In this document: piece by piece, positions 1 to 64,000 of the stretch
Layout of the letters: each line of letters opens with the position of its first letter
Position numbering within the stretch: the first letter of the stretch is position 1
Assembly (NCBI GenBank): GCA_951406725.2
Contig: OX597825.1
Coordinates: forward strand, 10,292,001 to 10,356,000
Length of the DNA: 64,000 bases
DNA from: Octopus vulgaris
Taxonomy: Eukaryota
Direction: 5' to 3'
Notes under the pieces: model-generated
Databases searched by the model: none
What the model was told of the DNA's origin: nothing
What the model saw: only the letters and a program-made list of their open reading frames with translations
Program-made: the position numbers and the translations under genes

Positions 1-139
1 AATTTTTTTTAGCTCGTTCTGAGATGCGTGGTTTGGTCCTGAAGAATATGTTTCAGTATTTCTCAACTTATGAAACTATAAGTTGCGTTTAGATACATTT
101 ATTGTGCCCTTTAAGTAAATAAATATCACACACACACAC

Positions 140-179
<40 letters not shown>

Positions 180-181
<2 letters not shown>

Positions 182-478
182 CTTATAAATAAGGACAAAC
201 GAAAAAAATTTCTAATGCCAAATATGCCGAAAATTGGACATATTGTCCATTTACCATATAATTTTTTCCCAGCACGCACGCTACTCGAAAAAAGGTCGAC
301 AGAAGTCTCTAAAAAATCCATTATTACCATAATTTTTAGAAATTTTTTTAGAGATTTCTATCGACCTTTTTTCGAGTAGCGTGCGTACTGAAAAGAATTA
401 TATGGTAAATGGACAATATGTCCAACTTTCGGCATATTTGGCATTAGAAAATTTTTCGTTTGCCCTTATTTATAAGTT
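180..478. repeat. Long imperfect inverted repeat (~135-bp arms, ~25-bp spacer) next to (TA)n
   Basis: AACTTATAAATAAGG...CTCGAAAAAAGGTCGA (from 180) is mirrored by TCGACCTTTTTTCGAG...CCTTATTTATAAGTT (ending 478). Confidence 0.92.
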
Positions 479-1310
479 GTTTATAATTTAACCTTTAAAG
501 GTAATTTTTAATATGCTGGCCATTGATAAATTTTTTTTTTTTCGAAAAAATTCTATCCTACATTAGATATATATATATATATATATATACATCCGTAAGC
601 GTTTTCTATGTATATATGTATGCATGTATTACGTATGTATGTGTGTGTATGAGTGTATGTGTGTGTGCCCGCGTGCGCAGCGTGTGTATAAATGCACACA
701 TATCTTTCCAGAAGGTTTTCTTTCACGATTGCCCTGATTTGCTCGAAACCCTAAATTTATTTCGTATAAGATCATATTAATACCTATATCCATTGCTTCT
801 ATATCTCATCTGATGTATGTCGATGTACTTTTCAACAAAATTCTTGATATAACAATTATTTGCTTGAGTCTGTAGTAGACTTTTCCTGCTTCAAATATGG
901 ATATAATAAAATTAGTAAATGATTAAAGCTGATGTAATGTGCTGTGCGAAGGGATAACATAGGAATGAGATTGAGTTCGTTTTCTTATCTACTTCAAGCA
1001 ATTCAAAGCACAAGATCTGTTTATCAGTTGAACAGATTAGTTTCCTCATAAGAAAAATGCATCTCTTTCTTAATCAAACTTATATCAACAAGTAACATGA
1101 TACCGCTTACGTACCAACATACATTCACAAAGATATGTAGACGCCAGGTCGATAAATACGTCATGTGTCGAATATATATGCACGCATACTTACATATTTA
1201 TATAAAGAGAATGAGAAAGAGAAAGAGACAGAGAGAGAGAGAGAGAGAACAATACCTATAGAGAGACTGATAGACAGACACGCAAACAGACAGCAAGGCA
1301 GACAGAGAGA

Positions 1311-1311
1311 C

Positions 1312-1397
<86 letters not shown>

Positions 1398-1454
1398 GTA
1401 GGTAGGTAGGTAGATAGGTAGATAGACAGACAGCTAAGTTAAAAGAAAGAAAAT

Positions 1455-1500
<46 letters not shown>

Positions 1501-1598
1501 TAGATAGATAGATAGGTAGGTAGGTAGGTAGGTAGGTAGGTAGGTAGGTAGGTAGGTAGGTAGGTAGGTAGGTAGGTAGGTAGGTAGGTGGGTAGATA
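1311..1598. repeat. (GATA)n / (GGTA)n tetranucleotide microsatellites
   Basis: Direct reading; source of the YLSI/YLPT pseudo-ORFs. Confidence 0.97.
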
Positions 1599-1737
1599 GA
1601 CAGAGACAAAGATTCGAATAAAGTCATGTTTGACACGTTCAGTTGTTATCAGCCGTGATAACACCTGACACTGCAAGAATATGTCCCGTGAGAAAATTCT
1701 GCATGTAGACATTTTGCACACACACACACACACACAC

Positions 1738-1792
<55 letters not shown>

Positions 1793-3508
1793 TACGTAAA
1801 TGTCGATCAATAAAAATGAGTGCTCAACACCGCATTGGTGGATATAATTTCTATATTTGTGAATTAAGGCTACCATTAGTTTCAAGATAAGAAAAGTAGG
1901 AAAATATCCGAGTGTTTTAACAATTTTTCAAGCCGAACACATGAAGAAAGGCGTTCGCCTCCATTTTAGAAAACAGTCTCGTGTAACTCATGGGTGTTCT
2001 CGTGGATTCGCGTGAATGAAGGGACGTTACCCTTGTGTGGAATTTTGGGATGTTTGTCTCCCTTGGGTTTGTTTTTTGGGAATTTTTTTTGTGTGGTCAG
2101 TTTGTTGACATTATTTTGTTTTTGTTCTAGGCATGGTGTTCTTATACTTGTGTGCTGAGGTAGTTTGTCACTGGGGCATTTTTTCTTTGTGTGAGGTTTG
2201 TATACTATGTGTGTTCACGTTTAGGAGTGGAGTGCTTTACTGGTGGGGTTACCGTTGCAGATAATGGCTCTTCTTTGAAATATTTTAGTGTAATAAATAT
2301 TGTTTGTGTATGTAGGGAGAGAAGGTTTCACCCCTAATGTTTATAATGTTATTTGTTGATTGTATAATGTTTGGAATTCCATCATCTGTATTTTTTTAGC
2401 TTTAGCAATAATTTTCCAAGAAATTAAAATTTTTACCATTAAGACTATTCTGCAGAGACCTAAATAAGCGAAAATCCGAAGGAGCAATATTTGGTGAATA
2501 TGGAGAGTGGGGTAACACATCTCAGCCGAGCTGCAGCAATTTTTGTCTGGTTCCCAAAGCATCAAGTGCCGAAAATGAACTTTCTTATATTCCATTTTAA
2601 AGGGTTTACAGAATTAACACAGGTTATAGGTACATAAATCTTCTTCCACGAAAAGATAGCTTAAACTGTGCTCTAAATGGAGGTGTAGTCAAATCCTATT
2701 TTATGGACTCAACCATGTTCTAAAATAAGTCGAAAAGTAAGCTACTATAAATCGGCACGAACTTTCCGGACAACCCAACGCTTTGTCTTCTATTTCAAAC
2801 TTTGTGGTTAGATATTTTGCTTCTATATAAATTGAATTATAAATAGATTTAGTTATATAAATAAATACGCAATAAACCTACACTCACACACACATATACA
2901 CACTACACACACACACAAACATAATGATTCATGCAATGCGACATTTGTACACGCATACACGCACAGAGAGGTGCGCATGCGTAAATATAGAAACCACCTT
3001 CCTTTCACACATGCGTATTCAGTAACCAAATATTAAAGAAAATAAAGACGTGATCAATCGATTTTCTTGAAAACTCAAATGGCTGTTGTTGTTGTTTTTG
3101 TTGTTGTTGCTGTTGTTGTTGTTGTTGTGTGTGTGTGTGTGTGTGTGTGTGTGATGTAACCGTGTAGATACGCGTGTGATTATTTTGTTTCGTATAAAAA
3201 CACAAGTCAATGATTTCTCAAGAGAAAACTTGTTGGAATGGAAAAAAAAAACAAAAAAAAAACAGAAAGCAGCAAACTGATAGCAGAGATAGTCCACGAC
3301 GCAATTCGAATACCCCCACTTACCCAAATAATCAATAAGGATCGTGATTGGGTGATTGATATCTTAAAATATCTTTTACTTGATGACCATCTCTATACAT
3401 ATATATATATATATGGGAATGTCAAAGTAATTGACACACACACATATTTTTCTACATATATATATATATGTATATTTATCAAAATAAAGACATAATGCAA
3501 AGGATTTA

Positions 3509-3595
3509 GCGGTACATATGTTTCGGGCCTTTATTAGACGGTTTATAACAATGCATAATTGATGTAAATGTGTGTCTATAGCCTTCTTCAGCCGC
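3509..3595 (-). ncRNA. Type I hammerhead ribozyme motif with long helix II
   Basis: Minus strand: GCGG-CUGAAGA-AGGCUAUAGAC...GUCUAAUAAAGGCCC-GAA-ACAUAUGU-A-CCGC; helix I GCGG/CCGC, palindromic helix III ACAUAUGU, GUA triplet. Confidence 0.75.
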
Positions 3596-3726
3596 GTACA
3601 ATTACTACTTCAAGGACATGTATTACATTATGAGTTTTACGTTGGGGTTGCAAATCCTGATAGTCGCGCACGACAGAGCGAGGCACCAGAACAAAATCAA
3701 AGCGTCCATCTCGTTTTTCATTAATT

Positions 3727-3852
<126 letters not shown>

Positions 3853-3894
3853 AATTGATTAATATCAATTTCTACCCTTATTATTTAATTCATA

Positions 3895-3948
<54 letters not shown>

Positions 3949-4152
3949 CGTGTGTGTGTGTGTGTGTGTGTATGTGTGTGTGTGTGTGTGTGTTTTATTA
4001 TCCTCCATTACGTTTTTGTTCCATTTTTATATTCATATACACATACAGTGGCGTACGTACACACTTGTGCTCACCTTATAGTAAGTATCTAAATTTTGTA
4101 CGACTCTTACACTCTATCTTTTAGTCACCCTCATAATTTCCTCTTTTCTTTT

Positions 4153-4194
<42 letters not shown>

Positions 4195-4749
4195 CTTGGC
4201 CTTCTTTTTCTTCAACTCCCACTTTTCCTCCTCCTTTATCTCCCTTGTACCTTTCCCTTTGTCTCTTTGATTTTTTTGCTAATCCTTCAACCCCGCTGCC
4301 TCCAAACCATTATCTCCTCCTTCCACGTGACCGGTGTCCGACCAGCCACGAACTTTCTTTCTTGTCCTGACTGCCGAAGCCAACAACACCTCTTATGTCC
4401 ATCTCCTATGTTCTTGCCTTTGGGCTTTCACTTCATACACGCCAACTCAATTTGATTCGTTCTCAGTCGAAAGACACCTGTTGTTATATTCTTGTTGTTT
4501 GTATTTGCAATTGTGCATCATGCTCTCCACTTTTTTGTCTTTGTTGCCGTGACACATTCGCTAGCTTTCTTACAAAAAATCTAAAGCTCTTACCTTAGAC
4601 TTTTATGAGTGCAGCCTGATCGAACTGTCTCCAGTGTAACTCCTTGAAACAGTAACTTGACTGAAGAAAGAAGGCCACGAATGAACCGTCCTAATTGTTT
4701 TTTCTCCTGTCCGCATTTGTATCATCTATCTGTTTCAATGTTTCATTGT

Positions 4750-4807
<58 letters not shown>

Positions 4808-4899
4808 CATACATACATGCATACATACATACATATATATATATATTCTTTTATTTGTTTCAGTCATTTGACTGCGGCCATGCCGGACCACCGCCTTTA

Positions 4900-4970
4900 G
4901 ATGATGATGATGATGGTGATAATGATGATGATGATGATGATGATGATGATGGTGATAATGATGATGATGG

Positions 4971-5024
<54 letters not shown>

Positions 5025-5051
5025 GGAGGAGGAGGAGGAGGAGGAGGAGGA
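4900..5051. repeat. (GAT)n followed by (GAG)n trinucleotide microsatellite
   Basis: Direct reading. Confidence 0.95.
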
Positions 5052-5871
5052 GAAAGTTGACTATTATGATATTGGTAACTTTGACTTGTTTTTTGATTAC
5101 GTGACTTCCCCTCCCCACATGAACTTTTACGTGAATCGTGTGTGTGTTTATGTAGGTATTTATGTGTGTGTGTATATTTCTTCATATTTGTATATGCATT
5201 TACAACTAAGCATGTGAATGTGACTGAGCACATGTTTGTGTGTATGTGTGTATATATGAGCATACAGTAAAGTATGAATGATGAATGTTAATTAAAAAGC
5301 TATTACTCTCTTCTTATTACAAGTCATGTGATATGATTCCCGCTAATCACCAATCAATACAATGAAATTATAAGAATCCGTAAAATATTCTGTTCCAATG
5401 CTACGGAATCAAATAATTAACCTTTATCCCGTCACAACTAATAACTTCTGCCGTCAACTCAAGGTTATGTATTTGGTAGTATTTTGCTTAGATCGAGCAT
5501 AGGACAAGTCTACCAAGTTCGCTTAACATGCTGCGCTGCGCTGGAGAAACATTTAAGACATCGATTTGATTCTGGCTGAGCTGCAAACAACAAAAAGGAG
5601 ACACTCAGAAAAATGTGCATGTATAGAACTCTGCACGTGATTTGTCACATGTGATTGTCGGAATATCTCGGAGTTGCCTTTCAGTGAGTAAATTCTCTTC
5701 TACTCTAGGCATAAGTCCCGAAGTTTTGGGAAAGGGAGCCAGTCGATTAGATGTACTTAATTTATTGACCCCAAAAGGATGAAAGGCAAAGTCAACCTCG
5801 GTGGAATTTGAACTCAGAACGTAAAGACAAACGAAATACCTCTAAGCATTTCGCCCGGCCTGCTAACGTTT

Positions 5872-6095
5872 CTTATTCTTTTATTGTCTACAAGGAGCTA
5901 AAAATAGAGGGGACAAACGAAGGTAGTAAGTTGATTACATCGAAGCCAGTGCGTAACTGGTACTTAATTTATCGACCCCGAAAGGATGAAAAGGCAAAGT
6001 CGATCTCGGCGGAATTTGAACTCAGAACGTAACGGCAGACGAAATACGGCTACGCAATTCGTCTGGCTTGCTAACGATTCTGCCAGCTCGCCGCC
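5872..6095 (-). mobile_element. tRNA-headed SINE, family A (a partial copy precedes it at ~5700-5870)
   Basis: Reverse complement of the recurring unit GGCGGCGAGCTGGCAG...GAGTTCAAATTCC (B-box-like)...GCCTTTCATCCTTTCGGGGTCGAT...CCCCTTGTGGG. Confidence 0.88.
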
Positions 6096-8259
6096 TTAAA
6101 GTCAAGTGACTGCTTCTTATTATATCTACTCCATCTGGTGTACAAATAACACGATCTGGATTTATTTGATGTTATAACAAAGAGGAATAGAAGTCGATAC
6201 TGTAATATAATTCAGCAGCGTTTTAGTGGTTTTGCTATTTCACTGCCTTTTCAACTTCGAAATATTTATTGCATTCTTTAGTTGGAAATGAGATGTCTCG
6301 ACATCTCATTCCAAGCTCTCAGCAGTTATAATTAGATCGCTACAAGGGTTAGCAGTGAGACAATATATTTTAAATTGTTCGCCACAAATAATTATTGTAT
6401 TAGTTAAAGTATTACTGTGTAGTTACAATTATTCATAAATCAATTAGAAATAGATTACCTGAGCCGTTGAGATTTCGCTATCTTGGCCATGGATATAGTG
6501 CAGTGTCAGCGATAGCCCAGCTCTCTCATTAAATCGACCAGCAATACGGTTTGTTGAGAGAGACGCAAGACAGATTATAAATAATTATCCCACGACACTC
6601 AGATAATAAATTTTATGATGAAAGTTCTGTATCTAATAAATGATTAAAGCCTATCGATTCCTGAAAATCGAAGTCTGGGAATTGTGTTGGGCATTAGAGA
6701 ACTAAGATAAATGCCTACAAGCAGGTTTGCTGGGAGCTAACTACTCACGCTACCGTGCTCGTCACAAAGCGGATAATTGACAAAGAATTATGAGTGAGTC
6801 ACTTCGGAAGTTATTTGCTGCTGGTTTTCATTATCCATTATTAAAGAATCACCGAAAGCAAACAAATATCAGAAGAAAATCAGATCGATATAAAACTAAT
6901 ATGGACTTCTGAAATCGTTTGAAATACACATTAAGAGTTCTAGGACTGTCAGTAAGATACATAAAGGTCATAAGTAAGACGGACATCGAAGGTATCGGTT
7001 ATATCTAATATAAGGCTTTAGGAGCATTATTCAAATAAATATTTTAATTACAAATTGCTAGTCATTCATGTCTGCCATAAAACACAGGTAACACATGTTT
7101 GCTTGTGTTAAATTATTCTGCTGCAACTGAAATCACAAAAACTACCCTATTCAAGGAAGCTGTTGGTTTCATCAGAGATTTTAATGATGTCAATTCGACT
7201 CTCAGATATTCCTTGAAAATATTCTTACTTGTCAGTCGATTATTAATTTTAATGCTTACTTATTATAGGCCGTTCCTTTTATCTGTTATAAACACTGTAC
7301 TGATGCCAAAAGTCTGGGATATCGATTCCCTTTCGCAACATTATTGGTGATAATAACGAAGTCTTATAATAATCAACTAGTCACTTTCTTCAGCTAGATT
7401 TTGGCCTCTAAGAGAGAACAGTCATCGTCAGTAAAGTGGTTTCGATCCCCAACAGCAGCCGTTTCCATGAGGTAGCATTGAACAATACTTTTAGCATTTG
7501 AGGTAAACAGGGGTGACGGACCTGGTCGATACAAGGATCTGATCTGCACTAGACACTCTATAATGGATCCAACATCTATGACATTCAATAAATATTTAGG
7601 TTCTCTTGAAGCCAGTTTCGCTTTATGTACATTTAAAATTATGACTTTTTCATATTTTATTTATCATATCGGTTTCAAATTTTGGCGCAAAGTCAGCAAT
7701 TTTGGAGAGAGAAGTAGTGGTGGTGGTGGTGGTGGTGGGGATAAATCGATTACAACAACCCCGTGCTCAATTGGTACTTATTTTATCGATCACGAAGGAT
7801 GAAAGGCAAAGTCGACCTCGGCGAAATTTGAATTCAGAACGTAAAGACGGACGAAATGCTGCTCAGCATTTTGTCCGGCGCGGTAACAATTCTTTTCCAC
7901 TATAGGCACAAGGCCTGCAATTTGAGGGAGGGGATAGTCGATTTCATCGACCCCAGTGCGTAACTGGTACTTTTTTCATTGACTCCGAAAGGATGAAAGG
8001 CAACTAAAGGCAGCTCGGTCCGGGAACCAAACTCCCTACTTTATGATTATGAGCCCGACGCTCTAACCACTGTGCCACGCACCTTCACTAACGTAAATAT
8101 TGGAAAGTACAAACAACAGAAGTAAAATGTTTCGAACTTTTCGACTTCATCGTATTCATATCACGGTCGAAATCTTCTCGTTTTAACTTACTTCCTTTCT
8201 AGAGATCAATCAGCTAACGATAGTAATACACAGGGAAAACAATCTAGTCATATTTTACC

Positions 8260-8843
8260 TATTTCTTTATTACCCACAAGGGGCTACACACAGAGGAGAC
8301 AAACAAGGACAGATAAACGGATGAAGTCGATTAGATCGACCCCCGTGCGTAACTGGTACTTATTTAATCTACCCCGAAAAGATGAAAGGCAAAGTCGACC
8401 TCGGCGGGATTTGAACTCAGAACGTAGCGACAGACGAAATACGGCTACGCATTTCGCCCGGCGTGCTAACATTTCTGCCAGCTTGCCGCCTTTTCTAGTC
8501 ATATATTTCTTTACTACCCACAAGGGGCTAAACATAGAGGGGACAAACAAGGACAGACAAACTGATTCGACCACGGTAGAATTTGAACTCAGAACGTAAC
8601 GACAGACGAAATACCTATTTCTTTACTACCCACAGGGGGCTAAACACAGAGAAGACAAACAAGAACATACACACTGATTAAGTCGGTTATATCGGCCCCA
8701 GTGCGTAACTGGTACTTATTCAATCGACCCCGAAAGGATGAAAGGCAAAGTCGACCTCGGCGGAATTTGAACTCAGAACGTAACGGCAGACGAAATACGG
8801 CCACGCATTTCGCCCGGCGTGCTAATGATTCTACCAGCCCACC
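8260..8843 (-). mobile_element. Two adjacent SINE-A insertions (8260-8490 monomer; 8505-8843 dimer with internal deletion)
   Basis: Family A sequence; target sequence TCTAGTCATAT(TYTACC) repeated at 8243, 8494 and 8852. Confidence 0.88.
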
Positions 8844-9341
8844 TTTCCTTTTCTAGTCATATTCTACCAAAACAATCACCCACTCCTCACGCACACACAC
8901 ACACACACCAAACAAGTCATGTGACTTGCCAAATAGACAAAAAAAATATTTAGTTGAAGTCATTGACAAGTGACACCTTTACTGTATCTTTACATGCAAG
9001 AATCAAAAGATAGAAATCTCCAGCTTCATTACAAACCACGCAAAATTAAAAATTAAACTTGATAAAATATAATTTCTGACATGAAAAGTGTAGCAAGTAT
9101 CGATACAAAATTTAAACATTACTTATCGATTCTATCTAATATCAGTTAATGAATATTCATAAATTTAATTTTCCTCTTCTTTTTTTCTTCATTAATCATC
9201 TTAACTTATTTAAATTCTATCTTTTAATTTCCCAATGTTTTCTTTTGGTTTTCTTGTTGTTTTGGTGTATATTTGTTTATAAATTTTGATAATGTATTAT
9301 TGTATCTGTTTTGGGGGTTGTATGATTGCATACATACATAT

Positions 9342-9390
<49 letters not shown>

Positions 9391-9544
9391 TACACAAATA
9401 GGCGCACGTGCGCACACAGTACACATACACACACACATACATACATATATATACATACATAGATAACTACATATATGCATAATGTATACACACATGCAAG
9501 TATATATATATATATATATATGTGTGTGGGTGTATATATGTATG

Positions 9545-9597
<53 letters not shown>

Positions 9598-10440
9598 GAG
9601 ACAGAGAAATAGAGAGAGAGAGAGAAAGAGAGAGAAAGACAGAGAGAGAAAGACAGAGAGAAAGACAGAGAGAAAGACAAAGAGAAATACAGAGAGAGAG
9701 AGATAGAGGAGGAGGAGGAGGAGGAGATATACAGACTCGCACCTGATGAATTTGCAAGTGAAGAATGAAAAAGAACTTTTAGTTTCATACGCATTTTTTT
9801 TTCTTTTAAAGATGATTGATAAATAGCTTTCATCTTCAAATATAATTAATTGGTTATGATGATGAGGATGAGAGGGGGAGAAGGGGGAGGAGGAGGAGGA
9901 GGACATTGAAGAAGAAGAAGAAGGAGGAGGAGGAGGGAGGAGGGAGGAGGGAGGAGGATGAAGAGGAGGAGGGAGGAGGAGGAGAGTAGCAGCGGCAGAA
10001 GTAGCAGCAGCAAGAACATCATAATAACATAAAGCCGAGTTTTGAATATAAAAAAATATTTGTATAATTTGTGTTTACTGATAACCCTGAACTTAATCCA
10101 AGAGGAACGTCTGAGAGCCATTCGGATTCCATAAATTTACCAATTTCATGGCATTTTTTGGATTCGCCTCCGAACTGCGCCAGATAATAACAGCATCAGC
10201 TGAATGCTTTTGTTTTCACATACAACTGCACACAAACACAAACACATATTATTTCTGTTAGCTTGGCATAATTGTTAGAATTGGTCCAGAACCGTTACAT
10301 TTCTGAGTTCAAAGCCTGCTGAACTCTCTTCCGTACTTCGTTATTGTAGAGTCGATAAGCTAACGTACCAGTTAATTACTGGGATCCATGTAATCAACTA
10401 ATTCGCTTCCCTAAAATTGCTGGCCAAAATTATTATTATG

Positions 10441-10515
<75 letters not shown>

Positions 10516-10518
<3 letters not shown>

Positions 10519-11312
10519 TAGTTTTATTTTTATAGCGTGCTTTCACTTTACTACCGAGCGCAGCTCTGTGTGCCTTAGGTATGTGCTGTGGTTTGCTGTG
10601 ATGCTCTTATGGTTACTGAATTGAAAGTGTTTTGCATAGGATGTGTGCAGTGCCTAGTAGTGCAATTTTCTGTATGTTATATATCTTCTTGTTATGTATT
10701 TGAATATTTTTTATCATACCTAATGTTTCTGTTTTTAGATTCCACATTCGAGTTAGCTCCATTTCCAGGTCTTTGTATTTTGAAAGTTTCTCCATTTAAA
10801 GAAACGTTGTTGTCTGCTGGTATTGATACATCAGTTAGAAAGCATTTTTTCTTCATGATCTCTGACAACTATATCTGGTCTATTAGCCTTAATTTCTCTG
10901 TCTGTCTGTATTAGCATATCCCAGAGTATGGCTGCTTTCTCGTTTTCTGTAACCTTTTCTGGCATGTGCCTATACCATCTTTTTTCTGTTGTTATTCCAT
11001 AGTGTTGGCATAGCTTCCAGTGTATGTAGGCCCCCACTCTGTCGTGTCTGTGAATATATTCCTTCTTAGCCTCTGGGCAGGAAGAGATAATATGATTTAT
11101 TGTTTCTTGCCCATCACATATTCTGCAGTTACTTGTTATGTTTCTCTTCATTATACGTTTTTGGTAATTTCTGGTGAGTCTTTGGTCTTGTGCTGCAATA
11201 AAAAATTCTTCAGTCTCTGCTTTGAGTCCTGAGCTCCTCAACCATTGCTGGGATTTTTCTCTGTCTATTTCTTTTGCATTTAGTTTAGCCCAGTATTTGC
11301 CATAAAGGGGCT
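10516..11312 (-). mobile_element. R4/Dong-like RLE non-LTR retrotransposon, 3' part (frameshifted), ending in (TAA)n at 10432-10515
   Basis: ORFs 10831-11388 and 10613-10795: LKAETEEFFIAAQDQ, CRIC...ETINHIISSC zinc knuckle, YIHRHD, ILWD, NRPDIV, EKLSKYKDL, LLGTAHIL; typical restriction-like-endonuclease C-terminus. Confidence 0.9.
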
Positions 11313-11456
11313 TTTCTAGCGTTGGTCTAATAGGGAAAAGCAGGAAAGGCCAAAGGGAAGGAGGACGAAGCAAGAAATAAATCGCCAATAGTCCACATGC
11401 TGTTACATTCTTGAAGTGCTTCTTCTTTCTTCCCTTTGGAATTTCCTGTTTTTCCT

Positions 11457-11491
11457 GTTTCCGAAGAAGAGCTATGCTCGAAACGTAAAAT
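11457..11491 (+). ncRNA. Minimal hammerhead-like motif (CCGAAGA core variant)
   Basis: GUUU-CCGAAGA-A-GAGC-UAU-GCUC-GAA-ACGU-A-AAAU; loopless palindromic helix III ACGU. Confidence 0.55.
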
Positions 11492-11521
11492 AACTACTCT
11501 TTTCCTTCTCCGAGCGTCGAA

Positions 11522-11706
11522 TTTATTTCTTTAATGCACACAGGGGCTAAACAGAGAGGGGACAAACAAGACAAAGACAGACAAAAGATTAAACCGATTA
11601 CATCGACCCCAGTGCGCAACTGGTACTTATTTAATCAACCCCGAAAGGATAAAAGACAAAGTCGACCTCGGCAGAATTTGAACTAACGATTCTGTCAACT
11701 CGCCGC
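11522..11706 (-). mobile_element. SINE-A (internally deleted) inserted into the hammerhead-bearing element
   Basis: 15-bp TSD CCTTCTCC(G/T)AGCGTC at 11504-11518 and 11707-11721. Confidence 0.85.
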
Positions 11707-12245
11707 CCTTCTCCTAGCGTCATTTCAATACTTTCCTTGTGCTACGTCTTCACGTCTCCTTGTTTTTTCTTTCTTTATCCCTGTTTTCTTTTCTCTTTTT
11801 TTTAATTTACTATTTACTGCACGCTCACACGCACCCACCATCTTTCCGACTGTTTTGGAGTATCTGATTCTTAGCCTTCACTCTACCATTGGATTACATC
11901 ACTTTATTCAATCGGAGTACGCAATTTCTGGACCTTTGATTTTATATGTGTGTGTATATACATATATATATATGAACTATATATAATTTAATACTGGTGA
12001 AGACGAGATTGTATGGTTAAGAATGTCATTTTGTAACCAAGTATTATCCTGAACCATCACTATGTGCTAACATAGTTTTTCGCAAATATGTATGAGACAC
12101 TTAAAAATGGTTTGAAACATCAATGTCTCCAAGGTTCACATCTGTGTGTGGATGTGTGTGTGGGTGTCAGTGTGTTTGTTTGTATTTTTGAAGCGCATAC
12201 ATGCATATACATAAAATTATATAATACGCAAACACACACACACAC

Positions 12246-12311
<66 letters not shown>

Positions 12312-12432
12312 TATACATATAATATACATATATAAATAAATATATACATATATATATATAACAGAGTATTATATATATTTACATATATAATAGTATATAA
12401 TATAATATATACATAAACACACACACAGACAC

Positions 12433-12479
<47 letters not shown>

Positions 12480-12606
12480 GGCACATACGCACACACATAC
12501 ACACGCACGCATATATATGTATACACGCATATATGCACATGTAGTAGAACAGGATGTGTGTATGTCCATATATGTGAGCGTATAACATTGACGCAGTTTT
12601 AGTTTT

Positions 12607-12681
<75 letters not shown>

Positions 12682-13015
12682 TGTATGAATAAATGTATTT
12701 GTCTAAATTGGCTAAATCTAATTTTTCATTCATTCTCTTCTTCATATTCTCCTTTAATGTTCCTTGTGTGTGCGTGTGTGTCTGTGTGTGTGTGTGTGTG
12801 CTCGCGCGTACGCGTATGTCCGTGTATTGCGTTTATAGTTGTTGGTAATGTTTCCGTTGAAGGTATTTATAATAAACTTTGTTCTTCTTTCGTGTAATTG
12901 TGTGCACGTGTGTACGTATGTTAACACACACAAACACACGCACACACATACACACACAGCACATTTATCGTATAAATTTGCGTGCATGTGTTGCTATAGC
13001 TGAGGCCATACAAAT

Positions 13016-13069
<54 letters not shown>

Positions 13070-13169
13070 GTATATATATATACAGAAAGAAAGACAGTGT
13101 GAGAGAGCGAGGTAGATAGATATGAATGTATATGTATATTATGTATATATATATTAACACAAATATGTT

Positions 13170-13217
<48 letters not shown>

Positions 13218-13288
13218 TATTGTAACAAATATGTGCTTGTGTCTGTATGTATATGAGTGCGTGCATATATATAGATATACTCATGTAC

Positions 13289-13347
<59 letters not shown>

Positions 13348-13584
13348 TATATTTATATAGAGAGAAAGGGGAGAAAGAGAGGAAAGAAGAGAGAAAGAGG
13401 CGGGTTAGATAGATGTATAACCACATCTCTGCTTATTTAACGTTCGCACGTGTGTCTGGCCGTAGGAAAATATGCATGGAATTGTATTTCTGTTCACATA
13501 ACGTTTAAATACATTTCCATATTAATATATGACTATATTCTTAAGTGCAAATTGATGTTAATATAAACACGAATGTCATGCTGT

Positions 13585-13586
13585 AC

Positions 13587-13641
<55 letters not shown>

Positions 13642-13718
13642 ATGTATTATATATATATATGTAGTATATATATATGTATTATATATATATACATATAATA
13701 TGTATATATATATATATG

Positions 13719-13796
<78 letters not shown>

Positions 13797-13832
13797 TATG
13801 TATATATATATATATATATATTATGTATGTAT

Positions 13833-13904
<72 letters not shown>

Positions 13905-13919
13905 TATATATATATGCAT

Positions 13920-13954
<35 letters not shown>

Positions 13955-13972
13955 GTATGTATATATATATAT
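13585..13972. repeat. Long interrupted (TA)n/(TATG)n microsatellite; similar blocks at ~38415-38716, 45325-45535 and 46692-47140
   Basis: Direct reading. Confidence 0.95.
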
Positions 13973-14446
13973 TTACACACACATACAATTGTATGTATGT
14001 GTGTGTCTGTGTGTTCATGCAGGTTTATGTTTATGTATGTACGCATGTATGATGAATTTATATGTTTTAATTTGTGCTTAACGGAGAGGTTACTTTAAAA
14101 TACTCGCAATTTTTACGTGACCCACCAAAATCAATTTTCAGTCGAACATTTCGGGGGAAATTGTAATTCAGTGTACATAATAAACAAGATTTGAAGCAAG
14201 TTTGATATGTGCTATGCTTGAAAATCTCGGCAGTGGAGTCAATTTTGTAAGTTTCTGCCAATTAAAAATAATACAAAAATATATATATATTCACGTTTGT
14301 AGTATATTTCTCCTACGCGTTGTACCATATGTATACATGCATACGTCTAGATATGCAACTTTATGCATGAGAATACATACATAAAACATACAAATCTGCA
14401 CATACATACATATATACACAGATACATACATGCATACATACATTAC

Positions 14447-14795
14447 TACGGCTCTCCGTCGGTTACGGCGACGAGGGTTCCAATTGATCCGATCAATGGA
14501 ACAGCCTGCTCGTGAAATTAACGTGCAAGTGGCTGAGTAGTCCGCAGACACGTGTACCCTTAACGCAGTTCTCGGGGGAGATTCAGTGTGACACAGAGTG
14601 TGACAAGGCTGGCCCTTTGAAATACAGATATGACAGAAGCAGGTAGAAAGAGTGAGAGAAAGTTGTGGTGAAAGAGTACAGCAGGGTTCGCTACCCCACG
14701 CCGCAGAAGCCTTATGGAGTTTTAGGTGTTTTTGCTCAATAAACACTCACAACGACCGGTGTGGGAATCGAAACCGCGATCCTACTGCCACGCAG
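14447..14795 (-). mobile_element. tRNA-headed SINE, family C (5' end eroded)
   Basis: Reverse complement matches 22018-22330 (GGTTTCGATTCCC B-box-like; AAGGGTACACGTGTCTG body). Confidence 0.82.
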
Positions 14796-14983
14796 TGAGT
14801 AGAAAATGCTAAGCCAAAAGTGAACACCCATCCATCAATAACGCTCATTTTTGGCACGAGATCACTTCGGGGTAGAGGACAGGCAGTTATCACCAAAATT
14901 GCGAAGTGGCATAACTGAAAAGAAAGATTCCTCACCTAAGGAGAGAATTCAAAATCCCCAACAAGCAGTCCAAGCTCCTGGTA

Positions 14984-15215
<232 letters not shown>

Positions 15216-15672
15216 CTACCCATGAAAATGTCCTTCCAGCGCTCTCAACAACCCTAGGTGTGTATATCTGTGCATATATACGTATTTCTACACATATTAG
15301 TATGTCTTTATATTCATATTCATTCATAATCCACTCACCCATTCATATTCCACTGCTTTATATATGTGTGTATCTATATTTATCATTGCACACCTACCCG
15401 CCTGTATCATTGGCCATCGTTTCTAACACATAAACTGACTTCATTCAATAAACTACGCACATATGAAAACTTTTTTGTCTACAGACATAAATAACTTTAT
15501 GTATTTGCACAAGTTTGTCTCTGTATGTATATCTATATATCTATATATTGGTGAATATACATTTGAGTATATTTATATATATATGTGTGTGTGTATATAC
15601 GTTTCTGTGTCTGTGTATCTGTGGTGTTTAGACGTACGTTTCTATATGAACTGCTCTCCCGCTGTTGTCAAC

Positions 15673-15764
15673 ACCGCCTTTCTCCTCCGACATTTTCTTC
15701 ACCCACATCTCTTACAAACAAACGGACATATAATTTTCGGCTCTGCAACCCAACGTACCTTATA

Positions 15765-15812
<48 letters not shown>

Positions 15813-16082
15813 AACACATGACCACACACACATACACATACGCACACAGGCGCACAGTCACCTTCTCTCATAAATAAACCATTTAAGTAATCAATTTGAA
15901 CACCGGGACTTTTCTCGCCCAACACGCCACCCCCCCTTTCAGATTTTGTTTTAACGCTGTCATCTTCATTATTTCCAAAACAAACCGCCTTTCTCCTCCG
16001 ACATTTTCTTCACCCACATCTCTTTTTTTACAAACAAACGGACATATAATTTTCGGCTCTGCAACCCAACGTACCTTATACA

Positions 16083-16154
<72 letters not shown>

Positions 16155-16324
16155 AACACATGACCACACACACATACACATACGCACACAGGCGCACAGT
16201 CACCTCTCTTCATAAATAAACCATTTAAGTAATCAATTTGAACAACGGGACTTTTCTCGCCCAACACGCCACCCCCCTTTCAGATTTTGTTTTAACGCTG
16301 TCATCTTCATTATTTCCAAAACAA
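15673..16324. repeat. Tandem duplication of a ~310-340 bp unit containing (CA)n
   Basis: ACCGCCTTTCTCCTCCGAC...ATTTCCAAAACAA at 15673-15983 and 15984-16324, differing mainly in (CA)n length and small indels. Confidence 0.92.
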
Positions 16325-16394
16325 CTCCATTCATCTTAAAACCTATTATTCACAAACAAACCACACACCCACATCATTTCCAGTTCTCTCACCA

Positions 16395-16494
16395 NNNNNN
16401 NNNNNNNNNNNNNNNNNNNNNNNNNNNNNNNNNNNNNNNNNNNNNNNNNNNNNNNNNNNNNNNNNNNNNNNNNNNNNNNNNNNNNNNNNNNNNN
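16395..16494. other. Assembly gap (100 N)
   Basis: Run of N. Confidence 1.
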
Positions 16495-17184
16495 TTTAAA
16501 TATCTTAAAAAGTTGTCAGAGTTTGCAATGTTTTGAAATGAAAGTTTTCTTGATTTATTTGTTACTGCTCTGAGGTTGAATCGGAAAATTTATGAATTGC
16601 AAATACTTTAGAAGTAAAATTTATGAATTGCAAATACTTTAGAAGTATACGAATTAGTTCCTATATATGTCGTCATGCGTCAGTTTCAATGAATTTTTCG
16701 ATTTTATTTTTCATTATTAATTTGTTATCTGTGTACTTCCAGTTCTTAGCAGTCTTCCAAACATCCACAATGTCTTATCACATAGATTAAGTTCTGAGAA
16801 TTGCAAGTAAAATTCTCTTTTATTTTAAAGATTTTTAAAACTTGATCACTGAGTCCTCAGTAAAATTATAGTCATTTGGTATTTTGCATTTTCTAAAAGT
16901 AGAGTTGGAAAGTTCTTTATGTATTTTATTTCTAATTATAATTTTTTATAATTTCCTGTTTTCTCTGTTATAATTGAAGACAACACAGCCAGAAGACTGT
17001 GAAGACTTGTATAAAAATAAATGGAGAACAAGACTTTTTTCTTAAAAAAGCGAGAATAAGAAGAAAGAATAAAATAAAATAAAAAAGACTACATATTCAC
17101 TCGCCAATCACTCATAAAACTTAATATTGTTATAATATGTTCTTGTGGTTCCACAAGAAGTAACAATAGGGGGTTACTTCACAT

Positions 17185-18545
17185 TTACAAACTCATGGTA
17201 GAGCATCCACTTTTTATAAAACTCATCTTGCTTACTTTTATTGTAAGATATGTTTTTCCCAATAAGATGCAAGTCCTGAAGAAAGTATCTAAAATGTTTG
17301 AGGCTAAGGGTGGTGTTTTTGATACTTTGCTTTTATATATAAAAAAATTTTGCTCGTAATACCAGCAGGTCAAGGATACCATCAGTATATGTATTCTTTC
17401 TTAACCCGATCACAATTAGCTGTGGATCAAAGTTTATGTTGCGAACATATAGGCATTTTTTATGCAGCACATCTAGGAAGCGTTTCCAAAAGGCCTGTAC
17501 GTGTTCACAATACCAAAACAGGTGTGATATTGTCTCTACTTCATGTTGACAAAATGTGTACAGGTTGCTTTTAGCTAATTTGATCTTAAATAGGGAAGAA
17601 TTAGTTGTTGAAATATTATGTATAATTCTTAACTGAAATCACCGCAATTTAGTACCCGTTACCCGTTGTCGTCTTTATAGGTAGTACAAATATATTTTCC
17701 CATTCCAGTTCAGCAAGCACACACTCTTCCCATTTATGTTTGAACTTTAAACAAATATCAACTGTGCTTAAGACATAGTGATACCGTTTGGCTGCTTTCT
17801 GAACAGACATGAGCCTTCAGATAGCTGTATTATCATTTGATTGTTGAAAAGAAGTAGGTTTGTTTATATTCAACCTTGCTTGGTAGCCTTTAATGGCCCT
17901 GATAAGACCACAATACAGCAGAAAATGTGTACCTAGTTCAAACACATTCCGGAATTCTTCAAGGATGCGATATGATCCATCTAAGTTGACAAAATCACGA
18001 ATCTGACTAATACCTCTCTCAAGCCACGCAGAAAAAAGATTTGCTCTTTACCGACTTTTAAGTGTTTATTATAGTAAATTGGTTCTGTTATGAATTCACC
18101 AAATGAATTAGGCTCTGTCTTATTTGTAAACCTATCAAAAGCAGAAATATAATTATGCCAAAAATCATTCTTGATATCCTTGGCGAGTTTACTCGGTAAA
18201 ACGTTACCAAACACAGCTAAATTTTTTCAGTTTGTGGGAGGAGGCATAGCACAAGTGTCTCCATCTGGATTCATAATTAATATCTAACAACTTTCTCATC
18301 TAGGATAACTTTAAAGAACTGACATAAACAGAAGCTTCCACCATACCAAGTCCACCTTCTTTAACAGGCTTACAAGCAACAACTCCACTCCAGAGAAATT
18401 GAAATATTTTGTTTAATTCCTGGAGAAATTTACCCGGCGGATTTGGGAGAGTAAGGAAGAGAGAGTTCAATTTTGAAATGAACAGTGACTTCATAGCAGC
18501 AATTCTATCAGGAGGTGTAATTATTCTTTTCATCCATTTGTTGAT
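17185..18545 (-). mobile_element. L1/Tx1-clade LINE ORF2 C-terminal half, degenerate
   Basis: KRIITPPDRIAAMKSLFISKLNSLFLTLPNP...FQFLW...EGGLGM (post-RT Tx1-like signature), followed by NDFW, EPIYYN, and FQLRIIH and CTFC-like segments; many stops and frameshifts. Confidence 0.82.
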
Positions 18546-18625
18546 TATTACTTGGTGGCTTGTAGTACTGCAACACTATTATCTAGGTTCAATAGGACAG
18601 CTGCCACGAGCCTCACCACATCTAC

Positions 18626-19640
18626 TTTTTTTTATTACCCACAAGGGGGCCAACAAAGAGGGGACAACACAATCTGATATGGGGTCAGATGAACGAATGA
18701 TTACACAAAAAGTATGACATTAAAAATTTACACATAAATACGAAAATATAATGAAATCGAATGATAAGCCAGACCGGAAGACATTACGGATGGAGTGGGG
18801 GCGGGGTTTAGTTCGGACCCCACGATCTCCGCCTCGCCACTGATACCTGGGTTACAACCTATGTTGCATTCATGAGGTTCCATCCACACGCAACATCAAT
18901 TTCTTGTAGGACCTCCCCAATTTTTATTCTTGATGTTCTTTTTCCCATGTAAGTAGGAAGGAGAACTAGTTCGTCGGTTTTTAGAGTCACTGTGGACAGT
19001 TCTTTGGTTTCGTCTTCTGAGTCAAATCGAACTTCCTCAGTGCCAAATTTCTTCCTTCTACCCACGAAGGAGGTTTTTTCCCCAAATGGGCTGAAGACAT
19101 TTTTCAATTACTTCTTTGGATATATGCTCAATTTTTTTGTCCTTTATCGAAGGAGTTTTGTTAATAATTGTTCTACGTGTGGTGTTTAACATAATTTCAC
19201 TGGGAGAGGTTAGATTTACATTATTACCGTTTCTCTGTATCAGGCATTTAAATTTTTAAAAATTTTCCATACTTAGGTTGATTTTTCGTGTTTAACTTTA
19301 GCGACCAACGCGAAGCCTCGACTGGCGCTTTTAGTGTTTATTAGGCATTTGTTAATATCGTGGCTGGCGTTTGCAATATTAAAATTCGTAATACACGCGT
19401 ATTTTTCCATAATTATTGTGTGTTCCTCCTCCTCCTCTATCTCTCTATTTGAGGTAGAGGCGGGAAAGCCTCTTCGTAACATTTTGGTAAGGGGGCGTTC
19501 TTTTCTTTTGCTTTGGTCCCATATTAGCGCGGGCAATGTGTTCTTCGCGACAAGTCGGTCTGTCCCTCTGACTGGTGTATGGTAGGTCGTTAAGAGGGGG
19601 GTCAGTTTCAAAAAAACCCAAAAAACAAGAGTACACACAG
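18626..19640 (-). mobile_element. Internally deleted LINE-like element: 5' region and ORF1 fragment joined to a 3' UTR with A-rich end
   Basis: ORF fragments 19273-19638 and 18859-19107 (LLPTYMGKRTSRIKIG) resemble a LINE ORF1 from recall; 3' end ...GTGGGTAATAAAAAAAA; 3' UTR resembles the one after the L1-like ORF2 at ~49520. Confidence 0.5.
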
Positions 19641-20136
19641 GTTCATAAATATCGAGGGAAGTCTTAAAGTGACACCGGCGGTGTATCGCGAAAAAAAGGA
19701 TATTTAGCGTCTTTATGTATTTTTAAATGTTTCAAGCTGCCTCTTCTTTTTCCTGACTTGTTTTTATAAAACTTCGTTCTTTTGTTGATCATGAAATGAA
19801 ATAAGTGAGTTTTTCAAAACAGTTAAAATATTTTTATATTTCTAGAGTTAAACATAGCAACAAACACTAAAACTTTTTTTCTCGGTTTTGCTTTTTAACC
19901 TTTTTAGAACTCGAATGTTTATGGTTTGCCCTTTATATTTCATTTGTAATTAGATTAAGTGGAAATATTTATTGAATAAAATTGTTTTTCAAGTCGTTCG
20001 TCACGTTTTTCAGGATTCGATACTATTGTGAAACTATTTTTGCAAAGTTGAACATATGTATATGTCGTAAAATACAAGTTAGGCCCCCCTCTCTCTATAT
20101 ATATACACACACATACACATGCACACACACACACAT

Positions 20137-20206
<70 letters not shown>

Positions 20207-20260
20207 AGATCTACTTGTATAGAAAGTAAGTTGATCTGAGATCGTGTGCTGAAAGAAAAA

Positions 20261-20545
20261 CAAGTGCAGCGTGGAAGGTGTTTGTAAGCCATTTAAGCAC
20301 ACGCAAAAACCGTAAGTTTCACTTCAAGATTTAAATTTAATTTGTGTCAAAATATTTTCGTCGCTTTGAAACCGCGACCTGTTCATTCAGAAAACTTCAT
20401 GCTGCACGAAGTTTTATCAGTGAACAAGTCGCGGTTACAAAGTAACGAAAATATATTGACACAAATTAAATTTAAATGGTGAAGTGAAAATAACGTTTTT
20501 TGTGTGTTCTTAAGTGGCTTACAAATATCTTCCACGCTTCAATTG
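20261..20545. repeat. Near-loopless imperfect palindrome (~140-bp arms) between microsatellites
   Basis: CAAGTGCAGCGTGGAAGG...AAAACTTC ATGCTGCAC GAAGTTTT...CTTCCACGCTTCAATTG. Confidence 0.92.
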
Positions 20546-20744
20546 TACGTACGTACGTATGTACGTACGTATGTATGTACGTACGTATGTATGTACATAC
20601 ATACATACATATTCGAGTATTGTAATGAACGTAATTCAAACATGGGCATGACTTTTTAATTAATTGACATAGGTCGTTCGAATTGCACACACTTGTAGAG
20701 TAACACTTCTTCTATAGAAATCTTTCTTATTTTTGTTCTTCAAT

Positions 20745-21100
20745 GCAGATGAATAATGTGTTCCTAGCAGAAACCATTATTGAATTCTTGGCGAAGGTGG
20801 GGGTTTACTCTGCTCCACATCCGCAGAAGGCTACAGGTTATTTACAGATGTAAGACAAATGACAAGAGCAATGTGCGCAGATATTGAATGAAATTCAAAG
20901 ATGAGGAAACCAGCATTAAAGAAAAAAGCACACGGTGGGAGACCATCCGCTGTTACCACGGATACGATTCACCAGCGAGTGGAAGAACTGATTCTTGGAG
21001 AAAGAGATATCACAGTCGATGAGTTTATTGCACAAGACGAGCACAATGCATTACAGAAAATGATGGAAGTCTTCGGATTGTACATTGATTTTATTTGAAA
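20745..21100 (+). mobile_element. Mariner-type transposase N-terminal remnant
   Basis: Frameshifted IIEFL..., DKSNVRR, KFKDEETSI and GGRPSAVTTDTIHQRVEELILGERDITVDE (HTH and GRP linker). Confidence 0.7.
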
Positions 21101-21273
21101 TATATATATATATATATTTCAAATAAAATTAATGTACAATTTATACACAAAAGACAAAAGAGGTGACCTTACATGCTAGAAGGAACAGATTTTGACTGCT
21201 CCTTCTATCATGTAAGGTGTCCTGCTATAGGTCACCTCTTTTGTGTATAAATGTACACTAATTTTATTTGAAA
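21077..21273. repeat. Two overlapping inverted repeats sharing a middle arm
   Basis: Palindrome 21077-21140 centred on (TA)n; hairpin 21117-21273 with ends TTTCAAATAAAATTA(A/G)TGTACA and inner stems AAAAGAGGTGACCT and TACATG.TAGAAGGA. Confidence 0.85.
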
Positions 21274-21763
21274 AGTATGTTGTCTATTTGGCTATTTTAT
21301 GCATGCTAGGCCACTGGTAGAAAAGTCCTCTTCTACCCTATATTTTCTCTCTCGCTCGCTCTGTCTCTCTCTCTCTCTCCCTATATATATATATGTGTGT
21401 GTGTGTGTATCGGTGGTGATGATGTATTTGAGAACGTAAAGAGTTTCCGTCGTCAACAAGAAGTCATATGATGGAGAAATAAGATTAAGATAATTTGATG
21501 GAATGAATAATGAAGAAAATAAGCCATCAACATAAGATGGCTGTTGATAACATGCGGTCGTCATCCATCTTAAATAGAATGTGACTAGTGAGAAACAAAT
21601 AGAGATATTCACGGATAAACAACAGCAATCATCTGTTCACTGGATATTGTGGAAACGAATTGAAAAGAGGTTTTCTTTTAAAGTGCAAGAGAAAATAACA
21701 AAGAATACTCTAGCCTTATTATATACGTTTAATACGTTAATATATTAAATGTATTAAAAAAAA

Positions 21764-21993
21764 GGCGGTGAGCTGGCAGAAACGTTAGCGCGCCGGGCGA
21801 AATACTTAGTGGTATTTCGTCTGTCGTTACGTTGTGAGTTCAAATTCCGCCGAGGTCGACTTTGCCTTTCATCCTTTCGGGGTCGATAAATTAAGTACCA
21901 GTTATCCACTGGGGTCGATGTAATCGACTTAATCCGTTTGTCTGTCCTTGTTTGTCCCCTCTATGTTTAGCCCCTTGTGGGTAGTAAAGAAAT
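21764..21993 (+). mobile_element. Full-length SINE-A monomer
   Basis: tRNA-like head with B box GAGTTCAAATTCC; 17-bp TSD ATATATTAAATGTATTA at 21740-21756 and 21994-22010. Confidence 0.93.
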
Positions 21994-22017
21994 ATATATT
22001 AAATGTATTATATATCT

Positions 22018-22527
22018 GTGGAGGCGTAATGACCCAGTGGTTAGGGCAGCGGACTCGCGGTCGTAGGATCGCAGTTTCGATTCCCAGACCAGGCATTGTG
22101 ACCGTTTATTGAGCGAAAACACCTAAAGCTCCAAGAAGCTCCGGTAGGGGGTGTTGATAAACCCTGCTGTACTCTTTCACCACAACTTTCTCTCGCTCTT
22201 TCTTCCTGTTTCTGTTGTACCTGTATTTCAAAGGGCCGGCCTTGTCACTCTCTGTGTCACGCTGAATCTCCTTGAGAACTACTTTAAGGGTACACGTGTC
22301 TGTGGAGTGCTCAGCCACTTTCACGTTAATAAGTGAGCTGCGACGTCACAGGTGCCAAGCTGTATCGGCCTTTGCCTTTCCCTTGGATAACATCAGTGGT
22401 GTGGAGAGGAGAGGCTGGTATGCATGGGCGACTGCTGGTCTTCCATAAACAACCTTGTCCAGACTTTTGCCACGGAGATTAACTTTGTAGGTGCAATCCC
22501 ATGGTCATCTATGACCGAAGAGGGTCA
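22018..22527 (+). mobile_element. Composite SINE: family C head and body (22018-22330) joined to the family D 3' half (22333-22527)
   Basis: 5' part matches 14447-14795 (rc); 3' part GCGACGTCACAGGTGCCAAGCTG...ACCGAAG matches 62341-62535 (rc). Confidence 0.82.
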
Positions 22528-22789
22528 CAATTACACATCTACGTGAACTTAAAGGTTACACGTTAGAATCACTGCTAAAGCGATAAAGAGAAGAAAAAAG
22601 TGGACACATATTTGCTACGTGGTTCAATCAGGAAAAGAAAATTTCTCTCATGATTTCATGTTGACTTGGTTTAGGTTAACGTCTCTTTAGGCTGAAGTGA
22701 GGTTAATTTATATTCAACTGTTTTACGAAGTTAAACATGTTTCTCCGCATCCTTATTCTAGATTACATGGTCATCAGAAATGCATATAT

Positions 22790-23179
22790 GGGCTTCAGAT
22801 TTTGGCACAAGGCCAGCAATTTCGGGGAAGGGTAAGTCGATTACATCAGCCCCTGTGCTCAACTGGTACTTATTTCATCGATCTCGAAAGGATGAAAGGC
22901 GAAGTCTTGTGTAGTTAGAACTCAGAGCGTAAAGACGGACGAAATATCTGTTTCTTTAAGGCCCACAAGGGGCTAAACGCAGAGGGGACAAACAAGGACG
23001 GACAAACGGATTAAGTCGATTACATCGACCCCAGTGCGTAACTGGTACTTAATTTATCGACCCCGAAAGGATGAAAAGCAAAGTCGACCTCGACGGAATT
23101 TGAACTCAGAACGTAACGGCAGACGAAATACGGCTACGCATTTCGCCCAGCATGCTAACGTTTCTGCCAGCTCGCCGCC
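22790..23179 (-). mobile_element. SINE-A dimer/composite
   Basis: Family A sequence with an internal tail-to-body junction near 22941-22955. Confidence 0.82.
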
Positions 23180-23840
23180 ATCAGAAGTGCATATATATTG
23201 GAGATATCTCAATAGTTGTGATTTTGTATTATTTTTAAACAATAATTTTATATGTGACACATAAACATATCATTATCTAAATTGTTAGTTTTATCACCAT
23301 GGTAAGACAATACGAAGTGTAATTATAAAGCCGGTGGTTGTAGGTACTTGTATTTACTGACTTGAGATATCTGGTAGTGATTAAGATAATGTTACATAGA
23401 ATATTTCACATCGGTCAAATTAGCGAGCCAAGAGCTGCCGCTCCAATTGTTCGAGCGTCGAGGGAGGCAGGGATGAAATCCGTCGTTCCGTGACATCTTC
23501 CATAGTAGTAACTTTCCTTAGTCAATCTGTTTATTTCAGGACAATTGTGCTTATACAGAAGTTGTAGAACAAGTCATTAATTTAACTGACAGATTCTATT
23601 GATTGAGTTTAATTGGAACAGGAATACCTCACTTCAGGTTGTTATTTATATTGCTTTCCCTCTAAGAGGTGTAGCAGATATGTAACGTTGCAGTTTCATC
23701 TCGGGTTTCACGTATTAACTATCCAGATAGGTAGATTTCAATTTAGTGCTTATTAATTAAACACACATTCTCGCATTCAATGCAAGGACAATTAGTCACT
23801 TAGAATTAATAGCTTTTTCCAAGAACCAAATATAAATACC

Positions 23841-24072
23841 TATTTCTTTACTACCCACAAGGGGCTAAACACAGAGAGGACAAACAAGGACAGACAAACG
23901 GATTAAGTCGATTACATCGACCCCAGTGCATAACTGGTACTTTAATTTATCGACCCCCGAAAGGATGAAAGCAAAGTCGACCTCGGCGGAATTTGAACTC
24001 AGAACGTAATGGCAGACGAAATATGGCTACGCATTTCGCCCGGCGTGCTAATGTTTCTGCCAGCTCGCCGCC
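23841..24072 (-). mobile_element. Full-length SINE-A monomer
   Basis: 14-bp TSD CAAATATAAATACC at 23827-23840 and 24076-24089. Confidence 0.92.
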
Positions 24073-24142
24073 TTTCAAATATAAATACCGCTGTTGTTTT
24101 AAGTGTTGTTGTTATTGTAATAATAATAATAATAACAATAAC

Positions 24143-24191
<49 letters not shown>

Positions 24192-24978
24192 GCGGCGGCG
24201 GCGGCGGCGGCGGCTTATCTCAGGTTAACTTTATCGGAGAGATTTTTTCTTATCAACCTTACAACGGGAAAAACTAGTGAAATGCTTAGTGGGACCCGCA
24301 ATAAGAACGTTCCCTTCTTGGCCCATTCAAAGTAGCCGAATCAGAAAGAGCATAGGAAACTATCTCAGTACTTAAGTAGTCTGCGGTTATCGACACCGAG
24401 GGACGGGGTGAAAAAACTAAGTCGACGGAATGAGATTTGAACTCGAGTCACAAAAGCAAAACCCGCGAACCTATTTGCGGCCGACAACGACGACAACGAG
24501 CAGATTTATGATTCATGATCGACTTAGTTACAACATAAGACTGTGTAAGCCTGTATAACACACATAGATCTATATCTGCACCACGTCTTCAGTTGGGGGA
24601 GGATCAAGCTGTGTATTCCAAAGTGCAGAAGTAAATCTTATATTGTACAGTATATTAGTGTTAATATGTAGTAGCTTAAAGGTGAAATGGAATTGTTAGT
24701 GGCAGGATAATGTATCGTTGCCTCTTCAGACAGCAATCAACCATTTTAACGATTGCAAAGGTCAACGTTTTAATCATGTTGCTGAATATTTATTAGAATT
24801 GTATAAACAACGAGTTTACAACTGTTAACCGTTGAAGTTCAGATAAGTAAATATATCATCGCAGTTAGAAGAAGAACGAGATGTTTCTAGGCTGATCCTT
24901 CATTTCACTAAATAAATAAATAGATAAATAAATAAATAGGTAAACAAATTTAAAGAATTCAACAGTTGGACATTTCTC

Positions 24979-25380
24979 GGATCGTTTTCGGTTTGAACGG
25001 CAGTTTTTAACATAATTTCTAGGTAACTAAAAAATTTTATACTTCGTATACTGGTAGAATGTGTTTATAAAACATCTTTTTCTCTTGGCTTTATTGAGAA
25101 AATACTATAGTTTGTAAGATATTTGGTCTTTAATTTCTTGCATTTCGGCAATTTCAACCAATCAATGACATCCATTGAGGTAAACAACATTATGTTCCGT
25201 ATGAATATGTCCCTCGTTTAAGAAACTGATTGGGTTTGTTTACATTTGTGAAGAAAAAAAGATACCCTTCCCCTCACCCCTAACCCTAAAACAGATTGAA
25301 ATGCAATAGATCGATAATTATGGGTGACAATTTCATATGACACCGCGAGAAAAAAACTGCCGTTCAAACCGAAAAGATCC
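24979..25380 (+). mobile_element. MITE copy 1 (GG-terminated TIRs, 8-bp TSD; Merlin-like)
   Basis: TIR GGATC(G)TTTTCGGTTTGAACGGCAGTTTTT at both ends; TSD CATTTCTC at 24971-24978 and 25381-25388. Confidence 0.9.
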
Positions 25381-26301
25381 CATTTCTCTTCTCTCAAACA
25401 AAGGTCATCAGCGAAGGCTGAAAAATCAGATTGATTTTCATTATATAATTTTTGTAGACTCAGGTACCGACATCAGTTTATCGAGATTCTGTCTTCATAA
25501 GTCTTACCCACTAATATCCAATAATAAAGACATACACAGGGCTGTTAAGTTACATAATAGAATGCTTACTCATCAACTATGTTGAATAGCATGATAATCT
25601 TGTCCGAGTATATTTAGTCCAGAGTTGATTACAGATAAAGTAGAAGCAGATGTTTTATTTTTACTAAAACCAGTAAGTAAATTGCACAATTATTTATAGC
25701 CTATCAATAATAAACTCTTCTTCTCCTTAGTTAAGTATCTCTTCACACGTCTGTTAAACACAGAATAAAACGTTTTAGACTTTCAGGTCTACCTTTGCTC
25801 GTCCTTGTTTTGAATTCATTCTTCTTGGTTTATATTTGTTTTCTTTATCAATTAATTTATTTCTGAACTCATCTCAGATTGGCTCCAGATTTTCTTGAAG
25901 CATTAAAGAATTAAAGAAACAATTGTAATTTGAAATCGAAGTGCTTGTTGTTCTCGGCAATATACCCGTGTTGGTAAATATAGCTAATGTTGACGTACGT
26001 CAGTTGGTGTGAATCTATATAAATAACTACAAGTGCGTGCGTGCACACACAGACATATATTTGTGTGTGCGAACTTGAGTGTTTATATATGTATGTGTGC
26101 GTCCGTGTGTGTACGCTTCTGTGTGTGTGTGTCTGTGTGTGTGTGCGCGCGCGTCATTGTGTATGTGTTTGTGTACTAATATTTAAATTTATTTTTATTT
26201 CTAGAGAAAGGCTCAGATTCTCACCTAGATCCAAGCCTCCTTAATTGACTTTTTTATGTGATACCTGTGACATTCTTATCATGTGACTTTTTCTTTTAGA
26301 C

Positions 26302-27459
26302 TCGGAGTCTTTTCCATTGTTGTCATAGATCTTGAAATTTTAAAATTAAGTGAAAACGTTCAAATTTGGTATAGTGATGTAATTTTTCACGCTGTCCCAG
26401 AAAAATTGTAGAAAAGTGTTAATGATTTTTAAGTCTAATAATTTTTATCCAATCAGAAAGCATGATTTGGAAGCTGGCATTTTCTGCGTGGTTGCTGTCT
26501 ATCAGAAAACGAGAGTAAGAAGTTTTGAAGTTCCAATAAGTTTTAATGGATAAAGCCATGTAAAACAATCGAACAGAAATGTAAATAATTTAAAAACGAA
26601 AAAATTCTCAACGAACTCTTTTGCGAAAAGTTACAAAAAATTGTAAATTTGGCTTTAAGACTAGGGGTAAATTTACAGTTTAGGGTTAAGGTTACGGTTT
26701 ATGGCTAGGCTTAATGATAGGGTTTAGCGTTAGACTTAAGGTTAAGCTTTAGGGTTATAGTCAGGGTTTACGGTTAGGGTTAGGGTTAAGGTGAAGGTTT
26801 GGGTTAGATTAGGATTTAGGATTAGGTTTAGAGTTTAAGCTTATGGTTAGGGTTGACTCGTCATCAAAGAAATTACAAACGCTAAAATGATATACTCGTG
26901 GTGGTGGGTCTCTTTACACAATTTTATTTTAGGGATAGCACCATTCTCTTGAAAGTAAGAAACCGCATCCTACTCTATCATACTCTAAAGGTTAAGCGAG
27001 TTGGCTGTGGTCATACATGTATTTAGGTTGAAATAGTCCATGAAAATGCATAGTTCAAAATTATGGAAATGAGGGAGTGACATGACAGCAACCGGAAATA
27101 TCCGTTTCTCAAAAGGAAAGCAGGGGTGAAAATGAGAAAAATGAAGTACAAAGGCCAAGAAAATAAGTACACGCCAGAGAAAATACACAGCAAGAAAATA
27201 TACGTGGTGATGGTCTAAGTAGACTACAACTTTGCTTGTTACTATGGAAACAAGTATCAACATGTCTGTGGCTTTCGATTGGCTAAAATTATCCAAATTT
27301 TTCAAGTTAAAAAGACTTAACTTTTCATTTATTGATTTATGATAAAAGTGAATTTCATTTTCATAATTATCATAAAAATGTAAACCAGTACACCAAATTT
27401 AAAGCATTTGGAACAAAACACAAAAAAATAGAAAGTTGTGACAGCAACAGAAAAGATTC
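26302..27459. mobile_element. Old foldback-like element with long imperfect TIRs and an internal degenerate (TTAGGG)n block (~26660-26855)
   Basis: GGAGTCTTTTCCATTGTTGTCA / TGACAGCAACAGAAAAGATTCT; AAATTTGGTATA / TACACCAAATTT; CCAATCAGAAAGC / GCTTTCGATTGG in mirror order; no clean TSD. Confidence 0.65.
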
Positions 27460-28599
27460 TGGACTTGTTTAGTGATCATGCAACCAGTGTACTTTGTTGG
27501 GGAGAGTACAGAACAGAAGGTATATTTCGTAAAATCTATTGTTTCCTGAATTCTAAGGAATGGTTTCATTGGCGCGTGTGCAACGGTAATTAATTTAGGT
27601 CGCTCTTGATGAATTCGCTATTATCGTTTCGTGTATTCTTAATTCTAACAATGTACTGTGTGATTCATAGTAATTAGTAATAAATTGCACATAAGACTTT
27701 TATAAATCATGTTTTATAATGAAGTCTTCTGATCGAGATTGGCATTTTTGTTTTACTTTCCTATTACATGTAAAGTCATGTTGTCTATTTGTTGTTGTTA
27801 TTTTTTCTGTTGTTTTTTTTTTATCCTTTGAGGCTCTCTAACGATTGCTAGAACAATTCTAGTTCGACTTTCTCCTAGTTTTCGATCTTTTCTTCTTTAA
27901 GTGAAAATTTGTTTCCTAGATAGAAAAATTAATTTGATCTGCTCTGAATCTACAGTACGAGAAATCAAAGAACGACCTTCTTATATTACTGCCATTATCT
28001 TACTGCCTAGACCCTATTGTTTCTCATTCAGTGGCTGAATTGACCGCAATACATGACTGATATCTATTTAATAAGTATATTCGTAAATTTGATAACACCC
28101 TTCCCAATAATTTGTGGTCTTGTCCTTATACTAGAAAGCGACTATATGTTTGAGAAAGTTTGTGTCCATCTTTTCATCTTTTAAAGCTTGAAGCATCTTT
28201 CCATCTTCCTCATCATCTTCTTTTCCCATCTTTTTCTTTCGTTTATCACTAACGACTTCCCTATTTCCACAGCCTTGAAGTATTATCTTTTAATTTTCTG
28301 TGTCTTTCCGTTATTATTGTAAACTTTGCCGCTTCTGCCGCAGTGACCTTCCCCATTAATTCTTCATTTATTGCTCTGGAATAATTTTTACTTCGTTTAA
28401 TTCTCTCTGATACGCTTATCATGACGGTTCTACAGAAAGCAATGCAAGGTGGGTATAATTTTTATTAACTTACATAAATCATTGAAATTGCGCATGTTAA
28501 TAGAGCGCCTCTTCCACTATACAAAAGTTATATCCATCTCAATCTCTACCAGAAGCGATGCATTTGTGCCATTGTTGAAATCAACTCTTGAATCCGCTT

Positions 28600-29040
28600 T
28601 GGAAAATTCAACGGTGTACTACTGCGATTGTTTGTTTACAGTCCATTCCATGGATTAATCCTTTGATTCCCGATCGTAAAAATACAGTCACGTTTATTCC
28701 ATGTGACTAAATAAAAAAACAGCGTGTTTTCATTGGATTAAAAAACTTCCAGTAGGTCAGAGCAGACTTCCACCCTTCTCGCATTTAGATTAGACAGCAA
28801 TGGCCGAGGTACACACTTTTCGATATCCAAAGTCTCCCATCAATTTCTGTAATGCATTGTAACCACATTCCATTTATGCTGTAAGCTCAAAAATTGTGAG
28901 TCGCCTGAAATTAATTCGTTCACGTTTTGGAGATTACGCGTCAATGGTCACAGTTGATGGTATCTCACTCTGTGGTTTGTCTTCCATATTAGTTTTCCTT
29001 CCTTTAAACTTTTTCATCCATCTGTTCACTTTTGTTCTTG
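28600..29040 (-). mobile_element. Highly degenerate mariner transposase remnant
   Basis: Reverse strand gives eroded LGYRKVC and IVTGDETW..YD.ESK..SMEW-like segments. Confidence 0.5.
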
Positions 29041-30650
29041 TAAATAATGTTATCTCTTTTACTTGTTTCAGTCACTTGACTGTGGTCATGCTGGAGCACT
29101 GCCTTTAGTCGAGCAAATCGAGTGCTGTGAACATGAGTTTATTAGTCTGTGAGTGACCCTCATATCCAAAGCATTCGTTTATAAACGATGTCGAATGCTA
29201 ACAAGGACAAAAGAAGAGACAAGAAGAATATCATCCCTTGCGCACACACGCATGAACAAGCAAAGAACATGGGCTACAGTCAGCTTTTGCAGAGAGATAA
29301 GCAAAGTCTTTTACCCGCTTCTTCCCACCTGCATTGATTAATGAAATATGCAGTTAATTATGAAGATATTTTTCGATCCTTCTTTAAAACATAAACTTAT
29401 TCCTTTATTACGACTCTTTCTTTAAGTTTAATCTTTTCCATTACTACTCTCACTCAAAGTAAACACTCAACACTCACATGTGCAAATCATATGTTTCTTT
29501 CTTTCCTTTGCTTTTGTAGTTCTGTTTAAAAATCACATTTCTTCAATTTCTCTCACTTAAATTTTTCTAATAGCGTGTCAAGCACCAATAATACGGAACA
29601 TATACCCCATATTTACAATGCCTTCTGTTACCAATTGCGAGAATGCTATGAAGGCAGGAATAGCAGCTAATGTCAGGAATGAAGCTTGAAGAATGACTGA
29701 GACTGATAGATTGAAAAGAGTCAACTGGAGTTGATTGATGAACGACGGATTCACATTTAACCGGAAAGTGTCAGTCAAGTTACACGGGGTTATCATGGCA
29801 AACAACTACAGCTGCAGAGCAGACGGAAGTCTCAAACAGCAAGACGAGTTTTGACTAGACCTCAGCCATACACACACTAGTAGTAGACATGATGTAATTA
29901 CTAACAATGTAGCCAGAGGAGAGGTTAGTCAGCTTTGCATTCGTCCAACAAGTTTTACTAGTAGTCCTCGACATCTGTACAAACAAACGGAGGATGCGAT
30001 GGCATATGTTCACTGCTTTATACAGCGGCACCTTATCATTACTTTCATCTGCAATTTCAGATGGAAAGAAATTCAAGAAGAGATCATGCCAAGTTAAAAA
30101 TATGCCCACAGTCATGAGCTGCTTAAAACTGAAGTATATAGTAATATTTGGATCAATCAGATAAATATCGTAGAATGGGGGAAAGAGACCTGTCAAATGC
30201 ATACACGCCATTGATTATTAAAGATACTCCATCACTGAACAGTTTGTTTTCTATTAGGAAAATGGTTAGCGAATGTGCATCGCTGCACCAGCTGCTATAA
30301 GTATAACAAGCGTGACATCAAAGACAAAACAATCATAGCATTTTTCAAGCTGTTCCAGTATGGTTTCTTCGAAAGACATTGATGTGCCATCAGGTCCATT
30401 AATCCTATAAATGAAACAAGAAGGACAAAAACGAAGAAAGCAAAATATCTGATATAAGGTTTGGCAGAATCGTTGAAAGACTCCAACTGACTTGAATCGT
30501 TACTGTTATTGATTCTCTATAAAATACGAATTTCCAAATTCATTTAAAGATCTTCAGTGGTGAAGTTTGCTTCACCAACAGAGAGAAATGCTTTGAACTT
30601 GCATCTTTATAATATTGTGTCTGGCGGGATGTAACAGTGTTAGAAACTAT

Positions 30651-31059
30651 GGATCTTTTCAGTTTGAACGGCAGTTTTTAACATAATTTCTAGGTAACTA
30701 AAAAATTTTAAACTTCGTATACTGGTAGAATGTGTTTATAAAACATCTTTTTCTCTTCGCTTTATTGAGAAAATTCTATAGTTTGTAAGATATTTGTTGT
30801 TTTTTTCTTCAATTTCTGCAATTTCAACCAATCACTAACGTCTATTGAGTAAAAAACATTCTGTGCCGTATGAATATGTCCCTCGTTTAAGAAATAGATT
30901 GGGTTTATTTACATTTGGGAAGAAAAAAAGATACCCTTCCTTCCACCCCTAACCCTAAAATAGATTGAAATGCAATAGATCGATACCAGGGTCATAATTA
31001 TGGGTGACAATTTCATATGACACCGCTAGAAAAAACTGCCGTTCAAAGCGAAAAGATTC
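30651..31059 (+). mobile_element. MITE copy 2 (Merlin-like)
   Basis: Same TIR and body as copy 1; 8-bp TSD GAAACTAT at 30643-30650 and 31060-31067. Confidence 0.9.
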
Positions 31060-31993
31060 GAAACTATCGTATCTTTCGAATTCTCAGTGAAAAAATATTG
31101 GAAGAGAATTTTTCGGTGTGATTTGAACTCGGAATGTGCACATCACAAAAAAAAAATGTAAGGTGTACTACCGATTCTAAAAAAGTTATTTCTTGTGTTA
31201 CGATGGAATGCATTTTTAAAACTTGGAATAAGATTTGTAATTAGGCTTACGCATGTGAGTGAATTAATGTAGTTTTACCTCTGTGGGAAGTTGGCACTGG
31301 TAACAGGTGGATACAATCCTTCACAAATAGTCTTTCGTCTTTCGGAAACGGGATATGTTAATTGAAAAAAATATATATAGAAACCAAAGGAAAATTAATG
31401 ACAAAACGAATCTTCCGCGAACAGACACACAGAAGAAAACAAGATGCGAAAAAAAAAACAGTTACTGAGAATTAAATAGAGATTTATTCAAATATCACGA
31501 AAGAAAAGAACTAATTTATTTATAATTGTGTATGTATGTATGTATGTGTGTGCGTGTGCGTGCGCGTGTGTGTTGATTTTATAGAATGACTCGATTCAAT
31601 CTAAAACTTTTTTTCCGAAAAGAACGATTACAGATTAGTTTCTATTCTCATTAGGCACTTTTACTGCCTCTTTTAAGAGTAGAATTGGTAGAGCTTCAAG
31701 CACAATACTGTGTGTTTCATCTCCTTACGTTCTGTGTTCAACTCCCAATAAGCTCAACTTTCCTTTTCATTCTTCTGGCATCGACAAAATAAAGTTCCAG
31801 TCGATGCTATTGACTAACCTTCTTTCTCCAAATTTAAAGCTTTTTTTTTTATCTACATTAGAAACTTTCATTACTGATAGCAGAAATACTTCCCTCCGGG
31901 CGGTTTTCTACTGGGGTATCTCCTGCTTACTTGTAGGAAAGTGCAATAATGTGCATTTCTGCGTACATATAAACATACATACATACATAAATT

Positions 31994-32223
<230 letters not shown>

Positions 32224-32575
32224 GAAAAACAAAAGACGAAGAACGGTGTACGAACAACAAACAAGTATATTAGTTTGATGCTCAGGAAAAAATGAAAAGT
32301 CTTTTATGTTTCGAGCCTACGCTCTTCAACAGAAAGGAATTAGAGAAAATAAACAGAGAGAGAATGAAAAAATTTGTTGTGTTCAGCGGTCCGACATCGC
32401 GAATTTTAGATTACTAGCCACTACACATTCTTTATTTTCTCTCCTTGTTTCTTTCTGTGTTCATTTCTGTGGAAGAGCGTAGGCTCGAAACGTTAAAGAC
32501 ATTTTCACTTCCCGAACATTATACTAATACATCAGTTTGTTGTCTACACCTCCAGTCTTCGTCTTTTGTTTTCTT
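32224..32575. mobile_element. Head-to-head inverted duplication resembling Penelope-like pseudo-LTRs, with a degenerate hammerhead in each arm (32301-32336 minus; 32463-32498 plus)
   Basis: AAAAGACGAAGA...GTTTCGAGCCTACGCTCTTC mirrored by GAAGAGCGTAGGCTCGAAAC...TCTTCGTCTTTT; cores CUGUUGA and CUGUGGA, helix II GAGC/GCUC, GAAAC(G/A)U. Confidence 0.72.
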
Positions 32576-32663
32576 TTTTGTGAATTCTCCCTATATATAT
32601 ATTATTTACATTTTTTACATTATTTACATTTGACGGATATTTGTCCTCTCTTGTTTTTTTACT

Positions 32664-32709
32664 AACACAACGTTTCGGCTGATATACCCTCCAGCCTTCA
32701 TCAGATATC
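32664..32709 (-). ncRNA. Minimal type I hammerhead ribozyme motif with canonical core
   Basis: GAUAU-CUGAUGA-A-GGCUG-GAGGGUAUAU-CAGCC-GAA-ACGU-U-GUGUU; helix I held partly by G.U pairs. Confidence 0.75.
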
Positions 32710-33243
32710 TTGGGGGAAATTTCGAAACTGGGTTCTCATTCCTAAGGTATTTTTCGATATTTTTCTTTCTATAAATACAGTAGGCCTTTTTATAAATGCA
32801 CTAGGCCATGTGCCTACACTGTTATGCATGAAGATTTCGGTAATTTTCAAACCAAACACTATTAGCTTTTGTTTGAATTCACTGGAGTTCAGTTCCCTTT
32901 CCTCTGTTATTTCAGTATGATGCCAAACCGCAAATTATTACCCATGGCAACAGTACAACAAGTGCACAATTCAGTCTCTCAGCTGACAGCTATTTAGCAA
33001 TGCACACATACCCGCAACGTTTTTTTTTCTTTTTCCATTCAATGGCATTAAATGTCTCCGCTCGTTATTTCTTTGGCCTTTTAGCGAGCTCCCGCGGCGA
33101 GAAACTCAGTAAAATGAATCACCATATGACAATAATCTTTGTCACAGGTATTGAGTTCTTGTCAATTTTTGTAATCCCAAACACAGTTACAAACGCACAC
33201 ACACACGCGCGCGCATACCCATATATGATAAACATATATTAAA

Positions 33244-34028
33244 GGCGACGAGCTGGTAGAAACATTAGCACGCCGGGCGAAATGCGTAGCCGTATTTCGT
33301 CTGCCGTTACGTTCTGAGTTCATATTCCGCCGATATCGACTTTGCCTTTCATCCTTTCGGGGTCGATAAATTAAGTACCAGTTGTGCACTGGGGTCGAAG
33401 TAATCGACTTAATCCGTGTGTCTGTCCTTGTTTGTCCTCTCTATGTTTAGCCCCTTGTGGGTAGTAAAGAAATAGGTATTTCGTCTGCCGTTACGTTCTG
33501 AGTTCAAATTCCACCGAGGTCGACTTTGCCTTTTATCCTTTCGGGGTCAATTAAGTAAGTACCAGTTACGCACTGGGGTCGATTTAATCGACTTAATCCG
33601 TTTGTCTGTCCTTGTTTGTCCCCTCTGTGTTTAGCCCCTTGTGGGTAGTAAAGAAATAGGTATTTCGTCTGCTGTTACGTTCTGAGTTCAAGTTCCGCCG
33701 AGGTCGACTTTGCTTTTCATCCTTTCGGGGTCAATAAATTAAATACCAGTTATGCACTGGGGTCGATGTAATCAACTTAATCCGTTTGTTTGTCCTTGTT
33801 TGTTCTCTCTGTGTTTAGCCCCTTGTTGGTAGTAAAGAAATAGGTATTTCGTCTGCCGTTACGTTGTGAGTTCAAATTCCGCCGATGTCGACTTTGCCTT
33901 TTATCCTTTCGGGGTCAATTAAATAAGTACCAGTTACGCACTGGGGTCGAGGTAATCGACTTAATCCGTGTGTCTGTCTTTGATTGCCCCCTCTGTGTTT
34001 AGCCCCTTGTGGGTAGTAAAGAAATAGG
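33244..34028 (+). mobile_element. SINE-A tetramer: one tRNA-like head plus four 184-bp body units
   Basis: Unit starts at 33292, 33476, 33660 and 33844, end at 34028; flanking duplication CATATATGATAAACAT at 33220-33235 and 34034-34049. Confidence 0.93.
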
Positions 34029-34679
34029 ATACACATATATGATAAACATCTACGCAATCCTTACATACACACACATGAAGCATGTATATATACAGACAGA
34101 CCGACAGACTGACATACAGACATGTAACGTATCTGTGTGAAGCAAAGATAGAAAGATTCGTACAAATAATCTTATATATATTATCCTCTTCTCGCATGCA
34201 CAGCCAACAACTTCAAAACAGTTTCCAGCGATTTGATAAATTGTCAATGAGAAATAACACGGAATATCGCTATTTTTCTAAAAACTCTGCCAATTCTTTT
34301 ATATTTTGCTGTGTTTTCCGCCTGTCTTTATTAACAACAACGATACTAACTATCTGGCAATATTCCGATCTCTTCATAATGTCACAATAAATCACCGGGA
34401 ACATATTTAAGAGAGAAACAAGTAGGTTATATGGACAAGATTAGTATTATTAATATGATTAGTATGATGATGGCTGCGAGTTAGTCGAAAAGTTTGCACG
34501 CCAGGAAAAACTCTTAACGGCATTTCGTCTGTCTTATGTTCTGAGCTCAAATACTGCTGAGGTTGACTTTTCATCTTCTCGGGCTCGATAAAATAGGTAC
34601 CAGTTGACCACTGGGGTCGACGTAGTCGATTTACCCTACCCCCGAATTGCTGGCCCAATACCAAAATTTGTTGCCAATA

Positions 34680-35070
34680 TTCTTTTATACTATAGTCACA
34701 AGGCCCGAAATTTTGGGGGAGGAAGCCAGTCGATTAGATCAACCTCAGTGTGTAACTGGTACTTAACTTATCAACCCCTAAAGGATGAAAGGTAAAGTCG
34801 TCCTCGGCGGAATTTGAACTCAGAACGTAGCGGCAGACGAAATACCTATATCTTTACTACCCATAAGGGGCTAAACACAAAGAGGACAAACAAGGACAGA
34901 CAAACGGATTAAGTCGATTAGATCGACCTCAGTGCGTAACTGGTACTTATCTAATCGACCCCGAAAGGATGAAAGGCAAAGTCGACCTCGGCGGAATTTG
35001 AACTCAGAACGTGGCGGCAGACGAAATACCGCTAAGCATTTTGCCCGGCGTGCTAACGTTTCTGCCAGCT
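34680..35070 (-). mobile_element. SINE-A dimer, flanked by diverged plus-strand relatives (~34478-34675, ~35098-35300)
   Basis: Family A sequence; junction GACGAAATACCTATATCTTTAC at ~34837-34858. Confidence 0.85.
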
Positions 35071-35311
35071 GTAGCCAATATTAACTGGACTAAGATGACG
35101 AGCTGCAAAATTATCAGTTCGCCGGACAAAATGCTTAGTGGTTTTTCTTCCGACTTTACATTGCGGATTGAAATGCCGCTGGGCTCGACTTCCCTTTTAA
35201 TCCTTTCGGGTGTCAATAAAATAAGCACCAGCTGAGCACTTGTGGTCAATGTAATCAACATACTTTACCCAACGAAATTGCTGGCCTTGCACCAAAAATG
35301 TGTGTGTGTGT

Positions 35312-35370
<59 letters not shown>

Positions 35371-35562
35371 CTACAAGACACAGAACTTGATTTCATACAA
35401 TAACAAGCCATGTTAATTGACATAATGTGCCTTGATATTTATTCTTTCCTTAATATCAGAAAAGAAAGTCTTTGTTGGAATTTCATTCCCAAAGTGTTGT
35501 TTAAGTATTGTTCAGTATTGTTTAAAACAATATTTTCTATATGATCAACCCTTACTAGAAGT

Positions 35563-35606
<44 letters not shown>

Positions 35607-35689
35607 TACACACATGCATACATACATGCATATATTAATATATGTATGTGTGTATACATATATATCCATGCATGTATGGTTATATGAGA

Positions 35690-35836
35690 TATGTAACACA
35701 CTGCCGCATGAATACCATTCTTGAGAAATTAGGCTTATCAAAACCAGAAAGGAGAAAACTAATTCGAAGACCACAGATCCAATCCATCACTGGAACTGTA
35801 AAAATCTGTAAAACTTTCCCGAAGTTTATCATTTAA
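35690..35836 (+). mobile_element. 3' tip of an RLE-type LINE (second family; related fragment at ~50545-50715)
   Basis: YVTH...LEKLGLSKPERRKLIRR.QIQSITGTVKICKTF; the 50545 copy has IIIGAL.YV; flanked by TA-rich microsatellite. Confidence 0.55.
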
Positions 35837-36349
35837 ATATATATGAGCATGTCCAGATATGCTACTGTATGCATGAGAATACATACATAAAACATACAAA
35901 TCTGCACATACATACATACATACATATATACATACATACATATATACATACATAAATACATAGCCTGTTGTTGATGTTGAAATTCCAATGAAGGAACCTT
36001 GGATCTAGGTTAGAAACCGGTCCTTCTCTATTGGCGAGAAATCTTCAAATAAACTGAATAATGACATACATATTCTTTTATTCTTTTACTTGTTTCAGTC
36101 ATTTGACTGCGGCCATGCCTTTAGTCGAACAAATTGACCCCAGGACTAATTCTTTGTAAGCCTAGTTTTTATTATATCGGTCTCTTTTGCCGAACCATGG
36201 CAGGATTACTCATTTTTACTTACTAAATGGTCTGGAGCAACGGGAAATTAAGTATTTTGCTGAAGAACACAACACATCGCCCTGTCCAGGAATCGAAACC
36301 ACAATCTTACGATCATACGCCACTCGCCTCCACACACATACACACACAC

Positions 36350-36387
<38 letters not shown>

Positions 36388-36949
36388 CATGAGAATGAGA
36401 ATGGAGTGAGATGACCATTTCGTTTTATTGCATAATTCTATAATTATTCCATCGATATTTTACCATAAGATTATTACTGCATTATTATTATATATTATGT
36501 CAGTATTATTTTACCAATACAGGAAAATATCGATACGTCAGGTTCCTGTATAAATCGATTGAAGATGCTCTTATCATTTCATTAGCATATCATAGTTGAA
36601 ACGAAAAACAAATACAAAATAAACAACAAATCTAAATCACCCGGTCAAAAAATGAATTGAATCGAAGAGAACAAATTAAGGGGAAAATGAATAACTGAAG
36701 AAATTATCACATAAAACAGATAAGACGATATATCTTTGTTTCTCCAGAACCACACATCTACTGTAGGTTTATAAGCGGGCTGCTAGGAAAAAATATTTAT
36801 GATGTACTTTCACTTTCACATACACACAGAAATGGACATTTTTCTAGGCGGATAAAATAAGCTATTTCTTGGCTGTGTTTTTTTCTGAAGTAATGAATTA
36901 TAAGCCATGCAAATAAAGGAAATGATGTAGAATGTTGTAGGAATATTTT

Positions 36950-37158
36950 CTATTCTAGGCACAAGGCCCGAAATTTTTTTGGGGGAGGGAGCCAGTCGAT
37001 TAGATCGACCCCAGTACGCAACTGGTACTTAATTTCGACCCCGAAAGAATGAAAGGCAAAGTCGACCTCAGCGGAGTTTGAATTCAGAACATAAACACAG
37101 ATGAAATATTGTTAAGTATTTCGCCCGGCGTGCTAACGTTTCTGCCAGCTTGCCGCCT
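36950..37158 (-). mobile_element. SINE-A variant with an alternative tail
   Basis: Family A head and body with tail ...AAATTTCGGGCCTTGTGCCTAGAAT. Confidence 0.82.
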
Positions 37159-37294
37159 TAGAATGTTCAAGGAATGAGAAACCAATTGTCAAGCCGTTAT
37201 ATCTATATTTCTTATTTCTTTTATTTAAATCATTAGACTGTGGCATGATGGGATACCGCCTTGAAGAACTTTTCGCAGTTGAATGAATTAATCT

Positions 37295-37676
37295 TATTAT
37301 CTGAAAGTTTTGGTTTTCTTCCGGAGTTTTGTTTCGACGAAAGAGAATGTTTTTTCCCTCTTTCTCAAAGGCTTTCATTACTTTCGAGATAGTACCTCTT
37401 GATACATCAAACATTTCGGCTGTTATCGTTACGCTAGCGCCTGCCATACGAGCACCAACAATTTGACCTCTTTGAAAGTCCAATAGATCTGTCATTTTAA
37501 TGAATTTTAATTACCTTTATCTGATGATATCTGAAAAGAAACAGCAAGTTTAGCAAAACATATAAAGCAACACTAATAATAAATCAAAAAACATAAAAAT
37601 AAACAAGCATTTGACGGTTTTATAGATATTTCAAAATTATGATGCTAGGTGTTTCCATTCTTTTCTCCAACCCCTG
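37295..37676 (-). mobile_element. Tc1-like transposon 5' fragment (TIR plus paired-like HTH start)
   Basis: TA|CAGGGGTTGG... end at 37676; MTDLLDFQRGQIVGARMAGASVTITAEMFDVSRGTISKVM. Confidence 0.85.
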
Positions 37677-38416
37677 TATATATGCGTAAGTATCCGCATT
37701 GGTGAGTGAATGGCTTCATAGTTTCTATTAAGCGAATGATTGTTGTTGATGCTCTACCGATGGTATCGCATCAACACCAAAGTTTCATGCTGAAACTTAG
37801 CAATTTTTTAATCCATAGATTGAATACCACTGATATAGCAGCCACATTTGCGTGATTCCATGAAAAGATGTATTTTTATGGTTGTAAATTTATGTGTTGT
37901 TCTACCTGGTCTCTATCCTGTAATCTTTATACAAAAAGTTAATTTTTGATATGTACTGTTCACGTAGACAACACCCAGTGAAATATAAATTTTATAGTCT
38001 TGTGAAAGGGAGGTGTATCTGAAATATTCTTATAACTTCCTACATTGGAAATATCACAAACCTCTCTGCATGTACGAGTTTAACGGTTTCAAACGTGAAC
38101 CAGAAGTTCATTAGTTTGTGATGGATATACTTCTTTATGTACAAATGGGCTGTATGTATTTTTATATACATACATGCACATAGTTTTTCTGGTATTAGGC
38201 TTATATATACGATTGCTACTGGTGAATTTAGAGAGGAAACAAATGATATAACCTGGATTTTGTCTTCTCTTCGAACTCACCAGTGGCAGTTATATATGTT
38301 ACTGTGCACAAAAGAAATGCTGTACGTGGGTGTGTATGTATGTATGTTTATATACGTGTATGTATATATATTTATACGTATACATACACACACATACATG
38401 CACATTTTATGGACGA

Positions 38417-38642
<226 letters not shown>

Positions 38643-38648
38643 TACATA

Positions 38649-38719
<71 letters not shown>

Positions 38720-39086
38720 AAGAAAGAGGAAGAGACAAAGCCGTACAACTTCGAATTTTGAGAATTTTTATTTTATATTGCAAACGTTAAACAAGCTTAG
38801 CTGGACAGATATGTGGAATAGTCTATGCACTCTGAATTCAGTTTTGTTGAGATAAATCTGCCTGTCACAGAAATATAGAACGTTTCTCACAGGTTATGTC
38901 ATAATAAAGAAGGAGAGTATAATGATGAAATCTTCGTATATGATTCGGTGTATAGAGTTCAGCTAATACACGCCCACATACAAACATGCAGATATTCATT
39001 TATATATATATACACACACACATATATACATACATATGTGTGTGTGTGTGTGTGTGTGTTTTATATATATGGAAATATATATAAAT

Positions 39087-39142
<56 letters not shown>

Positions 39143-39219
39143 GAATGTATTTTTCCCTTGTTAACATTGCTTTACACTATTTATTCCTTTGGAATAATAT
39201 CTGTGCAATCTATATATAT

Positions 39220-39481
39220 GGCGCAGGAGTGGCTGTGTGGTAAGTAGCTTGCTTACCAACCACATGGTTCCGGGTTCAGTCCCACTGCGTGGCATCTTGG
39301 GCAAGTGTCTTCTACTATAGCCTCGGGCCAACCAAAGCCTTGTGAGTGGATTTGGTAGACGGAAACTGAAAGAAGCCCGTCATATATATGTATGTATATA
39401 TATGTGTGTGTGTGTTTGTGTGTCTGTGTTTGTCCCCCTAGCATTGCTTGACAACCGATGCTGGTGTGTTTACGTCCCCGT
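39220..39481 (+). mobile_element. SINE family B, 3'-truncated
   Basis: GGCGCAGGAGTGGCTGTGTGG A-box-like, GGTTCAGTCCC B-box-like, CTTGGGCAAGT CORE-like motif, internal (TA)/(TG) tract. Confidence 0.88.
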
Positions 39482-40644
39482 ACCAATTAAACACTAGGAT
39501 CGATGTTAATGTTTTAATCCTTCCTCGAATTTGGTGGCCTTTTGCCAAAATTTGAAACCATTATTATAGTTGTTGACGATGATCGTGATGATGAGGATGA
39601 CGACGACGACAAGGAGGCGGAGGAGGAGGTGGAGGAGCAGGTGGAGGACATTATTATTATGCCTGTTGTTGTTAATATTATTATATGTTCATGAGTCTGT
39701 AAGTAAATATATGAGGATATCAATTTGCTCACACATGTATATCGAAATAATTATGAATGAGACAGTGTGTGTCATTGGGCGGGTAAAGGGTCAACATATG
39801 CTACGCTGGCGTTGATGCCAATAATAAATGAAGAGATGTGGGTGTATCGATATGAGAACCAATTTACTTTGAGTGAAATGAATGGAACAAAACTTCTCCA
39901 GGTGTAAAGGCCGGGGATTTGGTTCCATTGACAGTGAACTAATTCTGACAACGAAAGCAGAGATTCATGCCTTTTGGAGAATGTGACTGAGATTACATTT
40001 GTGTTAGACTAATCACATAATTGGCTAATCAAGCTGTGTAAGGAAATATTATCTTCAGTGGCAAGTTTGTAATCATTAGGTACGACTTTAGGAGTAAAAT
40101 AGATGTACTAAGGTTGTAACTTTTCAGAGAGCGAGAGAGAGAGAGAGCTCTGTAAGAAATATAGCTATTATATACGTGCGTATGTTTAAGATGTTAGAAT
40201 TCTACGTATTACTAACCTTCGGGGAATTTCTCGGGACTTTACAAGTAAATAGATTTTGGAACTTTAAAGTAGCAGCTTGATTATAATTGCAAGATCTGTT
40301 GAACAAATGCACATATGGGAGTGTCTGATCAAAATTTTAGAATACAGGTTGCAGAATTTAGCTTTATCTTTCAGAATTTTAGCAAATTTCACTCTTTTAA
40401 TATAACCTTCATAAAGCTCAGTAGATTTTGCTAATTTGTTCCATGGGTAATGAAGTATTTTTAGATTCATTGCTTCCTTTAAGTGAAATTTGGTTTTGCA
40501 ACAAAGTTTTCGAAGTCTAGTTTTATCTTGCAGTGTTTGAATACACTTTATACGGTCTCACTGCGCAGCCGCAGGATAATTTCTGGAAATGTTAATCCAT
40601 TATCATGACTATATTTAGTTGTGTTATGTAGGCGTCAGTGTATA

Positions 40645-40875
40645 GGCGGCGAGCTGGCAGAAACGGTAGCGCACCGGACGAAACGCTTCGAGGTATTTCG
40701 TCTGTCGTTACGTTCTGAGTTCAAATTCCGCCGAGGTCGACTTTGCCTTTCATCCTTTCGGTGTCGATAAATAAAGTACCAGTTTCGCACTGGGGTCGAT
40801 GTAATCGACTTAATCCGTTTGTCTGTCCTTGTTTGCCCCCTCTATGTTTAGCCCCTTGTGGGCAGTAAAGAAATA
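40645..40875 (+). mobile_element. Full-length SINE-A monomer
   Basis: Family A; diverged TSD TATRTAGGYGWCAGTGTWTAG on both sides. Confidence 0.9.
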
Positions 40876-41951
40876 TATATATAGGTGACAGTGTTTAGAA
40901 ATTTGTGTTCTGCGTAATTTTAGAATTTGTATACGATTTAGCCTAACACTCAGGTTAGAAAGAATTGAGAAAGAATGCAATAAAGGTAGTAATTTAAAGG
41001 AAAATATGCCAGCATAAACCTAGTTAAAAACATATTTCAATTGTCACAAACATTGTCTAAACAGTTTTAAGTTTCACTGTTGGGAAATCTTAAGTATAAA
41101 AGCTTTGTAAAACATGCAATTATGACTCATCTGATAGCGTCGCCATGCTTGACAAACATATTTGACGGTGAAAAATGTTCACACAATTCTAAACAGATTC
41201 ACAGACAAGTAACTGATTTTTATGTCCATCTTCCTCTGCATTTTCTCAAGTGGTTTCCTCTAAACTAAAAATGTGTGATCTCAATCTCACATTTCAATAT
41301 TCGATCAATCTCATGATGGCTGACTTATGCAGGGCCTTATTTTCAATTTACGCAGATAATTAAATGTTCAACAAAAGGAACAGTTATTTTTGGTAATGTT
41401 ATTGATGAGGAAGTTTTGGAAATCTCAGAACGCAACAATATTACACTCAATAAAAGTACAGATGTACCTACAAAGGCAAGAAATTGCTATAATATTTATT
41501 ATACATTAACAAGAAGACAGGTGACAAAGACTTCGACGTTTCGGTCTTTTGTCCTTCGTAGGACTTGTTATACCTACATTTTCTAGATATGTAGAATTCC
41601 AGGAATTTTTCCACCCAGATTATATATTTCTTTACTACCCACAAGGTGCTAAACACAGAGGGGACAAACAAGGACAGACAAACGGATTAAGTCGATTGCA
41701 TCGACCCCAGTGCGTAACTGGTGCTTAATTTATCGACCCCGAAAGGATGAAAGGCAAAGTCGTATAAATAGATTTTACATTATACTCCGTTATAAATACA
41801 GTTTACTCTATACGCCATGGTTATCATCGATAAATTGATAAAATGTCCACTCAAATTAATAAATGGCCAACACTTGCCTTATTTTTTTACATCAGTGATA
41901 TTAGAAATGCCTCTGTTTCTTTTCAGCTCTTGCAATACGAAGAGTATTATA

Positions 41952-43232
41952 TTGGGTTGAGGAATAATTCATGAACTTTTTTTTTCAAATTTATTTTAAA
42001 CAAAGAACCTACAACAAATTAATCAATAATATTCTCTCCGTTGTTGTTTACGACTTCCTCCCATCGTTCAATAAGTCTTTCGATGCCTCGGCCATAAAAA
42101 TCTCCCGGTTTTGACTCAAAGAATTCGTCCAACCAAGTCCTCAATTCCCCGTCATTATTGAACGATAAACCGCACAATGCATTCGAACGCGGTCGAAAGA
42201 GATAAAAATCTGACTCTGCCAAATCTGGAGAGTATGGAGTATGAGGCAGCGTTTCCCATTCGAGTTCTTAAATCGCGGCTTTGGTCATATTGGCGATGTG
42301 AGAGACGGGCAATGTCGTGTTGCAAAAGAATGCCATTTCGCCTGTTCGGTCTTTTTTGTTGAATTGCTTCGTTGTGTCTGTGAGTTGTTGAACGTAGAGC
42401 GCCACATTCAGTGTTTGGTTGCGCTCAAGCAGTTCGTAATGAATTATGCCCTCCCAGTCCAACCACACACACAACATGGTCTTTCGAGGATGAAGGACTT
42501 GTTTTGCTCGCGGAGTCGCTTGTTTGTCGGAGCTGAGCCATTCTTTTCGCTGTTTCATATTGACGAAAAGGCAGCCTATGTCATCGCCAATGACAATGCG
42601 ATGAAGAAAACGCTGTTTGTGACCATGCGTTGAGCGATGTCGAGCGAGCAAACTGGCGGCGAATTGTGGAGTGTCAATTTTTGTTGTATCTCTCAAAGTG
42701 TGTGGTGCCCAAGGGCTGAGTTTCTGAACCTTGCCCATTGAGTGAAGGTGTTTCACCACAGTTTTTCCACCACAATCCATCTACTCCGCTAATTCTCTGG
42801 TCGCTTGACGTGGATTTTCGTGAAGTTGATTCAATCGCTCTTCATCGAACTCAATTGGTCGACTGGTGTGTGATCCATCCTCGAGGTCAAAGTTTCCATT
42901 TTTGAGACTTGAAAACCAACGGCGGGCGGTACTTTGAGACATTTCCCCTTCTCTATACACAGCACAAATCTCACAAGCAGCTTCGGCGGCCTTAACACCT
43001 CAATCAAAGGCAATGGTGTCGAAAATGCTCAGTTTTGTCCACTTGACATTCATTCCACTTTAATGATCGGAAATACACAAAAATCAATAAAATAAAAAAA
43101 TAAAAACACACTAACTTGTAGAGCAAAACATTCTCTTTTAAATAACATAAAACATTTTGCCAATGCGTTTTATTTCTGCGTGTATTTTTAAATTTGAAAA
43201 AAAAAGCACTCATGAATTATTCTTCAATCCAA
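41952..43232 (-). mobile_element. Full-length (~1.28 kb) mariner DNA transposon, inactive
   Basis: TIRs TTGGGTTGAGGAATAATTCATGA (41952-41974) and TCATGAATTATTCTTCAATCCAA (43210-43232); TA on the left flank. Confidence 0.93.
42019..43056 (-). pseudogene. Mariner DD34D transposase pseudogene (frameshifted)
   Basis: EHFRH, WAPHTL (WVPHEL), FLHRIVIGD, LHPRKTMLCVWLDWEGIIHYELL, YSPDLAESDFYLFR, GIERLIERWEEVVNNNGE. Confidence 0.92.
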
Positions 43233-43730
43233 CAGAATCGAAGCGTAAAAACATAATTTGAATTTTTAAATTTTACTTTTCTCTCTGAAAAGGAAACACA
43301 TTTAATGTTTCAAGCTGAGAGCCTCAGGATTAGAAGATAATAATAGGCGAGTTACCATAGTATATTTTATTAACAACAAGAATCCTCGATGCTGAAGGTA
43401 TATCGTAATTTAACATGTATGATCTTCCAATTTGCTTGCTACTATGTGATTTATCTCCTGCAACAAGAATCCTATCTAAACTGAAGCAAGTAATTATTGA
43501 GACGGCTTTTATCATCTAGTATGTTCATTAACTTTCAGCTTTTTGATGTGTCAGATCCAGGAAGTATGCTTGAAGATAGCCATATCCAATGCCATTGACC
43601 ACGAGATTTACTAATATCATCGAGGAAACAAAGATATCAATGGAGAACAGAAAGAATTAGAACCAACCAGCTAAAAACTTGTATTATTATTTTTTTTAAA
43701 AGAAAAATATGGAGATAAATTTCATACTAT

Positions 43731-44142
43731 ACTCTTTACTCTTTTACTCTTTTACTTGTTTCAGTCATTTGACTGCGGCCATGCTGGAGCACCGCCTTTA
43801 ATCGAGCAACTCGACCCCGGGACTTATTCTTTTGTAAGCCCAGTACTTATTCTATCGGTCTCTTTTGCCGAACCGCTAAGTAACGGGGACGTAAACACAC
43901 CAGCATCGATTGTCAAGCAATGCTAGGGGACAAACACAGACACACAAACACACACACGCATATATATATATACATATATACGACGGGCTTCTTTCAGTTT
44001 CCGTCTACCAAATTCACTCACAAGGCATTGGTCGGCCCGAGGCTATAGTAGAAGACACTTGCCCAGGTGCCACGCAGTGGGACTGAACCCGGAACCATGT
44101 GGTTGGTTAGCAAGCTATTTACCACACAGCCACTCCTGCGCC
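43731..44142 (-). mobile_element. Full-length SINE-B with (AAAGAGT)n-type tail
   Basis: Reverse complement of the 39220 copy, extended through CCAGCATGGCCGCAGTCAAATGACTGAAAC to the tail. Confidence 0.92.
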
Positions 44143-44319
44143 TATATGGAAATTAATGTTTAATAAGTTTTCCGATGCCTCGGCGATAGAAAGCTTTCGG
44201 TATGATTTGCTGTAGCCCATCTTTTATACCAAGACAAAATAATGTGCATGATAACACTTCCAATCAGTTAAGATCAGAAGCCATGAGAGCCACTGCATCA
44301 GGGCATTTATTATTATTAT

Positions 44320-44696
44320 TTTGTGTTTGACTTTTGCTTTGGATTTGTATAAGTTGGCTCCAAGTCTCACCCAGAGACTTCAAGAGACAACAAGTTGGTA
44401 GTTCATGTTGGTGTTATGCCTAGGGTGCCATTTGGTTTTGTACATAGTGTTGTTCTAAAGAATGTTTAAGAAACCATAAGAAAATTATGTGTTTGTTTTA
44501 AAACTTGAGATTACATAGAAAGTAATTTGCATAGGATATGGGCATTTCCCATGAGCACTATCTTTTGAATTTCTGCCATTTTGGGGTTTCCTAGTATCTG
44601 AGCTAGGTAGCAATCAGCCCCTTTTGCTATCATTTCCAGGGCACCTATGACAACAGGTATTGTTTTAGTCTTCAGGTTCCACATTTTGCTAAATTC

Positions 44697-44697
<1 letters not shown>
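44320..44697 (-). mobile_element. R4/Dong-like LINE 3' fragment bounded by (TTA)n on both sides
   Basis: Reverse complement of 52760-53150 (SKMWNLKTKTIPVVIGALGMIAKG...AEIQKIVLMG). Confidence 0.88.
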
Positions 44698-44757
<60 letters not shown>

Positions 44758-44883
44758 GAGTGAGAGAGCAGTGCATGCCATCAAAGTGACACTGGGGTAA
44801 AATATACGAAGCCCAGTATACCCATCATGACTACCCGTCTGATAAGGGTACACTAGGAACTATTATTATTATATTTTTTTTTA

Positions 44884-44919
<36 letters not shown>

Positions 44920-44924
44920 TCTAC

Positions 44925-44971
<47 letters not shown>

Positions 44972-45321
44972 TAAACTCTTACTTGGCCATTCTAAAGCAT
45001 CTATACGCTGTAGTAGTCGAAGTCACTAGTAGTAGACGAAAATGAAACTTAATTTTCGCAAGCAGCCACCGGTAATTACAGAACCTTTCAATTAGCAAAA
45101 CAGAAAACATATACATTGAAAATAACTTGCGATAAAGACGTAAAAATAGTTAAACTACTCACACCAGAAATTTCGAAATGGTTTACAGAACAGAAAAAAT
45201 AATAAAATAAAGAACAATTCAGTTTAATGAGAAGCAATATAAATATGGATCAGGTCGTTGCTCTTCTCTGCTTCATATTGGTGTGTGCGTGTGTGTGTGT
45301 GTGTGTGTGAATACATATATG

Positions 45322-45959
<638 letters not shown>

Positions 45960-45963
45960 TATA

Positions 45964-46007
<44 letters not shown>

Positions 46008-46204
46008 GTTACCAATATCATTTTGTGCTGAAAAAACCAAGTGGTTAATATATTTATTATATAACTAAATCATAGTAATGATGGTGGCTCTCGTGGCTGC
46101 TGATCTAAATTGATCGGAGCCTCTTGCCGAACCGCGTAATTTCAGGGACATAAACATACAAACATCGGTTGTCAAGCGATGATAGGACAAAAACAGATAC
46201 TGAG

Positions 46205-46292
<88 letters not shown>

Positions 46293-46688
46293 CGGGCTTC
46301 TTTTCAGTTTCCGTCTATCAAATCCGCTCACAAGGCATGAGGCGATAGTAGAAGACACTCGCCTAAGGTGCCACGCGGTGGGACTGAATCTGGAACCATG
46401 TTGTTGGGAAGTAAGCTTCTTACCACACATACATACATGCATACATGCATATATATATATACATATGTGTTTAGATAGATATATAGATAGATATACAGAC
46501 AGACAGACAAATAGATAATCAACTTTAGCCAGACCGAACATAGAAATAACAGACATTTCGAAAGTTAATTCATCATTTGTATGAAAGTATTGCTTTTGCA
46601 ATAACCATAACAACTTTATTGGTCGAGATTACTTATTACATTCCTTTATCTACGATCACCGATATTCCTCTCTTTGTCTCAATAAATC

Positions 46689-46811
<123 letters not shown>

Positions 46812-46859
46812 CATATACATATATATATATATACATATATATATATACACATATATATA

Positions 46860-46898
<39 letters not shown>

Positions 46899-47018
46899 TA
46901 TATACATATATATATATACATATATATATATACATACATATATATATACATATATATATATACATATATATATGTATATGTATATATGTACATATGTATG
47001 TATATATATATAAATGCC

Positions 47019-47061
<43 letters not shown>

Positions 47062-47621
47062 ATATATATATATACATATATATATGTTTATATATGTAGA
47101 TGTATATGGACATATACGTATATATATATGTACATATATATGCGTGGTGGTGTGGGGGTGTATACTTACACACACTTGCACGTGCATACGCTAACATCAG
47201 ACTTCTACGTATATACGTATATATACATTCATAGACACTTGCTCACACACACAACTGTGTGTGTAAGGTATGTGTGTGTGTGTGTGTGTTGCTTTTCTTG
47301 CTGTTGTTGTTGTTGTTGTTAATTGGCGATTTCTTCTTGTTAGTTTGAGCAAACATCATGGACGACAAAATTAGGCGTAACACACAGCTGTATGCACACG
47401 TATATGGAAATACTTGACCATGCGTGAATGAATTTGTGTATAACACACACACACATCGTGGCGCATATTTGCCATTTGAATATGGCTAACCCCTAAGGGT
47501 GGATGCTACTGTAGTTTGTAACCTCAGGAAGATATCTCCTCCAGCTGGCTATAGACACACTATCTGTGCCCTATCAGTATTTGTGAAGGGAAGTCATCCT
47601 TCCCGTCTTCAACTTATGATA

Positions 47622-47666
47622 CACACGGACTCGAGTTTCAAGGTGTTTACCTATCATCAGCGTGTG
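47622..47666 (-). ncRNA. Type I hammerhead ribozyme motif, canonical core, inside a ~280-bp element (47457-47734) bounded by ACACACACACAT
   Basis: CACACG-CUGAUGA-U-AGGU-AAAC-ACCU-U-GAA-ACUCGAGU-C-CGUGUG; 6-bp helix I, 4-bp helix II, palindromic helix III, GUC triplet. Confidence 0.85.
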
Positions 47667-47757
47667 ACAATCATAGTTGTCGACGAGAATTCAGTTTCCC
47701 TCACAAATACATATACTTTTTCCAGTGTCGATTGACACACACACATAAACGTATATA

Positions 47758-47992
47758 CAGGTTTGACGAAAAGTCACCTGACAGTAAATCAAAACCATTT
47801 AATTCTAAGATTTATTTATGCTTAACAACTGAATGAATTTAATAAAAGCATCTAAATATGAAACATCATGGAGATTGTTCAAAGTGAAGTCTTTCTTGAG
47901 CGACACATTTTTTTTCAAATGAATAAATAAAATTGAATATTAAGTATTTCTGGAATTTTGATTTATTATCAGGTGACTTTTGGCCAACCCTG
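47758..47992. mobile_element. Tc1/mariner-type MITE (235 bp)
   Basis: TA|CAGGTTTGACGAAAAGTCACCTGACAGTAAATCAAAA ... TTTTGATTTATTATCAGGTGACTTTTGGCCAACCCTG|TA. Confidence 0.88.
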
Positions 47993-48091
<99 letters not shown>

Positions 48092-49149
48092 AAGATAAAA
48101 CTTACTTGGAAAAGGATGCGTGGCGTTCGATCATATAATAATGTAAATAATATATAAATATATGCATATATACATACATATATGTACATACCTACATCTA
48201 TATGTATATATACATGCATATATGGGAACAGGACATCAAAAAAACGTTGAACACAATGAGAAACGAAAACATAAAAACAAAGAAACTTTTGTTTGTTTTT
48301 TTAACACGAAAACCTGAGTACAAGACATACAACAGAAGGAATATTTCCCTTCTTCAGTTGTCCTTGTTTCGTCTACTCCGCGTTTTCGAAGGTAAGGACA
48401 AGATGCGACTACGTTAAAAGAGTCCTTCTGTTATTATTTATATTATTATTATCGTCGTCGTCGTCGTCGTGCGTAAAAGACATCGTTTTGAAGCTTGTAA
48501 GTAGTTATAGAATTTTGATGTTCTGAAGAAAGTTAGTTTGGTGTTTTTTGTAGTATTTTGTTGCGCCACCAACATACTATGGTGGGGTTAGTTGACCGAC
48601 TTTGTGATATATTTAGTATATTTCTCCATCCTTTCGTAATAATTCTCATCGCCTCTAACATTTGTTAGAGGAGTGTGATCAGAGATTGGAAGAGCCGTTT
48701 TGACGCTGCTTTTCACCCTTTTAAAACAATGTGCCACACGGTCACCCACCACTTGTGCCGACGAAAGTAACAACAATAACAACAACAATAACCATAACAA
48801 CAGCAAGGCAAATGAACAAGAACAACGACAACTAGGAAAGTAGAAGCAACGATAACAACGAAAACAACAGTAACAACAGCAACAACGAAAACGTAGAACA
48901 CAAAAACAAAAAAAAAATTAATTTTCTCTCAGCACGCAACAGCAGCAGCAGCACCAATGGCAGCAGCTTTATTGCCAAAATTACCTCCGCCACCACCACC
49001 GTCACTGATGTCAACACCAAAAGATTAAGACAAGGCAACTTGCGAATCTAGCGTTGAAGGTTCACCAAAGCCGTCCGTATAATAATACCATGCAGCTGCA
49101 ACAGCAACAATAGCAGCAACTTCATTACTAAAACCTCTGAAACAAGCAT

Positions 49150-49730
49150 TGCTGACTTGTAGGTTTATGTCAAACACATACTATTCTGAGTAAGATCGAT
49201 CCGGTTGTGAAGGTTCTGAGTCCATTGTGAAGGTCATACAGCCACCATTTTGGCCAGGATGAAAAGGCATTGTTCATCTATCTGATGGCCTTAGCAAAAG
49301 AGGTTTTATGGTGGACAAGACTGAAAACCCGATTTGGCCAAACCCTCATCATATTTTTAAGTTTCACTTGCAAAGGAAAGTGAAGATAAAAAGGAAGTGC
49401 TGCTTCCTGTCAAATTCGTTGGAAAGCAGATGAGACTGTCACGGACTGTTCCAGTGGACCGGCCTGCTTGGAGCATGCTCCAGTAGGCTTAGGAAAGGTA
49501 ATAGTAAAACGACGCTTGCCCTAGTGGTGCGGGCGACGGTGATTTAGTGGTGGGGTTCCACGGACAGTCCTCGGAAATCTCCCTCCTTTGGTAGAATTTG
49601 TTGGCGTTTTTGTTTCCTTGTTTTCGTTATCTTACTGTTTACACACGTTTTATGTAATGCTACATTGTATTACATATAACATCGGGTATCGTCTTGTACC
49701 ATCCTCGAGCATTTGGCAACCCTGTTTGCA
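49150..49730 (+). mobile_element. L1/Tx1-like LINE ORF2 C-terminus plus 3' UTR, degenerate
   Basis: SESIVK...ALFIYLMALAKEVLWWTRLK...GQTLI...RKVKI; homologous to 58272-58616 on the opposite strand; clade assigned from recall. Confidence 0.6.
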
Positions 49731-50958
49731 AACACTTAATGGTTGTAACTAGATTGTAACTAGTAGAGAGGTGGTGAGCTGGCTGAATCGGCAGCTCATT
49801 GGACAAAATATTTAGCGGCATTTCTTCCAGATCTTTTCGTCAAGATTTTAAATTCCGTTGAGGTCGAGCTCGCCTTTCATCCATTCAAGGTTGATAAAAT
49901 AAGTACAAGTTGAGCAAAGAGGTCGATGGAATACACTAAATAGCCTCTTCCTAAAATTGCTAGCTTTGTGCCAAACTTTTAAACTATTATTATGATTATC
50001 TTCATTATTGCTGTTGTTGTTGTTGTTTCGTCTTTCTTCTGTTGTTGTCTTTGTTATTTTTGCAGAAATGATTTCACGCGAATCAAGCCATTCGCAATCA
50101 GAAACAATTTATTTTTGCGGCAACCATTTACAAAATTATTAATCGTTGTTGGTTTTTGCGGTAATTTTCAGAGTGTACCATTCATAAGAATGCGTCAATT
50201 GCTCGTTAAAAGTTATCTATGTACTGAAGCACCACGAAAACAGAATTCCCATCACAAAGACTTTATCAGAATACTAAAACCAAAAACAACCCCAAGCATA
50301 ATAAACGTGTCTGCCGTATTGTCTCTGGTTCTCTTAATCTTCGATACATGTCCGCCTCTACACTACACTGCCCTCCTTTGTTCTCTCTCTTATCTGACTA
50401 TATAGCTTCCTTATCTTCTGTCTAGTTCCCTTCATACATAATCGATCTTATTTTACTCTCTATCTCTCCATCTATCTTTCTCTATTGCTGTCTCTTTTGC
50501 TTTACGTACGTACATTTATACTATACTTAAATACATTTTTAGACCATACCGTTATGCCAATAATAATTGGTGCACTTAATTATGTTGCTAAATGCCTAAG
50601 TAACAGTCTGAAAAAAATGGGGTTTTCAGAGAAAAAAAAACCAACCAACAGGCACATTAAAAATACGATTTGTAAGTGGAAGAATAAAAACATGCAAGAC
50701 TTTCTTCATGTTCAAGAAGCCTATAGAATAAGTACCCGTCTTAAAAGAAAAGCGTCGATTTACTGGGGTCGATTTACTCGACTAAAACCCTTCAAGGTTG
50801 TGTCCCAGCATGGCCGAAGTTCAATGACCATTCTGTCTAAATAATGGAACTGCAGATACAATATCCCTGCATATCTAACCTCTGTTCTCATTCCTCCACT
50901 TCACTCTGTATATCATATCTTATCTAGAATAATTATTGCTTAATCCTTTTCTCACACC

Positions 50959-51006
50959 GTCTCCGATGACGGGATGTATAAAATATCCCGGAAACTGCTG
51001 TAAGAC
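50959..51006 (+). ncRNA. Hammerhead ribozyme motif (CCGAUGA core variant)
   Basis: GUCU-CCGAUGA-CGGGAUGU-AUAAA-AUAUCCCG-GAA-AC-UGCU-GU-A-AGAC; 8-bp helix II, 4-bp helix I. Confidence 0.7.
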
Positions 51007-51311
51007 CTTCTCTTTATAAATGTTCTGAAATCTTTTCACAGCCTTGGGTTTTTATCTCATTCTGTTAACTTTTTTATATATATACCCATGGTGATATATG
51101 ATCTACGATGGACACCTCATTCGCATAATCACCGAACCTGGAGCTTAACTATAGTCTGTCCATAGCACTTACTCAGCTTTGCCTGACACCTTTGGGTCTT
51201 CTTGACACCATTACCTCTCATAACCTATATATATAACACCAGTCGTTTTTTTTTTCTCCATCTCTTGTTGCCCACTTTGGGATCTTTCTTTCCTCTCTCT
51301 TCCTTCTTTAT

Positions 51312-51346
51312 GTTTCCGACGAAGAGCTCCGCTCGAAACGTCATAC
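51312..51346 (+). ncRNA. Minimal hammerhead-like motif (CCGACGA core), same family as 11457
   Basis: GUUU-CCGACGA-A-GAGC-UCC-GCUC-GAA-ACGU-C-AUAC; downstream sequence resembles 11500-11790. Confidence 0.55.
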
Positions 51347-51594
51347 CTTCCTGCTTCCATATTTCCTGAGCGCCTATTAATAATAATACTGTAATTGTTC
51401 CACGTGTTGTTGTTTTTTTGTTTTCCCGTTTGGATTAAAATTATATATATATATATATATATATTGTATATAATTAATTTGTTCAAAGGAAAAAAATTAT
51501 TTTCGAATTCTTTTCTTTTATGAGGTTTTCACGCTAACTACCCGATAATTTCTTGTTAAGATTCCTTATTAAGAGGTTATCCTCAATTGTTAAA

Positions 51595-51647
<53 letters not shown>

Positions 51648-51651
<4 letters not shown>

Positions 51652-51775
51652 ATATGTTACATTTACTCAATAGTCAGGATAAAACTCTGAGTTTCAGATG
51701 CCGTAGTGGAAATCCACAACACCATCTCTTCGGTTATCTGGCCATCTGACTATTGAGTAAATGTAACATATTATT
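51648..51775 (-). ncRNA. Hammerhead-like motif (51678-51738) enclosed by a perfect 30-bp inverted repeat
   Basis: IR AATAATATGTTACATTTACTCAATAGTCAG at 51648-51677 and 51746-51775; minus strand GAUAA-CCGAAGA-GAUG..GUGG AUUU CCAC..CAUC-U-GAA-ACUCAGAGU-U-UUAUC. Confidence 0.6.
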
Positions 51776-51846
51776 TTATAGATAAATTTCCTCTATTTAC
51801 ATAATATTGAGGTCTCTTTCTTTCTTTTGTTATCTTACCGTTTTTA

Positions 51847-51902
<56 letters not shown>

Positions 51903-52608
51903 CAGATAGATAGATAATCGTTGATTTCTGGTGTTTTCCTTGACACAACTCTACAATTTTTCAACAGATGTTTGTCAAAATTTGGTTAGATATCCGAAAA
52001 TTATTACCAGAAAAATGCATGAGGAAAAAACGGGATCAAAAATCTCCATTGAAACATTTGTATATTTCGCGACGTGTATGTTGAACAGGACACTAGAACA
52101 CACACACACATACACATACACACTCTCGCACTCTCTCTCTCGCTCTCTCTCACGCACACACCTTTCAGTTCGACATACTGTTACCACGACAATAGCTACA
52201 GTTGGTTAATTATATTATATATATACAAAGGCATTTTATTTCCATATCTTCAACAGACACCGAAATACTGAAGTCTAAAAAGTAACCAGGAATTAAATTA
52301 AGCTTTAAAAAAAAAATTCTTGCCACACATTCGATAAACGAAGCAACGCTATAGAAATACAAATTTCGAAACTAGATTTAGCTTCACCATTCCGCCGCTA
52401 TCTGACATCATTTCTTCATAATGTTTATAGTAATGTACGTATTTTTTTTCCAACTACAGTTTCCATTTCCTCATAAGTTTCTTAGTGACTCACGTATTGC
52501 ATGCGTTTTATTCAGAAAGAAAAGGACGTCCATTGAATAAATTGCTCGTGGTCGTTTCATTTCTATTTATTATTCAAATTACAACAACAACAACAACAAC
52601 AGCAACAG

Positions 52609-52660
<52 letters not shown>

Positions 52661-52671
52661 TGATGATGATG

Positions 52672-52726
<55 letters not shown>

Positions 52727-52730
<4 letters not shown>

Positions 52731-53150
52731 GAACAAATATAAAGATCTTGAAATAGAAATCAGCAAAATGTGGGACCTGAAGACTAAAACAATACCTGTT
52801 GTCATAGGTGCCCTGGGAATGATAGCGAAAGGGACTAATTGCTACCTAACTCAGATACCAGGAAACCCCAAAATGGCAGAAATTCAAAAGATAGTGCTCA
52901 TGGGAACTGCTCATATCCTACGCAAAATACTCTCTATGTAATCCCAAGGTTTAAAACAAACATTTTTTTTTAAATTTATGTATTAGACATTCACTAGTAC
53001 AACACCAAAAAAAAAACCCAAACTATATGGCACACTAAGCATAACAACAACGTGAACTTCCAACCTGTTGTCTCTTGAGGTCTCTGGGTGAGATTTGGAG
53101 CCAACTTGTACAGACATAAAGCAAAAGTCAAACATAGAATAATAATAATA
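52727..53150 (+). mobile_element. R4/Dong-like LINE 3' fragment in (TAA)n; a further diverged zinc-knuckle fragment lies at ~53290-53625
   Basis: LNKYKDLEIEISKMWDLKTKTIPVVIGALGMIAKG...LMGTAHILRKILSM*, then 3' UTR and TAATAATAA. Confidence 0.9.
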
Positions 53151-53625
53151 CGAGAAGGACAAACAAAAGATGATGTATTTGAAAAAAGAAAGTAAAGTTA
53201 TACGGAAAAGCATCCTTAGCTTATGATGAAAACCGAGACGGAAAGAGGCAGACATTTGGGATTAATTGAAGAAGGAAATTTTTAAAAAGGAGACAGAGGG
53301 ATTCATCACAGCAGTTCAGGATCACTCCCCTCGGGAGAAATAGTGTAAAACGTAGCGCAGGAGTTAATGTGTTGCCGTTGTACAGGTTGTGCGATGGACG
53401 AGAAACAGTGCCCCACATTGTAAGTGAATGTTCTAAAGTCGCACAGAAACAGTAAAAATCTTGGAAACATGATAATGTTGCAAAGATTATCTTGTGAGAA
53501 ACGTGTAATTAGTATGGACTCCCATCAGGACACAAATGGTTGTGAACATGCACCCGAAAAGGTGACTGAGAATGATAAGGTCAACTTTGGGGGGACTTAC
53601 CTATTCAAACGGATCGTGTCCTAGA

Positions 53626-55340
53626 ACAAAGGTGGGTAACCTTTTCACGTCAGAAGGCTGCATTAAGTTAGTTGTAATCTAATTAGACGGCATTCAAGAA
53701 ACTTCAATTACATATTCTTCAAAATCTATATTATTTTGTATAAATCTAATTACTGTGTACTAATTAACTTCAAAAGATGGAAAAAAATAATTCTAAAATT
53801 AACTAATATTTCAATTACATTGTTGTGACTGCTTTTTTGTAGCGAAGCATTTGGTTATTTTGGGTGACAGCATGGAGGTCTCCAGTTTCGGCTGATCCTC
53901 TCGATGGGTATCCGTCATTTGTTACCTTAACGGCGTCTTGATTTTAGCTAGATAGAAAAGCAGGAAATTACCTTTCGTGCATGTTTCCGAAGTCATGGGT
54001 ATTCTATTGTATTTTTCCATTTTTCAATCGGATCTTTCTTAGCGTCAAATAAGGACTTTAAAATGTCGTCTTCTGAGAGCTCAATCGATTCCAACTGCAG
54101 TTCTTTAGGAGCTTTAGAGACACCAACTTGATGAGGTTGAAATGCTAATTTGAGTGTCATGTCCAAAGTCAGTTTACCTTTCATTGTATTCCCTAATTAA
54201 TAAGTATTACAGCTGCATATTCTTCAAATGATTTGCATGAATCCTAATATTATAAAGGACCTTTGCTAACCGGACAAAATGTCCATTCGAAATTTCCTTT
54301 CCAAGAGTTTTGAAAAGAGGCAACTTTTTTTCCGAAATGCTTAACTCTTTTAATTGTTTTCAGTCATTTGACTGCGGCCATGCTGGAGCACCGCCTTTAG
54401 TCGAGCAAATCGACCCCGGTACTTATTCTTTGGAAGCCCATTACTTATTCTATCGGTCTCTTTTTGCCGAACCGCTAAGTGACGGGGACGTAAACACACC
54501 AGCATCGGTTGTCAAGCAATGCTAGGGGGACAAACACAGACACACAGACATAGACACACATACATATATATATACATATATACGATGGGCTTCTTTCAGT
54601 TTCCGTCTACCAAATCCACTCACAAGGCATTGGTCGGCCCGAGGCTATTGCAGAAGACACTTGCCTAAGATGCCACGCAGTGGGACTGAACCCGGAACCA
54701 TGTGGTTGGTAAGCAAGCTACTTACCACACAGCCACTCCTGCGCCTATGATTTAGATTTTTTTGTTACATATCATATACAGGTTTTTAGTTTTTCCTTGC
54801 AAAGAAATATTCAAATCCTTGTGATTTGACGTGACATCACACAGAAAGGCATCATTTCTATAGAAATCTTCTTTCAATAATAAAACTGCTGATTTTGTTT
54901 TTCATAAAATTTAATTATCTGTTCTCGCAAATATAAAAGTTTTGCTAACACCTGTCCCTGCCATAGCCAACGCACTTTAGAACCATACACCAAATCCACA
55001 CTGAACACCTCATCGTCCAACGTTAACATGATATGAAGCTAGCAATTCCACGTTGCATTTGCACGAATATAGTTAACAATTCTATATAACCTTTTGTCAA
55101 GTGTCACTTAAAATACTAGATTTACCTCTGAGATTTTGCTGATGTAAGATACAATGAAAGGAAATGTGAGCATCTGGATCTAATAATACATTTTTTTCAT
55201 CCATGCAATAAACCTTCATGTTTTCCTGTCATGAAAGATGCTCCATCTGTACATACACTCACTAAATTAACCAAATTCACTTCAAATTCGCGACATTTAT
55301 CTTGTAAGTTTGTGACGGTATCCATTCCTTATGTTCTATC
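53626..55340 (-). mobile_element. hAT (Charlie/Buster/SPIN-like) transposase remnant interrupted by a SINE-B
   Basis: VCTDGASFMTGKHEG, FHCILHQQNL, IVNYIRA, KVRWL and ELQLE.IEL...W....EYP segments; possible TIR CAAAGGTGGGTAAC at ~53626. Confidence 0.78.
54344..54745 (-). mobile_element. Full-length SINE-B nested in the hAT remnant
   Basis: Near-identical to 43731-44142. Confidence 0.92.
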
Positions 55341-56612
55341 TCTAAAAGTCCCCAAAGCCAGTAACTCTTCGTAGCAAATAAACGAGAGAGAGAGAGAGAG
55401 AGAGAGAGATAAACAGATTGTGGGCATTTAGAAAAAGGGAAGGAAATATCACATTAAATCTTGCAATATATAGAGAGAATATAGAATTATATAGAGTTAT
55501 AGGTTATATAAATGATGAAGGCGTAACACTGAGGCAGAATATTCTTCCGATCAGGCGGGGAGATGTTAGTCGGCTCGCTTAGCCAATGAGGTAGCATGGT
55601 TCGAAAGCTAAGACGATGTGAAGCGCATTGTGACCAGCGATATATAACAGCATCCGATAGTATGGGCGATGCCTTGATACCGTGGTATAAATGTTAATAT
55701 CGGGAAAGAAGAAAGCATGTGATTACGCCAAGCTGAGCTACCAAAAAATCTGCACACACCACACACACACATGCACATATACACACATGCACACATACAC
55801 ACATGCACGCAATATATTTATTAACTGAGATGAGAGGAATATCCCTTGTATATTTATATATGTATATAAAGCTAGAAAAATGTTTGCCATGATTACTTCA
55901 TGCTAATCAATATTTCATATACTAATTGGGATTTAAAAGGCGTTCCATAGCCGTCCCCAACCAGTCTGTGTAAACACGTTTTGATGTTTCGCTTCCTCTC
56001 ATTGTTTTGTTAACCTGGAAATGTGCATATGCTACAATATGGATTTTATTCACGTGTAAGAGTATCAACTACGCTATTAGTTAATGTTTACTCGCTTTTC
56101 CTTTTGTTTTGATGTTTGATTTTGCATGGCAGTAAAGTGCGATTCCATTACAGATGTTCAGCCAAGAGTAAGAACATAAGAGATTCTGTTTACCGGCATA
56201 AAACTGCTGAACAAACAGAATATAGCAAAATACAGTAAGCAATACGAATGATCCAGCACCCAAACGACACTCAGTACACTTCCTCCTCGGTGAGCGGAGT
56301 CTTTACAGAAATGTGATAACAACGGATCTTTATCACAGAAAAGTGATAATGAAGTCACGATGACAGACATGCTGGTCTCCCAGTATATATATAATGCCCT
56401 GCCAGTGTGTATACTTAGCAGTTATATAACAGGTGACTAAAATAATATAAAAAGATATATCTATACGGTAAAATTTTACGTTTAACTTTTATAGCAGCGA
56501 TACATTTTGATCAGGTTTCATGAGACGTTTTCTTCTCAGCAATTTCTGTTGTAAATCAGGGTGAAGGAATGGGCGATAAAACGGAACGGTGTCGTGTTCC
56601 TTTTCCCATACC

Positions 56613-56849
56613 TATTTCTATTTCTTTAATACCCACAAGGGGCTAAACATAGAGGGGACAAACAAGGACAGACATAGGTATTAAGTCGATTACATCGACC
56701 CCAGTGCGTAACTGGTACTTAATTTATCGACCCCGAAAGGATGAAAGGCAAAGTTGACCTCGGCGGAATTTGAATTCAGAACGTAGCGCCAGACGAAATA
56801 CCGCTAAGCATTTCACCCGGTGTGCTAACGTTTCTGCCAGCTCGCCACC
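56613..56849 (-). mobile_element. Full-length SINE-A monomer
   Basis: TSD CCTTTTCCCATACC at 56599-56612 and 56848-56861. Confidence 0.92.
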
Positions 56850-57065
56850 TTTTCCCATACCGACAGGTTGTGAGTGCGAACTAATGACGCACTCCTCGAT
56901 TTAATAGTGAAGTCAGTACTTATAGTGGTACCTGCATACGGATCAGTAGACGGACCCAATGTAGAGTTAGCTCCCTTGGCTACAGACATGCCTGGGAGAC
57001 GGAGAAAGGCTTTGAATCACAGAAGTTTAGGTTGCTTGATGTTATCTTATCTGATTCAACTATCT

Positions 57066-57101
<36 letters not shown>

Positions 57102-57947
57102 TTTCTTTCTTTCTTTCTTTCTTTCGTTCTCTCTTACTCTCATACAAACACGTTTTGGGTAGGTTTAAACTTGCCATATAAATTTCATAAGACTTTCAAA
57201 GAATAGACAGACGGAAACATGGTAAATATAGAAACAGAAAAAAAATCTTATTATAGCAGAGAAGCCATACTATTAGTGTGGCATCAACTAAAAGAAGATA
57301 TGACAGTGTTGTCATAGAATCTCTGCATATTTACTTTGTGACTTCGTGTAGGTGCGCGGATATCTACATCTGAAGAATTTCAAGTGGGCGTGCTGTTGTA
57401 CACAACTTATCGTCTCATGATCGGAACTAGGATCTGAATCAAATAGCGAGGATAACCAAGGTAAGTTCACAGCTGGGGTTGGAATATATTTTAACACCTT
57501 CTTTAGATGGATAACACATGAAATCAGAACCGAAATATATAAAATTCTTAGAATTACGTTTTCTTTCTTTGACACCTGTTCTTCAACTTTGGCATTAATA
57601 GGCATTGTTTAACATTCACCTTTCGTCGATGATTGTTCAGTTTCAATTAATTAACGTTACCGTGATATCTACTCTTGATTAACTAATACTTAAATTAATT
57701 AATATCTACTTTTAATTAACTTGTTAAATATGCACTGCCTTGTCCGTCTCGGGCGGACGAATTGTTTTGTCTGAGAATACAACAAAACAGCAAACAATAC
57801 GAATGATACCCAAGCAAGAGTCAATACCCAAGCGAGAGTCAATACACGTCTTTCTCGGTTAGCGGAATGTCTATAGACATGTAATAACAATAAATCTTTA
57901 TCATTCAGAAATAATTTTCAAACGATTTTTATAAACTTTATTAACTC

Positions 57948-58228
57948 ATGTGGAGACACATGGCCTAGTGGTTAGAGCAACGGACTCGCGGTCGAGGGAT
58001 TGCGGGTTCGAATCCCAGACCGGGCGATGTGTGTGTTTATGAGCGAAACACCTAAGGTCCACGCGGCTCCGACAGAATGTAATGGCGAACTTCTGTTGAC
58101 TCTTTCGCCACAACTTTCTCTCACTCTTGCAACTCACCGGCGTCCCATCCAGGTGGGTAACCTATACGCCAAGGAAACTGGGAAACAGGCCCTTATGAGC
58201 CAGGCATGGCTTGAGAAGGAACAAACAT
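57948..58228 (+). mobile_element. SINE with a family C head and a different tail
   Basis: A box TGGCCTAGTGG, B box GGTTCGAATCC; follows family C to CAACTTTCTCTCACTCTT, then a CCATCCAGG...GGAAAC..GGAAAC..GCCCT.ATGAG tail shared with 60725-60810 (rc). Confidence 0.8.
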
Positions 58229-58271
58229 ATTAACTCATAAATGAAAATATTTAAACCGTTTATTTTATTGT

Positions 58272-59150
58272 CTAGACCTGAAACATTTGTAGAGGATTGC
58301 TTCCTTGGACCATCTTTGCTACATTCATCCACGCTTCAACGAATTCAAAGTTACTGGAAGGTAACACTTTCCTTTCTGTCCTCACTTTCCTTTCCACGTG
58401 AAACTTCAAAAAGTTATTGAGAGTTTGGCCAAAGATGAAGGTTTCACTGTTTTCAGTCTTCTCCATCACAGAACTTCTTTCGCGAAGGCCACCAGACAGA
58501 CAAACACTGCTTGCTCTACCCAACAAAGGGAAGACGGTAGGAGGGTTTACACAATGGAACCAGCTGACAGGTGGATCCATCCTACAAGAGACAGCAGGTG
58601 TTCGACGTAACTCCATAAGTCATCATGGTAGTTGAAGTCCAATACATGAGCTGGTCAACCACTAGTCAAGAACAAACGCACCAAGCGCCCCTTAAAATAC
58701 ACGTACATCTACTTTGAATCGAAATTTGGCCCCCGAATTGCGGTTTGTACCTCTCCCACTGAGGTCCATCGAACGATTTTCGATCCGTTGCTCCTCAGAG
58801 CACATGTCTTAGTTCTGACAACGAAACCTTTGCGTTTCGCATTAAAAGATTAATCTCACCGCAAGCACATCGGTTGCGATGCCATTCTCAAGTGGTTCTC
58901 TTAAGTTTCCTGCAACGTTACCCTCTACACTAGTTTTCTCTGTCGCTACTTCCTTACTAAACTTTCTCGATTCTACTTAATCACTCTTTTCTGGGCGAAC
59001 CACCATTTTTTGTAAACGATCCCTCCATCAACGTCCGCTTAACTAGTTCTCTAATCCAGTCACTATAAGATTCGCGTCTGGGACGACGTGTCCAGTTTCC
59101 ACAATTCTCCCTATCTACAAAGCTTATCTATGTCGACCGTAGTGATCAAC
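58272..59150 (-). mobile_element. L1/Tx1-like LINE ORF2 C-terminal remnant
   Basis: FIFGQTLNNFLKFHVERKVRTERKVLPSS..FVEAWMNVAKM; homologous to 49150-49470; upstream boundary approximate. Confidence 0.55.
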
Positions 59151-60044
59151 AAATCTGTTGTCTGGACAACCTATGCTTGCCCTGTCTACTGGCCCACAAG
59201 ACACTCTTTCCAGATATGAACTGGATGCCCCGATGCGATTTGTCCAAATTCTTTTCGTTCTGTGTCACTTATTCCAGTTCGGTAGATCTACGTTCCATAC
59301 ACCTATATTTATTTGGTTTATTCTTTATGTCTTTTTGGAGCCTTTTGCCGAAAATTTAAAGATACAATGTGTCATGTCTGCTTCAGAAATGTATCACATT
59401 TTTTGTAATCCTACGAGGATACATGAATAGCTTCTGTCAGAGCCATGTGATCGAAACCGCTAACAATGAATTCGTTTGTCGAGTTGAGGTTGTTGTTATT
59501 GTTGTTATTAATGGTGTTGGTGCTAATGCTGGTGGCGTTGTTTTAGTGTCATTAGTGCGTATGTTGCTGCTATTGAAGACGTGTTTTTCTAATCATTCCT
59601 ATTTACGACAGTTTTGTTTTGTTTCCGTTGTTGATGTTGTTTTTAATCTTTATTCTTGTCACAGATGTAATTTCGATGCTTTTCTTTGATTTCCTTTAAA
59701 TGAATATATTATAGAAAAAAATACAGATTTTGCCCCGAAGGGCGAAAACAAAAGAAACTAAGCTCCAGAGAATGCTGGTTAGTTTACAATAACACTGAAC
59801 AAAAGTTTGCAAACACAATCCTATAAAAGCATAATTAAAAAACATAATTAAAAAACAATTAACACAAACAAAATCTCAGTGCAAGTTGAAGGGGCGTCTT
59901 GTCGATTCCAAAACAACAACAACAACAATTGTAATAAATTAAATCACGTTGATAGACTTTGCACTAAATTTCCCCGTTTAGCGATATTGAAAATGGTAAT
60001 TAGTTTCTCCTTTAATTAAACTTCTCACTAACAACGACTAAGTC

Positions 60045-60370
60045 AGTGAACCGGTAGAACCATTAGCACGCCGGGCGAAGTGCTTTGCGGCATTTCGTTC
60101 CGAGTTCAAATTCCGCCGAGGTCGACTTTGCCTTTCATCCTTTCGGGGTCGATTAAATAAGTACCAGTTACGCACTGGGGTCGATGTAATCGACTTAATC
60201 CGTTTGTCTGTCCTTGTGTGTCCCCTCTATGTTTAGCCCCTTGTGGGCAATAAAAAAAATAAGAATCGTTAGCACGCCGAGTCAAATGCTTAACGGCATT
60301 TCGTGTTTTCATGTTCTGAGTTCAAATTCCGCTGAAGTCGACTTTGCCTTTCATCTTTCCGAGATGTCGA
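60045..60370 (+). mobile_element. SINE-A copy followed by a partial second copy
   Basis: Family A sequence. Confidence 0.85.
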
Positions 60371-60724
60371 TCAATTCTTTGGGAAATTTGGTTCACAGAT
60401 ATTGAGAAACTATGAAAAAAAATTGAGCGTGTCTGTGCTACATTAATGGAATGACAAGGCGGCAGGCATTACGTAGCCAACTTCATTAGCCTACAGTTGT
60501 TTCTGCTATGTGAAGCAGTGCATTCAGACCTGAGTGCGTGTGCACATTACCTTATAGCATTGTCGAGGACTTTAACAGGGAGTGTGTTTATTTCATACCA
60601 AAAGAACCTATTATTATGAAACGTAGTGGCATCGGGTGTAGGTCATTACGGGATTGGAATGGAATAAGGAAATAAGGAGTGTGTAATTGTTTCTGGTCAA
60701 CATTTAAGTAATAAAGATGAAGAT

Positions 60725-60962
60725 CTTTCCCGAGTCATATAGACTCATAGGGTCGGTTTGCCGGTTTCCGTGGTGTCTATATTCCCCTCCTGGATGGAAA
60801 CCTGTCAGTTGCAGGATTACTCATTTTTGCCATCTGAGTGGACTGTAGCAATGTGAAATGAAGTGTTTTGCTCAAGAATACAATAAGTCGCCCGATCCAG
60901 GAAACGAAACCACAATCTTACAATCATAAGTTCATCACCCTGACCACTAAGCCACGCACCTC
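60725..60962 (-). mobile_element. SINE with family D-type head and CORE-like body, and the tail seen at 58135-58228
   Basis: rc GTGGCTTAGTGG...TTCTTGAGCAAAACACTT...CACTCAG...CCATCCAGGAGGGG...CCCTATGAG. Confidence 0.72.
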
Positions 60963-61192
60963 TACCGTCAAGTATTGATGAATTCAATTAGGTGGTCATA
61001 CGATCAGTAATTTAAGAGGATTGAAAAAGAAGTGGTTGAAGACTCTTTGGTTTATTGTTGAGAGTCGAGACAACTTACCGTCGTCTATTAGATAATGAAC
61101 AACCTCCAATATAATTCAGCTGTGTGCTACAATACCCGTTAATTATAAAATATTTTCACAGCTTACAACATCGAACAGAAAACACTGAATTT

Positions 61193-61585
61193 AAGTCAAG
61201 TTAAGTTAAGTTAAGTTAAGTTAATTTCTTGGCTCAAAAAGCAAAAAGCAAGGCCATGTAGGGGGACATGGAGTTATGTACAGGGAGGGTATTCAAGCAA
61301 AGAGTTCAGACCATTTCTGGTCAAGAGAGACTTTGAACCAAGCGGTCGTCGGCATCTTCACTATCTCGTCCGGCAGTTTATTCCACGGATCCGCAACCCG
61401 GACGGAGAAAGCCCCTCTCCTTCGATTGAGATGAAATCGTCGCAGATAGAGCTTTTCGGAGTGGCCCCCGCAGCCGACGCTCTGGAGCAGGAGTGAAGAA
61501 CAGCTCTTTCGAGAGGTTACACTTTCCGCTTATGATGTTGTGAGCAAGAATGATATCACCACGGCGTCGTCGTTTTTCTAGGTCC
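61193..61585 (-). mobile_element. CR1-clade LINE 3' end with (TTAAC)n tail
   Basis: LEKRRRRGDIILAHNII...RLRG..EKL...RRRGAFSVRVADPWNKLP...FKVSLD; short tandem-repeat tail typical of CR1. Confidence 0.88.
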
Positions 61586-62340
61586 AGCTCCATTAAAATA
61601 AAATAATTCGCTTTCGTATTTTAAGCTTTTCCTGCTGGGAAAGAATGTTTCGATGGTTTTGTAAGATCAGAGGGCAGCGTTAATAAACGTTTGAAAACCC
61701 TCTACTCTTTAGGCGAGAAACTGACAATTGTCTAGTCAGCCATTATAAATACTTCAGGTGATAGTGTAAGGCTGATTGCATTAACTTACGCGTGAATTTT
61801 TGTACTTTTACATTTTCCGTAATAAATTTGACATAGAGTATTCTTTCAGTTCGTTTATTTCTGCTATGGGAATTCGATTTAGGCGGATAAAACCTGATTG
61901 TTCATGAAATATTTGCACGGGAATATAAATATTAAAAAAATACCAAACTTTCTTCCATTAAACTTTCAAATTTTGATGTTCGGAACAGAAAATTTTTATT
62001 CGGTGTTTCGGAAAATTGAAGCTATATGAGGATGAATGAATTAATAATTACACTGGGGGTATGCAATAAAAAAAAACAATTCTTTAACTTCAACAGAGTA
62101 GAATTATATTCTCTCTCTCACTCTCGATGCTCCGAAGTTTATCTGCCACTATTTGTCTGTCTCTCTATGTAGCTAGCTGTGTATCCCTCTTTCTGTAGCG
62201 TTGGCTGAGTTTTGAGGTCGACCATGAAATAAATACATATCGGTTGAGTTTAACCCTTTTTTAAATTATATTATTATTAATAGAGACCATTTTCTTTCGT
62301 AACATGACCATGTAGATCACTATTTAATATGACTATCTGG

Positions 62341-62676
62341 GACCCCCTTCGGTTACGACACTGACCATGGGATTGGACCTAGAAAGTTACCCTCCTAGAC
62401 ACAAGTCCGGGCAAGGTTGCTTATGGAAGACCAGCAATCGCCCATGCATGGCGGCCTCCCCTCTCCACGCCACTAGTGTTATCCAAGGGAAAGGCAAAGG
62501 GGCTGATACAGCTTGGCACCTGTGACGTCGCAACTCATTTCTACAGCTGAGTGAACTGGAGCAACGTGAAATAAAGTGTCTTGCCCAAGAACACAACACG
62601 CAGCACGATCCGAGATTCGAGCTCACAACCTCACGATCGTAAGCTCGACGCTCTAACCACTGAGCCATGCGCCTTC
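62341..62676 (-). mobile_element. Full-length tRNA-headed SINE, family D
   Basis: A box TGGCTCAGTGG, B-box-like GCTCGAATCTC, CTTGGGCAAGACACTT CORE-like motif; 3' half matches 22333-22527. Confidence 0.88.
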
Positions 62677-62949
62677 ATATTACTAAAATGAAAAAAATGT
62701 TGAACAAAAAATATTTACCTCATTTATAAATTTATTCAGTTGTTAAATGTTTTCGGGTACATATATTCTTCAAATTTTCAAAGAAATCTATTTTAATTCG
62801 TAGTTGGAGTAAATTTTCTTCAGCTGGCATAAGGGCTAACCTTTCTCTCCTCTCGTATTTTTGCAGTGTAGGTTTTCTTCAATGTACAGAGACAGTTGAA
62901 GAAGGAGTTGTCAAATTCATATTGCTACGATTGAAGAGTACTGGTAAAG

Positions 62950-63383
62950 GGATCTTTTCGGTTTGACCGGCAGTTTTTTCTAGCGGTGTCATATGAAATT
63001 GTCACCTATAATTATGACCCTAGTATCGATCTATTGCATTTCAATCTATTTTAAGGTTAGGGTTAGTTAGGGTTAGGGTTAGCGGTGGGGAGAAGGGTAT
63101 CTTTTTTCTTCAGAAATGTAAATAAACCCAATCTGTTTCTTAAACGATGGACATATTCATACGGCACAGAATGTTTTCACCTCAATAGACGTCATTGATT
63201 GGTTGAAATTGCAGAAATTGAAGAAGAAAAAAACAACAAATATCTTACAAACTATAGAATTTTCTCAATAAAGCCAAGAGAAAAAGATGTTTTATAAACA
63301 CATTCTACCAGTATACGAAGTTTAAAAGTGTTTAGTTACATGGAAATTATTTTAAAAAGCTGCCGGTCAAACCGAAAAGATCC
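62950..63383 (-). mobile_element. MITE copy 3 (Merlin-like) with an expanded TTAGGG patch
   Basis: GGATCTTTTCGGTTTGACCGGCAG TIRs; 9-bp TSD CTGGTAAAG at 62941-62949 and 63384-63392. Confidence 0.9.
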
Positions 63384-63497
63384 CTGGTAAAGTTTATTAA
63401 AGGAAATATAATACAGTAAATTACATAGAATTTGCGTTTCAAAACTTTCCATTGAATAACACTTAGTCCACTCTGTAATCAAATTATTTCAACAAAA

Positions 63498-63728
63498 CTA
63501 CCATAAGTGGTTTTTAAGGAATTCAAAACATTCATATCTTGCTTTTAATTGCTCAACTATTATGCCTCTAATTTTGTTAAAGAGCAGTCTATTATGTTGT
63601 TGCAGGTCAATGGAATTTATCCTGAATCTTTTAATTTCGATTGCTGCATCAAATTTATATACCACCCACCCCGATCCACTCAACGTTTCATAAAATATTG
63701 AAAAATCGTTCAGTTTATTTTCAAGCAC
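63498..63728 (-). mobile_element. Possible Polinton/Maverick-like coding remnant
   Basis: Only a F....SGSGWVV....IEIKRF motif recalling the GSGW motif of Polinton-type proteins. Confidence 0.25.
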
Positions 63729-64000
63729 GGTTCTTTTTTATTTGTTAATTACAATACACTATGTCAAGGTTTTTATTTGAAGAACGTTAAATAAAACATC
63801 AATAAAGGAAAATATGACACTAAATACTTCTCATCTACAAGAATAACTACAAATTTAGCCTGCTTCTGATCATTAACTCTGTCATTCAACATAACCTTTT
63901 GAATCGCATCAAGTCATTTTGAAATTCTGTTTGAGAGACTTGAGAGTACAGAAGTTGAGTCTAAATGACTTGCCAATTTCTCTCCATACTTACTGATTAA

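Follow-up and report, generated by a model that had tools for sequence, protein, structure and literature searches.

A truncated hammerhead retrozyme arm in the Octopus vulgaris genome and its likely copying by Penelope-like elements

The truncated arm and its hammerhead motif

The stretch of Octopus vulgaris DNA analysed here (64,000 nucleotides, the window) carries on its minus strand, at 47457..47734, the unambiguous body of a truncated retrozyme arm corresponding to positions u75-u352 of a 352-bp unit. Together with the junction microhomologies the arm occupies 47451-47738 (minus strand, u71-u6, 288 nt); its span is given as 278-288 bp because the flanks continue to match the unit for 6 nt at the 3' end (ATGTGT) and for 4 nt at the 5' end (GTGT). 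The repeat noticed on both sides in the initial annotation is confirmed as a 12-bp target-site repeat ACACACACACAT (plus strand). It is found at 47445..47456 next to the 3' end of the element, where the nearest 6 nt (ATGTGT, minus strand) equal u1-u6, and again at 47735..47746 next to the truncated 5' end, where GTGT (minus strand) equals u71-u74. The target duplication of 12 bp, part of which is microhomology, is longer than the 4 bp that a retrozyme duplication is expected to exceed. What had been described as a 280-bp element within (CA)n turned out to be about 0.8 of a 352-bp tandem unit, truncated at its 5' end. No further copies of the unit were found within the 64-kb window, and the ORFs over the element gave no Pfam match.

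The ribozyme motif is an extended type I hammerhead (47616..47674, minus strand, as are all its parts) composed of a distal helix I, a UGU/U internal loop, the core, helix II and a 2-bp helix III. Helix I is formed by CACACG (47666-47661) and CGUGUG (47627-47622) over 6 bp and is prolonged by the distal helix AUGAU/AUCAU and a longer stem (fold z = -3.98). It encloses the core CUGAUGA (47660-47654), helix II with loop 2 (U-AGG-UAAACA-CCU-U, 47640..47653; base pair U10.1.U11.1, 6-nt loop UAAACA), GAA (47639-47637) and the palindromic ACUCGAGU (47636-47629) at helix III. The three-helix junction leaves helix I open, and C3 U4 G5 A6 N7 G8 A9, G12 A13 A14, A15.1-U16.1 and H17 are all present. Read on the minus strand, the well-preserved hammerhead of the initial annotation, with its full core, perfect 6-bp helix I and palindrome, is thus retained, and so is its cleavage nucleotide: by sequence 47628 is C17 of the GUC triplet, and the cut is predicted 3' of C17 (u181/u182).

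A motif with helix I of at least 6 bp and helix II of at least 4 bp was found in none of 200 dinucleotide-shuffled windows, and the looser motif at 0.01 per shuffled window. The 278-nt element folds with z = -4.97, a value equalled in none of 200 shuffles. Helices I and II are predicted to pair with a probability of ~0.86 in the genomic context. The predicted probability of helix III is 0.0 in monomer folds, and the ACUCGAGU palindrome is predicted to self-pair at -10.7 kcal/mol. Two Rfam matches at E<=10 were obtained over the element, neither of them a hammerhead; over the window the hammerhead was absent among 150 of the 166 listed matches, and at the gathering score it was not found in four multi-copy loci, canonical G-C array included. 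As canonical G-C arrays are missed too, the Rfam result reflects the models more than the motif. Two further hammerhead-like sequences of the window, a looser CCGAUGA motif at 50963-51000 (plus strand, 8-bp helix II, 4-bp helix I) and a CUGAUGA with weak helices at ~25411 (minus strand), are probably relics or chance.

The U.U pair at 10.1.11.1, regarded as an oddity in the initial annotation, is the state of a whole subfamily (53 of 58 cores, part of the sample being chosen by a pattern that fixes U11.1). From the majority of this U.U subfamily, whose median divergence is 1.7% (53 arms), the window copy differs at 3 of 282 nt (47524, 47521 and 47461), none of them in the ribozyme. Since the copy is young, the good preservation of its ribozyme reflects age and not selection.

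The surroundings consist largely of other repeats. A high-copy MITE-like repeat adjoins the element at 47758-47992 (inverted termini CAGG.TTG..AAAAGTCACC, TA on both sides), which we take to be of the Tc1/mariner type. Fragments of a broken mariner (42271-42999, minus), a Tc1-like HTH (37136-37510, minus), a Helitron (29855-30094, plus) and a non-LTR zf-RVT (10834-11493, minus) lie farther off, and a long near-perfect inverted repeat at 225-435 with a sub-threshold MIR841 match is likely a MITE. No host exon was found by Pfam in 400 of the 888 ORFs (at least 38 aa), where only transposon relics scored above the cut-off, and the 10 kb on each side hold no convincing long ORF, though short exons would escape. 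No run recorded as RNA contains the element's sequence words, and fourteen runs guessed as RNA contain part of them; contigs of one such run cover the element and the neighbouring repeat, and the unique flank is covered by no run.

The comparison with published systems draws on PMC7229834, 10.64898/2026.07.22.740005, PMC4209133, PMC8557442 with its preprint, PMC6962438 and PMC2220036. The octopus hammerhead shares with HHR_Amex2 of axolotl the 2-bp helix III with tetraloop and the U.U at the base of helix II; the HHR_Amex2 monomer is cut to 22% in 1 h and the dimer much better (PMC7229834). By this analogy a hammerhead that stands alone, has a 2-bp helix III and carries U.U is expected to be weak as a monomer and, even if transcribed, would likely cut little. 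This bears on the suggestion that the window copy is part of an intron transcribed on the minus strand and that its ribozyme cleaves an appreciable share of the host pre-mRNA. Its core is indeed intact, helices I and II form in the predicted genomic fold, and ~43% of Xenopus copies are intronic (10.64898/2026.07.22.740005). It is nevertheless quite unlikely: the Pfam search of 400 of the 888 ORFs revealed no host exon, the single weak-type hammerhead has no partner in the window, and the youth of the copy explains its preservation. Instead of the single conserved intronic locus that marks a domesticated hammerhead, a young multi-copy family was found.

The repeat family and its insertion pattern

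The repeat unit, as seen from flank comparison of copies, is 352/353 bp long, non-coding and tandem. The copy alignment proposed as a check in the initial annotation gave 97-99% identical copies on many contigs with a 352-bp period. The copy search of the 2.8-Gb genome gave 2602 candidates, of which the 40 that were scored yielded at least 72 matches, and exact core patterns occur at 71, 539, 673, 243 and 180 places (the patterns overlap; controls 0). As the patterns with 673 and 243 places are disjoint, the lineage holds at least about 900 near-intact cores, plus more decayed relatives.

The insertion anatomy was derived from 60 fetched loci, 47 of them distinct, with 79 arms; arms on both strands are found in 30 of the 47. 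The 3' ends are concentrated at two sites ~45 nt apart (67 of 79 arms), namely A (u352-u6, 40 arms) and B (u44-54, 27 arms), and the same A and B ends are found in the G-C, A-U and older subfamilies. (TA)n abuts 56 of the 67 canonical 3' ends. The family thus inserts into (TA)n and not into (CA)n, as had been supposed from the window copy, which is the only (TG)n case among the other 11. The local (CA)n has only 5-6 repeats and is an atypical target; the 3' end here is the canonical end A with a microhomology longer than usual. Both outer ends are canonical in 19 of the 28 back-to-back loci, and in all 19 one is A and the other B; the other 9 have one non-canonical end. At the 5' side no fixed start is seen: the ends vary in position and lie within 3 nt of the cut in 1 of 79 arms. 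The cut site is crossed by 60 of the 79 arms, and two cut sites by 4.

Covariation was examined in 61 distinct cores chosen from 114 to span the subfamilies: 93.2% of the cells are paired, and 10.1.11.1 is unpaired in 39 of 61. Compensatory change is seen at 10.2-11.2 (AU 32, GC 27) and in distal helix I (AU 32, GU 17, GC 10), where the counts represent subfamily-level events, the shuffles ignore kinship, and kinship together with the search patterns inflates the figures. The conservation of the core, of helix I and of parts of helices II and III is partly built in, being fixed by the search patterns. [quoted passage not shown] A satellite or slippage product arising at the DNA level, with a hammerhead-like motif by chance, would fit the microsatellite-rich surroundings and the lack of an Rfam match. 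The shuffles and the compensatory changes make it extremely improbable, as do copies that are dispersed, share fixed 3' ends and are truncated at random on the 5' side, an end pattern that contradicts it.

Mussel elements of 350-390 bp and the axolotl Rtz353, which carries HHR_Amex2, are among the non-LTR retrozymes of animals (PMC7229834; Cervera and de la Pena 2020). The octopus family resembles those described there in its ~350-bp non-coding tandem unit with GC below 50%, in having one type I hammerhead per unit, in the highly paired predicted circle and in the long target duplication. It differs in its short arrays (1-5 units), often back-to-back, and is known here from sequence alone; for its fixed A/B ends and (TA)n targeting the accessible part of that paper describes no counterpart. 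The family displays every testable feature of an animal non-LTR retrozyme, the window copy itself being less than one unit. The words 'octopus' and 'cephalopod' do not occur in the main text of PMC7229834. A cephalopod retrozyme is not described in the literature searched; supplements, which were not covered, may list such motifs.

The unit may carry a promoter of the kind found in snRNA genes. ATCAGT is present in 38 of 40 U1/U2 loci (ATTAGT in one) at -57 to -61, and the unit carries CAATATCAGTG at u63-73, its ATCAG (u67-71) being nearly invariant in 42-43 diverged arms. With a 22-column promoter matrix the site is unranked in the U.U unit. Three narrower matrices place u67 first on the sense strand, with equally good scores in 188, 26 and 113 of 2000 U.U shuffles and, for the G-C unit, in 309, 458 and 174 of 2000. 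If ATCAGT acts as in U1/U2 genes, the full unit would tentatively start at u124-u128 (47681..47685, minus strand), a weakly placed start that is unusable here: in the window copy ATCAG is replaced by host (TG)n, and if ATCAG is the promoter core the copy has lost it. Newt satellite 2, whose snRNA-type promoter is cited in PMC2220036, is likewise a hammerhead repeat with a U1/U2-upstream motif ~80 nt before the core; unlike there, the promoter role in octopus corresponds only to a weak motif match. ATCAG ahead of two ribozymes on one arm was found in 1 of 47 sampled loci. Two U2 genes (L275, L282) are preceded by one and the same foreign sequence, which has no ATCAGT, as would be seen after insertion of an element where U2 begins. 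Having a single ribozyme and lacking the putative promoter core, the window copy is unable to make unit RNA alone; it is likely a dead end and not a switch inside a host gene.

Penelope-like elements as candidate enzymes

A genome search for GIY-YIG gave at least 148 matches, 150 of 6136 candidates being scored. Two young families of Penelope-like elements (PLEs) with RT, CX4CXXC linker and C-terminal GIY-YIG are present in the genome. Both have two 3' end sites in (TA)n, separated by 30-35 nt, as well as minimal hammerhead-like motifs; the retrozyme tail (~45 nt) is longer than their tails (30-35 nt). The first family has 781-aa RT-GIY-YIG frames that are 95-99% identical in 13 compared copies. 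It is represented by the very young loci L121-L135 (e.g. L132 481-5290, with the intact 781-aa frame), 7 of 15 of which have an overlapping upstream frame of 333-479 aa. Its minimal hammerhead-like motif shows U3-A8, a change described in PMC4209133. The second family (L136, L141-L170) is ~100% identical in 40 scored copies with a 4271-bp tandem period; its hammerhead variant is CCGAAGA with a palindromic AGUACU.

No PLE protein match was found inside the units, and no 3' sequence common to the unit and an autonomous partner was found among 16 + 30 + 30 PLE loci. Several candidate links were rejected. L136 had at first appeared to be a PLE that runs into the unit (83.5% over 231 nt), but the PLE stops ~600 bp before that point, at a (TA)n of its own; in L213, L005 and L261, considered as PLE-unit chimeras, (TA)n or host DNA lies between the pieces, which indicates a shared target. 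The PLE link of L026 was judged from the flank only.

Craig et al. 2021 (PMC8557442) describe PLE insertions as truncated, often in partial tandems or with the 5' copy inverted, bearing a tail of 30-40 bp at one end and biased towards microsatellites. The octopus family shares with the EN+ PLEs of the Neptune-type linker (PMC8557442) the 5' truncation, partial tandems, inverted 5' arm, one-end tail and (TA)n bias, and differs from them in having no RT or GIY-YIG ORF, a tail of ~45 nt against 30-40 and a canonical hammerhead. Young PLEs co-occur with the retrozymes of both octopus and Xenopus, the Xenopus monomers being dispersed over all chromosomes (10.64898/2026.07.22.740005). Unlike the Xenopus pLTR derivatives of the same source, the octopus unit showed no pLTR homology, and its PLE link is drawn from insertion anatomy. 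As neither PLE family shares sequence with the unit, the partner is deduced from this anatomy only; on it the family behaves like a non-autonomous Penelope passenger, likely copied by PLEs. The stretch at 47457..47734 is probably a 5'-truncated single-armed insertion of the 352-bp non-coding hammerhead repeat, likely made via a Penelope-like enzyme and likely inert as a mobile element.

The unit might alternatively be the solo terminal repeat (pLTR) of an undetected autonomous Penelope-like element. Xenopus retrozymes do resemble pLTRs (10.64898/2026.07.22.740005), and the 150 scored GIY-YIG candidates are a small part of the 6136. This is unlikely, since in 47 + 19 mapped loci the units are preceded by units and never by an ORF, PLE pieces near copies are joined to them via (TA)n or host DNA, and the canonical hammerhead of the unit contrasts with the minimal variants of the two PLE families.

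Ribozyme subfamilies and the proposed cycle

The sister subfamilies have G-C, A-U or, in the older ones, C.A at 10.1.11.1. With a freer core pattern the first 100 of 539 matches comprise 89 G-C, 10 U.U and 1 A-U. The G10.1-C11.1 pair is absent from the U.U copy and present in the G-C sister subfamily. The A-U subfamily (L201-L229) has ACUCGGGU as helix III and often a GUA triplet in place of GUC, and a CCGAUGA (U4C) core is found in 7 of 58 U.U-subfamily cores (L013, L022, L057 and others), in L013 in all three.

The subfamilies also differ in array length. Arms with several units are rarer in U.U (4 of 67) than in G-C (18 of 61; Fisher p = 0.0007), the U.U arms being taken genome-wide and the G-C arms from the first 89 matches only; after a rough correction for divergence (U.U 1.7%, G-C 0.6%) p is about 0.001. 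Arms with at least three cores number 7 in G-C and none in U.U, and G-C arrays extend up to 1803 nt, with 5.1-unit arms at ~100% identity. The difference could be explained by age or by a different enzyme as well as by ribozyme strength.

The favoured reading, a retrozyme copied by PLEs, implies the following cycle. Transcription of multi-unit source loci would come first, perhaps driven by a promoter of snRNA type inside the unit. Unit-length RNA would then be excised by two hammerheads, which probably pair via ACUCGAGU, and a host ligase would close the ring. The GIY-YIG/RT enzyme would then nick (TA)n and prime at end A on one strand and ~45 nt further (end B) on the other, one or two arms being written straight across the ribozyme site. 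In the window copy the next six letters of the unit, ATGTGT, match the target, and this match likely made a (TG)n site usable for priming. Copying would have stopped after ~285 nt, and rejoining through GTGT would have left the 12-bp duplication; the empty site would be one ATGTGTGTGTGT.

The same element could instead be copied from uncut linear read-through RNAs, the U.U ribozyme being a weak or idle passenger. This reading would agree with the length of the U.U arms (at most 615 nt among 79), with the few arms that cross two cut sites and with the rare variants within one locus, of which few are shared (shared against unshared, 8 against 169 in U.U and 12 against 41 in G-C); the mostly unshared variants count weakly against copying from one circle. 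It is also favoured by the high conservation of G10.1-C11.1 according to PMC4209133 and by the zero probability of helix III in monomer folds. Scattered 5' ends with no fixed start and the nearly identical 5.1-unit arms of the G-C sister speak against it. The 10.1.11.1 mismatch, moreover, recurs in older subfamilies that also spread, and in axolotl a hammerhead with U.U is efficient as a dimer and gives rise to circular RNA (PMC7229834). Unfavourable to the main reading, only 1 of 9 Xenopus retrozyme dimers was cleaved in one study. On balance linear templates appear possible but rather doubtful.

A more speculative extension, which we regard as unlikely, is that one lineage passed through the series C.A, U.U, A-U and G-C and that ribozyme strength sets the Penelope copying mode, strong G-C ribozymes yielding circles that are copied round into long arrays, and weak U.U ribozymes mostly sub-dimer arms such as the window copy. 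If this were true, hammerhead catalysis would be tied directly to rolling-circle retrotransposition, and the Penelope tail would be two priming sites on one RNA ring. Taken alone, the window copy is an ordinary insertion, young and truncated. Its family has a wider meaning: animal retrozymes have only been suspected of PLE mobilisation, and here a Penelope footprint, with one tailed and one untailed end in 19 of 19 two-armed insertions, stands beside intact candidate enzymes. The ribozyme's role in the cycle could be tested directly on subfamilies that are ~90% identical and differ at 10.1.11.1 and in the length of their arrays.

What the first reader, a model, noticed from the sequence alone, without database searches (positions are those of the whole stretch)
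50830..51900. Chain of three different hammerhead-bearing units in 1 kb, all with U4C cores
The motifs at 50959 (+), 51312 (+) and 51678 (-) have unrelated helices, each unit ends at a (TA)n run, and all read CCGANGA rather than CUGANGA (as does 11457). Recurrence across unrelated families, against the usual CpG decay direction, suggests a tolerated natural variant. The third is enclosed by a perfect 30-bp inverted repeat, so that duplication is probably young.
Basis: partly seen in the sequence, partly recalled or inferred. Interest (0 to 1): 0.7.

Follow-up and report, generated by a model that had tools for sequence, protein, structure and literature searches.

The report
C4-core hammerheads in Penelope-like retroelements
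Three stacked tail fragments of jumping genes each carry a hammerhead-shaped RNA motif with C in place of a normally fixed U; whole subfamilies (hundreds to thousands of copies) share this letter next to U-bearing sister subfamilies, so it is likely a tolerated, probably slower-cutting natural variant that the usual search pattern misses, though cutting is untested.

Summary
The kilobase is a stack of 5'-truncated Penelope-like element (PLE) 3' ends inserted into each other's (TA)n tails. Units 1 and 3 have Hydra-clade features; unit 2 is Neptune-type. Each carries a minimal type I hammerhead with CCGANGA. C4 is not a private mutation. For the unit 2 type the genome holds 9,250 C4, 4,975 U4 and 303 CpG-decay control matches. 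In all three families position 4 tracks subfamily markers, so both U4 and C4 masters amplified. In family 3 the change ran U to C while 7 of 8 other CpGs were lost. A young C4 subfamily kept 25 of 25 motif letters while 57 of 138 flank letters changed. A coral-type relative in metagenomes shows the same split (44 C4, 86 U4). Two other families here stay U4, so this is not host-wide. The 30-bp inverted repeat is the ordinary PLE 5' inversion. U4C is known from one viroid, and this scan noted it before in phage DNA. I did not find it described for PLEs, but could not read one key paper. Cleavage is untested.

The parts
50714..50828 (.). Old fragment of a different interspersed repeat (SINE-like by recall) directly upstream of unit 1
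   Evidence: About 70-74% identical hits in 40 own-genome loci; boundaries from blast starts and ends
50827..51233 (+). Unit 1: 5'-truncated 3' end of PLE family 1 (Hydra-like), about 89% identical to other copies, ending in a short (TA)n
50959..51006 (+). Hammerhead 1: stem I GUCU/AGAC, core CCGAUGA (C4 = 50964), GUA triplet, predicted cut after 51002. This copy has a private change that breaks the family's 8-nt stem III palindrome
51235..51443 (+). Unit 2: 3' end of PLE family 2 (Neptune-type), very young
   Evidence: 9 other loci 100% identical over 191 bp among the 40 scored; full-length relative L092
51312..51346 (+). Hammerhead 2: core CCGACGA (C4 = 51317) plus an extra A, stem II GAGC/GCUC, 4-nt palindrome, GUC triplet, predicted cut after 51342; stem I has 3 of 4 pairs
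51467..51594 (+). Fragment of a fourth repeat between TA runs; no hammerhead found in it
   Evidence: 85% and 90% identical copies in L012 and L198
51649..51749 (-). Unit 3, inverted 5'-truncated copy carrying the hammerhead
   Evidence: 98% identical to family copies
51678..51738 (-). Hammerhead 3: stem I GAUAA/UUAUC, core CCGAAGA (C4 = 51732), extra U before G12, near-palindromic stem III, GUU triplet, predicted cut between 51683 and 51682
51747..51850 (+). Unit 3, direct 3' end of PLE family 3 (Hydra-clade features); with the inverted copy it makes the 30-bp inverted repeat 51648-51677 / 51746-51775
   Evidence: 100% identical to several copies; coding relatives L093, L097, L340
11457..11491 (+). 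C4 hammerhead of a deeper subfamily of the unit 2 group

Best explanation
The three motifs sit in the end repeats of three Penelope-like retroelement families whose truncated tails are stacked in (TA)n runs, and their C4 core, shared by amplified subfamilies, is likely a tolerated hammerhead variant that would still cut, more slowly, when two motifs pair. Shown: element identity, insertion anatomy, subfamily-level U4/C4 split, and conservation of the motif within a C4 lineage. Inferred: in tandem transcripts two motifs pair through the palindromic stem III into a double hammerhead; a protonated C4 would stand in for U4 in the U-turn at some cost in rate; PLE processing needs only slow cleavage, so masters flip between U and C at this position. 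The three window copies themselves are truncated and have no same-family partner beside them, so they are probably inert passengers.
For: Counts: unit 2 type C4 9,250, U4 4,975, CCAA control 303. Family 3, first 100 of 5,101 matches: 76 C4, 20 U4, 4 other (counted by eye). Family 1, first 100 of 295: 48 CCG, 39 CTG, 11 CCA, 2 other (counted by eye). Position 4 tracks diagnostic sites; fewest state changes on trees were 11, 5 and 3 for families 1, 2, 3 against shuffled minima of 15, 18 and 13. Family 3 majority lines: 8 CpG in U4 and 1 in C4, with core, stem I and outer stem II unchanged. Young versus older C4 in family 2: 0 of 25 motif letters and 57 of 138 flank letters differ. N17, not fixed by the pattern, was U or C in 30 of 30 C4 copies. 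A C4 tandem array has four motifs and two intact 717-aa frames (L340). Coral-type motif in 120 metagenome loci: 44 C4, 86 U4; 36 of 42 C4 against 2 of 80 U4 carry one downstream marker, and stem I is intact in 36 of 44 C4. For a typical family 1 copy the double-hammerhead dimer is within 0.2 kcal/mol of the best dimer fold. A viroid U4C variant loses much in vitro activity but stays infectious (PMC3088659). A protonated C can replace U in a riboswitch U-turn (PMC4105743).
Against: No cleavage data. In a type III hammerhead deep scan, all single mutants of the CUGA turn had low activity (PMC9901934). PLE minimal hammerheads are already very slow with U4 (PMC4209133). The young unit 2 subfamily has a U-U mismatch in stem I, and its active dimer is predicted about 23 kcal/mol above the best fold; the older C4 copy is about 17 above and family 3 about 11 above. 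In family 2, 11 of 30 C4 copies have only 3 of 4 stem I pairs, against 5 of 30 U4 copies. Families 1 and 3 carry an extra base before G12. The family 2 samples were chosen by a pattern that fixes the motif, which inflates apparent conservation. Direction is resolved only for family 3 and rests on assuming CpG loss; in family 1 many U4 copies are simple decay. The one full-length family 2 copy examined (L092) has frameshifts.
Confidence: 0.58

Rival explanations
1. Catalysis is relaxed: C4 motifs barely cut or do not cut, and the motif is kept for another job such as RNA dimerisation or binding by the element's reverse transcriptase, or simply hitchhikes on successful masters.
For: CUGA-turn mutants have low activity. 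Weak stem I and poor predicted dimer fold in the youngest unit 2 subfamily. Craig et al. found no canonical hammerhead in the very successful Naiads and raise the idea that hammerheads merely parasitise PLEs. An unchecked scan note (e1-8672774) reports a family spreading after catalytic changes.
Against: The variation seen follows catalytic rules (N7 free, N17 = U or C, the rest fixed). Position 4 varies almost only U/C in amplified lineages: A or G at 4 was 1 of 100 in each. The same single change recurs in the coral-type family with the helices intact.
Confidence: 0.25
2. C4 is favoured because it removes a misfold in which the CUGA strand pairs with stem III or the cleavage strand; it trades chemistry for folding.
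For: With 8-nt flanks, natural C4 copies gain from C more than natural U4 copies do: median ensemble shift 1.86 vs 0.55, 0.64 vs -0.02 and 1.43 vs -1.45 kcal/mol in families 1, 2, 3. In family 3, C4 goes with CUCAGAG (12 copies against 1 with CUCGGAG), and U4 mostly with CUCGGAG (9 against 3).
Against: With 20-nt flanks the effect disappears in families 1 and 3. There is no difference in the coral-type family, where U4 copies keep the trap. Copies are not independent, and U to C tends to reduce pairing anyway.
Confidence: 0.12
3. A host process makes or repairs C4: A-to-I editing of the antisense arm of inverted copies yields T to C in masters, or C-to-U editing restores U4 in the RNA.
For: Inverted copies would form double-stranded RNA. 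An unchecked scan note (e1-8666291) reports an ADAR-hyperedited PLE array in this genome.
Against: No cluster of T to C changes between the U4 and C4 majority lines of family 3. U4 copies group by subfamily rather than scattering among C4 copies. Two families in this genome stay U4. The split also occurs in other animals' DNA.
Confidence: 0.05

Closest known systems
Minimal type I hammerheads of metazoan Penelope-like elements (Cervera and de la Pena 2014, PMC4209133; read: main text parts 1-2 of 4, whole supplementary PDF as text)
   Same: In pseudo-LTRs; short stem I; palindromic stem III for dimers; extra base after A9 in families 1 and 2; G10.1-C11.1; mostly single truncated copies. The unit 2 motif closely matches their Acropora Neptune example.
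   Different: Core CCGANGA. Their descriptor required 'cuganga', and every representative legible in Fig. S3 has U4. Families 1 and 3 also have an extra base before G12.
U4C viroid hammerhead (Ambros and Flores 1998; seen only as cited in Perreault et al. 2011, PMC3088659, passages and section 8)
   Same: Same core substitution; reported as much slower in vitro but sufficient in vivo.
   Different: There it is a rare variant of a canonical viroid ribozyme. Here it is the majority state of large retroelement subfamilies in minimal dimer-type motifs.
Hydra-clade PLEs (Craig et al. 2021, PMC8557442; read: section 11, passages, supplement searches)
   Same: Family 3: single ORF, unit about 2.6 kb, RWK, DKT, CxCX5C linker, CxxC and CxH, C-terminal GIY-YIG, (TA)n targets. 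Family 1 fragments show similar motifs.
   Different: Their hammerheads were found with the canonical descriptor. The first supplement hits for ccgatga, ccgaaga and ccgacga lay outside the hammerhead table.
Non-LTR retrozymes (Li, Clavereau and Pollet 2026, bioRxiv 10.64898/2026.07.22.740005; read part 1 of 5)
   Same: Hammerhead-bearing repeats derived from PLEs.
   Different: The window units are different truncated ends of coding families, not tandem copies of one non-coding unit.

Membership tests
Minimal type I PLE hammerhead (Cervera 2014) | Core CUGANGA | tested here: not met
   CCGANGA in all three; filed as a variant, not a canonical member
Minimal type I PLE hammerhead (Cervera 2014) | GAAA box and NUH cleavage triplet | tested here: met
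   GUA, GUC, GUU
Minimal type I PLE hammerhead (Cervera 2014) | Stems I and II of 3-8 bp, G10.1-C11.1 | tested here: met
   Met for family-typical copies; unit 2 stem I has one U-U mismatch and window copy 1 has a private outer C-G pair
Minimal type I PLE hammerhead (Cervera 2014) | Palindromic stem III segment | tested here: met
   8-nt palindrome in family 1 (broken in the window copy), 4-nt in family 2, 9-nt with a central mismatch in family 3
Minimal type I PLE hammerhead (Cervera 2014) | Located in the pseudo-LTR of an RT plus GIY-YIG element | tested here: met
   L092, L093, L097, L340 and L396-L419; Pfam hits are weak, below cut-off
Minimal type I PLE hammerhead (Cervera 2014) | Self-cleavage as a dimer | not testable with these tools
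   Only assembled contigs were available, no raw RNA reads
Hydra-clade PLE (families 1 and 3) | RWK, DKT, CxCX5C linker, CxxC and CxH, length under 3 kb, (TA)n target | tested here: met
   Family 3 all present; family 1 from decayed fragments only
Hydra-clade PLE (families 1 and 3) | Placement in an RT tree with reference Hydra elements | not tested
Neptune-clade PLE (family 2) | DKG motif, CX2-5CxxC linker, C-terminal GIY-YIG | tested here: met
   DKGG, CSRSRCNTC, YVGQT in L092
Neptune-clade PLE (family 2) | Separation from Nematis by RT phylogeny | not tested
   Both clades have the linker; the Neptune label rests on likeness of the motif to the Acropora Neptune hammerhead and on recall
Non-LTR retrozyme | Tandem non-coding units, each with a hammerhead | tested here: not met
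   Three different families; coding full-length relatives exist

The most novel reading that the evidence does not exclude
Position 4 of PLE hammerheads is a recurrent U/C switch under selection. In two PLE clades in this genome and in a coral-type family, C4 lineages arose separately from U4 relatives and, in the three window families, came to match or outnumber them, because a slower or less misfolded ribozyme (protonated-C U-turn) favours transposition. Censuses based on CUGANGA have missed a large share of animal hammerheads, about two thirds for the unit 2 type here.
Probability: 0.3. Interest if true: 0.7.

Novelty: new variant of a known kind. Interest (0 to 1): 0.45.

Why it matters
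What PLE hammerheads do, and how much cleavage transposition needs, is open. Sister subfamilies with U4 and C4, in one genome and in several families, are ready-made natural pairs for that test, including a C4 tandem array with intact reading frames. In practice, descriptors that fix CUGANGA miss 9,250 of 14,225 unit 2 type motifs in this genome. The single substitution itself is already known from a viroid and recurs in this scan's phage notes, which limits the surprise.

Tried and rejected
Rfam found no hammerhead family here; the listed hits are microsatellite or hairpin artefacts. 'C4 is private decay' was rejected. 'U4 copies are only CpG decay of C4' was rejected for families 2 and 3 (4,975 vs 303) and is only partly excluded for family 1. 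'Host-wide C4' was rejected: the family at window 47660 is U4 in 58 of 58 (57 with G5) and the family at 32704 reads CTG in 93 of the first 100 of 2,195. A scan of 484 kb (42 arbitrary or flanking 10-kb stretches plus the window) gave 9 U4, 5 C4 and 2 U3-A8-like motifs, 3 of the C4 being in the window; too few for rates. The misfold hypothesis was not robust to flank length. Expression: no RNA holder listed; contigs only, so no ends or strand. The higher contig depth over the unit 2 motif than over its flanks is not a copy count. I glanced at 5' ends of 30 family 1 copies for starts at the cut site and saw about 2 near it, uninformative. I first took families 1 and 3 for Nematis by recall and dropped that after matching Hydra features. 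Literature: 'hammerhead' + 'CCGANGA' gave 0 papers; 'hammerhead' + 'U4C' gave 4, one relevant; searches listed no paper on C4 in PLEs. Luense et al. 2017 (about small PLE hammerhead variants) and Ambros and Flores 1998 were not available to read; the former may already show C4. bioRxiv supplements were not seen.

Full report
Setting. The window is G000:C12:10292001-10356000 of a 2.8-Gb, microsatellite-rich animal genome. It looks octopus-like by recall of its repeats and by earlier scan notes; I did not test this.

Observation. Each motif has the order stem I, CCGANGA, stem II, GAAA, short stem III, NUH, stem I. Shuffles give 0.03 such motifs per window. The perfect inverted repeat is 30 bp. 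Rfam reports no hammerhead here.

What the units are. Each is a multi-copy family: 2,962, 1,671 and 687 first-look candidates, 40 scored each. Unit 1 (50827-51233) is about 89% identical to its relatives and ends at a short TA run. Longer copies carry decayed RT and endonuclease sequence about 28-45% identical to family 3. Unit 2 (51235-51443) begins in that TA run and is identical over 191 bp to 9 other loci. A full-length relative, L092, has two end repeats 4.6 kb apart around an RT with DKGG and YIDD, a CX4CxxC linker and a GIY-YIG domain, with frameshifts; this is Neptune-type. Unit 3 is a direct 3' end (51747-51850, +) plus an inverted 5'-truncated copy (51749-51649, -) that holds the hammerhead. 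That arrangement is described as typical of PLE insertions (PMC8557442) and recurs in family copies. L340 is a head-to-tail array of 2.58-kb units with four C4 motifs and two intact 717-aa frames. Its RWK, DKT, CxCX5C, CxxC and CxH motifs match the Hydra clade. The RT regions of families 2 and 3 barely align (25% over 99 aa, E 0.04). A fourth repeat fragment lies at about 51467-51594. The chain is therefore explained by repeated insertion into (TA)n; that unit 1 came first and unit 2 later is inferred from divergence.

C4 versus U4. Among the close relatives printed, C4 was the majority in all three families. Genome-wide exact patterns for the unit 2 type gave 9,250 C4, 4,975 U4 and 303 for the other-strand CpG decay product. 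U4 is 16 times the control, so both states were amplified. Family 3 gave 76 C4, 20 U4 and 4 other in the first 100 of 5,101 matches. Family 1 gave 48 CCG, 39 CTG, 11 CCA and 2 other in the first 100 of 295. With position 4 masked, its state tracks other diagnostic sites and clusters on trees: 11, 5 and 3 changes against shuffled minima of 15, 18 and 13 for 59, 80 and 52 rows. These samples mix best blast hits and pattern hits, so they do not date the subfamilies. In family 3 the U4 majority has 8 CpGs and the C4 majority 1; assuming CpG loss, the path ran U4 to C4. In family 2 most C4 copies nest within U4 copies, but deeper subfamilies show both states, so the position has flipped more than once. 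Family 1 is mixed: one U4 clade plus decay. Two other hammerhead families of the window stay U4.

Outside this genome. They hold 86 U4 and 44 C4 motifs; C4 goes with one downstream marker (36 of 42 against 2 of 80 distinct flanks) and stem I is mostly intact. So C4 subfamilies are not confined to this host.

Is the motif still constrained? The young unit 2 subfamily differs from older C4 copies at 57 of 138 flank letters and 0 of 25 motif letters; most of the older copies were picked by a pattern that fixes the motif, so this is an upper view. N17 was U or C in 30 of 30 C4 copies. Between the family 3 majorities, the core, stem I and outer stem II are unchanged. Against this: stem I of the youngest unit 2 subfamily has a U-U mismatch, and nearest-neighbour energies put the active dimer far above the best fold for families 2 and 3, though at the best fold for family 1.

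Mechanism. Inferred: tandem transcripts bring two motifs together through the palindrome, as proposed for PLE hammerheads (PMC4209133; PMC6765202). The hammerhead has a U-turn, and a protonated C can replace the U of a riboswitch U-turn (PMC4105743); applying this to C4 is my inference. U4C is reported slower in vitro yet viable in a viroid (PMC3088659), and CUGA-turn mutants were low in a deep scan (PMC9901934). I put tolerated slow cleavage at 0.58, relaxed catalysis at 0.25, misfold relief at 0.12 (positive with 8-nt flanks, lost with 20-nt flanks in two families and absent in the coral type) and host editing at 0.05.

Papers seen. PMC4209133: main text parts 1-2 and the supplement. PMC3088659: passages and section 8. 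PMC8557442: passages, section 11 and supplement searches. PMC6765202: passages and section 11 part 2. PMC11167929 and the 2026 retrozyme preprint: first part only. PMC9901934, PMC4105743, PMC10085705 and PMC8490949: passages. Luense 2017 and Ambros 1998: nothing beyond citations.

Novelty. The substitution is known from a viroid, and unchecked scan notes report it in phages. The published PLE surveys I could read fixed 'cuganga' in their descriptors, and my searches found no account of C4 in PLEs. Verdict: a real, new variant of a known kind; interest 0.45.

Noticed in passing
window 47660 (-): U4 hammerhead with a 6-bp stem I and a 6-nt palindrome; 58 exact-pattern matches, several in same-strand pairs about 350 bp apart, possibly a small retrozyme-like family
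   Followed up: partly
window 32704 (-); L172, L421-L440: Fourth minimal hammerhead family, 2,195 matches, 93% CTG in the first 100, with a few C4 copies
   Followed up: partly
L340 1128-8445: Head-to-tail array of a Hydra-like PLE with two intact 717-aa frames and identical C4 motifs; its RT motif reads YKDD
   Followed up: partly
L091 1-8001: Tandem duplication of about 3 kb containing a unit 2 family end, a LINE-like 3' fragment and TA runs hundreds of bases long
   Followed up: no
window 33292-34028: Four tandem copies of a 184-bp SINE-like unit, 90% alike
   Followed up: no
window 225-435: Long hairpin of about 210 bp, MITE-like; scored to a plant miRNA model well below its cut-off
   Followed up: no
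L176, L179, L186, L188, L163, L198: Further hammerhead families in arbitrary genomic stretches, including one U3-A8-like core
   Followed up: no
window 51735-51749 and family 3 loci L061-L089: Many family 3 inverted copies begin at nearly the same point, 11-16 nt upstream of the core, suggesting a preferred switch site
   Followed up: no
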